A stretch of 64,000 bases of DNA. Origin: Desulfatiglandales bacterium (lineage in GTDB: Bacteria; Desulfobacterota; DSM-4660; Desulfatiglandales; Desulfatiglandaceae). Below are positions 1 to 64,000 of the stretch, in pieces. The position numbers and the translations under genes were made by a program. Under the pieces are notes generated by a model. The model was given only the letters and a program-made list of their open reading frames with translations. It did not search any database and was not told the origin of the DNA. The first letter of the stretch is position 1. Each line of letters begins with the position of its first letter. The stretch spans positions 2,752,001 to 2,816,000 of the forward strand of contig OY762721.1 in the NCBI GenBank assembly GCA_963666345.1, given 5' to 3'.

Positions 1-98
1 CTTACCATAACCGTGGTGAATTACCATAAAAAAAGCGATTGGAATCAACCTGATCATCAATAAAAAAAACATTGTTTTATTAAAAGGAGAATTCGGAA

Positions 99-386
99 AT
101 GAAAAAAAACAGAAAAGTGTCGATCCTCTTATTGTGTACCATGTTTCTACTGCTTGCAGGTACCGTTCCGGCAGCGGCGGGAGAACAGGTAACTATTTCG
201 GGAACAGTAAACGCGGCCTATCAGATCATCACGGATGATCAACAGGCCTATGATGTAGCTGAGAGTGAAAAGGGCGATGAAGTGGTTGAGATGATAGGAC
301 GAAAGGTTAAAGTCAGCGGTACGGTTGAAGAACAAGACGGCGCCAAGGTCATTTTTGTGACCTTTTATGAAGTCGTTGAGGAATAG
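99..386 (+). CDS. small secreted hypothetical protein (possible OB-fold)
   Basis: AAGGAG RBS; Sec-type signal peptide (MKKNRK, hydrophobic stretch, AAA); beta-rich acidic mature part with a KVKVSGTV motif. Confidence 0.7.
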   Translation: MKKNRKVSILLLCTMFLLLAGTVPAAAGEQVTISGTVNAAYQIITDDQQAYDVAESEKGDEVVEMIGRKVKVSGTVEEQDGAKVIFVTFYEVVEE

Positions 387-676
387 ATCACCCGGTGAAA
401 CCCCTTGCCTTGTTCAACCCTGAAAGACTTTCAGGAAGCGAAGCCTGTGTTATCGAGGTGTGAGGCCGTTGAATCAGGCTTTACGAGACAAGGAATATTC
501 ATTCGGATATGTGGCATGAAACTATCCTTTTTCAAAGACCGTACTGCGGGATATAGCGGGACAAGTGCCTTTGATCCGACAAACATCCGGACAAAATATC
601 AATTCGAATATGCCTGACGTATTTTGAAAAGGCCCTGGCATCGCAACGCAGGGCCAAGAAAGGAGAACCTTTATTC

Positions 677-1066
677 ATGGAACAAGATGTCAGAATTGAT
701 CACAACCGTGCCGAACAGCCATGGGGCCTTTTGTCCTGCATAGATCTGTATGAATGTGATCCGAAAACCATAAGGGATGCCGAAAAAATAAAGGTATTCG
801 TGGCGGAGCTATGCAAATTAATCGAAATGAAACGGTTCGGGGAAACGCGAGTGGTACATTTCGGTGAAGACGAGCGGGTTGCGGGATTTTCCATGATTCA
901 GCTCATTGAAACCTCCCTTATCTCCGCCCATTTCGCTAACGCCAGCAACGCCACGTACTTAGACGTCTTCAGTTGCAAGCCCTATGATCCTCAACCGGTT
1001 GTGGAATTCGCCAAGAAATTTTTCAAGGCCAAAAGAGCCTCTCTCCAGACGGTCAACAGACAATGA
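677..1066 (+). CDS. pyruvoyl-dependent S-adenosylmethionine decarboxylase-like proenzyme (class 1B family)
   Basis: AAGGAG RBS; IDLYEC, GFSMIQLIETSLISAHF (self-cleavage Ser with His at +5), YLDVFSCK; 129 aa. Confidence 0.8.
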   Translation: MEQDVRIDHNRAEQPWGLLSCIDLYECDPKTIRDAEKIKVFVAELCKLIEMKRFGETRVVHFGEDERVAGFSMIQLIETSLISAHFANASNATYLDVFSCKPYDPQPVVEFAKKFFKAKRASLQTVNRQ

Positions 1067-2091
1067 ACCTTGGAAAACACCTTAAGCGTAAAGTGGAGTC
1101 AATAAATGACGTGTATTTTGTCACCGACCTCGATCAATGCCGTCGGCTATGGAACGACCTGATCAATGTAAGGAATATCTCCGATCTCTGGGATTTCCGT
1201 TATTGCTTTCAGCGACACTTCAATGCCGAACCCTGTTTCCTGGTCCGAAAGGATCTAATGGGAATTACAGGTATGCTGCCCCTGTCCTATCTGGAAGAAG
1301 AGGGTGCCTTCGTTTTCTTCCCCGGAGAAATATGGAAGCAAAAGACCTGGATAGAACGCACACCCATTTTCCTGCGTGACGGAGAACGCCTGGACAAACT
1401 TTTGAGGGCCTGTCCCGAGGGAACCCATCTGCGATACATGGAACAACCCTCATCCAAATTCAATTCCGGCCTTGTCTTAGATGAAATAGGCTATGTGCTC
1501 TATCCCGGAGATTTCGATTTCAATATAGAAGATTACGCTAAAAGATTCTCAACAAAGAAATTCAAGAATCTTAAAAAAACGGTACAATCCCTTACCACCG
1601 CTCAGAGTTCATTCTATATTAACAGGGTGGAGGATTTTGATGTGCTTGTCGACATGAGCGTCAGAAGATTTAAAGAGGACTCTTATTTGTTTGACTCCCG
1701 ATTCAGGGAAAGTTTTCGAGACGTGATGCTTTTTCTCAAGCAGAAGGGATGGCTTAACATGGTAAGTCTCGAAATAGAGGGCCAAATAGCTGCAGTAGAT
1801 CTGGGAGCGAAATTCAATAACTCCTATACAGTATTTATCGGCGGCACCCTTCCGGAATTTCCGGGGGTTGCCAAGGCCATGAATATGTATCATGTCGCGT
1901 TTGCCTGCAAAAATAAATTCCGTAAAATCGATTTTCTTTGTGGCGATTTCAATTGGAAAAAACTTTGGCATCTGGATGAGGAACCTCTCTATTATTATGT
2001 ATCTCCTGAATGGGTTTCAAACCCTGCTGTCGGCAAAAAAACACAACGATCCGGCTGGAATTCCTATGGTGTTTCCACAATCTATGCATAG
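1063..2091 (+). CDS. GNAT-fold / FemAB-like (Acetyltransf_6-type) acyltransferase
   Basis: ATGA overlap with the upstream gene; C-terminal LEIEGQIAA...IDFLCGDFNWKKLW pattern typical of this family. Confidence 0.65.
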   Translation: MNLGKHLKRKVESINDVYFVTDLDQCRRLWNDLINVRNISDLWDFRYCFQRHFNAEPCFLVRKDLMGITGMLPLSYLEEEGAFVFFPGEIWKQKTWIERTPIFLRDGERLDKLLRACPEGTHLRYMEQPSSKFNSGLVLDEIGYVLYPGDFDFNIEDYAKRFSTKKFKNLKKTVQSLTTAQSSFYINRVEDFDVLVDMSVRRFKEDSYLFDSRFRESFRDVMLFLKQKGWLNMVSLEIEGQIAAVDLGAKFNNSYTVFIGGTLPEFPGVAKAMNMYHVAFACKNKFRKIDFLCGDFNWKKLWHLDEEPLYYYVSPEWVSNPAVGKKTQRSGWNSYGVSTIYA

Positions 2092-2118
2092 CAAGGCTTC
2101 GACGGGGGGAGTCTGACC

Positions 2119-3462
2119 GTGATCCGCCATGATCCTGTGCTTGTGGCATGGACTACGCCTGATTATGTGTCCAGACTTTACCATCGTCATCCGGGAGAGG
2201 TGTATTTCGTCGTGGATTCGAGGTTCAAGGATTCCCCGGATCTTGCCGGCCTGGCCGGAACCGCAGTCATATTCACAGGCTTCGAAGATCTGAAACGTTC
2301 CCTCTGTTCCATTAGACAGGATCTTTTATCCAAAAAACTGACCCCAACCGGTGTGGCCTGTTTCGACTGTGACTCCCTGATCCCGGCAGGCTTTCTGGCC
2401 CGCGAGCTGGAACTTCCCTTTCCCGCCATGAACGCCATCCTCCGAGCCAGAAATAAATACGAGGCGGCAACAGTGTGGAAAGAAAGCGGGATCCCCTCCC
2501 CATCGGTCCTTCTTGTTTCCAGCCTGGAGGAAAGTCTTGATGGGTTTCGGCGAATGCAAAGGGACGTCGTACTGAAACCTGTTTCCGGCAGCGGGAGCGA
2601 GCTCGTCTTTCATTGCGTAAGTGAAAAGGAAGTGATCGAATCCGTTCGAATCATGCTGCGGGAACTCCCTCTAAGGGCATCAAATCCGCTTTTCAGGCCC
2701 TTGACATCTCCAGCCGGTGAGACCATCGTGGATCCAAAGCTGGTATGGATTGTGGAGGAGTTTGTCTCCGGGCCCGAATTCAGTTGCGATTTTTTTCTGA
2801 AAGGCGACCGGATCACCTTGATAAGAGAGACAGGCAAGATTAAGGCTCCCGACCGAACCTTTGGATCCGTTCTCGCCTATACTTATCCTCCAGCGTATCC
2901 CGGAAATTTTTCTTTTGCCGACATTCGCGATATCCTGGGCAGGGCTGCTGCGGTCCTCGGGTTTACCTGGGGTCATTTCATGGTGGATTTTATCCTGTTC
3001 AACGGCCATCCGATGATCATAGAGATGTCCCCAAGACCCGGCGGGGACTCCATCCCTGACCTTTTTGAAACGGCAACAGGGATTGATCTCCTCAAGTTGC
3101 ATCTCGATTTTGTGTCAGGAGGGATCCACCAGACAAAATTTCCGGCCCACTGCTGCGAAAGGTTTGCGAGCGTAAATCTCTTTGCGGACCGGAGTGGAAA
3201 AATCATCCGGATCGATTCTTCCAAATTACTTGATCACCCTGATGTCCGGGCGGTCTTTCTAAGAAAAAAAACCGGTGACAGGGTACTGCTCCCGCCGGAA
3301 AGTTATAACCACCGATTGCTTGGACACGCGGTTGTTTCCCTGGATTCGGACGGGGATATTTCAGCCCTTTCGGCTCAAATGGCGGACCTACTCAATGTGA
3401 AAATCGGGGGGTGCTTTGATGAGAATTTCGTGGAGCCCACTGATAGATGGATTACGGAATGA
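2119..3462 (+). CDS. ATP-grasp ligase, L-amino acid ligase-like
   Basis: RARNKY, VLKPVSGSGSELV, EEFVSGPEFS, IEMSPRPGGD, and an LAL-type C-terminal domain (RLLGHAVV). Confidence 0.85.
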   Translation: MIRHDPVLVAWTTPDYVSRLYHRHPGEVYFVVDSRFKDSPDLAGLAGTAVIFTGFEDLKRSLCSIRQDLLSKKLTPTGVACFDCDSLIPAGFLARELELPFPAMNAILRARNKYEAATVWKESGIPSPSVLLVSSLEESLDGFRRMQRDVVLKPVSGSGSELVFHCVSEKEVIESVRIMLRELPLRASNPLFRPLTSPAGETIVDPKLVWIVEEFVSGPEFSCDFFLKGDRITLIRETGKIKAPDRTFGSVLAYTYPPAYPGNFSFADIRDILGRAAAVLGFTWGHFMVDFILFNGHPMIIEMSPRPGGDSIPDLFETATGIDLLKLHLDFVSGGIHQTKFPAHCCERFASVNLFADRSGKIIRIDSSKLLDHPDVRAVFLRKKTGDRVLLPPESYNHRLLGHAVVSLDSDGDISALSAQMADLLNVKIGGCFDENFVEPTDRWITE

Positions 3463-4853
3463 ATAAAACAGCCTTTGGTTGGAAAACCCATAACCTTCGT
3501 TATAGATATCCGGCCCTGTTGAAGGGGCTCTTCAGGCTCATGACAGGCAATGAACGGCCGCTTCAAAGAAAAATATTGAATGATTATTTGAATGGTTTTC
3601 TGTCAAAAAGGCAGATTTATCTGGAAAGCGTCTCACGATTTGGAACGCCCCAGTATTTCTTTGACGAGCCCTGTCTGGTTAATCAAATAGAGCTCTTCAG
3701 ACAGGCCTTTTCGTCCTGCTTCGAAAATTATCGGGTGTTCTATGCCATGAAAAGCAACAGCTTTGAGGGTATCTCCCGGCAGATGGTATCCCGGAATGTC
3801 GGTATTGACGTATCCAGCGGTCTTGAGCTGGCCAAGGCCCTGTGCCTTGACTGTCGGGACATCATCTTCAGCGGACCGGGAAAGACCAGCGAAGAGCTTC
3901 TTCTGGCTTTTAAGAACCGGGACAGGGTGACTCTGCTTTTGGACAGCGCCGGAGAGCTTCAGAGTCTGAGAGAAGTTGTTTCCCGCGAGAAGCAGCCCTA
4001 TCCGTCCTTAAAGTTGGGGATTCGGGTCCGAAACGATTGTCAGGGGAGGTGGAACAAGTTCGGGGTCCCGCTAAAGGATCTGATTCCCCTCTACCTGAAG
4101 GCCGGAAGACTCGAAGGTGCCGAGCCATGCGGTATTCAATTCCACACCAGCTGGAACCTCGACGCCGCCCCTCAGATCCGGATGATCGAGAAAATAGGCG
4201 ATCACATCCGTCGCCATATGCCCCCGGACATGTTGGATTCTCTTGAATTCATCGATATCGGGGGCGGTTTCTGGCCGGAACAGGGCGAATGGCTCAATCC
4301 TCAAAACACTCTGCGGGGGGAATTTTTGCGGCTCCTGGACCCTGACTACCACTTTGGTTCCGGTCGCTATCACCGAATGGCCCAACCTCTCAGGTATTTT
4401 GCAAAGTCCATTGCAGAGGCCCTCAAACAGCAGGGACCGCCCCTGTCGCTTCTCGAAACCTGGATGGAGCCGGGAAGGTGGATTTCCACCCCCGCGATGC
4501 ACATCCTCGTCCGGGTGGTTGACAAAAAGGATGCTGTGACCCTCATCACCGATGCCGGAATCCATCTGCTCGGCTGGGAGCGCCCCTTGACGGAATTCAT
4601 TCCAATCATCAACCTGACAAAGCCGGGCTTGAAGGAAAAGGGCATGAACATATTCGGTTCACTCTGCACGCCTCAGGATGTCTGGGGCACATCCATTTTT
4701 GGCGAGGGTGCCGAACCTGGTGACGTACTCCTTATCCCTGACCAGGGTGCCTATACCTACTCTCTGAGACAGTCTTTCATCAAACCCTCAGCCGATGTAA
4801 TCGGATTCGACGGAAAGGGATTCGATCTGTTGGAGCAAGGAGAACGTGTGTAA
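3459..4853 (+). CDS. PLP-dependent fold-type III decarboxylase (LysA/ornithine/arginine decarboxylase family)
   Basis: FYAMKSN (PLP Lys), SGPGKT, KFG, DIGGGF, EPGR, GSLCTPQD, GAY; start placed at the ATGA overlap at 3459. Confidence 0.85.
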   Translation: MNKTAFGWKTHNLRYRYPALLKGLFRLMTGNERPLQRKILNDYLNGFLSKRQIYLESVSRFGTPQYFFDEPCLVNQIELFRQAFSSCFENYRVFYAMKSNSFEGISRQMVSRNVGIDVSSGLELAKALCLDCRDIIFSGPGKTSEELLLAFKNRDRVTLLLDSAGELQSLREVVSREKQPYPSLKLGIRVRNDCQGRWNKFGVPLKDLIPLYLKAGRLEGAEPCGIQFHTSWNLDAAPQIRMIEKIGDHIRRHMPPDMLDSLEFIDIGGGFWPEQGEWLNPQNTLRGEFLRLLDPDYHFGSGRYHRMAQPLRYFAKSIAEALKQQGPPLSLLETWMEPGRWISTPAMHILVRVVDKKDAVTLITDAGIHLLGWERPLTEFIPIINLTKPGLKEKGMNIFGSLCTPQDVWGTSIFGEGAEPGDVLLIPDQGAYTYSLRQSFIKPSADVIGFDGKGFDLLEQGERV

Positions 4854-5196
4854 ATGTCTTGATAGAGGTCTTAACAAGGATGTTCTGGATTTTTTCCGTT
4901 GCATCTCTTGCGGAACCGGTACGGGCTGCGTGTTGATTGGAGGTTGGATAATCAGAAGATCGCCGTCAATAAGTGAGAATACCCAACATGATGGCACAGT
5001 TCAGCTACGGGATCCTTACAGTCCTTGCTTTTTGGAATTTCAGGCTCCTGTGCATCGTGAAAAAAGAATCGGAAGTCACCTGCTTTTATTTTTCAGGCCA
5101 TCTCGAAAGGTTACATCCTGCCGTCGGCGCAAAGAGAGGCTCCCGGCAGGTGAACTTCCGGAAACAAGTCTTTGCCATTGTGCAATGTGAGGCAAA

Positions 5197-5421
5197 ATGA
5201 AAGACAAAATATTTACCTGTATTCAGTGTGAAAACACCTTTCTTTTTTCGGTTGACGAACAAAAGCGCTACATGGTTTGCGGCTTTGATGCCCCCAAACG
5301 CTGTCCTGATTGCAGGAAAAAACGCTTCAAGGTTTTTGAAGACCCGGAGAGTTTCCGAAACCACAAGGGGAAAAAAAGACACCGATCAAGAAGAAACGAC
5401 TTTGATGAATATGATGAATGA
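5197..5421 (+). CDS. zinc-ribbon protein (zf-trcl-like)
   Basis: MKDKIFTCIQC..FLFSVDEQ..PKRCPDCR: two CxxC pairs and a basic tail. Confidence 0.8.
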   Translation: MKDKIFTCIQCENTFLFSVDEQKRYMVCGFDAPKRCPDCRKKRFKVFEDPESFRNHKGKKRHRSRRNDFDEYDE

Positions 5422-5541
5422 TATGACCCCTTGGATCATTACTGCTCATAATTGAAGGCCACTCAATTACCGACCCGGATTAGCCTCCACTGTAGGTAGT
5501 ACCGGGGAGCATGAATCATTTTTTTTCGTAGCAACCGAGAT

Positions 5542-7302
5542 CTAGAAGCTGACAGTGGTTGAAAGGTGCATCCCTTTTCCCATTTCAGTGCCTTCGGTCA
5601 CTCGCTGGCGCCAGCCGCAGTCAAAGTTGAGGCTGAAATAGCGCCCCACAAAGTATTTCATTCCAATGCCCACGCTCTGAAGGATGATGGAGCGGTCCTC
5701 CCCGGCCAGAAGATCCACGTTTCTGGAAACCCCGTAGTCATGGAACAGATATAACTGCAGCCGGTCTTCGACACCCTCGAGTTTCAGCCACCTGCTCGGT
5801 ATGACAGGGGGTGCGCGCAGTTCCTGGGTAAGTATGTATCCCTGATCACCGTAAGTGTCCCCTTCCTCATACCCCCGTATGGAAAAGGCGCCGCCGAACT
5901 GCATCTGTTCACTTCCTAGCAAGTTTCCGTCCGCCACCTGGGCGCGGCCCAGGAGAAAAAGGGAAAATCCCCTGGGCAGGTAGTTCGTACGGGTGAGATC
6001 AAGGGCTGCATACGCATACTGAGCGTCTGCATTTGCCCTGCTGATGGAGAAAAACTCGTCCTTGTTTTTTGACCCAAGGCTGCCGGGGCTGTATGTGCCG
6101 CGGGCTGAAAAAGAGGTAACTCCCCATGTGTCCGGAATGCTGCCATTATACTGGAGGTTCCATTGAAATATATTGGTCTCATTGTCCGTGACAGGTATGC
6201 TTGAAAACTCCAGATTGTTGTCGCTTTTCTTGTAGTCGAAAAACGCGGATACTCTGTGGGTGTATTTCCCTATGTCTGATAGAGGTGCCTCGTAACGCAG
6301 GCTCCACTGAGATGATTTTCCCTTTTGTGACAAGGGGGCCGCAAGCCTGCTTCTGGTATGGGATGAGCTGCCCGAGATGGTAAGCAGATGACGCCAGGGA
6401 AGCGGAATCAGATAGGAGCCGCTGTGGCCGATGTAGTCTTCGGCACTGGTGTTGGTGGTAAACTGATAGTTCAGCCGGTGGCCCAGTCCGAATGCATTTC
6501 CCCAGTTAAAGCCCGTCTCCAGGTGGTGCTTGCCGCTGATGCGGGAGCCGCGGTTGTTGCAGCCTGCGTATACCCTTAAGGGAAGCCGTTCCTTGACCCT
6601 CAGCACCAGATCCGTTGTTCCGGTTGTGTCTTTTCCCGACTTTAAAAAAAAGTTCCCGGCTCGGAAGGGATTGCGGTTTATCCATTCAACGTCCTGTTCC
6701 ATGATCGATTTACGGATCGGCTCACCTGGCTTGAGCCTGAGCATGGAACGGTAGAGATCCTCTGAAAAGTACCTGGCTCCTTCTATTGCGACTTCGTTTA
6801 ATGATCCTTCGATAACGAGTATCTGAACTACTCCATGGGTAATGTCCTGCTCCGGCAGGGTGATGCTTACAAAGGGAAGGTCCTGTTCGGAGTAATAGAG
6901 ATAAAGGCTTGCGATGAGCCGGTTGAGCGAGGCCATGGAGACCGGTTGCCCCATAAAGGGGCTGAGTATGTTTCGGGCGGTCTCGGTACCGAGCATGGAA
7001 ACCATTCGTGCGTCTATGCCCCTTTTGGGAACGGGGGGATTGACCTTCACCTGTTTTGAGTCGGTTATAAAGACAAGGTACTTGAGGGCCTTGTCCATGA
7101 CCGTTTCGTCTGCAGGAGAGGGCGGCGCCGGTTCCTTCGGCGTGACCGGTTCCGCCTCCGGCGGCTCCACCTGGGAGGGTACGGGTTTAGGTTCGATCCG
7201 GCGCAGGTCCTGGGCATGACACGGGTCCGAATGAAAAGTGAACGCGGTCCACGTGCAGATGATCAACAAAATCGTGGTGTAAAATAAAAATCGGGTGTTC
7301 AT
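5542..7302 (-). CDS. TpsB (ShlB/FhaC/HecB) two-partner secretion outer-membrane transporter
   Basis: Signal peptide from MNTRF; POTRA-like region (LPEQDITHGVVQILVIEG); GGAFSIRGY loop-6 motif; C-terminal Phe. Confidence 0.9.
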   Translation of the reverse strand: MNTRFLFYTTILLIICTWTAFTFHSDPCHAQDLRRIEPKPVPSQVEPPEAEPVTPKEPAPPSPADETVMDKALKYLVFITDSKQVKVNPPVPKRGIDARMVSMLGTETARNILSPFMGQPVSMASLNRLIASLYLYYSEQDLPFVSITLPEQDITHGVVQILVIEGSLNEVAIEGARYFSEDLYRSMLRLKPGEPIRKSIMEQDVEWINRNPFRAGNFFLKSGKDTTGTTDLVLRVKERLPLRVYAGCNNRGSRISGKHHLETGFNWGNAFGLGHRLNYQFTTNTSAEDYIGHSGSYLIPLPWRHLLTISGSSSHTRSRLAAPLSQKGKSSQWSLRYEAPLSDIGKYTHRVSAFFDYKKSDNNLEFSSIPVTDNETNIFQWNLQYNGSIPDTWGVTSFSARGTYSPGSLGSKNKDEFFSISRANADAQYAYAALDLTRTNYLPRGFSLFLLGRAQVADGNLLGSEQMQFGGAFSIRGYEEGDTYGDQGYILTQELRAPPVIPSRWLKLEGVEDRLQLYLFHDYGVSRNVDLLAGEDRSIILQSVGIGMKYFVGRYFSLNFDCGWRQRVTEGTEMGKGMHLSTTVSF

Positions 7303-7390
7303 GTCAAACAAACCTTTTTTACTGAAAGATAGGCGCGTTATCACGATCGTGGCCGGGGCCTTTTTCTGCCGGGTCATTTTGGGGTTCCGG

Positions 7391-10300
7391 CTAGCTGAGG
7401 GCGGAAATAAACAAAAAGTTCATGATCTGTTCCTGGTCTGTGTCGTCTCCATTACAGAATGCGTCTATGTCGAAGTTCTGCGCGTCACTTACCAGGTTGG
7501 CGTATTTATCCTCCACCTTATCATAGGCCGCAACCTGCAGTCCGCGCGTGACAGAACCGGCAATCGCAAAAATCGCGCCGGCGACAACGCTTGTAGCAGC
7601 CCCCGCTATCGACGATGAGATGCCGGCTGCTACCAATTTACTTGCGTAGGCCGCAGCAGCAGTGCCTGCTTCGGCGGTAAAATAAGTCCCTATATATCCA
7701 CCAAAGCCTGCCACAGTCGATGTCGCCACCATGAATGCCGTGTTAGCGGCTAAAGTGCTAAGAGCTGTCACGCTGACCATCTCACAGAGGTGCTCGGCTG
7801 CTGCTAATTCAAGAAAATCCACCTCCGGCGTTTCAAGGGTTCCACCCAGAAGCCCCAGGAGTCTGTTGCTGCCTTCCTGCTGCTCGGCCTTCCATGCGTT
7901 ATAGCGCGCTACCGCATCCTTTGCGATGGCGACCTTCATTTCACGGACCTGGTCCTCAAGGTATGTCTTAAATACCTCTCGCTGGTTGTAGAGTGCTGTT
8001 CCCTCTTTGATGGGCGCCCTTAAAAGATCAAAGAGTTCTCCTGCCATCAATGCCCTGTTGGCGGGATCCTTTAGCCACTCCGATATGTCGGAGACATCGA
8101 GACCCGCCTTCATGATAAAGAGCTTGGCCGCATACTGGATAAATCCCTGTCCTTCTGAAGGCACACCAAAGGGAAGGGGTGTTAGATCAAAAGGGAGCCC
8201 GCTGCCGTTCCCGCCCGAGCCTGATGTGTCAAGATCAGTTTCTATGACCGTAATCGTTATGACTTCCGGCTGCCTTTCGGTTATGGTCAGAACTCCCGGC
8301 TGAAAGGTAATGGGCGCATAGTTTTGGGCCGTGAGGGTGCCTGACTGATTGATAAACATGGTGCCTTCCGGGGCGGGCGTGGTGACCGGGAGCCCCGCGC
8401 CGCCCATGGTGATCTGGGAGACCGGAACCAGATTCAAACCGGAGACAACGGCGATGGTGTCATCATACTGGAGTCCGGATGCGGTGGCTGTAAAGGCGGG
8501 ATAAGCCTGTCCTTCGATCATCTGAGCATCATCCGCAGACACAGTCAGGGAAGCGGGCGTCACCGTCAGGGTCCCGTCAAGGCGGCTGATCGTGTAGTTG
8601 GCGGCCGTGCCCCCTGAAATCGAGATGGGGTGGGTGCCGACCTCCAGACGTCCTGCCGGAAGGGTGAATTCATAGGGGGTGTCAAGGGTATCGCCCATAA
8701 GAAGTCCAGTGACCGTTGCGCTCAGCTCAGGCAGGGATGATCCGTAGGTTACCTGATCGTCCAGTGCCTGAATGGTAATCAGGGCCGGATCAATGGTGAA
8801 CGATCCGTCCATAAGGACGACAGTGTAGTAGGCGGGAAGCGAGTAGCCTGAATCGGAAATGGTGATCGGGTATGTGCCTATGCCGGAGTTTACAGTTGCT
8901 GTCGTGTCAAGTACAAGACCTGTCACCACGGAAGCGTCGTCACCGTCCTCAAAGCCGTCAAAGGATAGGGTCAGGGCGGGATTTGCCGTACCGTAGAGAC
9001 GGCTTTTATCATCAGCCGAGATTATTAGCTGATACGGCTCCTTGATGATCAGGGCACCGAGGTCGTCGTATGCGCAGTTGGTGATGTCGTAGTTCGTACT
9101 TGTGGCGGACACCATTATCAGATAGGTTCCCGACGGTGCATCGGAGCCGGGACTGCCTTCAACGTTAAACAGGAGGTTTTCGATCACACCGTCATTCGGG
9201 TTTCCTTCCGCGTCCTGATCCCATGCCATGAGGCCCTGGCAGCTGATTGTAAAGTCCGGGTCCGGGTCACCGATTCGGCGGACAGCGTCATCCGCCTTGA
9301 TGACAAGGGGTGCCTGCTCAACCGTAAGGGTGCCGTCGACAAATATGATGTCATAATTAGCGGCCTGGGCGCCTGAGGCTGAAATCGTATGCTGACCCGC
9401 ATCGGACTGCTGTGTCGCATCGGTGCCGACTGAAAGACCTGTCACCACGCTTTCATCTTCATCCAGCACGAAACCGGTGAAACCGACCTGAAAGTTGGTT
9501 GGATTTTCCTGTCCGTATGTGCGGGTGAAATCCTGAGGCTGAATGGTTAAGGTGGCTGGATCAATGGTCAGTGTGCCGGCCTCATATACCAGATTATAGC
9601 CTTCCGCATTGGACAGGAGGGGACCGTTGGTCGCGCCGGTGCTGACCTGGTAGTCACCCACAGGGGATGTGGCAGTGGCTTCAGTGTCATATGAGAAGTT
9701 CGTTGAATTATTTCTCACGTCTCCGGCAATTAGTCCGTCAAAGTCGACGGTGAAATTGGGATAGAACCCGCCGTAGGTCATGTCCGTATCATTTACCGTA
9801 AGGGTGAGGGTGGGCCACAGGGTGTAGGCAAACGCGGCCTGTTGCCCCAGGGCCGGGGAATCAGGATCAAACGGGGTATTGTAATGTTTGTAACCGGAAA
9901 GGCCGCTCCAGGTATCGTTTCTTGGGTCTGTGGAATAGATATTGAACCTGGAGGTCCCGTCAGTCGCAGTCAAGGCGTCTGCGTCCGATAAGTTAACAAA
10001 GTTTCCCCCCGCGACCAGGGCAAGGCCGCTTTCTCCCAAATCCATGGCGAGCCTAGTGCCTGCGGACAGGGTAATATTCCCTTCTGCCTGCAATACGACG
10101 GGGTTGGCAAAACGGAGCAACGGCTGCTCCAGCCCGCCGCCGAATGAATCGTATTGCTGCTGGCAGTCGATGGTAAGATCTCCCTGGGTATAGATATCGA
10201 CATTGGAAAATCTCGCCCAGAATGGCACCTGATCGTCCAGCGGGTCATCATCCAGGCTGAAGGTGACCGTATCGATAGAGTTGTTGGAATTATTGATGGT

Positions 10301-12112
10301 GATTTCAGAGAAGGTATTGCAGTAATTGCCCGAACCTGTGATATCTGCGGCCTCAAGTACAAGGTCTCCTGCCGAAACCGTGCCCAGAAGCGAGACCGAC
10401 CCCTGCGGAGCTGCCGTCTGATAGAGATTCAGGGTGGCTACACCGATTGATCCGGCCGCCTCCTGTTGAAGGTTCCCGGTGCGGATCGTCAGGGCTCCGT
10501 GGGTGCCGATAATAGAACTGGTTCCCCATACAGGACTGCCCCAGAGTGAGATGAGGTCGCCTGCTTCAAGGGTGAGGGTGCTTTGAGTGAACCACTCGAT
10601 GGTTCCGTTTTCAAACAGGAGCGATGTATCGGCCTGAAGCTGGAGGTTGTTCATTGCCAGGTTCATTGAGACAATTGCCGGGTCCAGATACCGGATATCG
10701 CCTACAGTCTCATCTCCTTCATAGACATCGCTGATCTGTATTGTCTCAGGATCAAGCAGGAGCGTGCCCCACGTGCCTGATTGGGCACGTGTGTCTGTAA
10801 GCCCCTGGTAGTTTAATCCCTGTTTGCCTGAGACCTCCACAAACCCGCCGTCGCCTGAAAGAGCGCCTCCCCGCGCCGAGACGGTACCGCTGAAACTGGT
10901 TTCTCCGTCCGACCAGACGATCACTTCTCCGCCGCTGCCTTCGGCAAGGGCATCGGCCGAGATGGTTACGTCATGATCCACGGACGTCTGGTTCGCGTTG
11001 TGGATATCCGGATTTGAGCCCTGAAAATCTCCTCCGATACGCACGGAGCCGCCGCCAATGTCTGCACTGGCATTGATGCTTGTTCCGTTCTCAAGTGAGA
11101 TCATATCGGCTGTTATTGTTACAGTTCCGCCGCTTGCGTTAGTAGTGGTGCCTGAAACATCGAGGGTCCCGGAATTTAACACGGCTGAAGGGGCCTGCCC
11201 TTCCGCCGCGATGCGAATGTCGCCTCCGCTTCCGTCCGGATTACGGGCCGTTATGGCTCCTGAGTTTTCAATGTTGCTGCCAAGGCTTTTCAACAATACC
11301 CTGCCGTTTTCATTTACCATGCCGGTGGCATGAATCGCCCCGCTGTTGTTGACCGCAAGTGCGTAGATATTGCCGCCCGCGGACTTGAGCTCTGCGCGGC
11401 CCGCCTCGATTAGCCCGCTGTTGTCGACACCGGTGTCTGATGTATCAGACAGGCTCAGCCCTGTTTCGATCACGATTCGCTCATCGCCCGCCCTGGTCAT
11501 CAGTACCTGATTTCCTGCAGCAAGCGCCGCCGTGCCCGCAGGTGCGTTCAAAGTACCGCTGTTTTCGACCTGCCGGGCAACAAGCAGTATATCGCCGCCT
11601 GAGGCGGAGATTATGCCAAGGTTTGAGACCACAGCGGTGGAATCCCCTGAAAAGAAAATATCACCGCCTGCCATAAAGGAGCTGTCCGGCGTATTGAGGG
11701 TCGTTGCGCCAAATGCCGCCGTATCGATGCGGCCCGAAGGCCCTATGACCACCCCGTTGGGATTGATGAGAAACACCAGCCCGTTTGCCTCAAGCGTGCC
11801 GTTAAGCTGAGAGGATAGTGCCCCCGTAACCCGGTTGAGAACAGCCGAGCCGGTTGAGGGCTGGACAAAGCGGGTCAGTTCTCCTGAATTGATTGAAAAC
11901 CCCTGCCAGTTGATGACGGCCCGTTCACTTGCCTGATTTACGGTAAGAGCGCCTGGTTGCTGCTGAATGGTCGCCTGGCCGGCCACCACCTGGCCCCCTT
12001 CAGGATTGGCTGAAACCGGAGGGGATAAGGAGAGAATGATAAAAAGGAGTATAAACGAAATGGATAAACCTTGGAAAAGAGAAAACCGTGGCCCAGAGTT
12101 TTGCAAAATCAT
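7391..12112 (-). CDS. TpsA filamentous-haemagglutinin-like exoprotein with MBG-like repeats
   Basis: Signal peptide then ANPEGGQVVAG; TPS domain (INWQGFSI, LNRV, NPNG); GGFVEVSG/LLLDP motif; six repeats. Confidence 0.9.
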   Translation of the reverse strand: MILQNSGPRFSLFQGLSISFILLFIILSLSPPVSANPEGGQVVAGQATIQQQPGALTVNQASERAVINWQGFSINSGELTRFVQPSTGSAVLNRVTGALSSQLNGTLEANGLVFLINPNGVVIGPSGRIDTAAFGATTLNTPDSSFMAGGDIFFSGDSTAVVSNLGIISASGGDILLVARQVENSGTLNAPAGTAALAAGNQVLMTRAGDERIVIETGLSLSDTSDTGVDNSGLIEAGRAELKSAGGNIYALAVNNSGAIHATGMVNENGRVLLKSLGSNIENSGAITARNPDGSGGDIRIAAEGQAPSAVLNSGTLDVSGTTTNASGGTVTITADMISLENGTSINASADIGGGSVRIGGDFQGSNPDIHNANQTSVDHDVTISADALAEGSGGEVIVWSDGETSFSGTVSARGGALSGDGGFVEVSGKQGLNYQGLTDTRAQSGTWGTLLLDPETIQISDVYEGDETVGDIRYLDPAIVSMNLAMNNLQLQADTSLLFENGTIEWFTQSTLTLEAGDLISLWGSPVWGTSSIIGTHGALTIRTGNLQQEAAGSIGVATLNLYQTAAPQGSVSLLGTVSAGDLVLEAADITGSGNYCNTFSEITINNSNNSIDTVTFSLDDDPLDDQVPFWARFSNVDIYTQGDLTIDCQQQYDSFGGGLEQPLLRFANPVVLQAEGNITLSAGTRLAMDLGESGLALVAGGNFVNLSDADALTATDGTSRFNIYSTDPRNDTWSGLSGYKHYNTPFDPDSPALGQQAAFAYTLWPTLTLTVNDTDMTYGGFYPNFTVDFDGLIAGDVRNNSTNFSYDTEATATSPVGDYQVSTGATNGPLLSNAEGYNLVYEAGTLTIDPATLTIQPQDFTRTYGQENPTNFQVGFTGFVLDEDESVVTGLSVGTDATQQSDAGQHTISASGAQAANYDIIFVDGTLTVEQAPLVIKADDAVRRIGDPDPDFTISCQGLMAWDQDAEGNPNDGVIENLLFNVEGSPGSDAPSGTYLIMVSATSTNYDITNCAYDDLGALIIKEPYQLIISADDKSRLYGTANPALTLSFDGFEDGDDASVVTGLVLDTTATVNSGIGTYPITISDSGYSLPAYYTVVLMDGSFTIDPALITIQALDDQVTYGSSLPELSATVTGLLMGDTLDTPYEFTLPAGRLEVGTHPISISGGTAANYTISRLDGTLTVTPASLTVSADDAQMIEGQAYPAFTATASGLQYDDTIAVVSGLNLVPVSQITMGGAGLPVTTPAPEGTMFINQSGTLTAQNYAPITFQPGVLTITERQPEVITITVIETDLDTSGSGGNGSGLPFDLTPLPFGVPSEGQGFIQYAAKLFIMKAGLDVSDISEWLKDPANRALMAGELFDLLRAPIKEGTALYNQREVFKTYLEDQVREMKVAIAKDAVARYNAWKAEQQEGSNRLLGLLGGTLETPEVDFLELAAAEHLCEMVSVTALSTLAANTAFMVATSTVAGFGGYIGTYFTAEAGTAAAAYASKLVAAGISSSIAGAATSVVAGAIFAIAGSVTRGLQVAAYDKVEDKYANLVSDAQNFDIDAFCNGDDTDQEQIMNFLFISALS
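8275..9815 (-). repeat. six tandem MBG/YDG-like Ig domains within TpsA (approximate bounds)
   Basis: Recurrent protein motif (P)AxLxIxAxDxxxxYG...P...G.L....GTLTI appears six times. Confidence 0.7.
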
Positions 12113-12742
12113 GAAATCCTTTGCGTGGCAGCATCAGCAGTAGTATTTTAAGAGAGCATCAACTATTAAGCGGCTATATAACTTCGATCAGCGAGTATTG
12201 AATCGCATTGAGATGGAGCATTTATAAGGTCCTTGAGCCATATCGGATATATTGATTCCTTTGTCAAGATATTTAGACTGAATCCATTGATGTTCATTTT
12301 GTGATAAACACGACATCTTTTATAAATACCTGGATTTATTTGCAAGGTCAGGCAAGACAAAAAATGGAAGCGGGGGCACTTGAGGTAATCAGGGGACCCC
12401 GGGGGATTGGGTCGTGCGCGCTATCTGGTATATGATGGGTCTTTCACATGTTTTTGAGATCTGGAATTTTACTTTTACTTGTTTGAATTGTGCCTGCCAC
12501 CATGCTTTACCGCAGAGATGCGGAGCGCTTGCGTCTTGAATTGGCTTATGGTAGTCAGGGCTGAAGCCTTTAGTCTGAACGCATGCAGGATAAGAGGTGA
12601 AAAACAGAATCGACCAGAAAAGAAACCTGATAAAAAGGATTCTGATAATCGAAGAAAAACTGAGGCGTTCAGCTTTCAAGCCCCCCATGATTTATCGTTC
12701 TGGGTTTAAGGGAAGGAAAACAACATCGGGCAAGGAGCCAAC

Positions 12743-14185
12743 ATGAAAGAAGTGAGGAAGTATCAAGGCATTGCAAGAGAAAAGGCATTTGAAGATCTTC
12801 CCCCGGAATGGCCTGGAGAACTGCTGCCTGAAATAAAATCATATGTCTCTTCCAGCGGGCGTAAGCTCGTGGTGCTCGATGATGATCCTACCGGCACCCA
12901 GACGGTTCACGGCGTTTGCCTGCTTACCGACTGGACTGTAGAGACATTGGAGACGCAGCTATCCAGTGATAAGCCTGCATTCTATATCCTGACCAATTCT
13001 CGAAGTTTTACTCTTGATGCGGCTCAATCCATTAACAGCGAGATCGGTCGGAATCTGGTCGAGGCCGCGCGCCGGGTAAAGTGCCAATTTGAAGTGGTAA
13101 GCCGCAGTGATTCAACCTTACGGGGGCATTTCCCGGGTGAATTGGATGCACTGGAAAAGGCCCTTGAAAAAGACTTTGACGGCCGGATTATAATGCCGTT
13201 TTTCCCCGAGGGGGGCCGCTATACCATCGACGGCATCCATTACGTGGATGAAGGGGGATGGCTGATACCGGCTGCCGAGACCGAGTTTGCAAAAGATCAC
13301 GCGTTCGGCTACCGATCATCTGATTTGTGCCGGTGGGTGGAAGAAAAGACAGGCGGCAGGATCAGCGCGGATGATGTGACCCTGGTTTCAATCAGAGATC
13401 TTCGTGAAGGCGGGCCGGAGCGGGTCTTAACCATCCTGTCTCAATTTAAGCACAACAGGGTCTGCGTGGTTGATTCAGTCAGTTACCGCGATCTTGAAGT
13501 ATTTATCCTCGGGTTGCTGAAGGCTGAGGAGAAGGGAAAAAATTTTCTTTACCGGACAGCCGCCTCTTTTGTTCAAGTGCGTTCCGGCCTTACACCCCGC
13601 CCCCTGCTTACCGTCAAAGAGCTTAACCTGCCGGATGCCGCAGGCGGTCTGATCGTGGTCGGTTCCTATGTCCCCCGTACCTCGGAGCAGCTTGACAAGC
13701 TTTTATCAAAGACCGGTACCATCCGGGCGGAGGTAGGTGTTCCAGCCTTGATTGACGACAACCTCCGGGAGGGTGAAATCGAGAGGGTCGCGCAAAAGAT
13801 TGATTCGGCACTGAGTGACGGCAAAGATGCTGTAATCTACACGAGTCGTGAACTGGTGATGGAAAAGGATGCAGCAGGCAGCCTGGCTATAGGGAAGAGC
13901 ATCTCAATGGGACTGGTGGATATATTAAATAAGATATCCTCTACCCCAGGTTATATCCTTTCCAAAGGGGGTATTACTTCAAGTGATTTGGCTACCGTTG
14001 CATTAGGAGTCAAACAGGCTATGGTTTGCGGGCAGATACTGCCCGGGGTTCCGGTCTGGAAGCTTGGAAAAGAGAGCCGTTATCCAGGATTGATGTATAT
14101 TGTTTTTCCCGGAAATGTGGGTGACTCAAATGCCCTGGCGGATATTATCGAAAGATTGAAAATCCGTTCCAATACCGGGTCTTGA
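12743..14185 (+). CDS. DUF1537 four-carbon acid sugar kinase family protein
   Basis: VVLDDDPTGTQT, SRSDSTLRGH, VVGSYV, KGGITSSD, GQILPGVP, FPGNVG. Confidence 0.9.
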   Translation: MKEVRKYQGIAREKAFEDLPPEWPGELLPEIKSYVSSSGRKLVVLDDDPTGTQTVHGVCLLTDWTVETLETQLSSDKPAFYILTNSRSFTLDAAQSINSEIGRNLVEAARRVKCQFEVVSRSDSTLRGHFPGELDALEKALEKDFDGRIIMPFFPEGGRYTIDGIHYVDEGGWLIPAAETEFAKDHAFGYRSSDLCRWVEEKTGGRISADDVTLVSIRDLREGGPERVLTILSQFKHNRVCVVDSVSYRDLEVFILGLLKAEEKGKNFLYRTAASFVQVRSGLTPRPLLTVKELNLPDAAGGLIVVGSYVPRTSEQLDKLLSKTGTIRAEVGVPALIDDNLREGEIERVAQKIDSALSDGKDAVIYTSRELVMEKDAAGSLAIGKSISMGLVDILNKISSTPGYILSKGGITSSDLATVALGVKQAMVCGQILPGVPVWKLGKESRYPGLMYIVFPGNVGDSNALADIIERLKIRSNTGS

Positions 14186-14379
14186 TTCAATAAAGACAAA
14201 GGGGGCTTGAATATCGATTTAACCGGTTGTGTTTCTGGATAAGACCTTTCGCGCTCAAGTGTGCCGGGGTAAGGGCAGGGAGCAAACTAATCGAAAAAGG
14301 ATCTTGAATTTCGATATCTAAGGCTCCTGTTATGCCATTGGTCGGTTCAGGGCTTTATAGCCAGACAAAGGAAGGAAAT

Positions 14380-15204
14380 ATGTCGGGAGAAGATAAAAAA
14401 GCGATACTGGCAAATAAATTTTACGAGGCCTTTTACAGAAGGGAGTGGACAGGTGAGCCTGAACCTCCTGTCTTCACATTATCGATAAACGATGCCTACG
14501 AAGTCCAGGATCTGGTGACACGGATGAGGGTCAATAAGGGTGAGAGTGTCGCCGGCTTTAAGGTGGGTTGTACGAGCCGGGCAATCCGTTCACAATTCGG
14601 CCTGAAAGAGCCGATTAACGGGAGGATATTTAACCCGCATGTCCATAAACAAGGGGTCGAACTCAACTGGAAGGATTACGGCAGCTGCGCGATAGAGCCT
14701 GAGATGGTGCTGAAGATCGGCAGGGACCTTAAAGGTGAGGGCATGAGCGATGACCGGCTTATCGAAGCGATAGAATGGGTCAGCCCCGGGATCGAGATCC
14801 ATAATTTCAGGTTCTGGTTTGAGCCTGCCACCTCTCAGGAATTGATATGCTCAGGGGGAATTCACACAGGTCTTGTAGTAGGAGATGCAAAAGTTTCCCC
14901 CAAAGAGTTGTCATTTGGAAATGAACTGTTTTCCGTCTTTAAGGACGGAATGCCTGTCACCAAAGGGCCGGCATCGGAGATCATGGGCGGGCCGCTTAAC
15001 TCTTTGAGATGGCTGGTGGAGTTTCTGACTAAAAAAGGCATGTGCCTTAAGAAAGGCAGCCTGGTGATCCCCGGCTCGCCTGTCGAACTGGTGAGTATAG
15101 ACCGTGATACGGAACTAAGAATAGAAATCGAACGAGTCGGGGCCCTGGTTACCAATTTTAAAGAAACAAAGATCGTAACGCAAACCGAGAGTCCTGAATC
15201 GTGA
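14380..15204 (+). CDS. 2-keto-4-pentenoate hydratase-like, FAH superfamily
   Basis: DAYEVQ, GFKVGCTS, EPI.G, IEPE, IEI, GGPLNSLRWL; start chosen after GGAAGG RBS. Confidence 0.8.
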   Translation: MSGEDKKAILANKFYEAFYRREWTGEPEPPVFTLSINDAYEVQDLVTRMRVNKGESVAGFKVGCTSRAIRSQFGLKEPINGRIFNPHVHKQGVELNWKDYGSCAIEPEMVLKIGRDLKGEGMSDDRLIEAIEWVSPGIEIHNFRFWFEPATSQELICSGGIHTGLVVGDAKVSPKELSFGNELFSVFKDGMPVTKGPASEIMGGPLNSLRWLVEFLTKKGMCLKKGSLVIPGSPVELVSIDRDTELRIEIERVGALVTNFKETKIVTQTESPES

Positions 15205-15339
15205 ATTGAGTCAACGCAGCCGGGGATAGAGTCTTTCGTTTGCACACAGAGAGGGTTAAAGGAAAGAATCGAGCAATAGGAAAAACATGAGGAAAGGGTG
15301 AGCCTGCCCCTGAACCCGATAACGATATATTGCCCGGCA

Positions 15340-16191
15340 TCAAAGATACTTGTTTATGACGTTGTTTACATAATCAATGGAGTTTTTAAGACTCCGGCGG
15401 ATGTATGCCAGATCGGGCGTGCGCCGGGAGCGGGTTACAAGGAAGTCCTCCGAAGCTTCATACATAAACAGATGTTCTATGCTCAGGGGAAGAATCCTTT
15501 TATCTTCTACAAGTTCCTTGAATATCTTATCGTAGTCTATCTGTCCCTCTCCGATTCCGGAGAAATCCCAGCCGCCCTCTCTTTTTTTTATATCCTTGAG
15601 GTGAAGGTAGCAGGCATAGGGAAGCGCCTTCTTGTAATCAAGGGCGGGATCTATTGATCCCTTGGAATAGGTGACAGAATTTCCGAAGTCGTAATTAAGC
15701 CTAACGAAATCAGAGCCGATTCGGGACACGATTTCGGCACCGGTTTTGCCTGAAGTAATAATTTGATCCGTCCCCTCTGCCGGGTTTTCAAGCCCTATGA
15801 TAATATTCATGTCCTCTGCATATCCGGCTAGTTCTTCGATGTTTCTGCGAAATGTTTTAATACGGGATCTGGGACCGACTTTGGTATTCACGATCCTGAC
15901 CCCAAGCCTTTTTCCAAAATCAATCCTTCTCTTGAGCTCATCAACCGCCTCCTGGGTAGTAAGATCTATATGTGCGGATAATACGATGCTTTTCAGCCCC
16001 AGATCAGATAATTGAAGACCTATCTGTTGAGCGGATTTTTCACTGAAAAGGGCCTCTTTCAACCCGTCTGTATAGCCGCGGGTAAAGCCCAGCTCCACAT
16101 GAACGGGACCTAATTTGGCTATTTCGTGAAGCGCGGTGGAAAGTTCGTATCCCTCATAGGCCAGTGTATTGATCGATATAACTGCATCCAT
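15340..16191 (-). CDS. sugar phosphate isomerase/epimerase (xylose-isomerase-like TIM barrel)
   Basis: GLEN, NYDFGN, HLKD, GEGQIDY and SIEH metal-binding motifs. Confidence 0.85.
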   Translation of the reverse strand: MDAVISINTLAYEGYELSTALHEIAKLGPVHVELGFTRGYTDGLKEALFSEKSAQQIGLQLSDLGLKSIVLSAHIDLTTQEAVDELKRRIDFGKRLGVRIVNTKVGPRSRIKTFRRNIEELAGYAEDMNIIIGLENPAEGTDQIITSGKTGAEIVSRIGSDFVRLNYDFGNSVTYSKGSIDPALDYKKALPYACYLHLKDIKKREGGWDFSGIGEGQIDYDKIFKELVEDKRILPLSIEHLFMYEASEDFLVTRSRRTPDLAYIRRSLKNSIDYVNNVINKYL

Positions 16192-16214
16192 TGGTTCGTC
16201 CTTTTCCTTGGCTT

Positions 16215-16874
16215 TTATGCCCTGACCCTGTGAACCAAGGCATCCATGGCAAGCGGGGGGCTCTTTAGAACGGGAAGGCCGGTTATTTCCCCGATCTCTT
16301 CGGCCAGATGGCCCATGGATGCCTGGGCAAGGACAATGACTTCCGCCTTGCCTCTTAATTCACCTGCCGCGTCTTTGACCAAACGATCGTGGGTCGGCAT
16401 ATCTCCCCTTAAAAAACATATAAATGCCTCCGCCATAAGTGTCTGATGTATATTTACCTTTTTTCCGGCCTCCTCCGCCTTTTCCTTAATGAGTCCTATG
16501 CTGGGGGTCATGGTCGTCTTGGCGGTTGCAAGCACGCCGATATCAACCGCCATGGAAACCGCCTTTTCGGCCATCGGCTCATCGATCTTCATAACCGGAA
16601 CATTAACCATCCTGCGTGCGACATCAATGCCTGGCGCCACGCTTGAGCATGTGAACATGATCAACTCCGCGCCTGCTTCTTCGGCCAGACAGATCTGATT
16701 GCAGAGGCGCTTCAGGATCAGGGGCGTAAGCCCGTCCATTTCAAGCGTCTCCTGAATAAGGCTGTCATCCACGATGTGAAATGTGGATATGCCCGGAAGC
16801 CGCTCGGCTATCATCGGTTTAAACATGTCCGCTATTGCCACACCGGTATGAACGAAACCGATTTTTTTAAACAT
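16215..16874 (-). CDS. Asp/Glu/hydantoin racemase-family protein
   Basis: IGFVHT, FTCSS, KIDEPM, VLATAKTT, VLAQASM, PVLKSP. Confidence 0.8.
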   Translation of the reverse strand: MFKKIGFVHTGVAIADMFKPMIAERLPGISTFHIVDDSLIQETLEMDGLTPLILKRLCNQICLAEEAGAELIMFTCSSVAPGIDVARRMVNVPVMKIDEPMAEKAVSMAVDIGVLATAKTTMTPSIGLIKEKAEEAGKKVNIHQTLMAEAFICFLRGDMPTHDRLVKDAAGELRGKAEVIVLAQASMGHLAEEIGEITGLPVLKSPPLAMDALVHRVRA

Positions 16875-16937
16875 TTTAAAACCTCCTTAAGATGTCTTGA
16901 TTCGATTGCTTTTCTTACCCTTTAGCAATCAGATCCG

Positions 16938-18833
16938 TCAACCGACATATCCCATCAGCCTGGGAAGCCACAGGGTAAAGCCCGGAAAAAGTGCAATAAT
17001 AAGGGTCATTCCATAGATCAGGGCAAGAAAGGGCCATACGTCGTTCATTACTTCCTCAATGGTGGTTTGGGCCAGGTTGCATGCAATAAAGAGCCCCAGC
17101 GCCACAGGAGGGGTGAGCAGGGCCAGCTGCACAATCATCACCACCAGAAGACCGAAATGGTGGGGGTCTATCCCAAAGGCGGTGGCGGCCGGCGCAAAGA
17201 CAGGAACCAGCATTATCATGGTGGCCACCGCCTCAAGGACGAACCCTATGATCAAAAGGACGGTCAGAACAAGCAGGAGAAAGACATAGCGGTTTGTAGT
17301 CACCCCCTGAAGAAAGGCTGTGATTGCCTCAGGGGCCTGGTAGATGGACAGGGTATAGGTGATTATTTTGGCACAGCCAAGTACAAGAAATATAACCGCA
17401 CTCATTATGGAGCATTCAAGAAGACAATCCTTGAGAAGCTGCCATGTAAGCCTTCTTTTGATCACCACCCCTACAAAGAGGCCGTATACCGCTGCGATGG
17501 CCCCTGCCTCGGTCGGAGTAAAGACTCCTCCCATGATTCCAAGCAGTATAATGACCGGAATCAGAAGACCCCAGAAGGCCTTGAACCCGCTTTTAAAGAC
17601 AAGCCGAAGATCAAATCCCGCCTTATTGACAGGGTAGTTGCGACGGATGGAGTAGAAGTGGGTAAGGACCATCATGGCAAGCCCGATCAGGACTCCCGGT
17701 ATGGCGCCGCACATGAAAAGGCCGCCGATGGAGACATCCCCCGGTGCTGCATAGGCGTATATTATCATCCCTACGCTTGGCGGGATGATCGGGCCGACTA
17801 TGGAGGAAGACGCGGTTATGACAGCGCTGAATTTGCTATCATAGCCGTTTTTTTTCATAGCCGGTATCATCATGGAGCCAATGGCCGCTGTATCGGCCAG
17901 GGCAGCCCCGGAAACGCCGGCAAAGAACATGCTGGCGACTATGTTGGTATGGGCAAGACCGCCTGGAAACTGTCCTACCATGGAATCTGAAAAATTGACC
18001 AAGTCCTGCACCACGCCGCTTTTCTCAACCAGGAGCCCCGTCAGTATGAATGCGGTTATCGCCATCAGGGCAAAGGGGCTGATACCCCCGAAGATGAGTG
18101 TTGGAACTGCGAGGAGCGGCAGGTCTTCCGATATGATGAAAAAGGTGACCCCGGTAATTCCCAGACTGAATGCAACAGGCATCCCGATCACGACAGTAAA
18201 GGCAAAGCATGAAAGAAGGATGAAAAAAACGGCGTTTGAACAGCCTGAATAGTGGGAGATAATGGACCCAACCAGTACCCCGAAAGATACAACCACAAAT
18301 CCTATGCTCCAGCCTGAGTTCCTTTCCCCTGATTCAGCTTTTGAGGCGCCCTGCTGTCTCAGCTCCCTTATCGTGGAGATTAGATTCCTGATCAGAAAGA
18401 CCCCCATCAATATGCAGCCGACGGGAATGCTGAGATAAAACCAGAACATGGATACCCTCCTCATGGTGGGGATATAGGCGGTCCACTGGTTGGGCAGAAG
18501 CAGGATGCCGTAGATCATCAAAAGGGCCAAAAAGATAAGCACACAGATCTCAAAAAAGAATTCAAGTCGCAGCTGGTTGCCTCTACTCAGTTTTTTGGTG
18601 AAGAGATTTATACTGATATGGCGTTTCTGATCCAGCGCGATACTTGATGCGAAAAAGACCACCACAACCATGAGGTAGCGAGTTAGGTCCTCTCCAAAAG
18701 GCAGGCCTGAGTTGAATATATAACGTAGAACCACGTTTATGAAGACCGATAGGATCAGAAGGGCGCAACATGTTGCGGCGATAAATCGTATAGCCTTGCG
18801 AAAGATTTCAAGTGTCATTTTTATCCATATCAA
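16938..18833 (-). CDS. TRAP transporter fused small+large permease (DctQ-DctM)
   Basis: N-terminal DctQ (VVLRYIF, HISI) fused to DctM (FAGVSGAALAD, PIIPPS, TPTEAG, TPPVA). Confidence 0.9.
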   Translation of the reverse strand: MIWIKMTLEIFRKAIRFIAATCCALLILSVFINVVLRYIFNSGLPFGEDLTRYLMVVVVFFASSIALDQKRHISINLFTKKLSRGNQLRLEFFFEICVLIFLALLMIYGILLLPNQWTAYIPTMRRVSMFWFYLSIPVGCILMGVFLIRNLISTIRELRQQGASKAESGERNSGWSIGFVVVSFGVLVGSIISHYSGCSNAVFFILLSCFAFTVVIGMPVAFSLGITGVTFFIISEDLPLLAVPTLIFGGISPFALMAITAFILTGLLVEKSGVVQDLVNFSDSMVGQFPGGLAHTNIVASMFFAGVSGAALADTAAIGSMMIPAMKKNGYDSKFSAVITASSSIVGPIIPPSVGMIIYAYAAPGDVSIGGLFMCGAIPGVLIGLAMMVLTHFYSIRRNYPVNKAGFDLRLVFKSGFKAFWGLLIPVIILLGIMGGVFTPTEAGAIAAVYGLFVGVVIKRRLTWQLLKDCLLECSIMSAVIFLVLGCAKIITYTLSIYQAPEAITAFLQGVTTNRYVFLLLVLTVLLIIGFVLEAVATMIMLVPVFAPAATAFGIDPHHFGLLVVMIVQLALLTPPVALGLFIACNLAQTTIEEVMNDVWPFLALIYGMTLIIALFPGFTLWLPRLMGYVG

Positions 18834-18872
18834 TCTGTACAGGATTACGATAAACGGTTTGAATCAGGCCCG

Positions 18873-18902
18873 GGCAGCCCATCCGTAAAGGGACGGGCTG
18901 CC
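18873..18902 (-). other. GC-rich stem-loop between dctP and dctQM (mRNA stabiliser or partial terminator)
   Basis: GGCAGCCCATCC..GGGACGGGCTGCC inverted repeat. Confidence 0.5.
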
Positions 18903-18925
18903 GGTCTATTTGACAAAGGGGTACG

Positions 18926-19951
18926 CTATTTTTGGGCCCAGATGACCATGTCGATCAACTCTTTTGTCTTGGGGCCAAGGTCCTTTTTTTTGAGGACCGT
19001 CGGAAAGACCTTCTCGTAGGTCACTTTCCTGAACCGGTCAAGTTCGCATTCCGGAATCTCGTTGATTTTCATACCCGCCTTTTTCAGCTTCTCAAGGCAC
19101 TCGGCATTGGCCTCTGTCATTTTTGCCCTCTGCCATTTTTCGGCCTTTTTGGCGGCTACATCAACCATAAGGCGGAGATCTTCAGGCAGCTTGTCATAGT
19201 ACTTCTTGCTCAGCACCACGATGCCCGGCTCATTCATGTGCTTGGTAAATGAATAATACTTGTTCATTTCATAGACCTTGCCCAGCCAGACAAAGAAGGG
19301 GGGATTTTCCTGTCCCTCAACAACGCCCTTTTTCATTGCCTCGAACAATTCGGCCCAGTCGATATGCATCGGATTGACTCCCACCTCCTTGAAGAAGGCC
19401 ATGACACTGGGACTCGGCAATACCCTGAGTTTGAGGCCGTTGAGGTCTTCGAGCTTCTGGATCGGCCTTTTGTCGTTGGTTACACTTCGAAAGCCGTTTT
19501 TGTACCAGCCCAGGTTGTGGAAATTGGCCTTGGCCAGCCTCTCTTCGATATAATCACCGATAGGACCGTCAAGGACTCCGAACATGCTTTCATCGCTTTT
19601 GAAGATGTATGCAAGCACGGTCAATCCGATCTCCGGGGTGTATGTGGAAAGCTGAGCAGAGCCGGGGATGGCGGCTTCAAGTGTATTGTTTCTTACCATT
19701 TCGCAAACTTCGCGCGTATTTCCCAGTGTGGCGCTGTGATGGACGGATACGTCTATGCGGCCGTTCGTGAGCGCTTCAAGCTCTTTTTCAAAATATTGTG
19801 CCGCCTGGACCCAAGGACTTACCGGTTTATGACTGCAGGCGATCCGAAGTTTATATTCTGCTGCAAATATCTGTGTGGTAGTAAATGATATCAAGAGCAG
19901 CATAGCCAAAAAAAGTGCAACCTTTACCGAAAAATATCCTGATTTTTTCAT
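18926..19951 (-). CDS. TRAP substrate-binding protein DctP
   Basis: GGAGG RBS before MKKSGYF; signal peptide; NGFR, GLKLRV (carboxylate-binding Arg), GVVEGQENP. Confidence 0.9.
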   Translation of the reverse strand: MKKSGYFSVKVALFLAMLLLISFTTTQIFAAEYKLRIACSHKPVSPWVQAAQYFEKELEALTNGRIDVSVHHSATLGNTREVCEMVRNNTLEAAIPGSAQLSTYTPEIGLTVLAYIFKSDESMFGVLDGPIGDYIEERLAKANFHNLGWYKNGFRSVTNDKRPIQKLEDLNGLKLRVLPSPSVMAFFKEVGVNPMHIDWAELFEAMKKGVVEGQENPPFFVWLGKVYEMNKYYSFTKHMNEPGIVVLSKKYYDKLPEDLRLMVDVAAKKAEKWQRAKMTEANAECLEKLKKAGMKINEIPECELDRFRKVTYEKVFPTVLKKKDLGPKTKELIDMVIWAQK

Positions 19952-20063
19952 AAGTCCTCCTTTTTTTGTTTTTGGTTTCAACAAATAGATCCACCCTGTT
20001 GCCATATTGCCCGGAAAGGCGTGTCTCTTTCTGCCCGAGCATTGTTGGCAATATTCCATGCGC

Positions 20064-20786
20064 CTAGAGCCTGTCTTGTTCCTCCTTTTCAAGTTCTTTT
20101 ATGAATCTTTCCCTTCCCTGTCTCATATGACGACGCATGAGATCCTCCGCCGTATCCTCGTCCCGGTTACAGATAGCCTGGATCATGTCCAGATGTTCCT
20201 GGATCGTCTCCCTTGGATGCCTGACAAATCCACCGGGAAGATCCGTATGGTAGGTAAAGATTACAACCGCATACGCCTTGAAAACGCTGGAGAAGATTTC
20301 ACCTCCCGCGACGTCCATCAGGAACTCATGGAAGCCCTGGTCATCCTTGGCATAGACTGCAAGCGCCTCTGAGTCGCCTTCGACATCGGCATCCTTAAAG
20401 AACTCTCGCAGTTCCTTCATCTGAGGTTCGGTAATGCGGGAGGCCGCCCTCCTTGCACCCAGTGCCTCCAGCGCTTCCCTCAGGTCAAGTACGTCTATTA
20501 TCTCCCGTTTGGAAAATGTGCGGACATAGTGGCCCCGCCTTGGCCTTGTCTCTATAAGCATTTCCCTTTCAAGCATCTTGAGTGCGATCACAATCGGGGT
20601 GCGGCTTACACCCAGGTCCGTCTTTAACTGATCGATTATAATCTTATCTCCTGCCATTAATTTGCGGTCCAAGATCAATGACTTGATAATGTCATATACT
20701 TCAAGCTCCAGATTCCTTCTAAGGCCTAATTTATCCATAAATTCAACCGTTCCGTTTGTTTGGGGTTTATTTTTGTTGTTGTTCAA
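20064..20786 (-). CDS. GntR/FadR-family transcriptional regulator
   Basis: HTH LGVSRTPI..AL..LE; FCD domain (REALE, FHEFL, EHLDM). Confidence 0.9.
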   Translation of the reverse strand: MNNNKNKPQTNGTVEFMDKLGLRRNLELEVYDIIKSLILDRKLMAGDKIIIDQLKTDLGVSRTPIVIALKMLEREMLIETRPRRGHYVRTFSKREIIDVLDLREALEALGARRAASRITEPQMKELREFFKDADVEGDSEALAVYAKDDQGFHEFLMDVAGGEIFSSVFKAYAVVIFTYHTDLPGGFVRHPRETIQEHLDMIQAICNRDEDTAEDLMRRHMRQGRERFIKELEKEEQDRL

Positions 20787-20874
20787 TGTCTATGAAAAAT
20801 ATACCAGAGTCGATCTGCTTCAGTAAAAAACAAATAAAATAAAGGATTTATCAAAGTGCACGCTGTAATATTTA

Positions 20875-20894
20875 AAATGTAAAATATTACATTT
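20875..20894. promoter_or_regulatory. candidate GntR operator
   Basis: Palindrome AAATGTAA-AATA-TTACATTT upstream of gntR, just downstream of a minus-strand TTGACA at 20931-20936. Confidence 0.5.
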
Positions 20895-20989
20895 ATCAAT
20901 AAACCTCATCTAAATAGAAGCAAAATTGTTTGTCAAGAAAAATGATGATTAAAAATTAACCGAAAGGATTAATCCTTGCGGCCTGTGCC

Positions 20990-22303
20990 TTATCTGGCAG
21001 GTGTGAAATAGGTCTTGAAATCAGCCGCCGATGATCCTGCGACCCAGCCGGTGGAAAAGGCCGCCTGCAGGTTGTACCCGCCGGTGTCTCCATCAATGTC
21101 CATGACTTCGCCTGCAAAATACAGCCCTTTTACGAGTCTTGATTCCATGCTGCGCGGGTCTATCCGGGTAAGATCCACTCCTCCTGCCGTAACTATTGCC
21201 TCATCAAACGAGCGGTGCCCGGTTATCCTGAATGAAAATCCCTTCAGCCACATACGAAGCCGTTCCCTTTCAGCGGATGTTATCTGGTGCGCCTGCTTGT
21301 TATGAGGAATCCGGGTGAGATCAATGCAGATCGGAATAAGTTTTGAGGGAAGCAGTTCCTTGAGCATGTTGCCGAACTGTTTTTTGCCGTTTTTGTCTAA
21401 GTCCCTGATGATCCGGTTGTCAAGCTTCCCATTGTCAAGGGCGGGTTTGAGATCTATTGAAATTACAGGCCTGCGGCCGGAATCAAGGCAATCGACAATA
21501 TGGCCGCTTAGGGTGAGAATAACAGGGCCGCTTACGCCCGTTTCTGTAAAATGCACCTCTCCAAAGGCCTCCCTGCTTTTTTTCCCGTCGATAGACAGGC
21601 TCACAAGGACGTTTCTCAGCTTCAGGCCGGTTGCCTGCGTTTTCCATGGGGCATTCGTTTCAAGCGGCACAAGGGCGGGCCTTACCGGTATCAGGCGGTG
21701 TCCCGCCGACAATGCCAGTGCGTACCCGTCGCCTGTAGAGCCTGTCAGGGGATATGATGAGCCTCCTGCGGCAATCACTACCGCATCGGCCTTAAGCCTT
21801 CGCTCTTTAAGGACGCTGTCCGCCAGTGCCCTTTGCCCTCCTGATTGATAATGCCTCGCAAACAGGCCGGTGATCTTTGCGCCGTCAAGATCAAGTCTTG
21901 TGACTGCGGTTTTTGTCCGTATTTCCGCCCCGCCTGAACGGGCCCAGGCAATCATGGCCTTGAGGATGTCCTGTGCCTTTCCGCTTTGAGGAAATACCCT
22001 GCCCCCCCTCTCTGTTATCGACTGGACCCCCAATTCCTCAAAAAAGGATATGAGCTCATCACTGAAAAACCTTGAAAAGGCCTGGCGGAGAAAACGGCCG
22101 TTTCGTCCGAAATGGGTGATGAAATGCTCTAACGGGACAATATTGGTAAGGTTGCACCTTCCCTTTCCCGTTATACCCAGTTTAAGGCCGGGCCGGGCCA
22201 TTTTTTCAAGGACCGTAACGTCCGCCCCCAGGCGGGCGGCCCGCCCCGCCGCCATGAGGCCTGACGCGCCCCCGCCGATTACTATGACTTTCCTGTTTTT
22301 CAT
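20990..22303 (-). CDS. HI0933/YhiN/BaiN-family flavoprotein
   Basis: GGGASG, TGKGRCNLTN, GSTGDG, TAGGV, GDTGGYNLQAAFSTG. Confidence 0.92.
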   Translation of the reverse strand: MKNRKVIVIGGGASGLMAAGRAARLGADVTVLEKMARPGLKLGITGKGRCNLTNIVPLEHFITHFGRNGRFLRQAFSRFFSDELISFFEELGVQSITERGGRVFPQSGKAQDILKAMIAWARSGGAEIRTKTAVTRLDLDGAKITGLFARHYQSGGQRALADSVLKERRLKADAVVIAAGGSSYPLTGSTGDGYALALSAGHRLIPVRPALVPLETNAPWKTQATGLKLRNVLVSLSIDGKKSREAFGEVHFTETGVSGPVILTLSGHIVDCLDSGRRPVISIDLKPALDNGKLDNRIIRDLDKNGKKQFGNMLKELLPSKLIPICIDLTRIPHNKQAHQITSAERERLRMWLKGFSFRITGHRSFDEAIVTAGGVDLTRIDPRSMESRLVKGLYFAGEVMDIDGDTGGYNLQAAFSTGWVAGSSAADFKTYFTPAR

Positions 22304-22425
22304 GAGAAATCAATACCTCGATTTCATCTCCGAGCGGTTTGGAGATGATGATTCAGGGACCCGGGGGCCATGGTTTATATGGATTGATCCATTTAAAGAT
22401 AACTTCTTTTTATAACCTGACAATA

Positions 22426-22463
22426 GAAAGGCCCTCTAAGGGTATAACCTTAAAGGGCCTTTC
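22426..22463. terminator. stem-loop, probable terminator of the sulfatase-like transcript
   Basis: GAAAGGCCCT..TAAGG..CCTTA..AGGGCCTTTC inverted repeat. Confidence 0.55.
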
Positions 22464-22521
22464 ACTCAAGGAGTGTGGCTGATTTTCAGAAGAAATCAGC
22501 TGAAAAACCGATAGAATTCTA

Positions 22522-23823
22522 TCAGTGAAGGTTTGCTACGAATTTTCGCAGTTCAAGTTCCATCTCGGTGGCCTTGACATGCTCTTCCTCAATAAGGTTG
22601 TCCTTTTCTCCGGGATCCTTTTTGAGGTTGTAGAGCTCGTTTCCCTTGCCTTTGTCCAGGTTCAGGATGAAGCTCCAGGTATCGTCGTTGATCCTCCAGG
22701 CGCGTTTGAAATAGCCCATGTAGGCATAATCCCTTATGGTATCAACTTCTCCCGCCATCATCGGAAGCAGGCTCTGACCATGAATCCTGGGAGGCATGCG
22801 CACGTTAAGGAAATCAAGGATGGTGGGAAAGACCTCCGTGGTTTCTACCATGGCATCGAAGCGTTTTCCCGCGCCTACGCCTTCAGGATGTCTTATGATG
22901 AGGGGTATGTGAACGAGTTCTTCATAAAGGAAGGGCTCTGCCTTCTTGATTATTCCATGCTCCGAGAAAGGCTCGCCATGGTCGGTTGTATAGATGATCA
23001 TGGTGTCGTCGTACATGCCCATTTCCTTGACCTTGTCAAGCAGATGTCCCACCCATGTATCGCACAGGGTGACCTTGCCGGCATAGAGCTTTGCTATATG
23101 ATTCACTTCTTCGTCGCTCAGATAACCGTCCGTCTTGCCGGGAATCGGATGGATGATGTCCTTGCCCTTATAGTCGGGATCAGTGTACATGCGGTTGTAA
23201 GGCTCCGGCGGATCCCACGGCTCATGCGGATCAAAGCAGTCAACCCACATGAAGAGATTTTCTTTTACAGGTTGATTTTCAAGCCAGTTAATGCCGTCTT
23301 TTACGCACCTTGCCACAAAGGTGTCCTCTTCGCTCTTCCACCAGTGGATATTGCGAAGATACTGGGTCAGCTGGGCCTTGACCGCCCTGTCCTTGCCGTC
23401 CCCTTTGTAGTACTTCTCAACCTCGGCATCCACATCGATTGATTCATCGATGATCCAGGGATCACCTTCATGCCCCCTTATGAAATTGACATAATCAAAA
23501 CCCCTTTCAAAGGCCATTGAAGGCTTGTGAAGGTGGTAGGTGTCGGTTATAAGAGCTGATTTGTATCCCTTGTTCCAGAGGACCTCGGCCAGGACCACGT
23601 CCTTCGGCTCAAGCCTCTGCCAACCCCTGAATGGAAATGTGTATCGGCCTGTAAAAAAGGTCGTTCTGGTAGGGACGGTAGGCAGTCCCTCTGAGTAAAA
23701 GTTGTCGAAAACCGCGCTTTCGGACGCGAGTTTGTCGATATTGGGTGTCTTTATCCAATCGTTTCCGTAACAGCCCAGGTGGTCCCAGCGCAGGCTGTCA
23801 TTTACTATGACGATAACATTCAT
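22522..23823 (-). CDS. sulfatase-like hydrolase (alkaline phosphatase superfamily) with Thr at the nucleophile position
   Basis: DSLRWD, TPNID, PTVPTR...TGRY, DPHEPW, TTDHG, ELYNLKKDPGE. Confidence 0.85.
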   Translation of the reverse strand: MNVIVIVNDSLRWDHLGCYGNDWIKTPNIDKLASESAVFDNFYSEGLPTVPTRTTFFTGRYTFPFRGWQRLEPKDVVLAEVLWNKGYKSALITDTYHLHKPSMAFERGFDYVNFIRGHEGDPWIIDESIDVDAEVEKYYKGDGKDRAVKAQLTQYLRNIHWWKSEEDTFVARCVKDGINWLENQPVKENLFMWVDCFDPHEPWDPPEPYNRMYTDPDYKGKDIIHPIPGKTDGYLSDEEVNHIAKLYAGKVTLCDTWVGHLLDKVKEMGMYDDTMIIYTTDHGEPFSEHGIIKKAEPFLYEELVHIPLIIRHPEGVGAGKRFDAMVETTEVFPTILDFLNVRMPPRIHGQSLLPMMAGEVDTIRDYAYMGYFKRAWRINDDTWSFILNLDKGKGNELYNLKKDPGEKDNLIEEEHVKATEMELELRKFVANLH

Positions 23824-23856
23824 ATCTTGGTTCCTCCAAATATTGGGTGGTGCCGA

Positions 23857-24270
23857 TTACCGGTTTATTATGGGAAGGTTTTCCAGGATGCTGGGGGCCA
23901 TTTCCATCATCTGGCTCATGAGCTTCTGGTTCATTTCCTTGTCAAAACCCTCTCCCGGTGTCTCAACGCCGTTAAATATAGCGTATAATTTGCTTGCTTC
24001 AGGCTCATTAAAGGCCAGTTCGAAGGCAACCCCGGTGTCTTCCCAGTGGATGGTCTCCTCTTCAATCTCGGGTGGTTCCTCTTCCACCGATGTGCCTATA
24101 ATGTAAGTCATCTGGGATTTAAGATCTTCCAGAAAATCCTCCTCGCAGAAGCCTACCCCTGTCTGGGCATAGTGAAAAACCCTGTAGATATCGGCCAGTT
24201 CATCGGTCTCGAACTCGATTACAAATTCCCGCAGCGAAATACCGCAGGCCGCAGCTTCTCTTACTTCCAT
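23857..24270 (-). CDS. acidic hypothetical protein with an internal two-fold repeat
   Basis: GGAGG RBS; EFVIEFETDELADIYRVF resembles AFELAFNEPEASKLYAIF. Confidence 0.7.
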   Translation of the reverse strand: MEVREAAACGISLREFVIEFETDELADIYRVFHYAQTGVGFCEEDFLEDLKSQMTYIIGTSVEEEPPEIEEETIHWEDTGVAFELAFNEPEASKLYAIFNGVETPGEGFDKEMNQKLMSQMMEMAPSILENLPIINR

Positions 24271-24581
24271 GATTGATACCTCCCTTTACTTCATTTCATT
24301 ATCATCAGGTTTTATCCATCCTAATATGTGAATTCTTTGAACCCGCACCGGCTTTTTCATTCCGGCAAAAAAATCCAGGCATTTAACCGGCCGGGATGAA
24401 TCTTTGTCTCATGCTCCAGGAAACGGGTACTCCCTTTTTATACCAAGTTACCAGATCTTTAATCCTCGTACCATAAATTATAGAGGGGATGCTTATTAGT
24501 CAAATCGATTTTATCTGTAAATAAATTGATATTATCGATGGCATGGCTCAGGGATTCCCTGAAAGGGGGAAGGGGTTCCAT

Positions 24582-25697
24582 TCAAGACCCGAAGTCGGCT
24601 ATTTTTCGGGCGTCTTCCGCATCCAGACGGACGTCCGTAAGCCCTGACCTTCCGTCTCCGTGGTAATCGGTGCCTCCCGAAATCAGAAGCCCTTTTCCGG
24701 CTGCGGTCTTCCCGTACCTTTCTATGGCTTCCCGCCTGTAGCCGGTATCATAGGGGTAAAAGACCTCTATCCCGTCAAGCCCCTGTTCTATGAGGGGCCA
24801 TAGTACGTTGGCGTCAAACTCGTCATAGGCGATTTTATTGTGATCTACCGCCGGGTGCGCGATAAAGGTGACGGCCCCGGCCTGCTTGAGCAGTTCAAGG
24901 CCCTCAAATATATCTTTTTCCTCAAGGGGTGGCCTCGGGAAATTATAGAGGCAGCCCTGCAGCCTGTCTGAAAGCTCACGGGCGGCAGGGGCGTGCATCC
25001 CCTCTTCAAGGAATATCTCAAGCAGCCTGGCATTCCTTTTTTTGTCGGGTCTCAGGATATAAAGGCTGATCTTTTCCCCTGCAAAGGGTGATGAAGGAAC
25101 TATCCGGTCCCAGTTTTCAATAATTATCTGATAGGTTACAGGTATGGGGTGCTGAATAACGTCGTCCTGTTTTCCGGCTGCGGCGAATTTTTTAAGATTG
25201 AGCCCAGCGGCCTGCTTCTTCAGGATTGAGATAACCTCTCCAGGAGAGCTCATCCTTTCAGAGATTCCGTCAAGGTTAAGCTCAAAGGCCTTTTGTATCC
25301 TTGCCTCCATATCAGGCATCACCCTGTGAGAACATCTGTATCTGCAGAATTCACCCAGGACGGAGTCCGCCCTTTCAAGCCCCTGTCTGTAATTCGAATG
25401 ATTTATGCGGGGAAAGTAACCGAGCATGTGAATCGTGAGGCCGAGATCGAACTGCTTGAGGCTGAGTTCAATGCCAGGAATAAATCGCCTGCGGCCCGCC
25501 CCCCCGCGTGATTCGAGCCTCTCTTTTTCCCTGAAAAAAGGCTCTATGCCTGAAAGTGAATCATGATCGGTAAGGGAAAACAGATCGAGATTTTCGGTGC
25601 CGTAGATCCTGCGGGCAAGCTCGGCAGGACTTATGAGCCCGTCTGAAAAAAATGTATGGGTGTGAAGGTTTGCAAAGGTCATTTTTGTATTGTCCAT
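24582..25697 (-). CDS. PHP-domain phosphoesterase
   Basis: LHTHTFFSDG, TDHD, GIELS, IAHP, GIEVFY, GGTDYHG. Confidence 0.88.
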   Translation of the reverse strand: MDNTKMTFANLHTHTFFSDGLISPAELARRIYGTENLDLFSLTDHDSLSGIEPFFREKERLESRGGAGRRRFIPGIELSLKQFDLGLTIHMLGYFPRINHSNYRQGLERADSVLGEFCRYRCSHRVMPDMEARIQKAFELNLDGISERMSSPGEVISILKKQAAGLNLKKFAAAGKQDDVIQHPIPVTYQIIIENWDRIVPSSPFAGEKISLYILRPDKKRNARLLEIFLEEGMHAPAARELSDRLQGCLYNFPRPPLEEKDIFEGLELLKQAGAVTFIAHPAVDHNKIAYDEFDANVLWPLIEQGLDGIEVFYPYDTGYRREAIERYGKTAAGKGLLISGGTDYHGDGRSGLTDVRLDAEDARKIADFGS

Positions 25698-25952
25698 AGG
25701 TTATAATAAAAAATAGTTTTTCTCCAATTTATTTGGATAACAGGGTCCAGTCATTCGAGGGCCTGATCTAACATTTTGATTTTTCACGAATGCACAAAAA
25801 TGATGAATTAATAGGCCTAATCGGAACTGAGGTCAAATGTATTCTGGTGGTTCCCTTTTTGGTTTAGGGTCCGGAGCCTTTAAAACGGACAGCTATTGAT
25901 ATAATTTATGTTATGAGCTATTCTATTATTAATTTTGATGGGAGGTGTAATT

Positions 25953-26858
25953 ATGATCGATGAAATGGGAGGAGATTTCTTCCAATGGCTCAGGGGGTTT
26001 TTCTATGTGGCCAAGAGGGGCAGCGTAACGCTTGCCGCAATGGAAATGGGGCGAAATCAGCCTACGGTCAGTCATCAGGTAAAGTGTCTTGAAAATGAAT
26101 TCGGTATCAAGCTTTTTGACAGGTCGGGGGGGCGGATGGAGCTTACTCCCGAGGGTCGACTTATGCTGGAAAAGGCCATTTCCATCTTTGAAATCATAAA
26201 GGAGATGAGGGATCAGACCGGAGGGGATTTGCTCCAGAGAAGCGGTGATGTGTCCATCTGCACTACCCATGCCGTAATACACTATTTTCTTCCATCTTAT
26301 GTGGTAAATTTCAGGAAGCAGTACCGGGATGTCCATTTTGAGCTCCGGGGAGGCGGGGTCGATATGATAATGCAGAAGGTGGAATCGGCTGAAGCGGATT
26401 TCGGGATAGCTAGCCTCAATTCCTTGCCTGATAATTTTGCCTATTATGAACTTTTTGAGACCCGTCCGGTGTTGATAGCACCAAAGGGCTCAAGATTTTT
26501 CAAAAAAGCTGTTCCATCCCTGGAGGAGATCTCAAAGGCTCCCTTTATAATCTTCCCTGAATCAAGCACCATTACCCCGCTTATAAAAGAGACCTTTAAA
26601 TCCAACAATCTGGAAATGAACATACTCTTTATGCTTAACAATTATGAGACGGTTAAGGAATTCGTGGCCCTGGGCACCGGTATTTCGATTCTGGATGAAT
26701 ACGCCCTGAACGGAAAGGATGATGAGAAAATGGATATCTATCCCCTGGATTCGTTCTTTAAACCTAGAAAATACGGTCTGCTCATGCGAAAGAAAAAATA
26801 TCTGTCCCCCTGCGTTAAGGCGTTTTTACGCTTTTTGAGGCCTGAGGTAGTACTCTAG
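25953..26858 (+). CDS. LysR-family transcriptional regulator
   Basis: GSVTLAA..MGRNQPTVSHQVKCLE..G..LFDR HTH; GGAGG RBS. Confidence 0.92.
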   Translation: MIDEMGGDFFQWLRGFFYVAKRGSVTLAAMEMGRNQPTVSHQVKCLENEFGIKLFDRSGGRMELTPEGRLMLEKAISIFEIIKEMRDQTGGDLLQRSGDVSICTTHAVIHYFLPSYVVNFRKQYRDVHFELRGGGVDMIMQKVESAEADFGIASLNSLPDNFAYYELFETRPVLIAPKGSRFFKKAVPSLEEISKAPFIIFPESSTITPLIKETFKSNNLEMNILFMLNNYETVKEFVALGTGISILDEYALNGKDDEKMDIYPLDSFFKPRKYGLLMRKKKYLSPCVKAFLRFLRPEVVL

Positions 26859-26884
26859 GGAGAGAGGCGGGATGACGGGCTGTT

Positions 26885-26907
26885 TGCTATTGAATATATC
26901 GATAGCA
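26885..26907. promoter_or_regulatory. candidate LysR-type operator
   Basis: TGCTATTGA-ATATA-TCGATAGCA dyad; GCTATTGA also occurs upstream of lysR near 25892. Confidence 0.4.
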
Positions 26908-27084
26908 TAGAGAATAGAATTAATTTGAATAATAGCTTTCCTTTTCTTAATGTCAAGACAGTGGAAAAAACAGGGCTGGTACATAAGTTCCAGGTTTAAG
27001 GATAGGAAAACAGCGTGAATGCCTTTTAACAAGCGTATGGAGTAACACGCTTTGCCCGGGGCATTTGAAAAAAGGAGAATAAGG

Positions 27085-28395
27085 ATGGATGATTTTACAC
27101 CTCATGAGCTGGCACTCATGGAAAAAATGACTCCTCAGCACAAGGCATTGATGCCGAAGCTTACGGCGAGTGAAAGACGCTCCATGGCAAATAACGTGAA
27201 AGTGGAGAACATCGACCTGATTCAGTCATGGATCGGTACCGATGAGGAGATCGAAGGGATGCTTTTCTGGGACAAGGGCGGAAAATATGACGACCCTGAG
27301 TGGCAGTCCCTCAAACCGTTTGACGATGCCACCTCTTCATTATGGGAAAAGGCCAAATCGCATTACGCGGATTTGAGAAAAGAGGCGATTGAAAGCCAGA
27401 GGCGTTCCGACATTACCCTTTACAGTCAGTTCAACACAGGACTTCTTTTTACCGGACTCGCAGGAGCCGTGAGATGTGACTGCGACGGCAATGCCGACGA
27501 GAAAGGAGAATTCTTCAGGGGGATTGAATGGAGGGCCATAGGCAGCATAGAGGAATATATAAACAGCATAACCATATATCCGCTTGATTCAGGCGAATTC
27601 GAGGTGCATTTCGGCGGTAGAATCGAAGGCAGCCCTGACGGTATATGGACTTACACGGGAGACTATCACAGCCTTCTGCAGCTGGCCCAGTTGGCGGCAA
27701 AGACCATGCCTAAGCACGGCTTTGAAACGGCGGTGCGCGACGGAAAGGGAAACCTGAATGAACTGGATCCCAAGGTCGTGAGAAAGGCTATGATGGGGAG
27801 CGGGGAAAAACTGGTATTTGACAGGGAGATGAAGTTTTACGCCTCCTTGAAGGCCGCAGATATCGCCTCGGCACTTGAGGCCGCGGACATCCTTTCGCGC
27901 CGTTTCTACGAGAGATACGGCCTTGAGACCGAGGCCTATAAGATCGGCAAGAAGTATGGAAACTTTTTTCTCATGAGGGAAGGAAATTTTGACAAATTCA
28001 TGCCTACCACGCCTGTTGAACAGGATGGCCTTGTCCTTCTTACCGCGACCCTGGTATGCAGAAGGTGCAGGAGGGAATTGAACGAATTCAGGGACCTGGC
28101 CAAATATTACCCCCATGTAAATGCCGCCCTGGTGAACCTGAGCTCGCCCCAGTTTAAATTCTATGAAAGGGTCTTCGGCGATATGGGAGGGGGCGACCCG
28201 GACAATTTCAGAAAGACCGCCGCAGGAGTTACCCCGTTTATAATAATCTATGCGCCGGATGAAAACCGGGTCCTGAAACTTGCCGAATATATCGCAACGG
28301 GAAAGGCTGAGAAGACTCCTTCAGTAATTGAGTCTAGCCCGACCCTGGAAAAATATTTCGGTAACGGGGAGTTACAGAAGGCTCAACAGGCATAG
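27085..28395 (+). CDS. hypothetical protein with C-terminal thioredoxin-like CxxC domain
   Basis: AAGGAG RBS; LVLLTATLVCRRCRRE helix and GVTPFIIIY (cis-Pro-like); followed by a terminator. Confidence 0.7.
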   Translation: MDDFTPHELALMEKMTPQHKALMPKLTASERRSMANNVKVENIDLIQSWIGTDEEIEGMLFWDKGGKYDDPEWQSLKPFDDATSSLWEKAKSHYADLRKEAIESQRRSDITLYSQFNTGLLFTGLAGAVRCDCDGNADEKGEFFRGIEWRAIGSIEEYINSITIYPLDSGEFEVHFGGRIEGSPDGIWTYTGDYHSLLQLAQLAAKTMPKHGFETAVRDGKGNLNELDPKVVRKAMMGSGEKLVFDREMKFYASLKAADIASALEAADILSRRFYERYGLETEAYKIGKKYGNFFLMREGNFDKFMPTTPVEQDGLVLLTATLVCRRCRRELNEFRDLAKYYPHVNAALVNLSSPQFKFYERVFGDMGGGDPDNFRKTAAGVTPFIIIYAPDENRVLKLAEYIATGKAEKTPSVIESSPTLEKYFGNGELQKAQQA

Positions 28396-28431
28396 TCCCT
28401 AAGGACTGGAATTATTTTTGTTACAGATGAT

Positions 28432-28472
28432 AAAGGGGCGGGGGAGCCGTCATTCTCCCCTGCCCTTTTTTT
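28432..28472 (+). terminator. Rho-independent terminator
   Basis: GGGCGGGGGAG/CTCCCCTGCCC hairpin followed by a T7 tract. Confidence 0.75.
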
Positions 28473-28869
28473 GCCTCCGCCTCAATACCCTCAGGCCTGC
28501 TGCTGAGAAAGGTAGGGTCCCGCCCCATATTTTGAATTGACAAACCCCTTTTTGTTTGACCAATATACCGCGAGAAAAGCTGTTTTTTTACGTGATTTCC
28601 TTTGTCGTTTCCAAACAAGGTTTATTTCCCGTTTAGTTGAAATTATTCAGGCAGAATAGGCGGCGGGCCCTCCGCAACTTATATGTGATCCCGGAGGGTT
28701 TAAGGGGCCGGGCGAAGTGCAGGGGAATTAAAGGGGGGTTAGAGCCCCGGCGTAAGTAAAAGAGATCCTGTTTACCTATCCCCGGGATTGTTTTTACCAT
28801 GCCGTACGGATCTGGACGAATCACTGACGGAAATAGACACAAACCAATCGGAGTTTCAGGCTGAGCCTT

Positions 28870-30165
28870 ATGAAAATGGAGAAAAGCCCCTATCATGAGG
28901 GCGTTCAATATCTCTTCGGTCTTCAGAAATATGGTATCAAGTTCGGACTTTCAAAGACATCCAACATGATGTCCTTTTTCGGAAATCCCCATCACGGGCG
29001 TAAATATCTGCATATAGGAGGCACTAACGGCAAGGGTTCGGTTGCCGCCTTTGTGGCCTCAGTGCTCCAGTCATCGGGTCTCAAGGTAGGCCTTTACACC
29101 TCTCCCCACCTGGTTCGTTTTACCGAAAGATTCAGAATAAACGGGAAGGAAATCCCCCGGCAAAAGGCCTTATCCCTTATACGGGAACTCAAGTCCGCCT
29201 TTTCCAGAAAAGAGCTTCCCACGTTCTTTGAGGCAACTACCGCCATGGCGCTGCTCTATTTTGCCAGGGAAGATACGGATGTGGCGATCATGGAGGTCGG
29301 AATGGGGGGGCGCCTTGACGCCACAAACATAATAAGCCCACTTGTCTCCGTTATTACGAATATCTCAATGGAACATCAAAATTTTCTCGGTTCATGTCTC
29401 CTTGATATAGCAGGGGAAAAAGGCGGGATCATCAAGGAGGGGGTGGATCTGGTTTCAGGGGTGACGCAGCCTGCGGTAAAGACGCTTTTCAGATCGATTT
29501 GCGATAAAAAGGGGTCCTCCTTTTTCAGGCTGGGGAGAGATTTCACTTACCGCAATACAGGATCAGGTCTTAACTATTACGGTATTGAGCGCAGGTTGAA
29601 GGGTCTAGATATAGGGCTTCTCGGCGGATTTCAGTCCAAAAACGCGGCAATAGCCCTGGCCGCTGTTGAAAGAGTTGAAAAAAAGGGGTTTTCCTTTTCA
29701 GACAGCCGGATAAGGGATGGTCTGTCAAAGACGAGATGGCCGGGCAGGATGCAGTTGATTTCGGAAAATCCGATGATCGTCCTTGACGGTGCTCACAACC
29801 CGGGCGCTATAAGGGAGCTTGCCCGGTCCTTGAGGACATCCCTTTCCTTTAGAAAAATGATACTGGTGATCGGCGTAATGGAGGACAAGGATATCAAAAG
29901 AATGCTGGGCAGCATAGTACCTCTTGCCGACCACGTCATATACACGAGGCCCGTTTATTCAAGGGCCGCCGAGCCGGACATCCTGGCCCGAAAGGGCTCA
30001 CACCTCGGGGTGCCGGGCGAGGTTGTTCCTTATTTGAAGGAGGCCGTCCAAAGGGCAAAAGGGCTTGCCCGGTCATCGGATCTGATACTGATCTGCGGGT
30101 CTCTTTTTACCGTGGGAGAGGCTATGAGTCATCTTGATCCCCATGGTTACGGGAAGGTCGAATAA
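28870..30165 (+). CDS. folC: folylpolyglutamate synthase/dihydrofolate synthase
   Basis: GGTNGKGS, YTSPHL, EVGMGGRLDATN, WPGRMQ, DGAHN. Confidence 0.95.
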   Translation: MKMEKSPYHEGVQYLFGLQKYGIKFGLSKTSNMMSFFGNPHHGRKYLHIGGTNGKGSVAAFVASVLQSSGLKVGLYTSPHLVRFTERFRINGKEIPRQKALSLIRELKSAFSRKELPTFFEATTAMALLYFAREDTDVAIMEVGMGGRLDATNIISPLVSVITNISMEHQNFLGSCLLDIAGEKGGIIKEGVDLVSGVTQPAVKTLFRSICDKKGSSFFRLGRDFTYRNTGSGLNYYGIERRLKGLDIGLLGGFQSKNAAIALAAVERVEKKGFSFSDSRIRDGLSKTRWPGRMQLISENPMIVLDGAHNPGAIRELARSLRTSLSFRKMILVIGVMEDKDIKRMLGSIVPLADHVIYTRPVYSRAAEPDILARKGSHLGVPGEVVPYLKEAVQRAKGLARSSDLILICGSLFTVGEAMSHLDPHGYGKVE

Positions 30166-30263
30166 ATTTCGGTACGCCGCACAACCGATCCCCTGGATTG
30201 ACTCAGATATCGGCAAAAGGGCCACGGGCGGAAACCGGTTGGAACCTGATTCGGGAGATATTT

Positions 30264-32462
30264 ATGATAATAAAGAAAAGGAAAACGGCCTTTTCCTTTG
30301 TAACGGCGCTCATCATATCCTTTATCGCGGCAACTCCGTGTGCGGCCGGAGATGACGCCGTAAAAAAAATCCTGAGCGACAGTGCACCCTGGGAGATAAC
30401 AGCGGACAGCCTGACCTATAAGTCGGAAGACGGGGTATTCCTGGCCGAAGGAGATGTGGTTATCTCTCAAAAGGATCAGGTCCTGTATGCCCAAAAAGCC
30501 TTTTACAATGAAAGGACCGGGATGGCAAAGGTGTCAGGGGATGTGCGCCTTGAGGCGGCAGGTGATGTCCTTGAGGGTGAAAAAGGGGTTTTTGATCTCA
30601 AAAAGAGGACGGGAAGGATAGATAAGGGGCGGATCTTTCTGGTCAAAAACCATTTCTATATCAATGCCGATGTTATGGAAAAGATGGGTGAGGCCTCATA
30701 TCTGTTGAAGAATTGCACCGTGACCACATGTGACGGAGAAAACCCGGAATGGAGTATCTCAGGTTCCGAGGTAAAGGTGACGATAGAAGGGTACGGGACC
30801 GTGAAGAATGCCGCCTTCAACGTCATGGGGGTCCCCCTGATATATGTCCCCTATGCCATGTTCCCCGCCAAGACAAAACGGCAGACCGGCCTGCTGATCC
30901 CGGCGGTGGCTTACGGCAGCAGAAGGGGCGCCGAAGTGGACATCCCCTTTTTCTGGTCTATATCCGATCAGGTCGATGCAACCTTTTATCAGCATTACAT
31001 GAGCAAGAGGGGATATATGCAGGGGCTTGAGCTGAGGTACCTTGCCGATGAGAATTCAAGGGGGGAGTTGCTCTTCGACATACTGTCGGACAGAAAGGGA
31101 AAAAAGAACCTGAACGAATCCGACGAGGCCGCACTGAGCCCTTTTGAGAGGACAAACCGGACCAGGTACTGGCTCAGGGGCAAGTTGGATCAGGATATGC
31201 CCTTCGGCATAGACGCGAGGGTCGATGCCGATTATGTGAGCGATCAGGATTACCTGAGGGAATTCGGGCAGGAAGCGGGGGGGATGAGCGTACGGCCTGA
31301 TATCACCCGTAATTTCGGGCGATATGTCGATGACAGGTATTCCCCCACCAGGGTGTCCACTCTCAGATTGAGTAAAGACTGGGAGTCTTTAAGTGTCCAG
31401 GCCGCCTCAATCTACAACCAGCGGCCGGAGGATATACCCCTGGACGGAACGGCCCAACCTCTTGGCGCGTTGAATCTGGATCTTCTTCCCGTAATGACGG
31501 CCGGTCTGCCCATTTTTTTCGGGCTTGAATCGGACTACGGCTACATATGGAGGGATTCCGGGGAAAAGGGTGATCGCCTTTTCCTTTCTCCCGAGATGAG
31601 GATGCCTCTGCGGTTCGGCAGGTATATGGAATTTGAGTCCTCCTTTAAATACAGTCATGTTGAACAGTGGATTGACAAAAGCCCAGTTCAGGAGGACCGG
31701 CAGTCCAAAAAGGCATATGAGACTGGGGCAAGCCTTTGTGCAAGCTTCGACAGGATATATGAAACCAACTGGAAGAGGGCGACGCGCCTCAAACACAGGA
31801 TCCGTCCCGTTCTCAGTTACGGCTACAGGGTACCTCAGGATCAGAATGAATATCAGCCATGGTTTGAGCCGATAGAGGTGGAAGACAAGATCAATGCGGT
31901 CAGTTTCGCTATTGAAAACTTTCTTGATGCCCGTCTTGAAGATGAAAAAGGAAGCGTCTCTTATCGTCAATGGGCGCGTCTGAGCCTGAGCCAGGCATAC
32001 AGCCTGGACGAGACAAGGAGGGATGAGGACCCTTGGAGGGAAAAGGAGCCCTTCGAGCCTCTGACCGCGGAGGTTGCAGTCAAACCCACGCCGGAGCTTG
32101 ATTTAATCGGAAGCGCGGGATGGAATCATTATGCCCACGAGTTTACGCAGGCGGATCTTTCTGTTGGTCTTGCACTGCCGGGAAGGGGCTCAGGCATTCA
32201 TACCTTTGAACTCGATTATACCTATGAAAAGGATATGGAAGAAAGCCTGAGCCTGGCATTGGGTCTGGATTTAGGCAGGGGATTTTCCGTCGGGACCTCC
32301 CTGAGCAGGGAGATGGATGACAGTGAGGATATCTCCAGGACATACTGGACAGGCTATGACAGCCAGTGCTGGGGCGCAAGATTTATTGCCGAGAGAAGCG
32401 ATGAGGACACAAGTCTGATGGTCGTCATCAAACTCACCGGGCTCGGAGAAATAGGCTTCTAG
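30264..32462 (+). CDS. lptD: LPS-assembly protein LptD
   Basis: Signal peptide; OstA-like N-terminus (ITADSL), TTCD, RQTGLLIP, C-terminal barrel with QCWG. Confidence 0.85.
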   Translation: MIIKKRKTAFSFVTALIISFIAATPCAAGDDAVKKILSDSAPWEITADSLTYKSEDGVFLAEGDVVISQKDQVLYAQKAFYNERTGMAKVSGDVRLEAAGDVLEGEKGVFDLKKRTGRIDKGRIFLVKNHFYINADVMEKMGEASYLLKNCTVTTCDGENPEWSISGSEVKVTIEGYGTVKNAAFNVMGVPLIYVPYAMFPAKTKRQTGLLIPAVAYGSRRGAEVDIPFFWSISDQVDATFYQHYMSKRGYMQGLELRYLADENSRGELLFDILSDRKGKKNLNESDEAALSPFERTNRTRYWLRGKLDQDMPFGIDARVDADYVSDQDYLREFGQEAGGMSVRPDITRNFGRYVDDRYSPTRVSTLRLSKDWESLSVQAASIYNQRPEDIPLDGTAQPLGALNLDLLPVMTAGLPIFFGLESDYGYIWRDSGEKGDRLFLSPEMRMPLRFGRYMEFESSFKYSHVEQWIDKSPVQEDRQSKKAYETGASLCASFDRIYETNWKRATRLKHRIRPVLSYGYRVPQDQNEYQPWFEPIEVEDKINAVSFAIENFLDARLEDEKGSVSYRQWARLSLSQAYSLDETRRDEDPWREKEPFEPLTAEVAVKPTPELDLIGSAGWNHYAHEFTQADLSVGLALPGRGSGIHTFELDYTYEKDMEESLSLALGLDLGRGFSVGTSLSREMDDSEDISRTYWTGYDSQCWGARFIAERSDEDTSLMVVIKLTGLGEIGF

Positions 32463-32490
32463 AGAGCCTTTATCATAGACGATATACCGT

Positions 32491-33270
32491 TTATGTGAAA
32501 ACGATCAGGGCAAGCCCCGCCGCCCAGCAGTATGGGGCGAAATATGAAAGGTGCCCTTTTTTCACCATACCCATCAGGATGTTAAGCGCGAAAAATCCGA
32601 CCAGCGCCGAGGTAAAAAAACCGGTAACAAGTGCGGAAAGTCCCACCCTTGAAACGGCTTCCATGTCAAACTGAAGAACAAGCGCGCCTATGATCGCCGG
32701 TATGGAGAGAAGAAAGGAAAACCTGCCGGCAAGCTCCCTGTCAAGGCCTAGAAACAGGGCGCAGGCGATCGTGGCCCCTGATCGGGATATGCCCGGTATT
32801 ATGGCCAGCCCCTGTACGGTCCCTATGGCAAGCGCGTAAAGAACCCCAAAGGTCTTCCTTGATCCGTAGCCTGACGGAATCAGCCTGGTCGCCCCGATTA
32901 TCAGACCGGTCGTGATGAGCATGAACCCGACAAAATGAACCGAGGAGAAAAGTCTTTCGAGCGGGGTCATAAAGACCAGTCCTATTACGGCGGTTGGAAT
33001 CGAACCGACAATGATCCGGAAAAGAAGCGAGGTATGGTCGCTTTTGAAATCCTTTTTGCGTACCGCAGAGGTCATCTCGGACAGGTCACGGCGGAAATAG
33101 ATGATAACCGCCGTCAGGGTGCCCAGATGAAGCGAGATATCCAGCAGGATTTCAGGTTCACTGAATCCCATAAGATGCTGGAAAGCGACAAGGTGACCGG
33201 AACTGCTTATAGGAAGAAACTCGGTCAGCCCCTGGATTATTCCAAGAAAGACAGCGGCGATTTCAGACAT
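32491..33270 (-). CDS. uppP: undecaprenyl-diphosphate phosphatase
   Basis: GIIQGLTEFLPISSSGHL, PGISRSGAT, FSFLLSIP. Confidence 0.95.
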   Translation of the reverse strand: MSEIAAVFLGIIQGLTEFLPISSSGHLVAFQHLMGFSEPEILLDISLHLGTLTAVIIYFRRDLSEMTSAVRKKDFKSDHTSLLFRIIVGSIPTAVIGLVFMTPLERLFSSVHFVGFMLITTGLIIGATRLIPSGYGSRKTFGVLYALAIGTVQGLAIIPGISRSGATIACALFLGLDRELAGRFSFLLSIPAIIGALVLQFDMEAVSRVGLSALVTGFFTSALVGFFALNILMGMVKKGHLSYFAPYCWAAGLALIVFT

Positions 33271-33378
33271 GATGAATTTACCTTTTAAATCTGTGAGATA
33301 TCAGATGGCGCAGCAGATATGCAAGCTCAATCTTTATGGTCGGCCGTGCGGTTTGGCCGCTTCCCTCTTCTTATGTTT

Positions 33379-33916
33379 GGTTCTTCTCCAACTTAGTTGT
33401 CGAAGAGGGTCCAAGGAGTCAAGGGTTCCAGGAATCAAGGGTTTACTTTCAAGGGATTTGATTATCACTTTGAGCATTGCCCCGACATCCCCTGTTTTCC
33501 TTCTTAATTTTCAAAGCCTTTCTTCTTTCAAATAACCCAGGTAAGCTGATGTTATGTACCGGGTTTCCAGTTCACAGGCTGAACCTTATGCAATATAGAG
33601 AAATCTCACAGACTCTATAGCCGTTTTTTTCCCATACCCTTAGGCGGTATCCCTTGATACGAAAACAGCGGATCTTCTGATTCGGGAGGTAAAACAGTAT
33701 TGTTCATTTTCAAAAAAACGTTTCGTTTCTTTATACATATGCAAACAAGGTGTATGCGATTTTTTTCTTAACGGTTAACCGGCTATAATCTTTAAGCTTT
33801 TCACTCGACCCCTCGACCCCTTGAAACCGGGAACCCGCTGCGAAGCAGTGGGACTGAGCGAAGCGTAAGCGGAGCAAAGAAACCTTTATTTAGACCAACT
33901 CTTTTGGAGATGACCT
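33379..33916. mobile_element. non-autonomous transposable cassette (imperfect 21-bp TIRs, 8-bp target-site duplication) carrying a four-helix-bundle pseudogene
   Basis: Left end GGTTCTTCTCCAACTTAGTTG versus right end reverse complement AGGTCATCTCCAAAAGAGTTG (15/21 match); flanked by direct repeat TTATGTTT at 33371-33378 and 33917-33924; no transposase. Confidence 0.7.
33440..33800 (-). pseudogene. decayed four-helix-bundle (23S rRNA IVP / bAvd-like) protein gene
   Basis: Manual translation ..CLHMYKETKRFFENEQYCFTSRIRRSAVFVSRDTA*GYGKKT..RFLYIA*GSACELET..LGYL..L*..AMLKVIIKSLE; three stops, one frameshift, no start codon. Confidence 0.8.
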
Positions 33917-33957
33917 TTATGTTTTAACCTCTTGATTTCGGGGCGGGGTTACCTTGC

Positions 33958-33986
33958 TTGACAGTGCAGGGTCCTTCCAGTATATT
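33958..33986 (+). promoter_or_regulatory. sigma70 promoter of pfk
   Basis: TTGACA-N17-TATATT. Confidence 0.65.
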
Positions 33987-34029
33987 TTTTCTCCTGAGTC
34001 TTATAACCTAGAATACCCCGGAGGTATAA

Positions 34030-35133
34030 ATGAAAACAAAAGTGGGGGTCTTGTCTGCCGGCGGCGACTGCCCGGGAATAAACAGCGCCATTCGATGGCT
34101 GGTCTATTCTGCGATGGATAAAAGCCTTGTTCCCGAAAGGGGGATGATGTTTGAGGTGCTTGGAATCAGAGACGGGTGGAGGGGCCTGTGCGAGGTAAAA
34201 CCTGATAAAAAGGACAGCCTCAAGCGCTGGACTACGCCTCTGGACCCGGATATAGTCCGAACCTGGGACCGATACGGCGGAACAAGGTTGGGGACCAGCA
34301 GGGTAAATCCCTATAATCCGCAGAATGATAGATCGGAGCTGCTTATTCAGAACTTCAAGAAGCTGGGCCTGGATGCGCTGGTGGTGATAGGTGGCTTTGA
34401 CAGTATAGGCGTCTCCTACAAGCTGTTCAAGGAAGGAGTCAAACTGGTAGGTATCCCGAAGACCATAGACAGAAATCTGTCTGAAACGGACTATTCCCTG
34501 GGCTTTGATTCGGCACTTAACATAATAACGGATGACGTTGACAGAATAAGGATAACGGCCGGTTCACACAGCCGTATTTTTGTGGTTGAGTGCATGGGAA
34601 GAAACGCGGGTTGGTTGGCCCTGGAGGGTGGGGAGGCTACGGGGGCGGCTCTTATACTTATCCCGGAGCATGATTTCGTAGTCGAAAGGGTAATTGAATT
34701 ACTGAAACAGAGGAAGAAATCCGGAAAGAGATATTCGATAGTAATGGTCTCCGAGGGTGCGAAACCGAGGGGTATGGAAGAGATACGCGAAAAACGGGGC
34801 AGAGACGGCTTCGGTCATTACTATCTGGGGGGAGTGGGTGGCTTCCTGGCCGAGGAGATTCAAAGACATACCAATATGGAGGTACGATATGTCGCCTTGA
34901 GGCATCTCCAGAGGGGAGGGGCTCCAACCGCTTATGACCGCAGGATGGGTCGAAGATTCGGAATCGCCGCCATCGATATGATCGTAAATGAGGATTTCGG
35001 GCGTTTGGTAAGTCTCAAAAACGGTGAAATTACCAGTGTGCCGATGAAGAAGACCCTGGAGAGGCTGAAACTGGTTGATGTGGAAAAATATTACAATACC
35101 AGGGACTATAAGAGCCTCGATCGCATACTTTAG
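34030..35133 (+). CDS. pfkA: 6-phosphofructokinase family (group III / PPi-type residues, atypical active site)
   Basis: AGGDCPGIN, GGTRLGTSR, PKTID, ECMGRNAGW, HLQRGG. Confidence 0.85.
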   Translation: MKTKVGVLSAGGDCPGINSAIRWLVYSAMDKSLVPERGMMFEVLGIRDGWRGLCEVKPDKKDSLKRWTTPLDPDIVRTWDRYGGTRLGTSRVNPYNPQNDRSELLIQNFKKLGLDALVVIGGFDSIGVSYKLFKEGVKLVGIPKTIDRNLSETDYSLGFDSALNIITDDVDRIRITAGSHSRIFVVECMGRNAGWLALEGGEATGAALILIPEHDFVVERVIELLKQRKKSGKRYSIVMVSEGAKPRGMEEIREKRGRDGFGHYYLGGVGGFLAEEIQRHTNMEVRYVALRHLQRGGAPTAYDRRMGRRFGIAAIDMIVNEDFGRLVSLKNGEITSVPMKKTLERLKLVDVEKYYNTRDYKSLDRIL

Positions 35134-35137
35134 GGAT

Positions 35138-35749
35138 TTATTTGTTCAGAGGGATTCTGCTCTTCATCGCATGGGTAAGGGTCATGGGATCCGTGTATTT
35201 CAGATCGCCCCCCATGGGCACTCCAAGGGCTATCCTTGTTACCTTTATGCTCCCATGCCTTTCCGATATAAGACTTGCCAGAAACGAGGCGGTGGCTTCA
35301 CCCTCAGTGGTGGGGTTGGTCGCCAGTATGACCTCCCGGATGTTTTCCCTCTTTAATCTGGAAAGAAGTTCCCCTATCTTTAGATCTCCGGGCCCTACCC
35401 CGTCAAGGGGTGAGAGGGCACCATGCAAAATGTGATACCGGCCCCTGAATATGCCTGATTCCTCTATCGCCAGTTGATCACCCGGTCCCTCTACAACGCA
35501 GATCGTTCCGTCGGCGCGTGATTCATCTTCGCAGATGGAGCAGGGGTCCCGGTCGGTCAGGTTAAAGCAGATGGAACAGAACTTTATGCTTTCTTTTACA
35601 TCCATGAGGCTTTCAGCAAGATTTTCCGCAAGCTCTCTTTTACTTCTGAGTATATGGAGGGCGATTCTGGCGGCCGATTTCTGGCCTATTCCCGGGAGCC
35701 TTGAAAGGGCTTTTATGAGCTTTTCCAGGGAAGGAGGATATATTCCCAT
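35138..35749 (-). CDS. recR: recombination mediator RecR
   Basis: LPGIGQKSA, C4 zinc finger, Toprim ATNPTTEGEATA. Confidence 0.95.
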   Translation of the reverse strand: MGIYPPSLEKLIKALSRLPGIGQKSAARIALHILRSKRELAENLAESLMDVKESIKFCSICFNLTDRDPCSICEDESRADGTICVVEGPGDQLAIEESGIFRGRYHILHGALSPLDGVGPGDLKIGELLSRLKRENIREVILATNPTTEGEATASFLASLISERHGSIKVTRIALGVPMGGDLKYTDPMTLTHAMKSRIPLNK

Positions 35750-35910
35750 AAGATATTCCTGTGGGTTAAGGAAGAACCTTAACAAAAAGATTGAATTGCA
35801 AGATCTGCCCGGCAAAAGTTCCGGAGTCTTTTTAGCGCTCTTGATTTAACTGCTTAAACGGGTACTGCGGTTTCCGTCCAGAAACGGTCCTGTTGCCGGG
35901 CCTTATGAAT

Positions 35911-36240
35911 CTAGAAAAGACCCGGAAGACCTGGGATATTCATGCCTTTTGTCAGTTCTCCCATCCCATCGTTCATCATTTCCTTGGCCTTTGACATTGC
36001 GTCATTAACTGCCGCTATTATCAGATCCTGAAGCATTTCCGAATCACCGGGGTCTATGACCTCATTATCGATACTGAGGGATAATAACTCCTGTTTGCCG
36101 TTGACCACTACCGTTACCATGCCTCCGCCGGATGATGCCTCTACGGTCTTATCTCCAAGCTCCTCCTGTAATTTGGCCATTTTTGTCTGGAACTGCTGGG
36201 CCTGTTTCATCAGTTGACCCATATTGGGTATCCCCTTCAT
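35911..36240 (-). CDS. ybaB: YbaB/EbfC nucleoid-associated protein
   Basis: MKQAQQ, SGGGMV, MLQDLIIAAVNDA; lies between dnaX and recR. Confidence 0.95.
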   Translation of the reverse strand: MKGIPNMGQLMKQAQQFQTKMAKLQEELGDKTVEASSGGGMVTVVVNGKQELLSLSIDNEVIDPGDSEMLQDLIIAAVNDAMSKAKEMMNDGMGELTKGMNIPGLPGLF

Positions 36241-36299
36241 TATGCTACCTCCGGATTAATCTTTTTCATTTATCAAGACGCTATCTTCCCTTTCAGGAC

Positions 36300-37931
36300 C
36301 TATTTCTCATCCAGGATCTTGCCCTGAAAGACATCCAGTACCTCTTTTACCGGATCGGGAAGAGTCGAATTGTCTTTCCGTTTTCTTATTTCCGTTTGCG
36401 TTTTCGGTTTATTATCGTGATCAGAAACGGATCTGCTGTTTCGTCTGATTATTATCTTGATCCGTTCATTGAAAAATTGTCTGCAAAGGCTGCAGAACTG
36501 ATCATACGTATCTTTATCATCAAAATAATCGGAAGAAAATGATTTTGTTCCATTGTTTATTTCCAGGTGCCCCTCCTCCAGGCCGATCAGTTCCCAGTCC
36601 TTAAGCACACTGTACATCAATCTGTTTTTGGATGAGAGAAAGTCCAGAAAATCCTCCCATCCCTTTTCAGGAAATGCGGGGGGGGGGTCCGCTTTGATGT
36701 CACTTTTTTCATCCCCGGTTGTTCGTTCATCAACATCAGGTGCCGGGTCATGTCTTACCTCTTGAGGTTTAATATCTACCGGGGTGCCGGCCAGTCTCTT
36801 TTCAAGGGCTTCGATCTTTTCTATCAGTTCCTGAAAGGAAAGATGATCACCAACCCGGCAGAGCCTTATCATGGTTGTCTCAAGATAGAGGCGGGGATTG
36901 GATGAAAATTTCAGCGCCTCTTCCCTTGCTATCATCAAATCCAGGAGCATGTGAAGTTTCGATGTACCGGCCCCTTTTGCCAGATCGATTATTTCATCCT
37001 TGTCAGGACCTATGAAATCGACGAGATAATCTTCAGGTGTCAGCAGGCAGACAAGGAGATCCCTTAATTGTTCCATGAGATTGTGGTAGAACGTCCTTGT
37101 GTCATATCCATAGGTATAGATCCTGTCAATAAGTTCAAGGCACCTCTTTGCCGAGCCGTCTATTAGGGCACGGCATGCGTCAAGTATCACGCCCCTGTCG
37201 ATTATTCCCAGTATCTCGGTTACATCTTTTTCACTGACCCGGTTTCCACTGAACGAGACTACCTGGTCAAGGAGGCTTTCGGCATCCCTCATGCTCCCTT
37301 CCGATTCCCGCGCGATAAGCGCCAGGGAAGACCTGGGAATTTCGAGATCCTCTTTCAGGGTTATCTTTTCAAGGTGCTCAATGATTCTGGCAGGAGTGAT
37401 TCTCTTGAAGTCAAATCGTTGACAGCGCGACAGGATCGTAACAGGCACCTTATGGGCTTCGGTCGTGGCAAAAATAAATTTCACATGCTCCGGGGGTTCT
37501 TCAAGTGTCTTGAGGAGCGCGTTAAAGGCGGCGAGGGTCAGCATATGGACTTCATCGATTATATAAACCCTGTATGGGCTGCTTGAGGGGGTGTATCTTA
37601 TACCCTCCCTCAATTCTCTGATCTCATCTATGCCGCGGTTTGAGGCGCCGTCTATTTCCTGGACATCCATGGATGAGCCCCTGGTAATTTCAATACATGA
37701 AGGGCACTTGTTGCATGGGGCCCCGGGTTCACCCTGTGTGCAGTTTATCGATTTGGCCAGTATACGGGCAACGGAGGTCTTACCCACCCCCCTTGGTCCG
37801 CTGAACAGATAGGCATGTGCAAGCCTGTTGCTTTTAATGGCGTTTATCAACGTTTTTGTAATGTGTTCCTGCCCGATGACATCCTCGAATCTCTGAGGGC
37901 GCCACTTTCTGGCCAATACTTCATATGACAT
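36300..37931 (-). CDS. dnaX: DNA polymerase III subunit gamma/tau
   Basis: LARKWRP, GPRGVGKT, DEVHML, LKTLEEPP, SRCQRF. Confidence 0.97.
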   Translation of the reverse strand: MSYEVLARKWRPQRFEDVIGQEHITKTLINAIKSNRLAHAYLFSGPRGVGKTSVARILAKSINCTQGEPGAPCNKCPSCIEITRGSSMDVQEIDGASNRGIDEIRELREGIRYTPSSSPYRVYIIDEVHMLTLAAFNALLKTLEEPPEHVKFIFATTEAHKVPVTILSRCQRFDFKRITPARIIEHLEKITLKEDLEIPRSSLALIARESEGSMRDAESLLDQVVSFSGNRVSEKDVTEILGIIDRGVILDACRALIDGSAKRCLELIDRIYTYGYDTRTFYHNLMEQLRDLLVCLLTPEDYLVDFIGPDKDEIIDLAKGAGTSKLHMLLDLMIAREEALKFSSNPRLYLETTMIRLCRVGDHLSFQELIEKIEALEKRLAGTPVDIKPQEVRHDPAPDVDERTTGDEKSDIKADPPPAFPEKGWEDFLDFLSSKNRLMYSVLKDWELIGLEEGHLEINNGTKSFSSDYFDDKDTYDQFCSLCRQFFNERIKIIIRRNSRSVSDHDNKPKTQTEIRKRKDNSTLPDPVKEVLDVFQGKILDEK

Positions 37932-38173
37932 GACAGACCTGCATCTGTTTATTTTATTTCGGAAAACCTGGTCTTCCGAGCAAGGCAGGGAAAACGGTCC
38001 TGCAAAGGATAATGATCCCAGCTAAAAGGTATGGACGGATCATCAAAAAAATATCGCGCGTAACAGTGAAACCGCCAAAAAGGTCCTAATAACCGGCGGC
38101 CGGAAGTCTTTTCAGGTGGATCCTGAGAATATGGAAGGGCGCCTTGGCGAAAAAACAGCAGGTCGGCAATTAA

Positions 38174-38268
38174 TGGCGGAGAGAGAGGGATTCGAACCCT
38201 CGGTGCCGCTTTGTAACAGCACACGCGATTTCCAGTCGCGCTCCTTCAGCCAGCTCGGACATCTCTCC
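38174..38268 (-). tRNA. tRNA-Ser(GGA)
   Basis: GGAGAGA acceptor stem, anticodon loop CT-GGA-AA, long variable arm, GGTTCGAATCC, CCA end. Confidence 0.95.
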
Positions 38269-38340
38269 TTTATTTAATTCCTAATCACCCCGCCTTTTTG
38301 ACAAAAAGATAAATCAGGAGGCCTGGTATCCCAAAACCCT

Positions 38341-38436
38341 TGGCGGAGAGGGTGGGATTCGAACCCACGTGCCCCGCTATTCACGGGACAAATCGATTTC
38401 GAGTCGATCCCGTTACGACCACTTCGGTACCTCTCC
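38341..38436 (-). tRNA. tRNA-Ser(CGA)
   Basis: GGAGAGG acceptor stem, anticodon loop CT-CGA-AA, long variable arm, GGTTCGAATCC, CCA end. Confidence 0.95.
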
Positions 38437-38916
38437 ATGGGTTATTTCTCTGTTTTGAACCTCCCTGCGGCCTTTGAAAAATATCTTCATCAAGGCCCTG
38501 CACTGCTCTTCCAGAATTCCCCCTGTCACCTCGATTCTGTGATTCAGGCGGGCATCTGCAGCAAGATTAAAAATAGAGCCTGCAGCACCCCCTTTGGGAT
38601 CAGAGGCACCGAAAACCAATCGGGAAACCCTGGCGTTGAGAGCCGCACCCATGCACATAAGGCAGGGTTCTATTGTAACAACTAAAACAGATCCGGTCAG
38701 CCTGTAGTTGTTATACAAAAGAGATGCCCGTCTCATGGCGAGGATTTCAGCATGTGCCGTGGGGTCGTTTAACGCAATAGGTTGATTATGCCCCCTTGAG
38801 ACTATTCGGCCCTCCGGATCAATGATAACGGCACCCACGGGAACCTCGCCTTCGGATAAGGCCTTCTCCGCCTCTTTAAGCGCCTGCCTCATTGAATGGT
38901 AAAGATCAAATTTCAT
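38413..38916 (-). CDS. tadA: tRNA adenosine(34) deaminase
   Basis: GEVPVGAV, DPTAHAE, NYRL, EPCLMC. Confidence 0.95.
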   Translation of the reverse strand: MKFDLYHSMRQALKEAEKALSEGEVPVGAVIIDPEGRIVSRGHNQPIALNDPTAHAEILAMRRASLLYNNYRLTGSVLVVTIEPCLMCMGAALNARVSRLVFGASDPKGGAAGSIFNLAADARLNHRIEVTGGILEEQCRALMKIFFKGRREVQNREITHGEVPKWS

Positions 38917-39304
38917 TTACGCATTACTATCACATTTATTTTTCTAACGTCAACACGATAGTTATCAACCGGATCGGTATAATGGCATAATCAGTTTTAT
39001 GAAGCGGTTCTGCTCGAATTTATCCTGAAACAAAGGGTTAAAGGGTTACGATCGAAATGAGCTTGCCCTTAGGATGAGGGAGTCCTATAATTTATTATAG
39101 AAACGGTTCTGAAACTCTGGCTGGGGAAAAGGCGCATGTTGAAACCCCGTATAACAGTCTTGTTTAAGCTGTAAACCAATGCCCTGTGTCGTGGCCCGGG
39201 CTTTACATCTTTTCATGGAAGGTCACATGAAACTGCAGGCTGTCTCGCGTCCGTACCGCCTTTAAACGGGGGGAACCTGCCGTGAAATGAAGAGAGAAGG
39301 ATTT

Positions 39305-39604
39305 ATGTCTGGCTGGATGGAATTTGTAAGCGAAGAAGAGGTCAAGAGGGAAAAAGAGAAGGCAAGAAGGCTGAGAAAGTCGAACTGGTGGAACAGCCGG
39401 ATAGAACCTGGAGTATGCTATTACTGCAATAGTAACGTTGGGAGGGAAAATCTTACAATGGATCATGTCGTGCCTCTCAGCCGGGGAGGAAAAAGCAAAA
39501 AGGGAAATATCGTGCCGGCCTGTAAGGAATGTAACAGCAAAAAAAAGTATCTTCTTCCTCTGGAATGGGAGGAGTACCTGGCAGGGCTGAAGGAGAAATC
39601 CTGA
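39305..39604 (+). CDS. small stand-alone HNH endonuclease
   Basis: CYYC, LTMDHVVPLSRGG, N...ACKECN. Confidence 0.9.
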   Translation: MSGWMEFVSEEEVKREKEKARRLRKSNWWNSRIEPGVCYYCNSNVGRENLTMDHVVPLSRGGKSKKGNIVPACKECNSKKKYLLPLEWEEYLAGLKEKS

Positions 39605-39613
39605 GTGCCTTGA

Positions 39614-40429
39614 TCATATATGACGCCTTATGCTTACCTTTATATCATGAGCCTCCTTTTTCTCCACTCCCGGCAGGTCGGATGCCCTTCCCTGATTTAC
39701 TGAAATCTCAAGAAAGCCTGAACTGCCTATGAGGGCGAGAGGTTTTCCTTTTTCGACGTCGCAATAGGTTTTTGAAAGACCCTGGATCTCTGTCGGACCG
39801 ATCCTTAAGACAGGCCTCTTTCCCCGCAGGAAGCCTTTCAGCATATCTTCTTTTATATCGGTAATAATGTTTCCGAACCTGTCGACCCTTACAGCCGCCC
39901 CATGGAGCTGTTCGCCGGTTTTTTCAGGAACGGCGGGTTCTGATACCACAGGGTCGTCAACAGGTTCTCCGAAATCAAGCGGGCTTGCTCCGATCGACAG
40001 ATGGGCGGCCGCAGGTGCGAAGATATCTCTGCCGTGAAAGGTGGAACTTACAGCGGGAAGGGTGTATTTCCTTTTTGTTATGGCCCTGATCGATATCTTT
40101 CCCAGACTTTGCGCTGCGGGCAGAAGTACCCCGTTATCCGGTCCCACAAAAAGATGCCCGCGCGCCTCTATGATTATCGGGCGCCTCTTCCCCCCGACAC
40201 CGGGATCGACTACAACCAGATGGATCGTGCCGGCCGGGAAAAACGGGACCGCCTCAAGCAGTATGGCAGAGGCCTCTGTGATGGAACCTGGTGCGATACC
40301 GTGACTTATGTCTGTAATGGATGCCTCGGGGTTTATGGAAAGGATAACGCCTTTCATTATTCCCACATAAGGGTCTGTAAGACCGAAATCGGTTGTAAGG
40401 GTTATTATGTTTGAGGCGTCTTTTCGCAT
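39614..40429 (-). CDS. SAM hydroxide adenosyltransferase / DUF62 (chlorinase-fluorinase family)
   Basis: LTTDFG, VVDPGVG, GPDNG, STFHGRDIF, DRFGN. Confidence 0.9.
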   Translation of the reverse strand: MRKDASNIITLTTDFGLTDPYVGIMKGVILSINPEASITDISHGIAPGSITEASAILLEAVPFFPAGTIHLVVVDPGVGGKRRPIIIEARGHLFVGPDNGVLLPAAQSLGKISIRAITKRKYTLPAVSSTFHGRDIFAPAAAHLSIGASPLDFGEPVDDPVVSEPAVPEKTGEQLHGAAVRVDRFGNIITDIKEDMLKGFLRGKRPVLRIGPTEIQGLSKTYCDVEKGKPLALIGSSGFLEISVNQGRASDLPGVEKKEAHDIKVSIRRHI

Positions 40430-40573
40430 TGGCCTGGCTTGGCAAGTATGAGAGCCATGTAAATGATTCTGGCATGGTTTGTCTGAAAATGATTTTACGG
40501 GACAAGAATATCCCGGAGTAGGCTTCAAGTCAATAAGAGGCTCTTAAAAGAGGATTCAAGGATTGAATGAAAT

Positions 40574-40602
40574 TTGACAGCCAACCTTCCATTGCGTAAT
40601 AT
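40574..40602 (+). promoter_or_regulatory. sigma70 promoter of the Fe-S oxidoreductase-etfBA operon
   Basis: TTGACA-N17-TAATAT. Confidence 0.6.
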
Positions 40603-40704
40603 CCCTGTGGCAGGTCGGCCTGCGGCACTCAAGGCCTGGAGACCGCAGTGCCGGAATAAACCGAAGCTTTCCCGGTCACGGCTTAAAGCCGGTGAGATTA
40701 GACT

Positions 40705-42702
40705 ATGATCCCTCAAAGAGAGCTGTTCTGGAATATCCAGGGGGTTTGGATATTCTATCTTCTTGTATCTGTATCCATCCTTATATTCGCAGCCGGTATG
40801 CTGGCCCGTGTTCTGTCCTGGGCAAGGGGCGGAAGAGGACTGAAGTATTCCTTCAGCCTCAACTGCCTTTCAGACCTCCTGCTCGACGTCTTTCTGGGCA
40901 GGCGCATTTTCCGGAACGATCCCGGTGCAGGCACATCTCACCTTCTGGTCTTATGGGGATTTCTGGGTCTTTTTGCCGGCACCTCCATGCTGATGGTGGA
41001 TCACTATCTCTATCACTGCCTTACCGGGCTAAGCTACCTGCTATTTTCTTTCTTGATGGAGCTGTTCGGTCTGATGCTTATATCGGGCCTTTGCTGGGGA
41101 CTTGTCAGGAGGTTTATCTTTAAGATAGGCCGTCTGGAAAAAAGATGGGCGGATCTGGTTGTACCGTTATGGCTTTTGGTCGCGGCCTTGTCGGGATTTC
41201 TTTTAGAGGGCAGCCGGATGGCCGCCCAGGAGCCCGCCTGGGGTGGCTGGTCATTCGCAGGACTTCTGACAAGTTATTTGTGGGGCGGTCACGACGCGGC
41301 ACTTAGTTCATACAGAATAATCTGGTGGGCGCATGCCCTGGTGAGCCTCGGGTTGATCGCTGCCCTGCCTTTCACGAAATTATTTCACATGCTCGCCTCC
41401 CCAACGGCACTGTACATGTCGGCCCTGCCTGAGGAGGCCTTTTTGCCGGAACAGACAGTGAAGGCAGGGCAGGCCCTTTCAAAGCGCGCCCTTGTCTTTC
41501 TGGATGCCTGCACGCGTTGCGGCCGCTGCACTGAAGTGTGCCCGTCGGCAGCCTCGGGAGAGGATTTTTCACCCCGCCGGTTTCTCTTATCAGCCAGGAA
41601 AAGAGAGGCCGTGAATTACGGAACCCTTCCGGCCGCCTTTCTGTTCGGAAAAAGAGATGTCCCGGCTGAATCGGGAGAGTCCATTTACAACCGGATCTGG
41701 AACTGTACGACCTGCGGCGCCTGCGCGGATGCGTGCCCTGCAGGAATCTCCACAATCGAGGTAATAAACTGCATAAGGTCGGAGGCGATAGAAGACGGAA
41801 CGGATGTGCCGCAGCTTCTTGCAAAGACCCTTGAAAGTCTGACAAAACATGACAATCCCTGGGGGGCGCACAGGAAGAAACGCTTTGAGTGGTCACAGGG
41901 CCTGTCGGTTCCATCCATTTCTGGTGCGAACCCGCCTGACGGGTTGTGCTATTTTGCGGGCTGTACCACCTCATTTGATACGCGCGCCCAGATGATCGCG
42001 CGCTCATTCGTGTCTATCCTCGATCAGGCGGGGGTAAATTTTTTCTGTATCGGCAAGGATGAGCCATGCTGCGGTGACATAGCCAGGAGGGTTGGAGAAG
42101 AGGGCCTTTTCCAATTCCAGATGGAGAACTGTGTCGAATTGTTTGAAAGATGGGATATCAGGGATCTGGTGACATCTTCCCCTCACTGTTTTAATAGCTT
42201 TAAAAACGATTACCCCCTTTACATGAGCCGTGACGACTCTCAAAAGGCCGGTTCCTTCAGGGTACGTCACTATACCCAGCTGCTTAAAGAGCTGCTGGAG
42301 CAAGGTAAAATCAGGTTCGAAAGATCCATCCCAAGCAGGGTCACCTTTCATGACCCATGCTATCTTGGAAGATATAACAACCTGTTCGATGCGCCGCGTG
42401 AGATCATTTCCGCGATACCTGGGGTCGAGATGGTCGAAATGGAACATTACGGAGCAGACAGCCTTTGCTGCGGAGGCGGAGGGGGCAGGATGTGGCAGGA
42501 GGATATGACATGCAAGGTCACAATCTCAGAGCGGAGGATAGCAGAGGCGGATGCGGCAGGTGCACAAATGGTCATAACGGCCTGTCCCCTTTGTCTCATC
42601 ACGCTTGAAGATGCCGTAAAGACGGCAGGGCTTGAACAGACCCTGAGGGTTCTTGATCTGAATGAACTAATACTGCTGGCCATGGGCAAAAGGGAAAAAT
42701 AA
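40705..42702 (+). CDS. membrane-bound HdrF/DUF224-like Fe-S oxidoreductase (ETF-linked)
   Basis: NarI-like transmembrane domain with His ligands, two CxxCxxCxxxCP motifs, two CCG domains (HDPCYLGR, CCGGGGG). Confidence 0.88.
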   Translation: MIPQRELFWNIQGVWIFYLLVSVSILIFAAGMLARVLSWARGGRGLKYSFSLNCLSDLLLDVFLGRRIFRNDPGAGTSHLLVLWGFLGLFAGTSMLMVDHYLYHCLTGLSYLLFSFLMELFGLMLISGLCWGLVRRFIFKIGRLEKRWADLVVPLWLLVAALSGFLLEGSRMAAQEPAWGGWSFAGLLTSYLWGGHDAALSSYRIIWWAHALVSLGLIAALPFTKLFHMLASPTALYMSALPEEAFLPEQTVKAGQALSKRALVFLDACTRCGRCTEVCPSAASGEDFSPRRFLLSARKREAVNYGTLPAAFLFGKRDVPAESGESIYNRIWNCTTCGACADACPAGISTIEVINCIRSEAIEDGTDVPQLLAKTLESLTKHDNPWGAHRKKRFEWSQGLSVPSISGANPPDGLCYFAGCTTSFDTRAQMIARSFVSILDQAGVNFFCIGKDEPCCGDIARRVGEEGLFQFQMENCVELFERWDIRDLVTSSPHCFNSFKNDYPLYMSRDDSQKAGSFRVRHYTQLLKELLEQGKIRFERSIPSRVTFHDPCYLGRYNNLFDAPREIISAIPGVEMVEMEHYGADSLCCGGGGGRMWQEDMTCKVTISERRIAEADAAGAQMVITACPLCLITLEDAVKTAGLEQTLRVLDLNELILLAMGKREK

Positions 42703-42715
42703 AGGGGCGAATATT

Positions 42716-43510
42716 ATGACCGACACTATTGTTTGCATAAAACAGGTGGCCGAGGTTGAAGATGCGGATATCGTTTTAAACGACGATAAAACCGGAGTCC
42801 TCAAGGATGATCTGGTAATGGGCATTAACGAGTGGGACAGCTACGCACTTGAGGAGGCAATAAGGATAAAGGAGTCATCCGGAGGAAAGGTGGTTGCACT
42901 GAGCCTTGGGGACGAAGATTGTCAGGATATCCTCAGAAGGGCCCTTGCAATGGGCGCTGATGAGGTTGTCCATATAGACAAAAACGGTTTTGAGGGATCG
43001 GATGCCGTGGGTGTGGCAAGGGGGCTGGCATCGGTCATCGGAAAGCGCCACTTTGATCTTCTGCTTACCGGGGTGCAGGGCTCGGATGACGGATGGGGAC
43101 AGGTGGGGATAATCCTGGCGGAAATTCTTGATCTTCCATTTGCCTCCCTCGTTGTAAGGCTTGAAAATCATGAAGATCATCTCACCGTGTACCGGGAACT
43201 GGAGTCAAACACGCAGCAGATAGTGGAATTGCCCCTGCCGGGGGTCGTGACCATACAGACCGGCATTAACATCCCTCGCTATGTATCGATTATGGGAATA
43301 AGAAGGACCCGGAACCTTCCAATCGCTGGGACAGGGGCCGGGCAACTGGGGCTTATGAACTCGGAGATAGGGACCGAGGGGTCTTGTGTTGAGTCAAGAC
43401 AGCTCTTTATCCCGAGTGACGAGGCAAACGCGGAGATGCTGGAGGGGACCCTGAGCGAGGTCTGCGAAAAGGCCCTCAGTATAATAAGGGAAAAGGGGGG
43501 AACAGATTAG
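42716..43510 (+). CDS. etfB: electron transfer flavoprotein beta subunit
   Basis: VCIKQV, NEWD.YALEEA, ALAMGADE, PRY. Confidence 0.92.
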   Translation: MTDTIVCIKQVAEVEDADIVLNDDKTGVLKDDLVMGINEWDSYALEEAIRIKESSGGKVVALSLGDEDCQDILRRALAMGADEVVHIDKNGFEGSDAVGVARGLASVIGKRHFDLLLTGVQGSDDGWGQVGIILAEILDLPFASLVVRLENHEDHLTVYRELESNTQQIVELPLPGVVTIQTGINIPRYVSIMGIRRTRNLPIAGTGAGQLGLMNSEIGTEGSCVESRQLFIPSDEANAEMLEGTLSEVCEKALSIIREKGGTD

Positions 43511-44482
43511 ATGAAAGACATACTTGTCCTTGCCGAGCATATGAGAGGCGGGTTGCGGGAGATAACCTATGAACTGCTTGATGCCGCGAATCAGCTGGCC
43601 GGGGAAAACGGTCTTTTGTCAACCGCGCTGCTGCTCTGCGGAAATGCCCAGGGGATGCCGGACGATCTTGGCCCCTTCTGCGATAAGGTGCTTGTCATGG
43701 AGCACCCTGAACTGGAAAACTACAATGCGGACCCCTATTGTAAAGCCCTTGAGCGGGTCATTTCTCTGAAAAGGCCTTTTCTCACCTTGATCGGTCATAC
43801 CGCAAACGGCATGGATCTCATCCCTTCCATTTCATACCGGCTCGGTATTCCGGCCGTGACCGATTGTCTGGAAATAGTGCTGAAAGGGGATAGGCTCGAA
43901 TGCATGAGACAGATATATGGAGGGAAAATCTTTGAGAGGATTCGTCTTAAAAATTCGGATCAATACATGCTGAGTCTAAGGCCGGGCGCTTCCGCAGGCA
44001 GGGGATTAGCAGGGAAGGAGGCTGAGCTTGAACATGTTCCGCCTCCCGACTGGGGTGGCCTCAGAGGCAGAAGGTTTATCTCCCTTTATGAGCCGGAGAT
44101 CGATGACGTGGATATATCAACGGCCGATGTTCTTGTCTCGGTGGGCCGCGGCATAGGAAAGCCTGAAAATATTGGGGTCGTAAAAGATCTTGTTGAAGCC
44201 CTGGGCGCTGTTCTTTCCTGTTCAAGGCCGGTTGCGGACAAGGGGTGGCTGCCCAAAAGCAGGCAGGTGGGGACATCCGGAAAGACAGTAAAACCGAAGG
44301 TATATGTCGCCCTCGGTATCAGCGGCGCATATCAGCATCAGGAAGGCATGAAAAATGCCGGAACCATCATCGCCGTTAACAAGGATCCACGGGCTCCGAT
44401 ATTCAAATTCGCCCACTACGGGATTGTTGCCGACATCATGAAAGCGGTCCCGCTGCTCAAGGAACTGCTGGATAAAAATTAG
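43511..44482 (+). CDS. etfA: electron transfer flavoprotein alpha subunit
   Basis: SRP, RQVGTSGKTVKP, GISGAYQH, AVNKD. Confidence 0.93.
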   Translation: MKDILVLAEHMRGGLREITYELLDAANQLAGENGLLSTALLLCGNAQGMPDDLGPFCDKVLVMEHPELENYNADPYCKALERVISLKRPFLTLIGHTANGMDLIPSISYRLGIPAVTDCLEIVLKGDRLECMRQIYGGKIFERIRLKNSDQYMLSLRPGASAGRGLAGKEAELEHVPPPDWGGLRGRRFISLYEPEIDDVDISTADVLVSVGRGIGKPENIGVVKDLVEALGAVLSCSRPVADKGWLPKSRQVGTSGKTVKPKVYVALGISGAYQHQEGMKNAGTIIAVNKDPRAPIFKFAHYGIVADIMKAVPLLKELLDKN

Positions 44483-44585
44483 CCGGAGGCGGGACCTTTT
44501 TCAATTTACAGAAAACCACCGTTAATCTATACTTTTTTAGGTTTCACTATTTACCCTTTTTATCCCTGCCAAGAGGAAATCTCCT

Positions 44586-47162
44586 ATGATACCTTTGACC
44601 AATCTCTTTAAATACTGGACTTTTCAGGTTTTTTCACCAGGGACGATTCTCAGGGAAAAGTATGAGGCCTTTAAGGCCCTGTTGAGGCATGATAAACGGG
44701 CCCATGAGCTCATGGCCGAGCTTGAGGAGATACATCACGACCGGATAAAGGTGGATTTCAGGGTAATCGAAGACAAGTATGCGGAGTTCGCCAGATCCGT
44801 GTCAGGGATGGTGGAGATGCTCTCAGTGATGCGACCCTCCCAGTATCTCAGCCTGAGAGACTATTTCAAGAAATTCGATTTCTATATCAAGTTTATGCTG
44901 GCCCCTCCGGACTATGACTTTGCTCCTCCCTTTTCAATGGGGCTAAAGGATATATCAGAAAAGGACAAAGATGTCGTGGGAGGCAAGGCCTATAACCTGT
45001 CGGCCATAGGCAGGGACCTCGATATTGCCGTCCCCAGAGGGTTTGTGGTAACGACCAATGCATTTTACTATTTCATCGAATATAACAACCTGAGAAGGCT
45101 GATAGATGACAGGCTCAAGGGCCTGGATATCTCCTCTTCCTCCTCCATTGATTCCGTCTCGAAAGAACTGAGTGAAGCGATCACGAGCGCCCGGATGCCT
45201 CCTGATATTGAAGTGGCGATATCGGAGTCTTTCCGTACTGTTTTTGGAAGTGAAAATGAGACCCTGGGTTTTGCCGTAAGAAGCAGTGCGGTAGGAGAGG
45301 ACGGCAAGGCATCATTTGCCGGTCAGTACAGGACCGTTTTAAACGTGAGTCATGACGGGATAGTGGATGCCTATAAAAAGGTAATCGCAAGCAAATATGG
45401 CCAGCAGGCCCTTTATTACAGAGTAAATTACGGACTGTCTGATCTTGAAACGCCCATGGCGGTGTTAGTCCTTGAAATGATAGAGGCGTCATCCAGCGGC
45501 GTTATCTACACCAGGGACTTTGAAGACCCTGAAACGAGTAACATTGTTATACATTCGATATGGGGTTTAGGAGAGCTCCTGGTAGGCGGAGACCTGTCAC
45601 CGGATATCATAAAGGTGAAAAAGGGTGAGAAACCGGAGATCAGGGAAAGAAACATAGGCAGCAAGCAATCGGTTATGCCCTATTCGGCGGACAATTCCAC
45701 CGAGATTTTCCAGCTTAATGAGCAATTACGTGGGGTCAGCTCCCTTGTCGATGCCTCAGCCCTGAAGCTGGGTGAATGGGGGAGTATCCTGGAAAAATAT
45801 TTCGGGGAGCCCCAGGATATAGAGTGGTGCGGTGACACAAAGGGTCATCTGTATATCGTCCAGTCAAGGCCTCTCAGATGGGAGGATGAAGGCGGGGATT
45901 CAATCCGTCAGGAACCGGTCGTCATAGAGGAGGCTCCGATCATCTCAGGCGGGGAAAGGGCCTCCGGCGGTGCCGGGGCAGGAAAGGTGTTCAAGATCGA
46001 ACAGGAATCCGATCTGCTTGACTTTCCTCAGGGCGGGGTGTTGGTGGCAAAAAACGCCTCCCCCACATATGTGAAGATCATGGACAGACTGAGTGCGGTT
46101 GTAACCGACACGGGCAGCAGGGCGGGTCATTTTTCCTCCGTGGCAAGGGAATTCGGTGTGCCGGCCCTGGTAAACATGAAGACGGCGACCGGGAGTCTTT
46201 CCCCGGGGCAGGAGGTTACGGTTGATGCGGATGTAAGGGCCGTATACAATGGAATTATCGAACCATTGATCGAGAAGGCCCGTTCCAGAAAAAATCTTAT
46301 CTCGGACAGCCCGTTTGCAAGAAAACTTGAATACATTATGAGTTTTATTTCACCTCTGAGGCTCGTTGATCCCCTCTCCGATATCTTCGTCCCTGAGGGA
46401 GTCAGGTCTCTGCACGATATATTGCGGTTCTGTCACGAGAAGGCAGTTGAGGTGATGTTCCACCTTGGCGACAGAAAGCTCGGGAGAAAGGGGGGGGCAA
46501 AAAAACTTGTTTCAGATATCCCCATGCTGTTTTATGTGCTTGACGTGGGAGAGGGAATAAGTGAAGGGGCCGCAACCGGTAACACGGTCAGGATCGAAGA
46601 CATCGTAAGCATACCCATGACGCAGGTCTTTAAGGGATTGAATCATCCGGATATCCACTGGTCTCATTTCACGCATTTTGACTGGGCCGAATATGACAGG
46701 ATCGTAATGAGCGGAGGTATCGTAAGCGCGGATTCCGCGATGTTTGCCAGCTATGCGGTGGTGTCTAAGGAATACTTCAACCTCAATCTGCGCTTCGGTT
46801 ATCATTTCGTGATCATAGACAGCATGTGCGGAGAAGATGCCTCTGGCAACTATATCCTCTTCAGATTCTCAGGCGGGGGGGCTGATATGGAAAAAAGGAC
46901 CTTGAGGGCGATGTTTCTAAAGGGGGTCCTGGAGAGACTCGGATTCGAGGTTGAAAAGAAATCGGATCTGATAGACGGTCAGCTGAACGGCAGGGAAAAA
47001 GATGAAATGGAACATATCCTTGACATTATAGGCAGGCTTCTGGGGGCAACGAGACTCATGGATATGTATCTGAAGGATATCGATATGGCAAAGGATTATG
47101 TGGATGAGTTCATGCAGGGAAGGTACCGCTTTGAATCGGTACAGGAGGATGCCGAGGGATGA
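44586..47162 (+). CDS. PEP-synthase/PPDK-like protein (ATP-binding plus phospho-His domains, no recognisable pyruvate-binding barrel)
   Basis: VGGKA, AVRSSA.GED..SFAGQY, PQDIEW, QSRPL, GSRAGHFSSVAREFGVPA. Confidence 0.85.
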   Translation: MIPLTNLFKYWTFQVFSPGTILREKYEAFKALLRHDKRAHELMAELEEIHHDRIKVDFRVIEDKYAEFARSVSGMVEMLSVMRPSQYLSLRDYFKKFDFYIKFMLAPPDYDFAPPFSMGLKDISEKDKDVVGGKAYNLSAIGRDLDIAVPRGFVVTTNAFYYFIEYNNLRRLIDDRLKGLDISSSSSIDSVSKELSEAITSARMPPDIEVAISESFRTVFGSENETLGFAVRSSAVGEDGKASFAGQYRTVLNVSHDGIVDAYKKVIASKYGQQALYYRVNYGLSDLETPMAVLVLEMIEASSSGVIYTRDFEDPETSNIVIHSIWGLGELLVGGDLSPDIIKVKKGEKPEIRERNIGSKQSVMPYSADNSTEIFQLNEQLRGVSSLVDASALKLGEWGSILEKYFGEPQDIEWCGDTKGHLYIVQSRPLRWEDEGGDSIRQEPVVIEEAPIISGGERASGGAGAGKVFKIEQESDLLDFPQGGVLVAKNASPTYVKIMDRLSAVVTDTGSRAGHFSSVAREFGVPALVNMKTATGSLSPGQEVTVDADVRAVYNGIIEPLIEKARSRKNLISDSPFARKLEYIMSFISPLRLVDPLSDIFVPEGVRSLHDILRFCHEKAVEVMFHLGDRKLGRKGGAKKLVSDIPMLFYVLDVGEGISEGAATGNTVRIEDIVSIPMTQVFKGLNHPDIHWSHFTHFDWAEYDRIVMSGGIVSADSAMFASYAVVSKEYFNLNLRFGYHFVIIDSMCGEDASGNYILFRFSGGGADMEKRTLRAMFLKGVLERLGFEVEKKSDLIDGQLNGREKDEMEHILDIIGRLLGATRLMDMYLKDIDMAKDYVDEFMQGRYRFESVQEDAEG

Positions 47163-47239
47163 GGCGATCATAAGTTGTCAAAACTGATTTTGAAACCCGG
47201 TTATAAACATCAGCCTAATTCTGGGCATGAGAAAACAAT

Positions 47240-48322
47240 ATGTCAGGTTATGATCTTACATGGGTTACAAAGGATCTGGCTGTGGGTTATGCGCCGATGT
47301 CCTATGCCGACCTTGAGGATATAAGGGCAGAGGGTGTAGATGCCATAGTAAACCTCTGCGCCGAATTCTGCGACCTTCATGAAATTGAGGAAAAAAGCGG
47401 TTTTGAGGTCTATTATCTGCCCATACCGGATGAGTGCGCTCCCGATATGGAGGAGATAGAAAAGGCGCTTGACTGGCTTGACGAGGCCATCTATGTGGGC
47501 AAGAAAGTGCTTGTTCACTGCCGGTTCGGCATAGGCAGAACAGGTACGTTTGTCACTTCATATCTGATAAGAAAGGGGCTGGGCCTGAAGGTGGCTTCGA
47601 AAAGGCTGAAACATACCCGTTCAGCTCCGTCAAGCTACAGCCAGTGGAAACTCCTCAGGGCATATGGAAAAAAATCGGGCAGACTGAAGATAAGAGAGCC
47701 TTCTCTTGAAAGCAACAATGTAGTTGATCTGGGGGATTATTTTTCAGAATATGAGGCCCTTGTAAAAAAGATCGAAGAGGAGATAAAGGGTTTCGAAGAT
47801 TCAAACGGTGCATTTCAAAGATGCGGTCTGGACAGGGATGATTGCTGTTACAGATACTTCGAACTTCCGTTCATAGAAGTCATATACATACACAACAAGA
47901 TGAACCGCGCCCTTACGAGCGGGCAGCGCAAACTGCTTATCCAGAGGACGGTTGAGGTCAGAAAAAAGGCCAGGTCACTCAGGGGCCGTATAACCTACAA
48001 AGGGGATGATCCTTTAAAGAGAAAGTTGGCGAAAAACATTGTCTACGGCCAGGAAAAGATCCTTTGTCCTCTCAGCAGGGATTCCAGGTGTACACTTTTT
48101 GAATTCAGGCCTATAGGTTGCAGGCTGCACGGTCTGAAAGAGGGAGTGGTTGACAGAATGGAGGTGAAAAAGACCCTCTTTGAGATTTCAAGGCATGTCT
48201 TTTTTGCCTTCTGCGGGGTATTCCTGGAAGAGGGGACTTTCAATTTTACACCGGCGGATACTGTTTCGGGCCGCTTTATACAGAAATATTTTTATTATCT
48301 CGCCTCTATCGCTGAAGATTAA
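47240..48322 (+). CDS. dual-specificity (CX5R) phosphatase fused to a YkgJ-like Cys-cluster domain
   Basis: HCRFGIGRTG; C-terminal C..DDCC...CPL....C....RPIGCR. Confidence 0.85.
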   Translation: MSGYDLTWVTKDLAVGYAPMSYADLEDIRAEGVDAIVNLCAEFCDLHEIEEKSGFEVYYLPIPDECAPDMEEIEKALDWLDEAIYVGKKVLVHCRFGIGRTGTFVTSYLIRKGLGLKVASKRLKHTRSAPSSYSQWKLLRAYGKKSGRLKIREPSLESNNVVDLGDYFSEYEALVKKIEEEIKGFEDSNGAFQRCGLDRDDCCYRYFELPFIEVIYIHNKMNRALTSGQRKLLIQRTVEVRKKARSLRGRITYKGDDPLKRKLAKNIVYGQEKILCPLSRDSRCTLFEFRPIGCRLHGLKEGVVDRMEVKKTLFEISRHVFFAFCGVFLEEGTFNFTPADTVSGRFIQKYFYYLASIAED

Positions 48323-48464
48323 AGGCCTTGTGAAAGGTCCAGTTGCCGTTCAAGTGGTTCACGGCATTTGAGCCTTTTACTGTAAGGGGTGAATTCTGAA
48401 TTCTATGGATGCGCAAGGATCGGACGGGTGTATTACTCCTGCAGGCCTTTAATTTATCCCGCAA

Positions 48465-48836
48465 TTATTGTCGCGTGTTATTTCCAAGTACCTTTTCGAC
48501 CTTTTCTTCAAGCTCATCCTTGTCGATCGGTTTCACACAGTAATCCACGGCACCAAGTTTTTGGGATTCCCTTGCCGTTTCAAGAGTCGGATAACCGGTA
48601 AGCATAAGTGCCTTGGTAGCGGGTGAGGCCTTTCTGATCTCTTCCAGCACCTCGATGCCCGTCATTTTTTTCAGCTTTATATCCAGTATGGCAAGATCCG
48701 GTTTGTTTGATTTTACATAATCGAGGGCCTCTTCCTCCTCGGTGAACGCTATGACTTCGTAGCCCTTCTTTTCCAATATCTTCTTTACAAGTATCCCTGC
48801 ATCCATTACATCATCAAGCACAATTACCTTGGACAT
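48465..48836 (-). CDS. single-domain response regulator
   Basis: LDD, ILDIKL (phospho-Asp), MLTGY, VKP. Confidence 0.92.
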   Translation of the reverse strand: MSKVIVLDDVMDAGILVKKILEKKGYEVIAFTEEEEALDYVKSNKPDLAILDIKLKKMTGIEVLEEIRKASPATKALMLTGYPTLETARESQKLGAVDYCVKPIDKDELEEKVEKVLGNNTRQ

Positions 48837-48839
48837 ATA

Positions 48840-50009
48840 CTACTCCTTGGGGGTGTTTTCCGGGTTCTCATCAGAAAAGGGAAGCCTTATGATAAAAAGG
48901 GTTCCTTTTGCCTCAAGATCCTCTTCTCCTCCCCTTGACCATGGAGGACTCTGAACTTCGATCCTTCCGCCTAATTCCTGTATTATGCTGAATGAAACCG
49001 ACAGGCCCAGACCGGTACCGCTGCCTACCGATTTGGTGGTAAAGAAGGGGTCAAAAATTCGATCAAGAATGTCGGGAGATATCCCAGCTCCCGTATCTGA
49101 TACGCTGATTTCAACCTCTTTATTATCCCTTCTTATTTCGGTCCCTACGGTTATGGCGCCTTTCCCGTCAATGGCATCCCGCGCGTTGCTCAAAAGATTC
49201 ATGAGGACCTGTTTCAATTTGTCCCTGTCAGCCCTTATAAAAATCTCCTCACGGCTGTAGCGCTTTTTTACGACAACGTTTTCCTGATCAAACAGGTGCT
49301 CAACAACGGAAACCACCTCTTCTATCGTCTGATTGAGATCTATCAGGGCGAGATTGCTCTCGGTCTGGCGGGAAAATCTGAGCAGGTCCGCAACAATCTT
49401 TCTGCAGATCTTGGCCTGATTTTCAATAACCTCAAGCCCCTCGTATATCGTGTCCCTTTTCCCGGCTTCTTCCTTAAGAAGCTGTGAATAACCGAGTATG
49501 ATACCCAGAGGCGTGTTTATTTCATGCGCAATACCGGCCGCAAGCGGTCCCATGGATTCCAGCTTCTGCAACTGTACGAGTCTGGATTTAAGGAGTTTGA
49601 ATTCAGTGATGTCTCTCAGCCGCCATAAGACTGCCGCCGCGCCCTCTTTGGTTTCATAAACAGGCCTTCCGAGAATATGCCACGATCTTTTATTGCCGGA
49701 GATTTCGAGTTCTTCTTCATCCTCTGCGGGCAGGCCGGTATCTAAAACCTTTCTGCTTTCTCTTTCAACCTTTTCAGCGAGCTTTTCCGGTATAAGCTTC
49801 TCCAGTGTCTTATCAAGGGCATCTTCCCGTTGTATGGAAAAAAAACCGCGGAAGGCCTCATTTGCATATCTACAGGATAACTGCTTATCAAGTATCAAAA
49901 AAAGATCATCAGAGTCATTGAGCAGGCTCCCTAAAAGCGGATCTTTTTTTTCAATCCCGGTAAAGGGGTTTTTATCCCCTTTTGTCATTTTTACCTTCTG
50001 ATCTTTCAT
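48840..50009 (-). CDS. cytoplasmic PAS-domain histidine kinase (NtrB-like)
   Basis: AHEINTPL H-box; N, G1 and G2 boxes, DPFFTTK; start at MKDQK after AAGGA. Confidence 0.9.
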   Translation of the reverse strand: MKDQKVKMTKGDKNPFTGIEKKDPLLGSLLNDSDDLFLILDKQLSCRYANEAFRGFFSIQREDALDKTLEKLIPEKLAEKVERESRKVLDTGLPAEDEEELEISGNKRSWHILGRPVYETKEGAAAVLWRLRDITEFKLLKSRLVQLQKLESMGPLAAGIAHEINTPLGIILGYSQLLKEEAGKRDTIYEGLEVIENQAKICRKIVADLLRFSRQTESNLALIDLNQTIEEVVSVVEHLFDQENVVVKKRYSREEIFIRADRDKLKQVLMNLLSNARDAIDGKGAITVGTEIRRDNKEVEISVSDTGAGISPDILDRIFDPFFTTKSVGSGTGLGLSVSFSIIQELGGRIEVQSPPWSRGGEEDLEAKGTLFIIRLPFSDENPENTPKE

Positions 50010-50089
50010 GGTCCTTATGATAAAGGCGCGATAAGACTCTGTTCGGTAAAACGGCCTTTTTAATGATGGCGGCTTCGTAAAAAGACCGG

Positions 50090-50131
50090 TTGCCACGCCA
50101 TGGCGGGATAATTTCCGCCATGGCGTGGCAA
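50090..50131. repeat. perfect 17-bp inverted repeat
   Basis: TTGCCACGCCATGGCGG-gataattt-CCGCCATGGCGTGGCAA. Confidence 0.85.
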
Positions 50132-50604
50132 ATTTTTTCAAGAATGCATCAAAAGTAGTTTCCAGAGGATATGTCATTACGATTTATCCATCAAGAAAAT
50201 TTGCCTTTTTAATGGCTTAATCGAATCGGCCTGTTATCCTTTTTTGCTTGAAATCTTAAATGTATTATTTATATATTTCATTAAATAATCAATCTCAAAT
50301 CATGAAAATTGTTTCAGGAACCTCAACCTAGAGCGAAGACCTTGCCTTGATATTTATTCGGTGTCTCTGTCTCAAGGGAGGGCCGCAGTCAAAATGAGAC
50401 GGCGCCCATCCGGAAACCGAATCAAGGGCACTGATAAGTTTCCGGATGGAAACGAGATGAGACGCGAGTTGCGTTTGTTTCATTATTGAAAACCCGGTTG
50501 TATGAGCCGGACCGGGGAAAATGGTACGACTTCTTTGTTTTGGGGGCTCAAAAGCCCGGCACCTTTTACTTGACCGGGCGATTACAGGCATATGATAAGG
50601 TCGG

Positions 50605-51477
50605 GTGAATCTGTTGACCGATAAAAAAGCCGTTTTAGGACCTGATAAAGAAAGGTACACTGCCAATCGCATAATCCGTGGCGATCAGGCCTCGGTGCCC
50701 CTGAATGCGGCGATCGTAGGCGGCGGGAAGGCTTGCTACAACCTTTTGAATATACTTGATAAAGATCGCCTTTCCGTGCTCAATATGAAGATCCTCGGGG
50801 TGGCTGACGTTGATTCGGAGGCGCCCGGTCTTGCGTACGCACGTGAGATGGGCCTTTTTACCACTTCCGATTTTGAAGAACTCTTCGGACTGGAGGGCCT
50901 TAATCTGCTGATAGAGCTTACCGGGTCGACAAAGATAAGGGAAGCCCTGATACGCAAGAAACCTATAGAGATATCCTCCATAGACCATCGAGGGGCCAGG
51001 CTTCTGTGGGATCTAATACAGATAGAGATCGAAAAGACCGAACTCCAGAAGGAACGACTCAGGGCCGAAAAGAAGAGAAAGGATCACATCCAGGTGATAC
51101 TGGATTCTCTCCCCTATCGCATCATGGTGGTAAATCTCGATATGACCATTGATACGGTTAACAGGACCTTCCTGCAGGGATTCGGGTTCAAGAGAAGTGA
51201 AGTGATAGGGGAAAAGTGCCACCAAATAAGATACGGAAAAAGCAGCCCTTGCAGCGAAACAGGCACTGCATGTATCCTGCAACATGGTATTGAGGAATTA
51301 AAAAGGCAGGGGCTTTTCAGCACTATGAAGGAGTATAGGGACAGGGAGGGAAAGACAAGATTCGACGTTATTACCATTGCACCTATCTTTGATGATGATG
51401 GTAATATCGTTCAGATCCTGGAGACATCAAGGGATGTCACGGGAAGGATCAAGACCATGACCGGGACCGGTCAATAA
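50605..51477 (+). CDS. Rossmann-like plus PAS sensory protein without an output domain (start uncertain)
   Basis: AAIVGGG..ILGVAD..LIELTG domain, coiled coil, PAS/PAC ending RDVT. Confidence 0.75.
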   Translation: MNLLTDKKAVLGPDKERYTANRIIRGDQASVPLNAAIVGGGKACYNLLNILDKDRLSVLNMKILGVADVDSEAPGLAYAREMGLFTTSDFEELFGLEGLNLLIELTGSTKIREALIRKKPIEISSIDHRGARLLWDLIQIEIEKTELQKERLRAEKKRKDHIQVILDSLPYRIMVVNLDMTIDTVNRTFLQGFGFKRSEVIGEKCHQIRYGKSSPCSETGTACILQHGIEELKRQGLFSTMKEYRDREGKTRFDVITIAPIFDDDGNIVQILETSRDVTGRIKTMTGTGQ

Positions 51478-51628
51478 CGGAAACTTGATTCGTTTTAGCC
51501 TTAATACCATGCAGTTTGCCGAAGGGGGGTGTATTCCGGAAAGGGGGTGAAAAGGGTTTAAATCGTAAGGTCTTCTGTTTTCTTCACAATCTTATCCTGT
51601 ATTAAAAATTGAACTAGGAGAGTTGAAA

Positions 51629-52204
51629 ATGAAAAAGATACTGCTTTTTTCTTTTGCTTTGATTTTTGCGTTAAGCGGGATTTCTCTTGCAGGCACGGAC
51701 TACAAATACCCTGTTAAGGCTTGCCATGACGGCGGTGACATCACCCCGGCCAAGGCCCATGAAATGGTTTCAAAGGATCAGGCTCATACCTTCATAGTTG
51801 ATTGCAGGACAAGGGCTGAGTATGAATTCGTGGGTCATCCTGAGGGCGCTTATAATATCCCTCTTCAATTTTTGACCAACAAACTGGGGAAAAAGGGCTA
51901 TGACAAGGTAGCAAACGAAAACTTCGGAAAGGATCTTCTTTCCCGTTTCAACCCGAAGACCGATACCCTTATCTTTATGTGCCGGAGCGGTAAAAGAAGT
52001 TGCATGAGCTGTTGCGAGGCCGCAAAGGCAGGGTTTTCAGCCGACAAGCTCTTTAATATGATGGGCGGATTTGAAGGAGACAAGGTTTCATATAAAGGAA
52101 GCGCCTATCATGGTAAGAGAAAGGTCGGGGGATGGCGAAATGAAGGCCTTCCCTGGAGTTACCATATGGATGCAAAGCTTGCCTATCAACCGGCTGCAAA
52201 ATAG
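51629..52204 (+). CDS. exported rhodanese-domain sulfurtransferase
   Basis: Signal peptide; DCRT..E...GHP, CRSGKRS active loop, GGFEG, GW..EGLPW. Confidence 0.88.
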   Translation: MKKILLFSFALIFALSGISLAGTDYKYPVKACHDGGDITPAKAHEMVSKDQAHTFIVDCRTRAEYEFVGHPEGAYNIPLQFLTNKLGKKGYDKVANENFGKDLLSRFNPKTDTLIFMCRSGKRSCMSCCEAAKAGFSADKLFNMMGGFEGDKVSYKGSAYHGKRKVGGWRNEGLPWSYHMDAKLAYQPAAK

Positions 52205-52252
52205 ACGCACCCTGTAATCATTTTTGATGCATTCGCAAAAAGTCAAAATTGA

Positions 52253-52376
52253 GACGGCACAGTAGAAAGTTCAAATGCAAGGCTTGCAAATCTTGAGGAA
52301 TGAGGAGTACATATAGTACGCCGCAATGATGAAAGATGAAGCATAACGCAGCAGTTGGACTTTCTACTGTGCCGTC
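52253..52376. repeat. MITE/REP-like palindromic intergenic element
   Basis: 22-bp terminal IR GACGGCACAGTAGAAAGTTCAA / TTGGACTTTCTACTGTGCCGTC (21/22 match); internal GTAC-atata-GTAC hairpin; extra end-like copy at 52225-52244. Confidence 0.75.
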
Positions 52377-52625
52377 ATTTTTGAAAGGTCTGTTATCTCT
52401 GCGATGGCGGGCCTTTCAATTTTTCATGATCTCCTTGTCTTCTTCAAGCGCCCCTCAAGCCGGCCGCTTTTTCCGCCGTAATGTCTTCGCAGATTTAAAC
52501 GGTAAATCCTCAGCCCGTTAGCCCCGGATCCGCATAAAGGCCTATGATCAGATTTCAGATAATTTAGGTCCGTCTGAGGTTGAACCTGCCTTAAACCCGT
52601 TGACATGAAGTGACCTTTCGGCTAA

Positions 52626-53960
<1,335 letters not shown>

Positions 53961-54062
53961 TATAAAAGGATTGTTCCTTTTTTAGACTATGGTCCTCAGG
54001 AGCATTTCCTGTTGAAGTAGTGTTTCACGAGGACCGGCCTGCTTTACTGAAATCTGGTGAAA

Positions 54063-55958
54063 ATGTCTAACTTCGACAAGATCTACGATGTTATAGTGGT
54101 GGGAGCCGGCCATGCCGGCTGCGAGGCCGCCCTGGCCTCCGCCAGGATGGGCCACCCGACTCTCCTTTTGACCATAAATCTGGACAATACAGCCGCCATG
54201 AGCTGCAACCCCGCCATAGGCGGGCTTGCAAAGGGTCACCTGGTAAAAGAAATCGACGCCCTGGGCGGAGAAATGGCCAAAAACGCCGATCACACGGGCA
54301 TTCAGTTCAGGCGGCTCAATACCAGAAAGGGACTGGCTGTTCAGGGTTCAAGGTCTCAAAACGACATGGATCTGTATCGAAGGAGGATGAAATCGGTCCT
54401 GGAATCGCAGCCGAATCTCGACATTCGCCAGGCAATGGTTGAAAGGCTTCTGATCAAAGATGACACGGTCCGCGGGGTTGAAAATCAGTTCCATGAAAAA
54501 TTTCCGGGCAAGACCGTTATCCTTACCGCGGGCACATTCCTGCGGGGGCTGATCCATGTCGGCCTTGATAATTTTCCCGCAGGCCGTCTTGGGGATCCTC
54601 CGGCATTGGGATTATCCCGGCAGTTGAATGACCTGGGATTTGATCTGGGAAGACTCAAGACAGGCACAACACCGAGACTGAACGGGAGAACGATCGATTT
54701 TAAAGGCCTTACAGAACAGAAAGGAGACAGGGATCCAAGGCCCTTTTCCTTTTCAACAGAAAAACTCCCCTTGCCGCAGGTCTCCTGTTTTATAACCTAC
54801 ACGAATGAGAAGACGCATGAAATAATAAGGGAAGGCCTGAATCGTTCCCCGCTTTTCAGCGGCGTGATCGAGGGAACCGGTGCCAGGTATTGCCCGTCCA
54901 TAGAAGACAAGATAGTAAGGTTTAAGGAAAAAAGCAGGCACCAGGTCTTTCTGGAACCTGAGGGCCTTGATACGGTTGAGATTTATCCGAACGGTATCCC
55001 GACAAGCCTGCCCATGGATATACAGATAAGGATGGTGCGCTCGATTCAAGGTCTTGAAAAGGCGGAAATCCTGAGGCCCGGATATGCAATCGAATACGAC
55101 TATATCGACCCTATTCAGCTCAAACCCACCCAGGAAACAAAGCTTATAGGAGGGCTGTATCATGCAGGACAGATAAACGGCACCTCCGGATATGAAGAGG
55201 CGGCCGCTCAGGGTCTTCTGGCCTCTATAAACGCAGTATTGAAGATCCGCGGAGAACAACCCCTCATCCTCAAGAGGTCGGAGGCGTATGCAGGCGTCCT
55301 GATTGATGACCTTGTCACAAAAGGTACCAGGGAACCCTACCGGATGTTTACCTCCAGGGCGGAGCACCGGCTTCTTCTGCGCGAGGATAATGCGGATTTC
55401 AGACTGAGGGATCTGGGCCGCAGACTGGGCCTGGTATCGGATGATGTTTATGAGGATTTCCGCAGGAAGCGGGCCCTGGTGGATGAGCTTCTTGAACGCC
55501 TTGAAAGGGTCGTAATAAGGCCTGATACCTCTGTGAACGAAAGGCTGGCAGCCATCGGCACGGTAGAGGTGAAAAACACCCTTTCCCTGGCTCAACTCCT
55601 GAAGAGGACCGACATATTCTTTGAAGACCTGATCGGTTTTGATCCGGGATTGTCTGAAACGAGAAAAGATGTCTCCCTTGAGGTTGAGACCCGGATAAAG
55701 TATGAAGGCTACATCGACAGGCAGGAAAGACAGGTCGAAAAGATGGCCCGTATAGAGGCGGTAAATATTCCGCAGGATACGGATTACCAGGTAATCCACG
55801 GTCTTACCTCGGAAGTGAGAGAAAAACTGGGGAGAGTCAGACCCGTTTCGCTTGGACAGGCCTCACGAATATCAGGCATAACACCTGCCGCCATAATGGC
55901 GATACAGATCCATCTCAAAAGGGCCAGGTCGGAGCAGGCCGCCTCAGGGGATATTTGA
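54063..55958 (+). CDS. mnmG: tRNA U34 modification enzyme MnmG (GidA)
   Basis: [40 protein letters not shown]. Confidence 0.98.
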
Positions 55959-56295
55959 GCAACCCGGTTTTTTTCCTTTGATCCTCTGGACATTTTTTAA
56001 CCGACATTGTAAAAATTAAACGGCATTTGCCCTGTGTGTCCTCTGTAACCGGTAAATGAGTGCGCCTTTGTCACATCGCAGTTTGTCTCATTGTAGAAGA
56101 TACGGTTTTTGGTGCAGGGTTGGGAAAAATGGTGTGGCCTTAATTGATCGGGAATAGTGCCTGAAGTTGTGGAGTCGCTTCACTGCGTTATCTTTAAAAA
56201 GAGCAATCTCCCTTTACTTTAGGTATCCCGGGCATTTGGCTAACTTTAGCCATTCTGAAACCGGGCATATATGGGTTATTCCAATGGAGGGGTGA

Positions 56296-56580
56296 ATGAA
56301 AGCCGACATAAGCAAAGACCAGTGGGTCTGGGTGGTCATACAGGATCCGGGAGAAAAGGAGCTTTTTCTTGGCCAGCATGATGAGGAGAAGGGGATATCC
56401 TATATCCCGATCTTTCTTGAAAAAGAGGCGGCCGGCAAGGGTATCAATTTCCTGGCCAAAGAAGAGGGACATAAGTATGAAATTCAGGCCATACAATACG
56501 GGCATCTGTTAACGGATGCCGTAAAGGCGGGCTTTAACATCCTGTTGATGGATGATTCCGGAAACCGGGTCGAAATATAG
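56296..56580 (+). CDS. hypothetical protein
   Basis: GGAGG RBS; 94-aa ORF in an intergenic gap with natural composition. Confidence 0.7.
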   Translation: MKADISKDQWVWVVIQDPGEKELFLGQHDEEKGISYIPIFLEKEAAGKGINFLAKEEGHKYEIQAIQYGHLLTDAVKAGFNILLMDDSGNRVEI

Positions 56581-56648
56581 CAACCAAGGCCCGGACAAAA
56601 ATTATCGTGTGTCTTTTTCGACTTTTTCTTTTTTTAAAGGAGAGAGAA

Positions 56649-57290
56649 ATGGGCTGGTTCATCGGCAACTTTTCATCATCCATAGGCAAAAAGCAGGTTA
56701 TGGCCTTGACGGGCTTTCTTTTTTGTTCTTTTGTGGCGGTGCACCTTTTCGGAAATTTGAGCATATACGGAGGAAAGGAATTTTTCGGCTCCTATGCCGA
56801 GCACCTTCACTCCCTGGGAGTGCTTATAAATCTTGCGGAACTGGGCCTTTTGATCTCCGCTCTCTTCCATGTCGCACTTGCAGCGCTTCTCTATTTTGAA
56901 AACCTGCGTGCCAGACCGACCCGGTATGTAATGAAAAAAAATGCGGGCGGCCGCACGTTGAGTTCCTCGCTCATGCCCTATACGGGAGCCTATCTCATCT
57001 TTTTCGTATTGATACATCTTCTGACATTCCATTTTGTCGAGCATACCCCGGAAAACGTCTACGACCTTGTGAAGGATGTGTTTTCCAGCCTTGGCTACGT
57101 CGGATTCTATATCTTTTCCATGGTGGTGGTCGCGATTCATGTAAAGCATGGCTTCTGGAGCGCGTTTCAGACCGTGGGGGCCAATCACGGCAAGTATATG
57201 CCGTTCATAAGGTTCGCAGGCCTTGCGCTTAGCCTGCTCATCGGTGTCGGCTTTTCTTCAATTCCTTTATTTGTTTTTTCAAGGGGGTAA
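56649..57290 (+). CDS. sdhC: succinate dehydrogenase/fumarate reductase cytochrome b subunit
   Basis: SSIGKK..MALTG, five transmembrane segments, His heme ligands, HGFWSAFQT. Confidence 0.9.
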
Positions 57291-57298
57291 GGAGATCT

Positions 57299-59212
57299 AT
57301 GCAACTTGATTCAAAGGTGCCTGGCGGTCCGTTGGAGGAAAAGTGGGACAAACACCGCTTCGAGCTAAAGCTTGTTAATCCCGCCAACAAGAGGAAATTC
57401 GAGGTAATCGTGGTCGGGACCGGGCTGGCAGGTGCATCAGCGGCCGCCAGTCTGGCTGAGCTGGGTTACAAGGTAAAGGTCTTCTGCATCCAGGATACCC
57501 CAAGGCGTGCCCACAGTATCGCAGCGCAGGGGGGGATAAACGCCGCGAAAAATTATCCCGGTGACGGCGACAGTATCTGGAGATTGTTTTACGATACCGT
57601 AAAAGGGGGCGATTTCCGGGCAAGGGAGGCAAATGTCTATCGTCTTGCCCAGATAAGTAACCACATTATCGATCAATGCGTTGCCCAGGGGGTTCCATTT
57701 GCAAGGGAATACGGAGGGCTTCTTGCGAACCGGTCTTTTGGCGGAGCCCAGGTGTCAAGGACATTTTATGCCAGAGGTCAGACAGGACAGCAGTTATTGA
57801 TCGGGGCCTACAGCGCGCTCATGAGGCAGGCGGCAAGCGGCAGGCTGGAGATATTCCCCCGCCGTGAAATGATGGATCTTGTGACAAAGGAGGGCAGGGC
57901 AAGGGGGATCGTGGTAAGGAATCTTATCTCGGGCCGGCTTGAAAGCTATTCGGCCCATGCCGTGATACTGGCAACCGGTGGATACGGCAATGCATATTTT
58001 TTATCGACAAACGGCATGAGCTCAAATGTAAGCGCCATATGGCGGGCTCATAAGAGGGGCGCCCTGTTCGCAAATCCTTCATTTGTCCAAATTCACCCGA
58101 CCTGCATCCCGGTTCATGGAGAATATCAGTCAAAGCTGACTCTTATGAGTGAGAGTCTGAGAAACGACGCCAGGGTCTGGGTTCCGAAAAAAAAGGGTGA
58201 TTCCAGACCTCCCGGTGAGATACCTGAATCGGAAAGGGATTACTATCTTGAAAGGAGATACCCAAGTTTCGGAAACCTTGTCCCACGGGACGTGGCATCA
58301 AGAAATGCCAAGCAGCAGTGTGACGAGGGAAGGGGTGTAGGCCCGACAGGATATGCCGTCTATCTCGATCTTAGAGATGCCATAGAAAGGGACGGCAGCG
58401 ATGTGATCAAAAAGAAATATGGCAACCTTTTCCAGATGTACGAAAGAATTACGGGCGAGGACCCCTATAACACCCCCATGATGATTTATCCCGCGGTTCA
58501 TTACGTCATGGGAGGGCTGTGGGTGGATTATAATCTGATGAGCACCATCCCTGGCCTTTTTGTCCTGGGGGAGGCCAATTTTTCAGACCATGGCTCAAAC
58601 CGCCTGGGGGCGAGCGCACTGATGCAGGGCCTGGCGGACGGATATTTTATTATCCCCTATACCTTGGGGGGGTATCTTGCCGGGACCGAATTTGCAAGCC
58701 TGGATGAAAACGACAGCGCCTTTAGAGATTCGGTGAATTCGGCATCTGAAGATATCAAGCGGCTTCTGTCGATCGACGGGAAAAGAACAGTGGATGATTT
58801 TCACAGGAAACTGGGGAAGATCCTCTGGGAACGGTGCGGCATGGCAAGGGATCAGGCCGGCATGCTGGAGGCAAAGGGCATTATCCCTGAACTGAGAGAG
58901 GAGTTCTGGGAAAACGTTACCATCCCGGGCAGTTCCGGCGAATTGAATCAGACCCTGGAAAGGGCGATCAGGGTGGCTGATTTTCTTGAATTCGGGGAAC
59001 TTCTTGTTGAAGACGCCCTGTCACGAGAGGAATCCTGTGGATGCCATTTCAATGTCGCCTGCCAGACGGAAGACCATGAGGCGCTAAGAAATGATGAAAC
59101 CGGTTGCTATGTTTCCGCCTGGGAGTTCAGAGGTGTGGGCAAAACCCCCGTTCTTCATAAAGAACCTCTTTCCTTTGAATTTGTCGAACTCACACAGAGG
59201 AGCTATAAATGA
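57299..59212 (+). CDS. sdhA: succinate dehydrogenase/fumarate reductase flavoprotein
   Basis: [32 protein letters not shown]. Confidence 0.95.
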
Positions 59213-59973
59213 GCGAAACCATCAATTTGACTCTCAAGGTATGGCGGCAAAAGGGACCAGAGGAAAAGGGAGGCATCAGGACATACGAGGCAAGGGATAT
59301 CTCAACGGACATGTCTTTTCTGGAGATGATCGATGTGGTCAATGAACGGCTTGTACTTGAGGGGATAGAGCCGATAGCCTTTGATCATGACTGTCGCGAG
59401 GGTATCTGCGGGATGTGTGGGGCGGTTGTGAACGGCATAGCTCATGGACCGCAAAAGGGAACTACCCTGTGCCAGTTGCACATGAGGCACTTCCAAGATG
59501 GCGACACAATCGTAATCGAGCCGTTCAGGGCGCGTGCCTTCAGGTTGATAAAGGATCTTGTGGTTGACCGAAGCGCCTTTGACAAGATCATTCAGGCAGG
59601 CGGCTATGTGTCCGTAAATACCGGCCAGGCACAGGAAGCCAATACTATCCCTATTGCGCCTGACAAGGTGGAGCTTGCCATGGACGCGGCAGCCTGCATA
59701 GGATGCGGCGCATGTGTCGCAGCCTGCCCTAACGCTTCAGCCATGCTGTTTACAGGCACGAAGATTTCACATCTGGCCTTGTTGCCTCAGGGAAAGGCCG
59801 AGGCATCGGCACGCGCCCTGTCCATGCTCAAGACCATGGATGAGATGGGGTTCGGCAACTGCAGCAATGAAACGGAGTGTGAGGCCGTATGCCCGAAGGA
59901 GATTTCCATCACGAATATCGCGCGATTCAACCGTGAGTTCTTAAAGGCTGCCATTGTTTCCTCAGAGAAATAG
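59209..59973 (+). CDS. sdhB: succinate dehydrogenase/fumarate reductase Fe-S subunit
   Basis: [33 protein letters not shown]. Confidence 0.95.
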
Positions 59974-60130
59974 GGTGATCAGTTTATATTAAAAGACTGT
60001 AGGAAGCGCGGAAAATGAATATTAAGCAGATAATGAGGAACGTGCCGAAATGCCAGGATGATCGGATTGTTAAAGGACGTAATCCTTTGCGATACTTATA
60101 AAAAAGGGGTTTGGGGAGGACATTTTTTTC

Positions 60131-60159
60131 TTGACACCTCAATGCAATTTGTCTATAGA
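60131..60159 (+). promoter_or_regulatory. candidate sigma70 promoter of the dsrT-dsrMKJ operon
   Basis: TTGACA-N17-TATAGA. Confidence 0.4.
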
Positions 60160-60385
60160 GCTGCTTCAAAAGCAGTTGATTCTTACACGCATCCAAACCA
60201 ATTTTTGAGTCTTTCTTATTCTATTGACCGGCGATTTTCCGAAATGGAAGAGATGCTTTGCCATCCCGGAAGTTGACTTAAGGATAATGTCTAAGGAAGG
60301 CTTCTGGTTAGACCCTCAATATCTCCGCCTTAAGATAGATCGGGGCCTCAGTAGTTTTTTTTATTTTCGTGTTTAAGATTTCATC

Positions 60386-60403
60386 TTGAAAATTTCTTTT
60401 CAA
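60386..60403. promoter_or_regulatory. candidate Rex-like operator
   Basis: Perfect dyad TTGAAAA-TTTC-TTTTCAA with the 7-4-7 geometry of Rex boxes (TTGTGAA-N4-TTCACAA). Confidence 0.4.
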
Positions 60404-60459
60404 AATGCAATTCATTGATCCTGTGATCTTTATGTGAGCCGATGCCCCAATACAGCAAA

Positions 60460-60975
60460 ATGGACTTAAAAACATATCTGGAACAAAATAGTGAAGCCAT
60501 TGTAAAAAAGTGGCGTGATGCGGTCGTTGATTCCTACCCAGGCGATTCTCGAAGGTTTTTGAGAAAGGAAAAGGATCAATTCGCAAATCCGGTCGGGCAT
60601 ATAATTACCAAGGACCTTGAAAGCCTGGTAAAAAGTCTGTCAGGGGATGAAACAATAGAAAACGCCTCCTTATGCCTTGAAAATATAATAAGGGTGAGAG
60701 CGGTTCAGGATTTCAAGCCTTCCGATGCGGTTGGATTTGTCATGGCCTTGAAGAGGATACTGAGGGAGTCCTTAAGGGAAAAAGGCATGGGTCAAGGAGA
60801 TGATTCCGAGATCCGTAAAGTCGAGGAAAGTATAGACCGGATGGCCCTTTTGGCTTTTGATATCTATTCGCAGTGCCGTCAGAAGATATTCGATATCCGC
60901 GTGAAGGAGGTCAAAAACCAGCTGGGAAAATTGCTGGAGCGTTCCAATTTGACATTTGAAATCCCCGAGGATTAG
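60460..60975 (+). CDS. dsrT: DsrT (RsbRD N-terminal domain protein)
   Basis: KW...V..YP, DQFANPVG, IIRVRAVQDF.PS.AV, AFDIY..CR; directly upstream of dsrM. Confidence 0.8.
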   Translation: MDLKTYLEQNSEAIVKKWRDAVVDSYPGDSRRFLRKEKDQFANPVGHIITKDLESLVKSLSGDETIENASLCLENIIRVRAVQDFKPSDAVGFVMALKRILRESLREKGMGQGDDSEIRKVEESIDRMALLAFDIYSQCRQKIFDIRVKEVKNQLGKLLERSNLTFEIPED

Positions 60976-61029
60976 ATTTTTTAAGGGGTGACAACAAAGA
61001 CAGTGCTATTTTAAGAGAGGTAGTGGTTT

Positions 61030-62103
61030 ATGAATTTCATACTGGGCATCCTCATTTCAGGCTTTGCAGTTACCTTGGTAGTCTTGATTCCATGGATCGG
61101 AGTGGCTGCTTTTGATCTGCGCACCTTTTTTGGGATCATAATACCTTATGTCGCCATGGCGACTTTTTTTATCGGGATAATCTACAGGGTTGTGGGGTGG
61201 GCCAGGTCTCCCGTGCCTTTCAGGATACCAACTACCGCAGGCCAGCAGTGGTCCTTCCCATGGATCAAGCCAAATCCGATTGACAACCCGAAAGGCGGGG
61301 GCGCCGCCCTGGTCAGGATGGTTTTTGAGGTACTCACTTTCAGGTCTCTATTCAGAAACACCAGACTGGAGTATCGAAGGGACGATGACGGGACACCCAG
61401 GGTCAACTACGAGTGGGAACTCTGGTTGTGGATTTCCGCGCTTGCCTTTCACTATTCGTTTTTTGTGATTTTTGTGAGGCATTTCAGGTTTTTCACCGAA
61501 CCTGTGCCATGGTTTGTTCATCTTCTGGAGAACCTCGACGGTTTCATGCAGCTCGGCTCTCTTCCCCTAAACGGTCTAGGGGTCCCTGGCATATACCTTA
61601 CGGACGGAATTCTGCTGGCTGCGGTGACATACCTTTTTGTAAGAAGGATCTATGTCGCTCAGACACGTTATATCTCTCTGCCTGCGGATTATTTCCCGCT
61701 TTTTCTGATACTGGCCCTCGGGTTGAGCGGGGTATTGATGAGATATTTTATCAGGGTGGATATCACCGCGGTAAAGGAACTGGCAGTCGGCCTCTTTAAA
61801 TTTAGCCCAAAGGCGCCTGAAGGAATAGGCGTGATATTTTATATCCATCTGTTTATAATAAGCGTCCTTATCGCATATTTTCCGTTCAGCAAACTTATGC
61901 ACTTCGCGGGAGTTTTCCTAAGTCCTACCAGAAATCTTGCCAATAACAACCGTTTTGTAAGACATTCAAATCCCTGGGATTATCCTGTTGAAACGCATAC
62001 CTATGAGGAATATGAGGATGAATTCAGGGGCCCCATGGTTGAGGCGGGCCTGCCCGTTGAAAAAGGGCTTGAGTCAACAGAAGAAAACGGAGAAAAGGAG
62101 TAG
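61030..62103 (+). CDS. dsrM: DsrM membrane cytochrome b subunit
   Basis: PVPFRIPTT.GQQ, FHY, YFPFSKLMH, SPTRNLANN. Confidence 0.93.
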   Translation: MNFILGILISGFAVTLVVLIPWIGVAAFDLRTFFGIIIPYVAMATFFIGIIYRVVGWARSPVPFRIPTTAGQQWSFPWIKPNPIDNPKGGGAALVRMVFEVLTFRSLFRNTRLEYRRDDDGTPRVNYEWELWLWISALAFHYSFFVIFVRHFRFFTEPVPWFVHLLENLDGFMQLGSLPLNGLGVPGIYLTDGILLAAVTYLFVRRIYVAQTRYISLPADYFPLFLILALGLSGVLMRYFIRVDITAVKELAVGLFKFSPKAPEGIGVIFYIHLFIISVLIAYFPFSKLMHFAGVFLSPTRNLANNNRFVRHSNPWDYPVETHTYEEYEDEFRGPMVEAGLPVEKGLESTEENGEKE

Positions 62104-62105
62104 AA

Positions 62106-63734
62106 ATGGCAGATACACCGAAACCGGAAGAGACCGCCAAGATTGATCATTCCACTCCTCTTGGAAGGGGTTGGATGGAGACACCGGCGGAAATCAAACC
62201 GGGTATTTATTGCTATGCCTCGAAGCCTAAGAGCCTTGATTATGTGGGTATGCCAAACCCCAGGGAATGGAATCCCCTTGAGGAAGACTGGAAGCTGCCG
62301 GAGGATTGGGAAGAGACGATTCATAAAGGATTTGAGGACCGGCTGGGTAAGTTTCGCACCCTGAAGCTTTTCATGGATATTTGTGTGCGTTGCGGGGCCT
62401 GTGCCGATAAGTGCCACTTTTTTATAGGTTCCGGTGACCCAAAGAATATGCCTGTGCTGAGGGCGGAGCTGATAAGGTCGGTCTACAGGAAAAAGTTCAC
62501 CGCCAGCGGAAAACTCCTCGGGAAGTTGGCAGGTGCCAGGGATCTCACGGAGGATGTGCTCAAGGAATGGTGGTATTACCTTTATCAGTGTACGGAATGC
62601 CGGAGGTGCTCTCTATTCTGCCCTTACGGCATCGACACGGCGGAGGTCACCATCCTGGGGAGGGAGCTTACCAACCTTATAGGACTGAATACCGACTGGA
62701 TCGCGGCACCTGTTGCAAACTGCTACCGTACAGGTAATCATCTGGGCATACAGCCTCATGCCTACAAGGATATGCTTGACTTTTTTACCGATGAGATAGA
62801 GGACATCACAGGCCTGAGGATGGAGCCGGATTTTAACAGAAAGGGAGCTGAGATCCTTTTTATAACGCCGTCCGGCGATGTATTTGCCGACCCGGGTACA
62901 TATACCTGCATGGGCTATATGATGCTTTTCTATTATCTCAAGAGCATGGGCCTTGATATAACCTGGAGCACCTACGCTTCAGAGGGGGGGAATTTCGGAT
63001 ATTTCACTTCCCATGAAATGGCCAAAAGGCTGAATGCGAAGATGTATGCCGAGGCCAAAAGACTCGGGGTAAAATGGATACTGGGGGGTGAGTGCGGCCA
63101 CATGTGGAGGGTTATAAACCAGTATATGGATACCTTTAACGGGCCGGCCGAATTTCTTGAAGAGCCCGTTTCTCCGATCACGGGAACCAAGTTCGAAAAT
63201 GCATCACAAACCAAGATGGTCCATATCATTGAATTTACCGCCGATCTGATCAAAAACAACAAACTGAAGCTGGACCCAAGCAGAAATGACCATCTGAAGG
63301 TGACGTTTCACGATTCCTGCAACCCGGCAAGGGGGATGGGGATATTGGAAGAACCGAGATACGTGATCAAAAACGTCTGTAATAATTTCTACGAGATGCC
63401 GATAAACACGATAAGGGAGCAGACCTTCTGCTGCGGCAGCGGTGCCGGACTCAACGCCGGGGAAAATCTGGAACTGCGGATGAGAGGAGGGCTTCCCAGG
63501 GCCAATGCCGTAAAATATGTCCATGAGAAACATGGCGTTAACATGTTGTCCTGCATATGCGCCATTGACAGGGCCGTGTTCCCCAACCTTATGGAATACT
63601 GGGTCCCGGAGGTTGACGTCACAGGTGTCCACGAAATGGTCGGCAATGCCCTCGTATTTGAGGGGGAAAAGAAAAGGACTACCGATCTGAGAGGCGAAAC
63701 CCTTCCTGGAATGGAGGATGAAGAAGATGTATGA
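62106..63734 (+). CDS. dsrK: DsrK Fe-S catalytic subunit
   Basis: CVRCGACADKCHF, CTECRRCSLFCP, GECGHMWR, HDSCN, CCGSG. Confidence 0.95.
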   Translation: MADTPKPEETAKIDHSTPLGRGWMETPAEIKPGIYCYASKPKSLDYVGMPNPREWNPLEEDWKLPEDWEETIHKGFEDRLGKFRTLKLFMDICVRCGACADKCHFFIGSGDPKNMPVLRAELIRSVYRKKFTASGKLLGKLAGARDLTEDVLKEWWYYLYQCTECRRCSLFCPYGIDTAEVTILGRELTNLIGLNTDWIAAPVANCYRTGNHLGIQPHAYKDMLDFFTDEIEDITGLRMEPDFNRKGAEILFITPSGDVFADPGTYTCMGYMMLFYYLKSMGLDITWSTYASEGGNFGYFTSHEMAKRLNAKMYAEAKRLGVKWILGGECGHMWRVINQYMDTFNGPAEFLEEPVSPITGTKFENASQTKMVHIIEFTADLIKNNKLKLDPSRNDHLKVTFHDSCNPARGMGILEEPRYVIKNVCNNFYEMPINTIREQTFCCGSGAGLNAGENLELRMRGGLPRANAVKYVHEKHGVNMLSCICAIDRAVFPNLMEYWVPEVDVTGVHEMVGNALVFEGEKKRTTDLRGETLPGMEDEEDV

Positions 63735-64000
63735 TGGAGGTAAGATTGTTGCCGGGCTCGTGATAGGAGTGGGCCTGCTGATGTTCCCTTTCTTCTACAA
63801 TGCGGGAAGGGCAGCCAAGGCGCCCGATCCCGTGCTTACGCCGAAGGCCAAAGAGGCCAAGGAATGCGTTGCCCCTACTCCCTATATGAAGGCCTACCAC
63901 ATGCAGCTTCTGGATGAATGGCGACACGAGGTCGTTCGTGATGGCGAAAGGTATTATACGACCGGGAAGAGGGGGGATAAGAGATTCGACAGAAAGCTGA
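63727..64000 (+). CDS. dsrJ: DsrJ triheme cytochrome c (5' part, cut by the window edge)
   Basis: Manual translation MYDGGKIVAGLVIG..FPFFYN..KECV....YMKAYHMQLLDEWRHEVVRDG. Confidence 0.9.
   Translation, partial: MYDGGKIVAGLVIGVGLLMFPFFYNAGRAAKAPDPVLTPKAKEAKECVAPTPYMKAYHMQLLDEWRHEVVRDGERYYTTGKRGDKRFDRKL

Follow-up and report, generated by a model that had tools for sequence, protein, structure and literature searches.

What placed a 538-bp segment with identical 8-mers on its two flanks between the uppP and pfk genes of a Desulfatiglandales bacterium? The window analyzed here, a 64,000-nt stretch of a 4.16-Mb single-contig genome, contains a BacA/UppP gene on the minus strand (32491‒33270; PF02673, 7e-73) and a phosphofructokinase gene (pfk) on the plus strand (34030‒35133; PF00365, 3.5e-89), and the 759-bp spacer between them houses the segment (33379‒33916) with its abutting 8-mers. 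A sequence-only reading of this DNA had described the segment, its terminal inverted repeats, and the abutting 8-bp duplication, each of which lies where that reading had placed it, and the decayed four-helix-bundle gene and the short repeats bracketing it are also present as described. We consider that the segment is very probably a decayed mobile insertion cassette (MIC) derived from an insertion sequence (IS) of the ISL3 family.

The left 8-bp target-site duplication (33371‒33378) is identical to the right one (33917‒33924). Directly inside it, the left end of the segment, GGTTCTTCTCC... (33379‒33399, plus strand), shows no mismatches to a 21-nt end motif, and the right end (33896‒33916, minus strand; family consensus GGATCATCTCC...) shows two. 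The tip of the right end is degenerate, as its last three bases depart from the family consensus at two positions. The two ends of this copy form imperfect inverted repeats with 78% complementarity between 33382‒33399 and 33896‒33913. A PF05635/TIGR02436 four-helix-bundle pseudogene occupies 33439‒33799 on the minus strand. Residues 11‒120 of the intact paralogue were matched at 33439‒33768 with 60% identity in a tblastn-type comparison, and the pseudogene carries one TGA and two TAA in-frame stops, AAG in place of the start ATG, and one or more frameshifts. A repeat arm of degenerate 7‒8-base units of the TCAAGGG type (33400‒33460) lies downstream of this remnant, and upstream of the remnant lies a second arm of 8-base units, CTCGACCC twice and then CCCTTGA (33804‒33826). 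The TCAAGGG/TCGAGGG-type repeats themselves fall at 33406‒33458 and 33804‒33826, and the two sets are mutually inverted; between 33400‒33460 and 33804‒33843, the inverted match extends over 40 nt at 70% and over 19 nt at 84%. Transposase similarity was absent from all ORFs of at least 60 codons in the 538-bp segment. An Rfam search of 33000‒34300 (E up to 1) gave no matches, and scans for promoters and terminators within the element did not rise above shuffled sequences.

The segment belongs to a large family in the same genome. With 33300‒34000 as the query, BLASTN matched 82 loci, and in the 27 long copies the ends align to the base, reading GG(T)TCTTCTCCAAC... at one terminus and ...GGAGATGATCC at the opposite one. 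A looser scan with 11-nt ends was too noisy; a scan with both 21-nt ends (up to 4 mismatches, inward-facing pairs up to 900 bp apart) was used instead and returned 136 end matches and 44 inward-facing pairs, one of which is the window segment and one of which is a spurious 31-bp self-pair. The 8-mers abutting the ends agree at 8/8 positions in 24 of the 44 pairs, at 7/8 in 11, and at 6/8 or fewer in 9, while control 8-mers displaced outward by 20 bp stay below 5/8 in all 44 pairs. The duplicated 8-mers vary from copy to copy and are AT-rich by eye. As the sequence-only reading had anticipated, BLASTN and the 44 pairs reveal copies genome-wide with the same ends and different duplications.

Four-helix-bundle gene sequence is present in 27 of the 44 pairs and absent from 17, and a further gene-bearing copy, intact and with an 8/8 duplication and a left end of greater divergence, is located at genome positions 3089063‒3089543. 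Members of the family measure 0.4‒0.6 kb, and the family grades into gene-less miniature elements. The 28 gene-bearing copies share 69‒99% identity (median 85%), and the nearest relative of the window copy is 89% identical to it. Single linkage at 90% or more places 17 copies in one cluster, the majority consensus of which already has a broken reading frame; several members share a common stop before the GYGRK motif, and the closest two (99.4%) have different flanks and different duplications. The largest subfamily therefore spread with an already broken gene. The cassette accounts for dozens of the 0.2‒0.6-kb repeats that break draft assemblies of Desulfobacterales genomes.

The sequence-only reading had proposed looking in relatives for an empty allele between uppP and pfk. 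Logan contigs of four public runs were aligned to 32900‒34400. In run X6, a sediment metagenome from a different study, an 830-nt contig of depth 9 spans both flanks, aligning to 33019‒33374 with 8 differences and to 33924‒34394 with 16, so that the flanks are about 97% identical. The contig omits 549 bases and has 3 letters instead, and the length of the site is exactly one 8-mer. This single 8-mer keeps the first four letters and the last letter, and 3 of its 8 positions differ from the window 8-mer, a higher divergence than the roughly 3% of the flanks; the evidence consists of this one short metagenome contig, the shorter side of which is 255 nt. A related sediment population thus carries the empty site with the predicted structure, a single 8-mer standing where the window has two. 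Contigs of runs X2‒X4 break off at 33405 and 33855, the behaviour to be expected of a repeat. In X2 and X3, a contig joint leads from 33913 back to 33377, which could reflect a circle or a head-to-tail pair, but its shorter side of only 26‒31 letters is too short to carry weight. Another metagenome contig, retrieved via a 32-nt word from the left flank, is occupied and 100% identical over 3032 nt; since it comes from the same organism, it is uninformative. The nearest relatives among the genomes compared belong to other genera, with about 70% DNA identity in pfk; uppP and pfk are neighbours with a short, element-free spacer in three of them (G008, G024, and G028), and in G011 the spacer is 680 bp long and of its own kind.

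The ends of the cassette lead to its probable parent element. With up to 2 mismatches allowed, 32 of 151 sampled genomes of the order, spread over 4 of 6 families, contain the 21-nt cassette end, and none of the 151 contains its reversed control pattern. In contig G013:C249, a cassette-type end adjoins the C-terminal part of an ISL3 transposase with the stop codon inside the end, and close relatives of this transposase fragment (87‒100% identity) were found in 8 of the 151 genomes. A full IS of 1343 bp is present in G055:C2 (locus L027, 1484‒2826), with ends GGATC.../GGTTC... and an 8/8 flanking duplication, and a second full IS of 1344 bp is present in G109:C62 (locus L023, 306‒1649), where no clear duplication is seen. 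Two ORFs of L027 match DDE_Tnp_ISL3 (PF01610; 7.2e-20 and 9e-44), and HTH_Tnp_ISL3 (PF13542; 7.3e-11) and Zn_ribbon_ISL3 (PF14690; 1.3e-06) were also matched. In both full copies, the transposase lies in two overlapping frames (247/258 and 176 codons) at a run of eight A, and this two-frame transposase may need a frameshift or may be inactive. Its stop codon falls within the IRR. Elements of the ISL3 family have an 8-bp duplication, ends starting with GG, and a length of about 1.2‒1.5 kb, and the cognate IS fits this family in its transposase domains, length, ends, and duplication.

The two ends of the cognate IS are unequal: GGATCATCTCC... precedes the transposase, and GGTTCTTCTCC... lies where it stops. 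Over their first 21 bases, both cassette ends resemble those of the IS, and the left/right differences at positions 3 and 6 are shared as well. The left end of the window copy, the counterpart of the IRR, is identical to the IRR of the G055:C2 element at 20 of 21 positions. At the right end, the counterpart of the IRL, the window copy agrees with the IS in G109 at 17 of 21 positions and the intact paralogue at 19 of 21. This homology is confined to about 21‒23 terminal bases, and the interiors are unrelated beyond them. The four-helix-bundle gene sits in the place of the transposase and in the same orientation, and the cassette shares with the G055:C2 element 8-bp duplications at AT-rich targets; however, it has no transposase and measures 0.4‒0.6 kb compared with 1.3 kb for the IS. 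The AT-rich targets of the cassette are in line with the AT-rich tropism that PMC13216065, which describes ISL3 elements as replicative, raises as a possible explanation of intergenic insertions.

A transposase bounded by the same ends, which the sequence-only reading had proposed to search for, was found in G055:C2 and G109:C62 but not in the window genome. There, tblastn with both ORFs of the G055 IS matched only three resident ISL3 copies at 28‒36% identity, and no transposase was found inside any end pair or in six long intervals between end-like matches. The suggestion of IS1595 as an example family did not hold: DDE_Tnp_IS1595 (PF12762) has 0 matches in the genome, and the ends fit an ISL3 element, so that IS1595 was rejected as the parent family. 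The reading of the segment as a non-autonomous mobile element is itself supported by the copies, the empty allele, and the IS with the same ends.

The cassette has kept both unequal IS ends, GGATCATCTCC... at the transposase-start side and GGTTCTTCTCC... at the transposase-end side, around a four-helix-bundle gene that is itself enclosed by two mirror-image arms of 7‒8-base repeats. In the proposed mechanism, an ISL3-type transposase supplied in trans would bind these ends and integrate the cassette through a cut staggered by 8 bp.

The cargo is a well-defined member of its protein family. The intact paralogue (120 aa) matches PF05635 with 136.5 bits (4.9e-40; cut-off 33.8), TIGR02436 with 136.2 bits (4.8e-40; cut-off 24), and PDB 2gsc at 4e-28. 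It scores under the curated cut-offs against bAvd (1.3e-05, 26.1 bits; cut-off 40) and NF033474 (1.2e-05, 25.5 bits; cut-off 80), and a PADLOC search of the cargo returned 0 families. Few small orphan proteins are as common in bacteria as those of PF05635, which have a scattered distribution in multiple copies and also occur in rRNA intervening sequences. In the sampled genomes of the order, a PF05635 gene was found at E ≤1e-10 in 110 of 151. Among the 22 matches listed in the window genome, only 2 are full-length without stops. When intact cassette genes were compared between genomes, dN/dS was 0.08‒0.19 in all 10 pairs with unsaturated dS; purifying selection acts on the cargo wherever the gene is intact. 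Since gene-less copies (17 of 44) and the dead-gene 17-copy subfamily also spread, the gene is a passenger that is not needed for movement. The cargo gene is thus a selected passenger and not transposition machinery.

The gene and its arms form a package of their own. In the arm test, 170 nt before and after the gene were compared at 80 catalogue loci, 73 of which were testable, and at 57 of these 73 the reverse complementarity of the flanks exceeds the 95th percentile of displaced controls (median score 22 vs 11). The arms in relatives are repeated heptamers, often AGGNNNN, and the TCAAGGG/TCGAGGG arrays of the window copy are these arms. In the intact paralogue, the arms pair as a predicted long-range stem around the ORF (-149.5 kcal/mol, z -5.2). 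Two armed genes without ISL3 ends are present in the window genome, at 2066716‒2067072 and 2953954‒2954301. The cassette is therefore a two-layer construction, in which an armed gene unit resembling an intervening sequence (IVS) is set between ISL3 ends, and the duplications and the empty site belong to the outer, ISL3-end layer.

Among the 13 closest four-helix-bundle loci in other genomes of the order (62‒73% identity), 6 lie between both cassette ends (2 with an 8/8 duplication and 4 without), 3 more have one end, and 4 have none; the end motif was not found in 16 more distant relatives of the gene in the order. The 80 best relatives in a species catalogue, a sample that overlaps with that of the order and is not independent of it, include 9 loci with both ends (3 with duplications at 8/8 and 2 at 7/8) and 6 more with one. 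All catalogue loci with ends are in Desulfobacterota-type MAGs, including a Desulfosarcina and a Desulfatiglandales, and among these 80 the ends are absent from Planctomycetota, Bacteroidota, and other relatives at 60% identity or less. A generic search of the 80 relatives for any inverted ends with an 8/8 duplication returned 2 loci, one of them already known, compared with 0 of 146 control scans; since it missed known imperfect ends, this search says nothing on other IS families. Separately, in the 151 genomes of the order, many end matches are found close to where a contig stops, at a distance of about 30 or about 120 bases, as is typical of a repeat left unassembled.

The decayed MIC of ISL3 origin has to be weighed against other accounts of the same observations. 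A resident ISL3 element, and not the cognate IS, might move the cassettes in this genome or have moved them recently. The resident element is present in three copies of 1349 bp with ends beginning GGTTCATCC (GGTTCATCCGGCAAATGCC...), and these copies are identical over 1349/1349 compared bases, suggesting recent activity, and have 8-bp duplications at AT-rich sites. It carries the only ISL3 transposase found in the genome, the first 8 bases of its ends match those of the cassette at 7‒8 of 8 positions, and some cassette copies are 97‒99% identical though no cognate transposase was found in the genome. However, the resident ends diverge past the first 8 bases, matching those of the cassette at 10‒12 of 21 positions, and the resident transposase has the low identity of 28‒36% to the cognate one. 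With only 7 occurrences of its end motif in the genome, the resident element has no miniature derivatives of its own, and the cognate IS may reside on a replicon missing from the assembly, or its loss may be recent. On these grounds, we regard the resident element as an unlikely agent.

Still less probable is that the repeat-armed four-helix-bundle unit is itself the mobile agent, its protein and arms driving the spread, in line with what Ralph and McClelland suggested for rRNA intervening sequences, with the ISL3 ends incidental. Such an agent would explain why the armed package is also met outside ISL3 ends, in 57 of 73 relatives distributed over many phyla and at two loci in the window genome, and the purifying selection on the cargo and the two full-length open copies retained here point the same way. 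However, the duplications abut the ISL3-type ends and not the arms, and it is at the outer ends that the empty site is restored to exactly one 8-mer. Copies with a broken or missing gene have also spread, although protein acting in trans from an intact copy is conceivable, and the cargo protein has no recognisable nuclease or recombinase domain, matching only PF05635 and bAvd. An origin of the flanking 8-mers and inverted ends by chance in an AT-rich spacer, or of the copies by segmental duplication, would fit the greater frequency of short matches at AT-rich targets and the 9 of 44 pairs in which a good duplication is missing. We consider this account refuted and give it almost no credence, since 35 of 44 pairs reach at least 7/8 compared with 0 of 44 displaced controls at 5/8 or more, the flanks differ between copies, the reversed-pattern control has 0 matches in 151 genomes, and the empty site is present in the X6 population. 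The observation is confirmed to be much stronger than chance.

MICs are a known kind of element, and the novelty lies in this particular member, in its cargo, and in its nested construction. PMC3913671 and PMC4133298 describe mobile insertion cassettes, the original example being MIC231 of Bacillus cereus, derived from IS231A, and also the qnrD mic elements. Like the MICs in those accounts, the cassette has the inverted repeats of an autonomous IS as brackets, no transposase, a passenger gene in its place, and a target duplication. The movement of MICs, according to the same papers, needs a transposase in trans, and we infer the same for the ISL3 cassette. Unlike MIC231 as described there, the cassette has an ISL3 parent and not an IS4/IS231 one, its cargo is a PF05635 gene with its own inverted arms, and it is present in high copy, with 44 pairs in 4.16 Mb. 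In the literature searched, with subscription journals and ISfinder outside the search, no paper was found that places a PF05635 gene within an IS-derived cassette.

The inner layer recalls the intervening sequences of 23S rRNA. Such sequences lie within a helix of a 16S or 23S rRNA gene, and RNase III cuts the stem around their ORF. PMC4990558 (2016) calls the origin of these sequences unclear and cites a transposon-remnant proposal of 1990 and a mobile-element proposal of 1993 (Ralph and McClelland). Like the S23p IVS of Coxiella burnetii and the IVS of Leptospira, as described in PMC4990558, the cassette is about 430‒540 nt long, with a PF05635 ORF between complementary sequences that have the capacity for a long stem. 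Both the cassette and the IVSs have a sporadic distribution, and a transposon origin of IVSs has, by the same account, been proposed and never shown. Unlike the IVSs, however, the cassette lies outside rRNA genes and has DDE-type ends and duplications at the DNA level. The 23S gene of the window genome (606500‒609522) contains no cassette copy, 0 of 40 related loci overlap rRNA, and 23S rRNA is assembled in 0 of 5 cassette-rich draft genomes. Since the element is not in rRNA and none of the 40 related loci overlaps rRNA, the link between the cassette and IVSs is only one that we infer. The DGR accessory protein Avd belongs to the same fold family as the cargo, but the cargo scores under the curated cut-offs; in contrast to a DGR, the element is too short, at 538 bp, for a reverse transcriptase or a template repeat, and it holds no other gene.

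It is conceivable, though on balance doubtful, that the armed four-helix-bundle unit is a widespread selfish module, which would form an RNase III-type stem, impose a low cost on the host in transcribed DNA such as operons and rRNA genes, and be captured between the ends of any DDE transposon. If so, the ORF-bearing 23S rRNA intervening sequences would be insertions of such cassettes, and the Desulfobacterales ISL3 cassette would be the first DNA-level vehicle caught in the act. In a bolder form of this idea, the protein may bind the arm repeats and aid mobility or RNA processing. One PF05635 lineage is in any case tied to a defined transposition system that comprises a pair of ends, a duplication of 8 bp, an empty site, and a candidate for the transposase. 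How PF05635 genes move becomes testable at the bench, and the old IVS question gains a testable vehicle.

The window copy itself has most likely lost its mobility and persists as a relic 34 bp ahead of the pfk promoter, since its right tip is mutated, its gene is dead, the cognate transposase was not found, and most copies are eroded. A promoter-like site of pfk (TTGACA, 17 nt, TATATT; 11/12 matches) is located at 33958‒33986 on the plus strand and starts 34 bp downstream of the insertion, and a CTTGACA...TATA arrangement also precedes pfk in G008, G024, and G028. Between the upstream arm and the right end, the window copy contains a hairpin module of about 56 nt (33826‒33882, plus strand), which is not in the intact paralogue and accounts for about 48 nt of extra sequence relative to the intact copy. 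The module is scattered elsewhere in the genome, with 69 BLAST pieces genome-wide. It shows the same 8-bp stem in two variants, and the differences between them are compensating changes.

The right part of the cassette (window 33826‒33882) contains a hairpin module of approximately 56‒62 nt, which consists of ACCGGGAACCCGC, a stem-loop, and GTGGGACTGAGCGAAGCGTAAGCGGAGCAAAGAA. The module also occurs at approximately 55‒69 places in the same genome (e.g., 2064495‒2064572, 2020855‒2020917, and 539545‒539625), where it is found in both orientations, whether inside cassettes or gene-less miniature elements, as tandem copies, or as a solitary unit in spacers. Two variants of the module have the same 8-bp stem, with three compensating base-pair changes between them. 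The intact cassette copy elsewhere in this genome lacks the module, and within the window an Rfam search gave no match for it.

Outside the window, this genome has two more open four-helix-bundle genes, which are flanked by inverted heptamer arms of their own and are not bounded by ISL3-type ends. Their identities to the intact cassette gene are 66% (2066716‒2067072) and 39% (2953954‒2954301), and the arms of the latter belong to a different heptamer set of the GGTGACC/GGTAATC type. In a Planctomycetaceae MAG (locus L103, 1107‒1637), a four-helix-bundle gene lies between 16-nt inverted matches (13/16), accompanied by an 8/8 GC-rich direct repeat. Instead of being a true duplication, this direct repeat may be a piece of the arm repeats.

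The cognate IS, the ISL3-family element with cassette-like ends found in genomes of the same order, is represented by two full copies, in each of which the transposase is divided into two overlapping frames. The break falls at the same eight-A run, with the frames overlapping at approximately 2000‒2030 of L027 (G055:C2) and 1100‒1130 of L023 (G109:C62), and a -1 shift at this run would join them. The split could reflect programmed frameshifting or slippage, or it could be a defect common to both copies.

The genome itself carries another ISL3-family IS of 1349 bp with a 430-aa transposase, in three identical copies outside the window (1172257‒1173605, 3211806‒3213154, and 3541257‒3542605), each with a different 8-bp duplication. 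Since its end motif occurs only seven times in the genome, this IS is without miniature derivatives. Also outside the window, an ORF at 3096008‒3096496, located in one of the long intervals between end-like matches, encodes a YHIVWCPKYR motif, which is typical of IS200/IS605-type Y1 transposases; the ORF is a candidate for such an enzyme.

In a relative of another genus (G011:C194, approximately 8380‒9060 of locus L011), the uppP-pfk spacer is 680 bp long, compared with 150‒230 bp in three other relatives (G008, G024, and G028). The sequence of this longer spacer is unrelated to the cassette, and it may represent a different insertion.

In contigs of two public runs (X2 and X3), the right end of the cassette (window 33913) is joined back to its left end (33377), the shorter side of the joint being only 26‒31 letters. 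The joint could stem from a circular form, from two copies lying head to tail at another genomic site, or from an artefact of the assembly graph.
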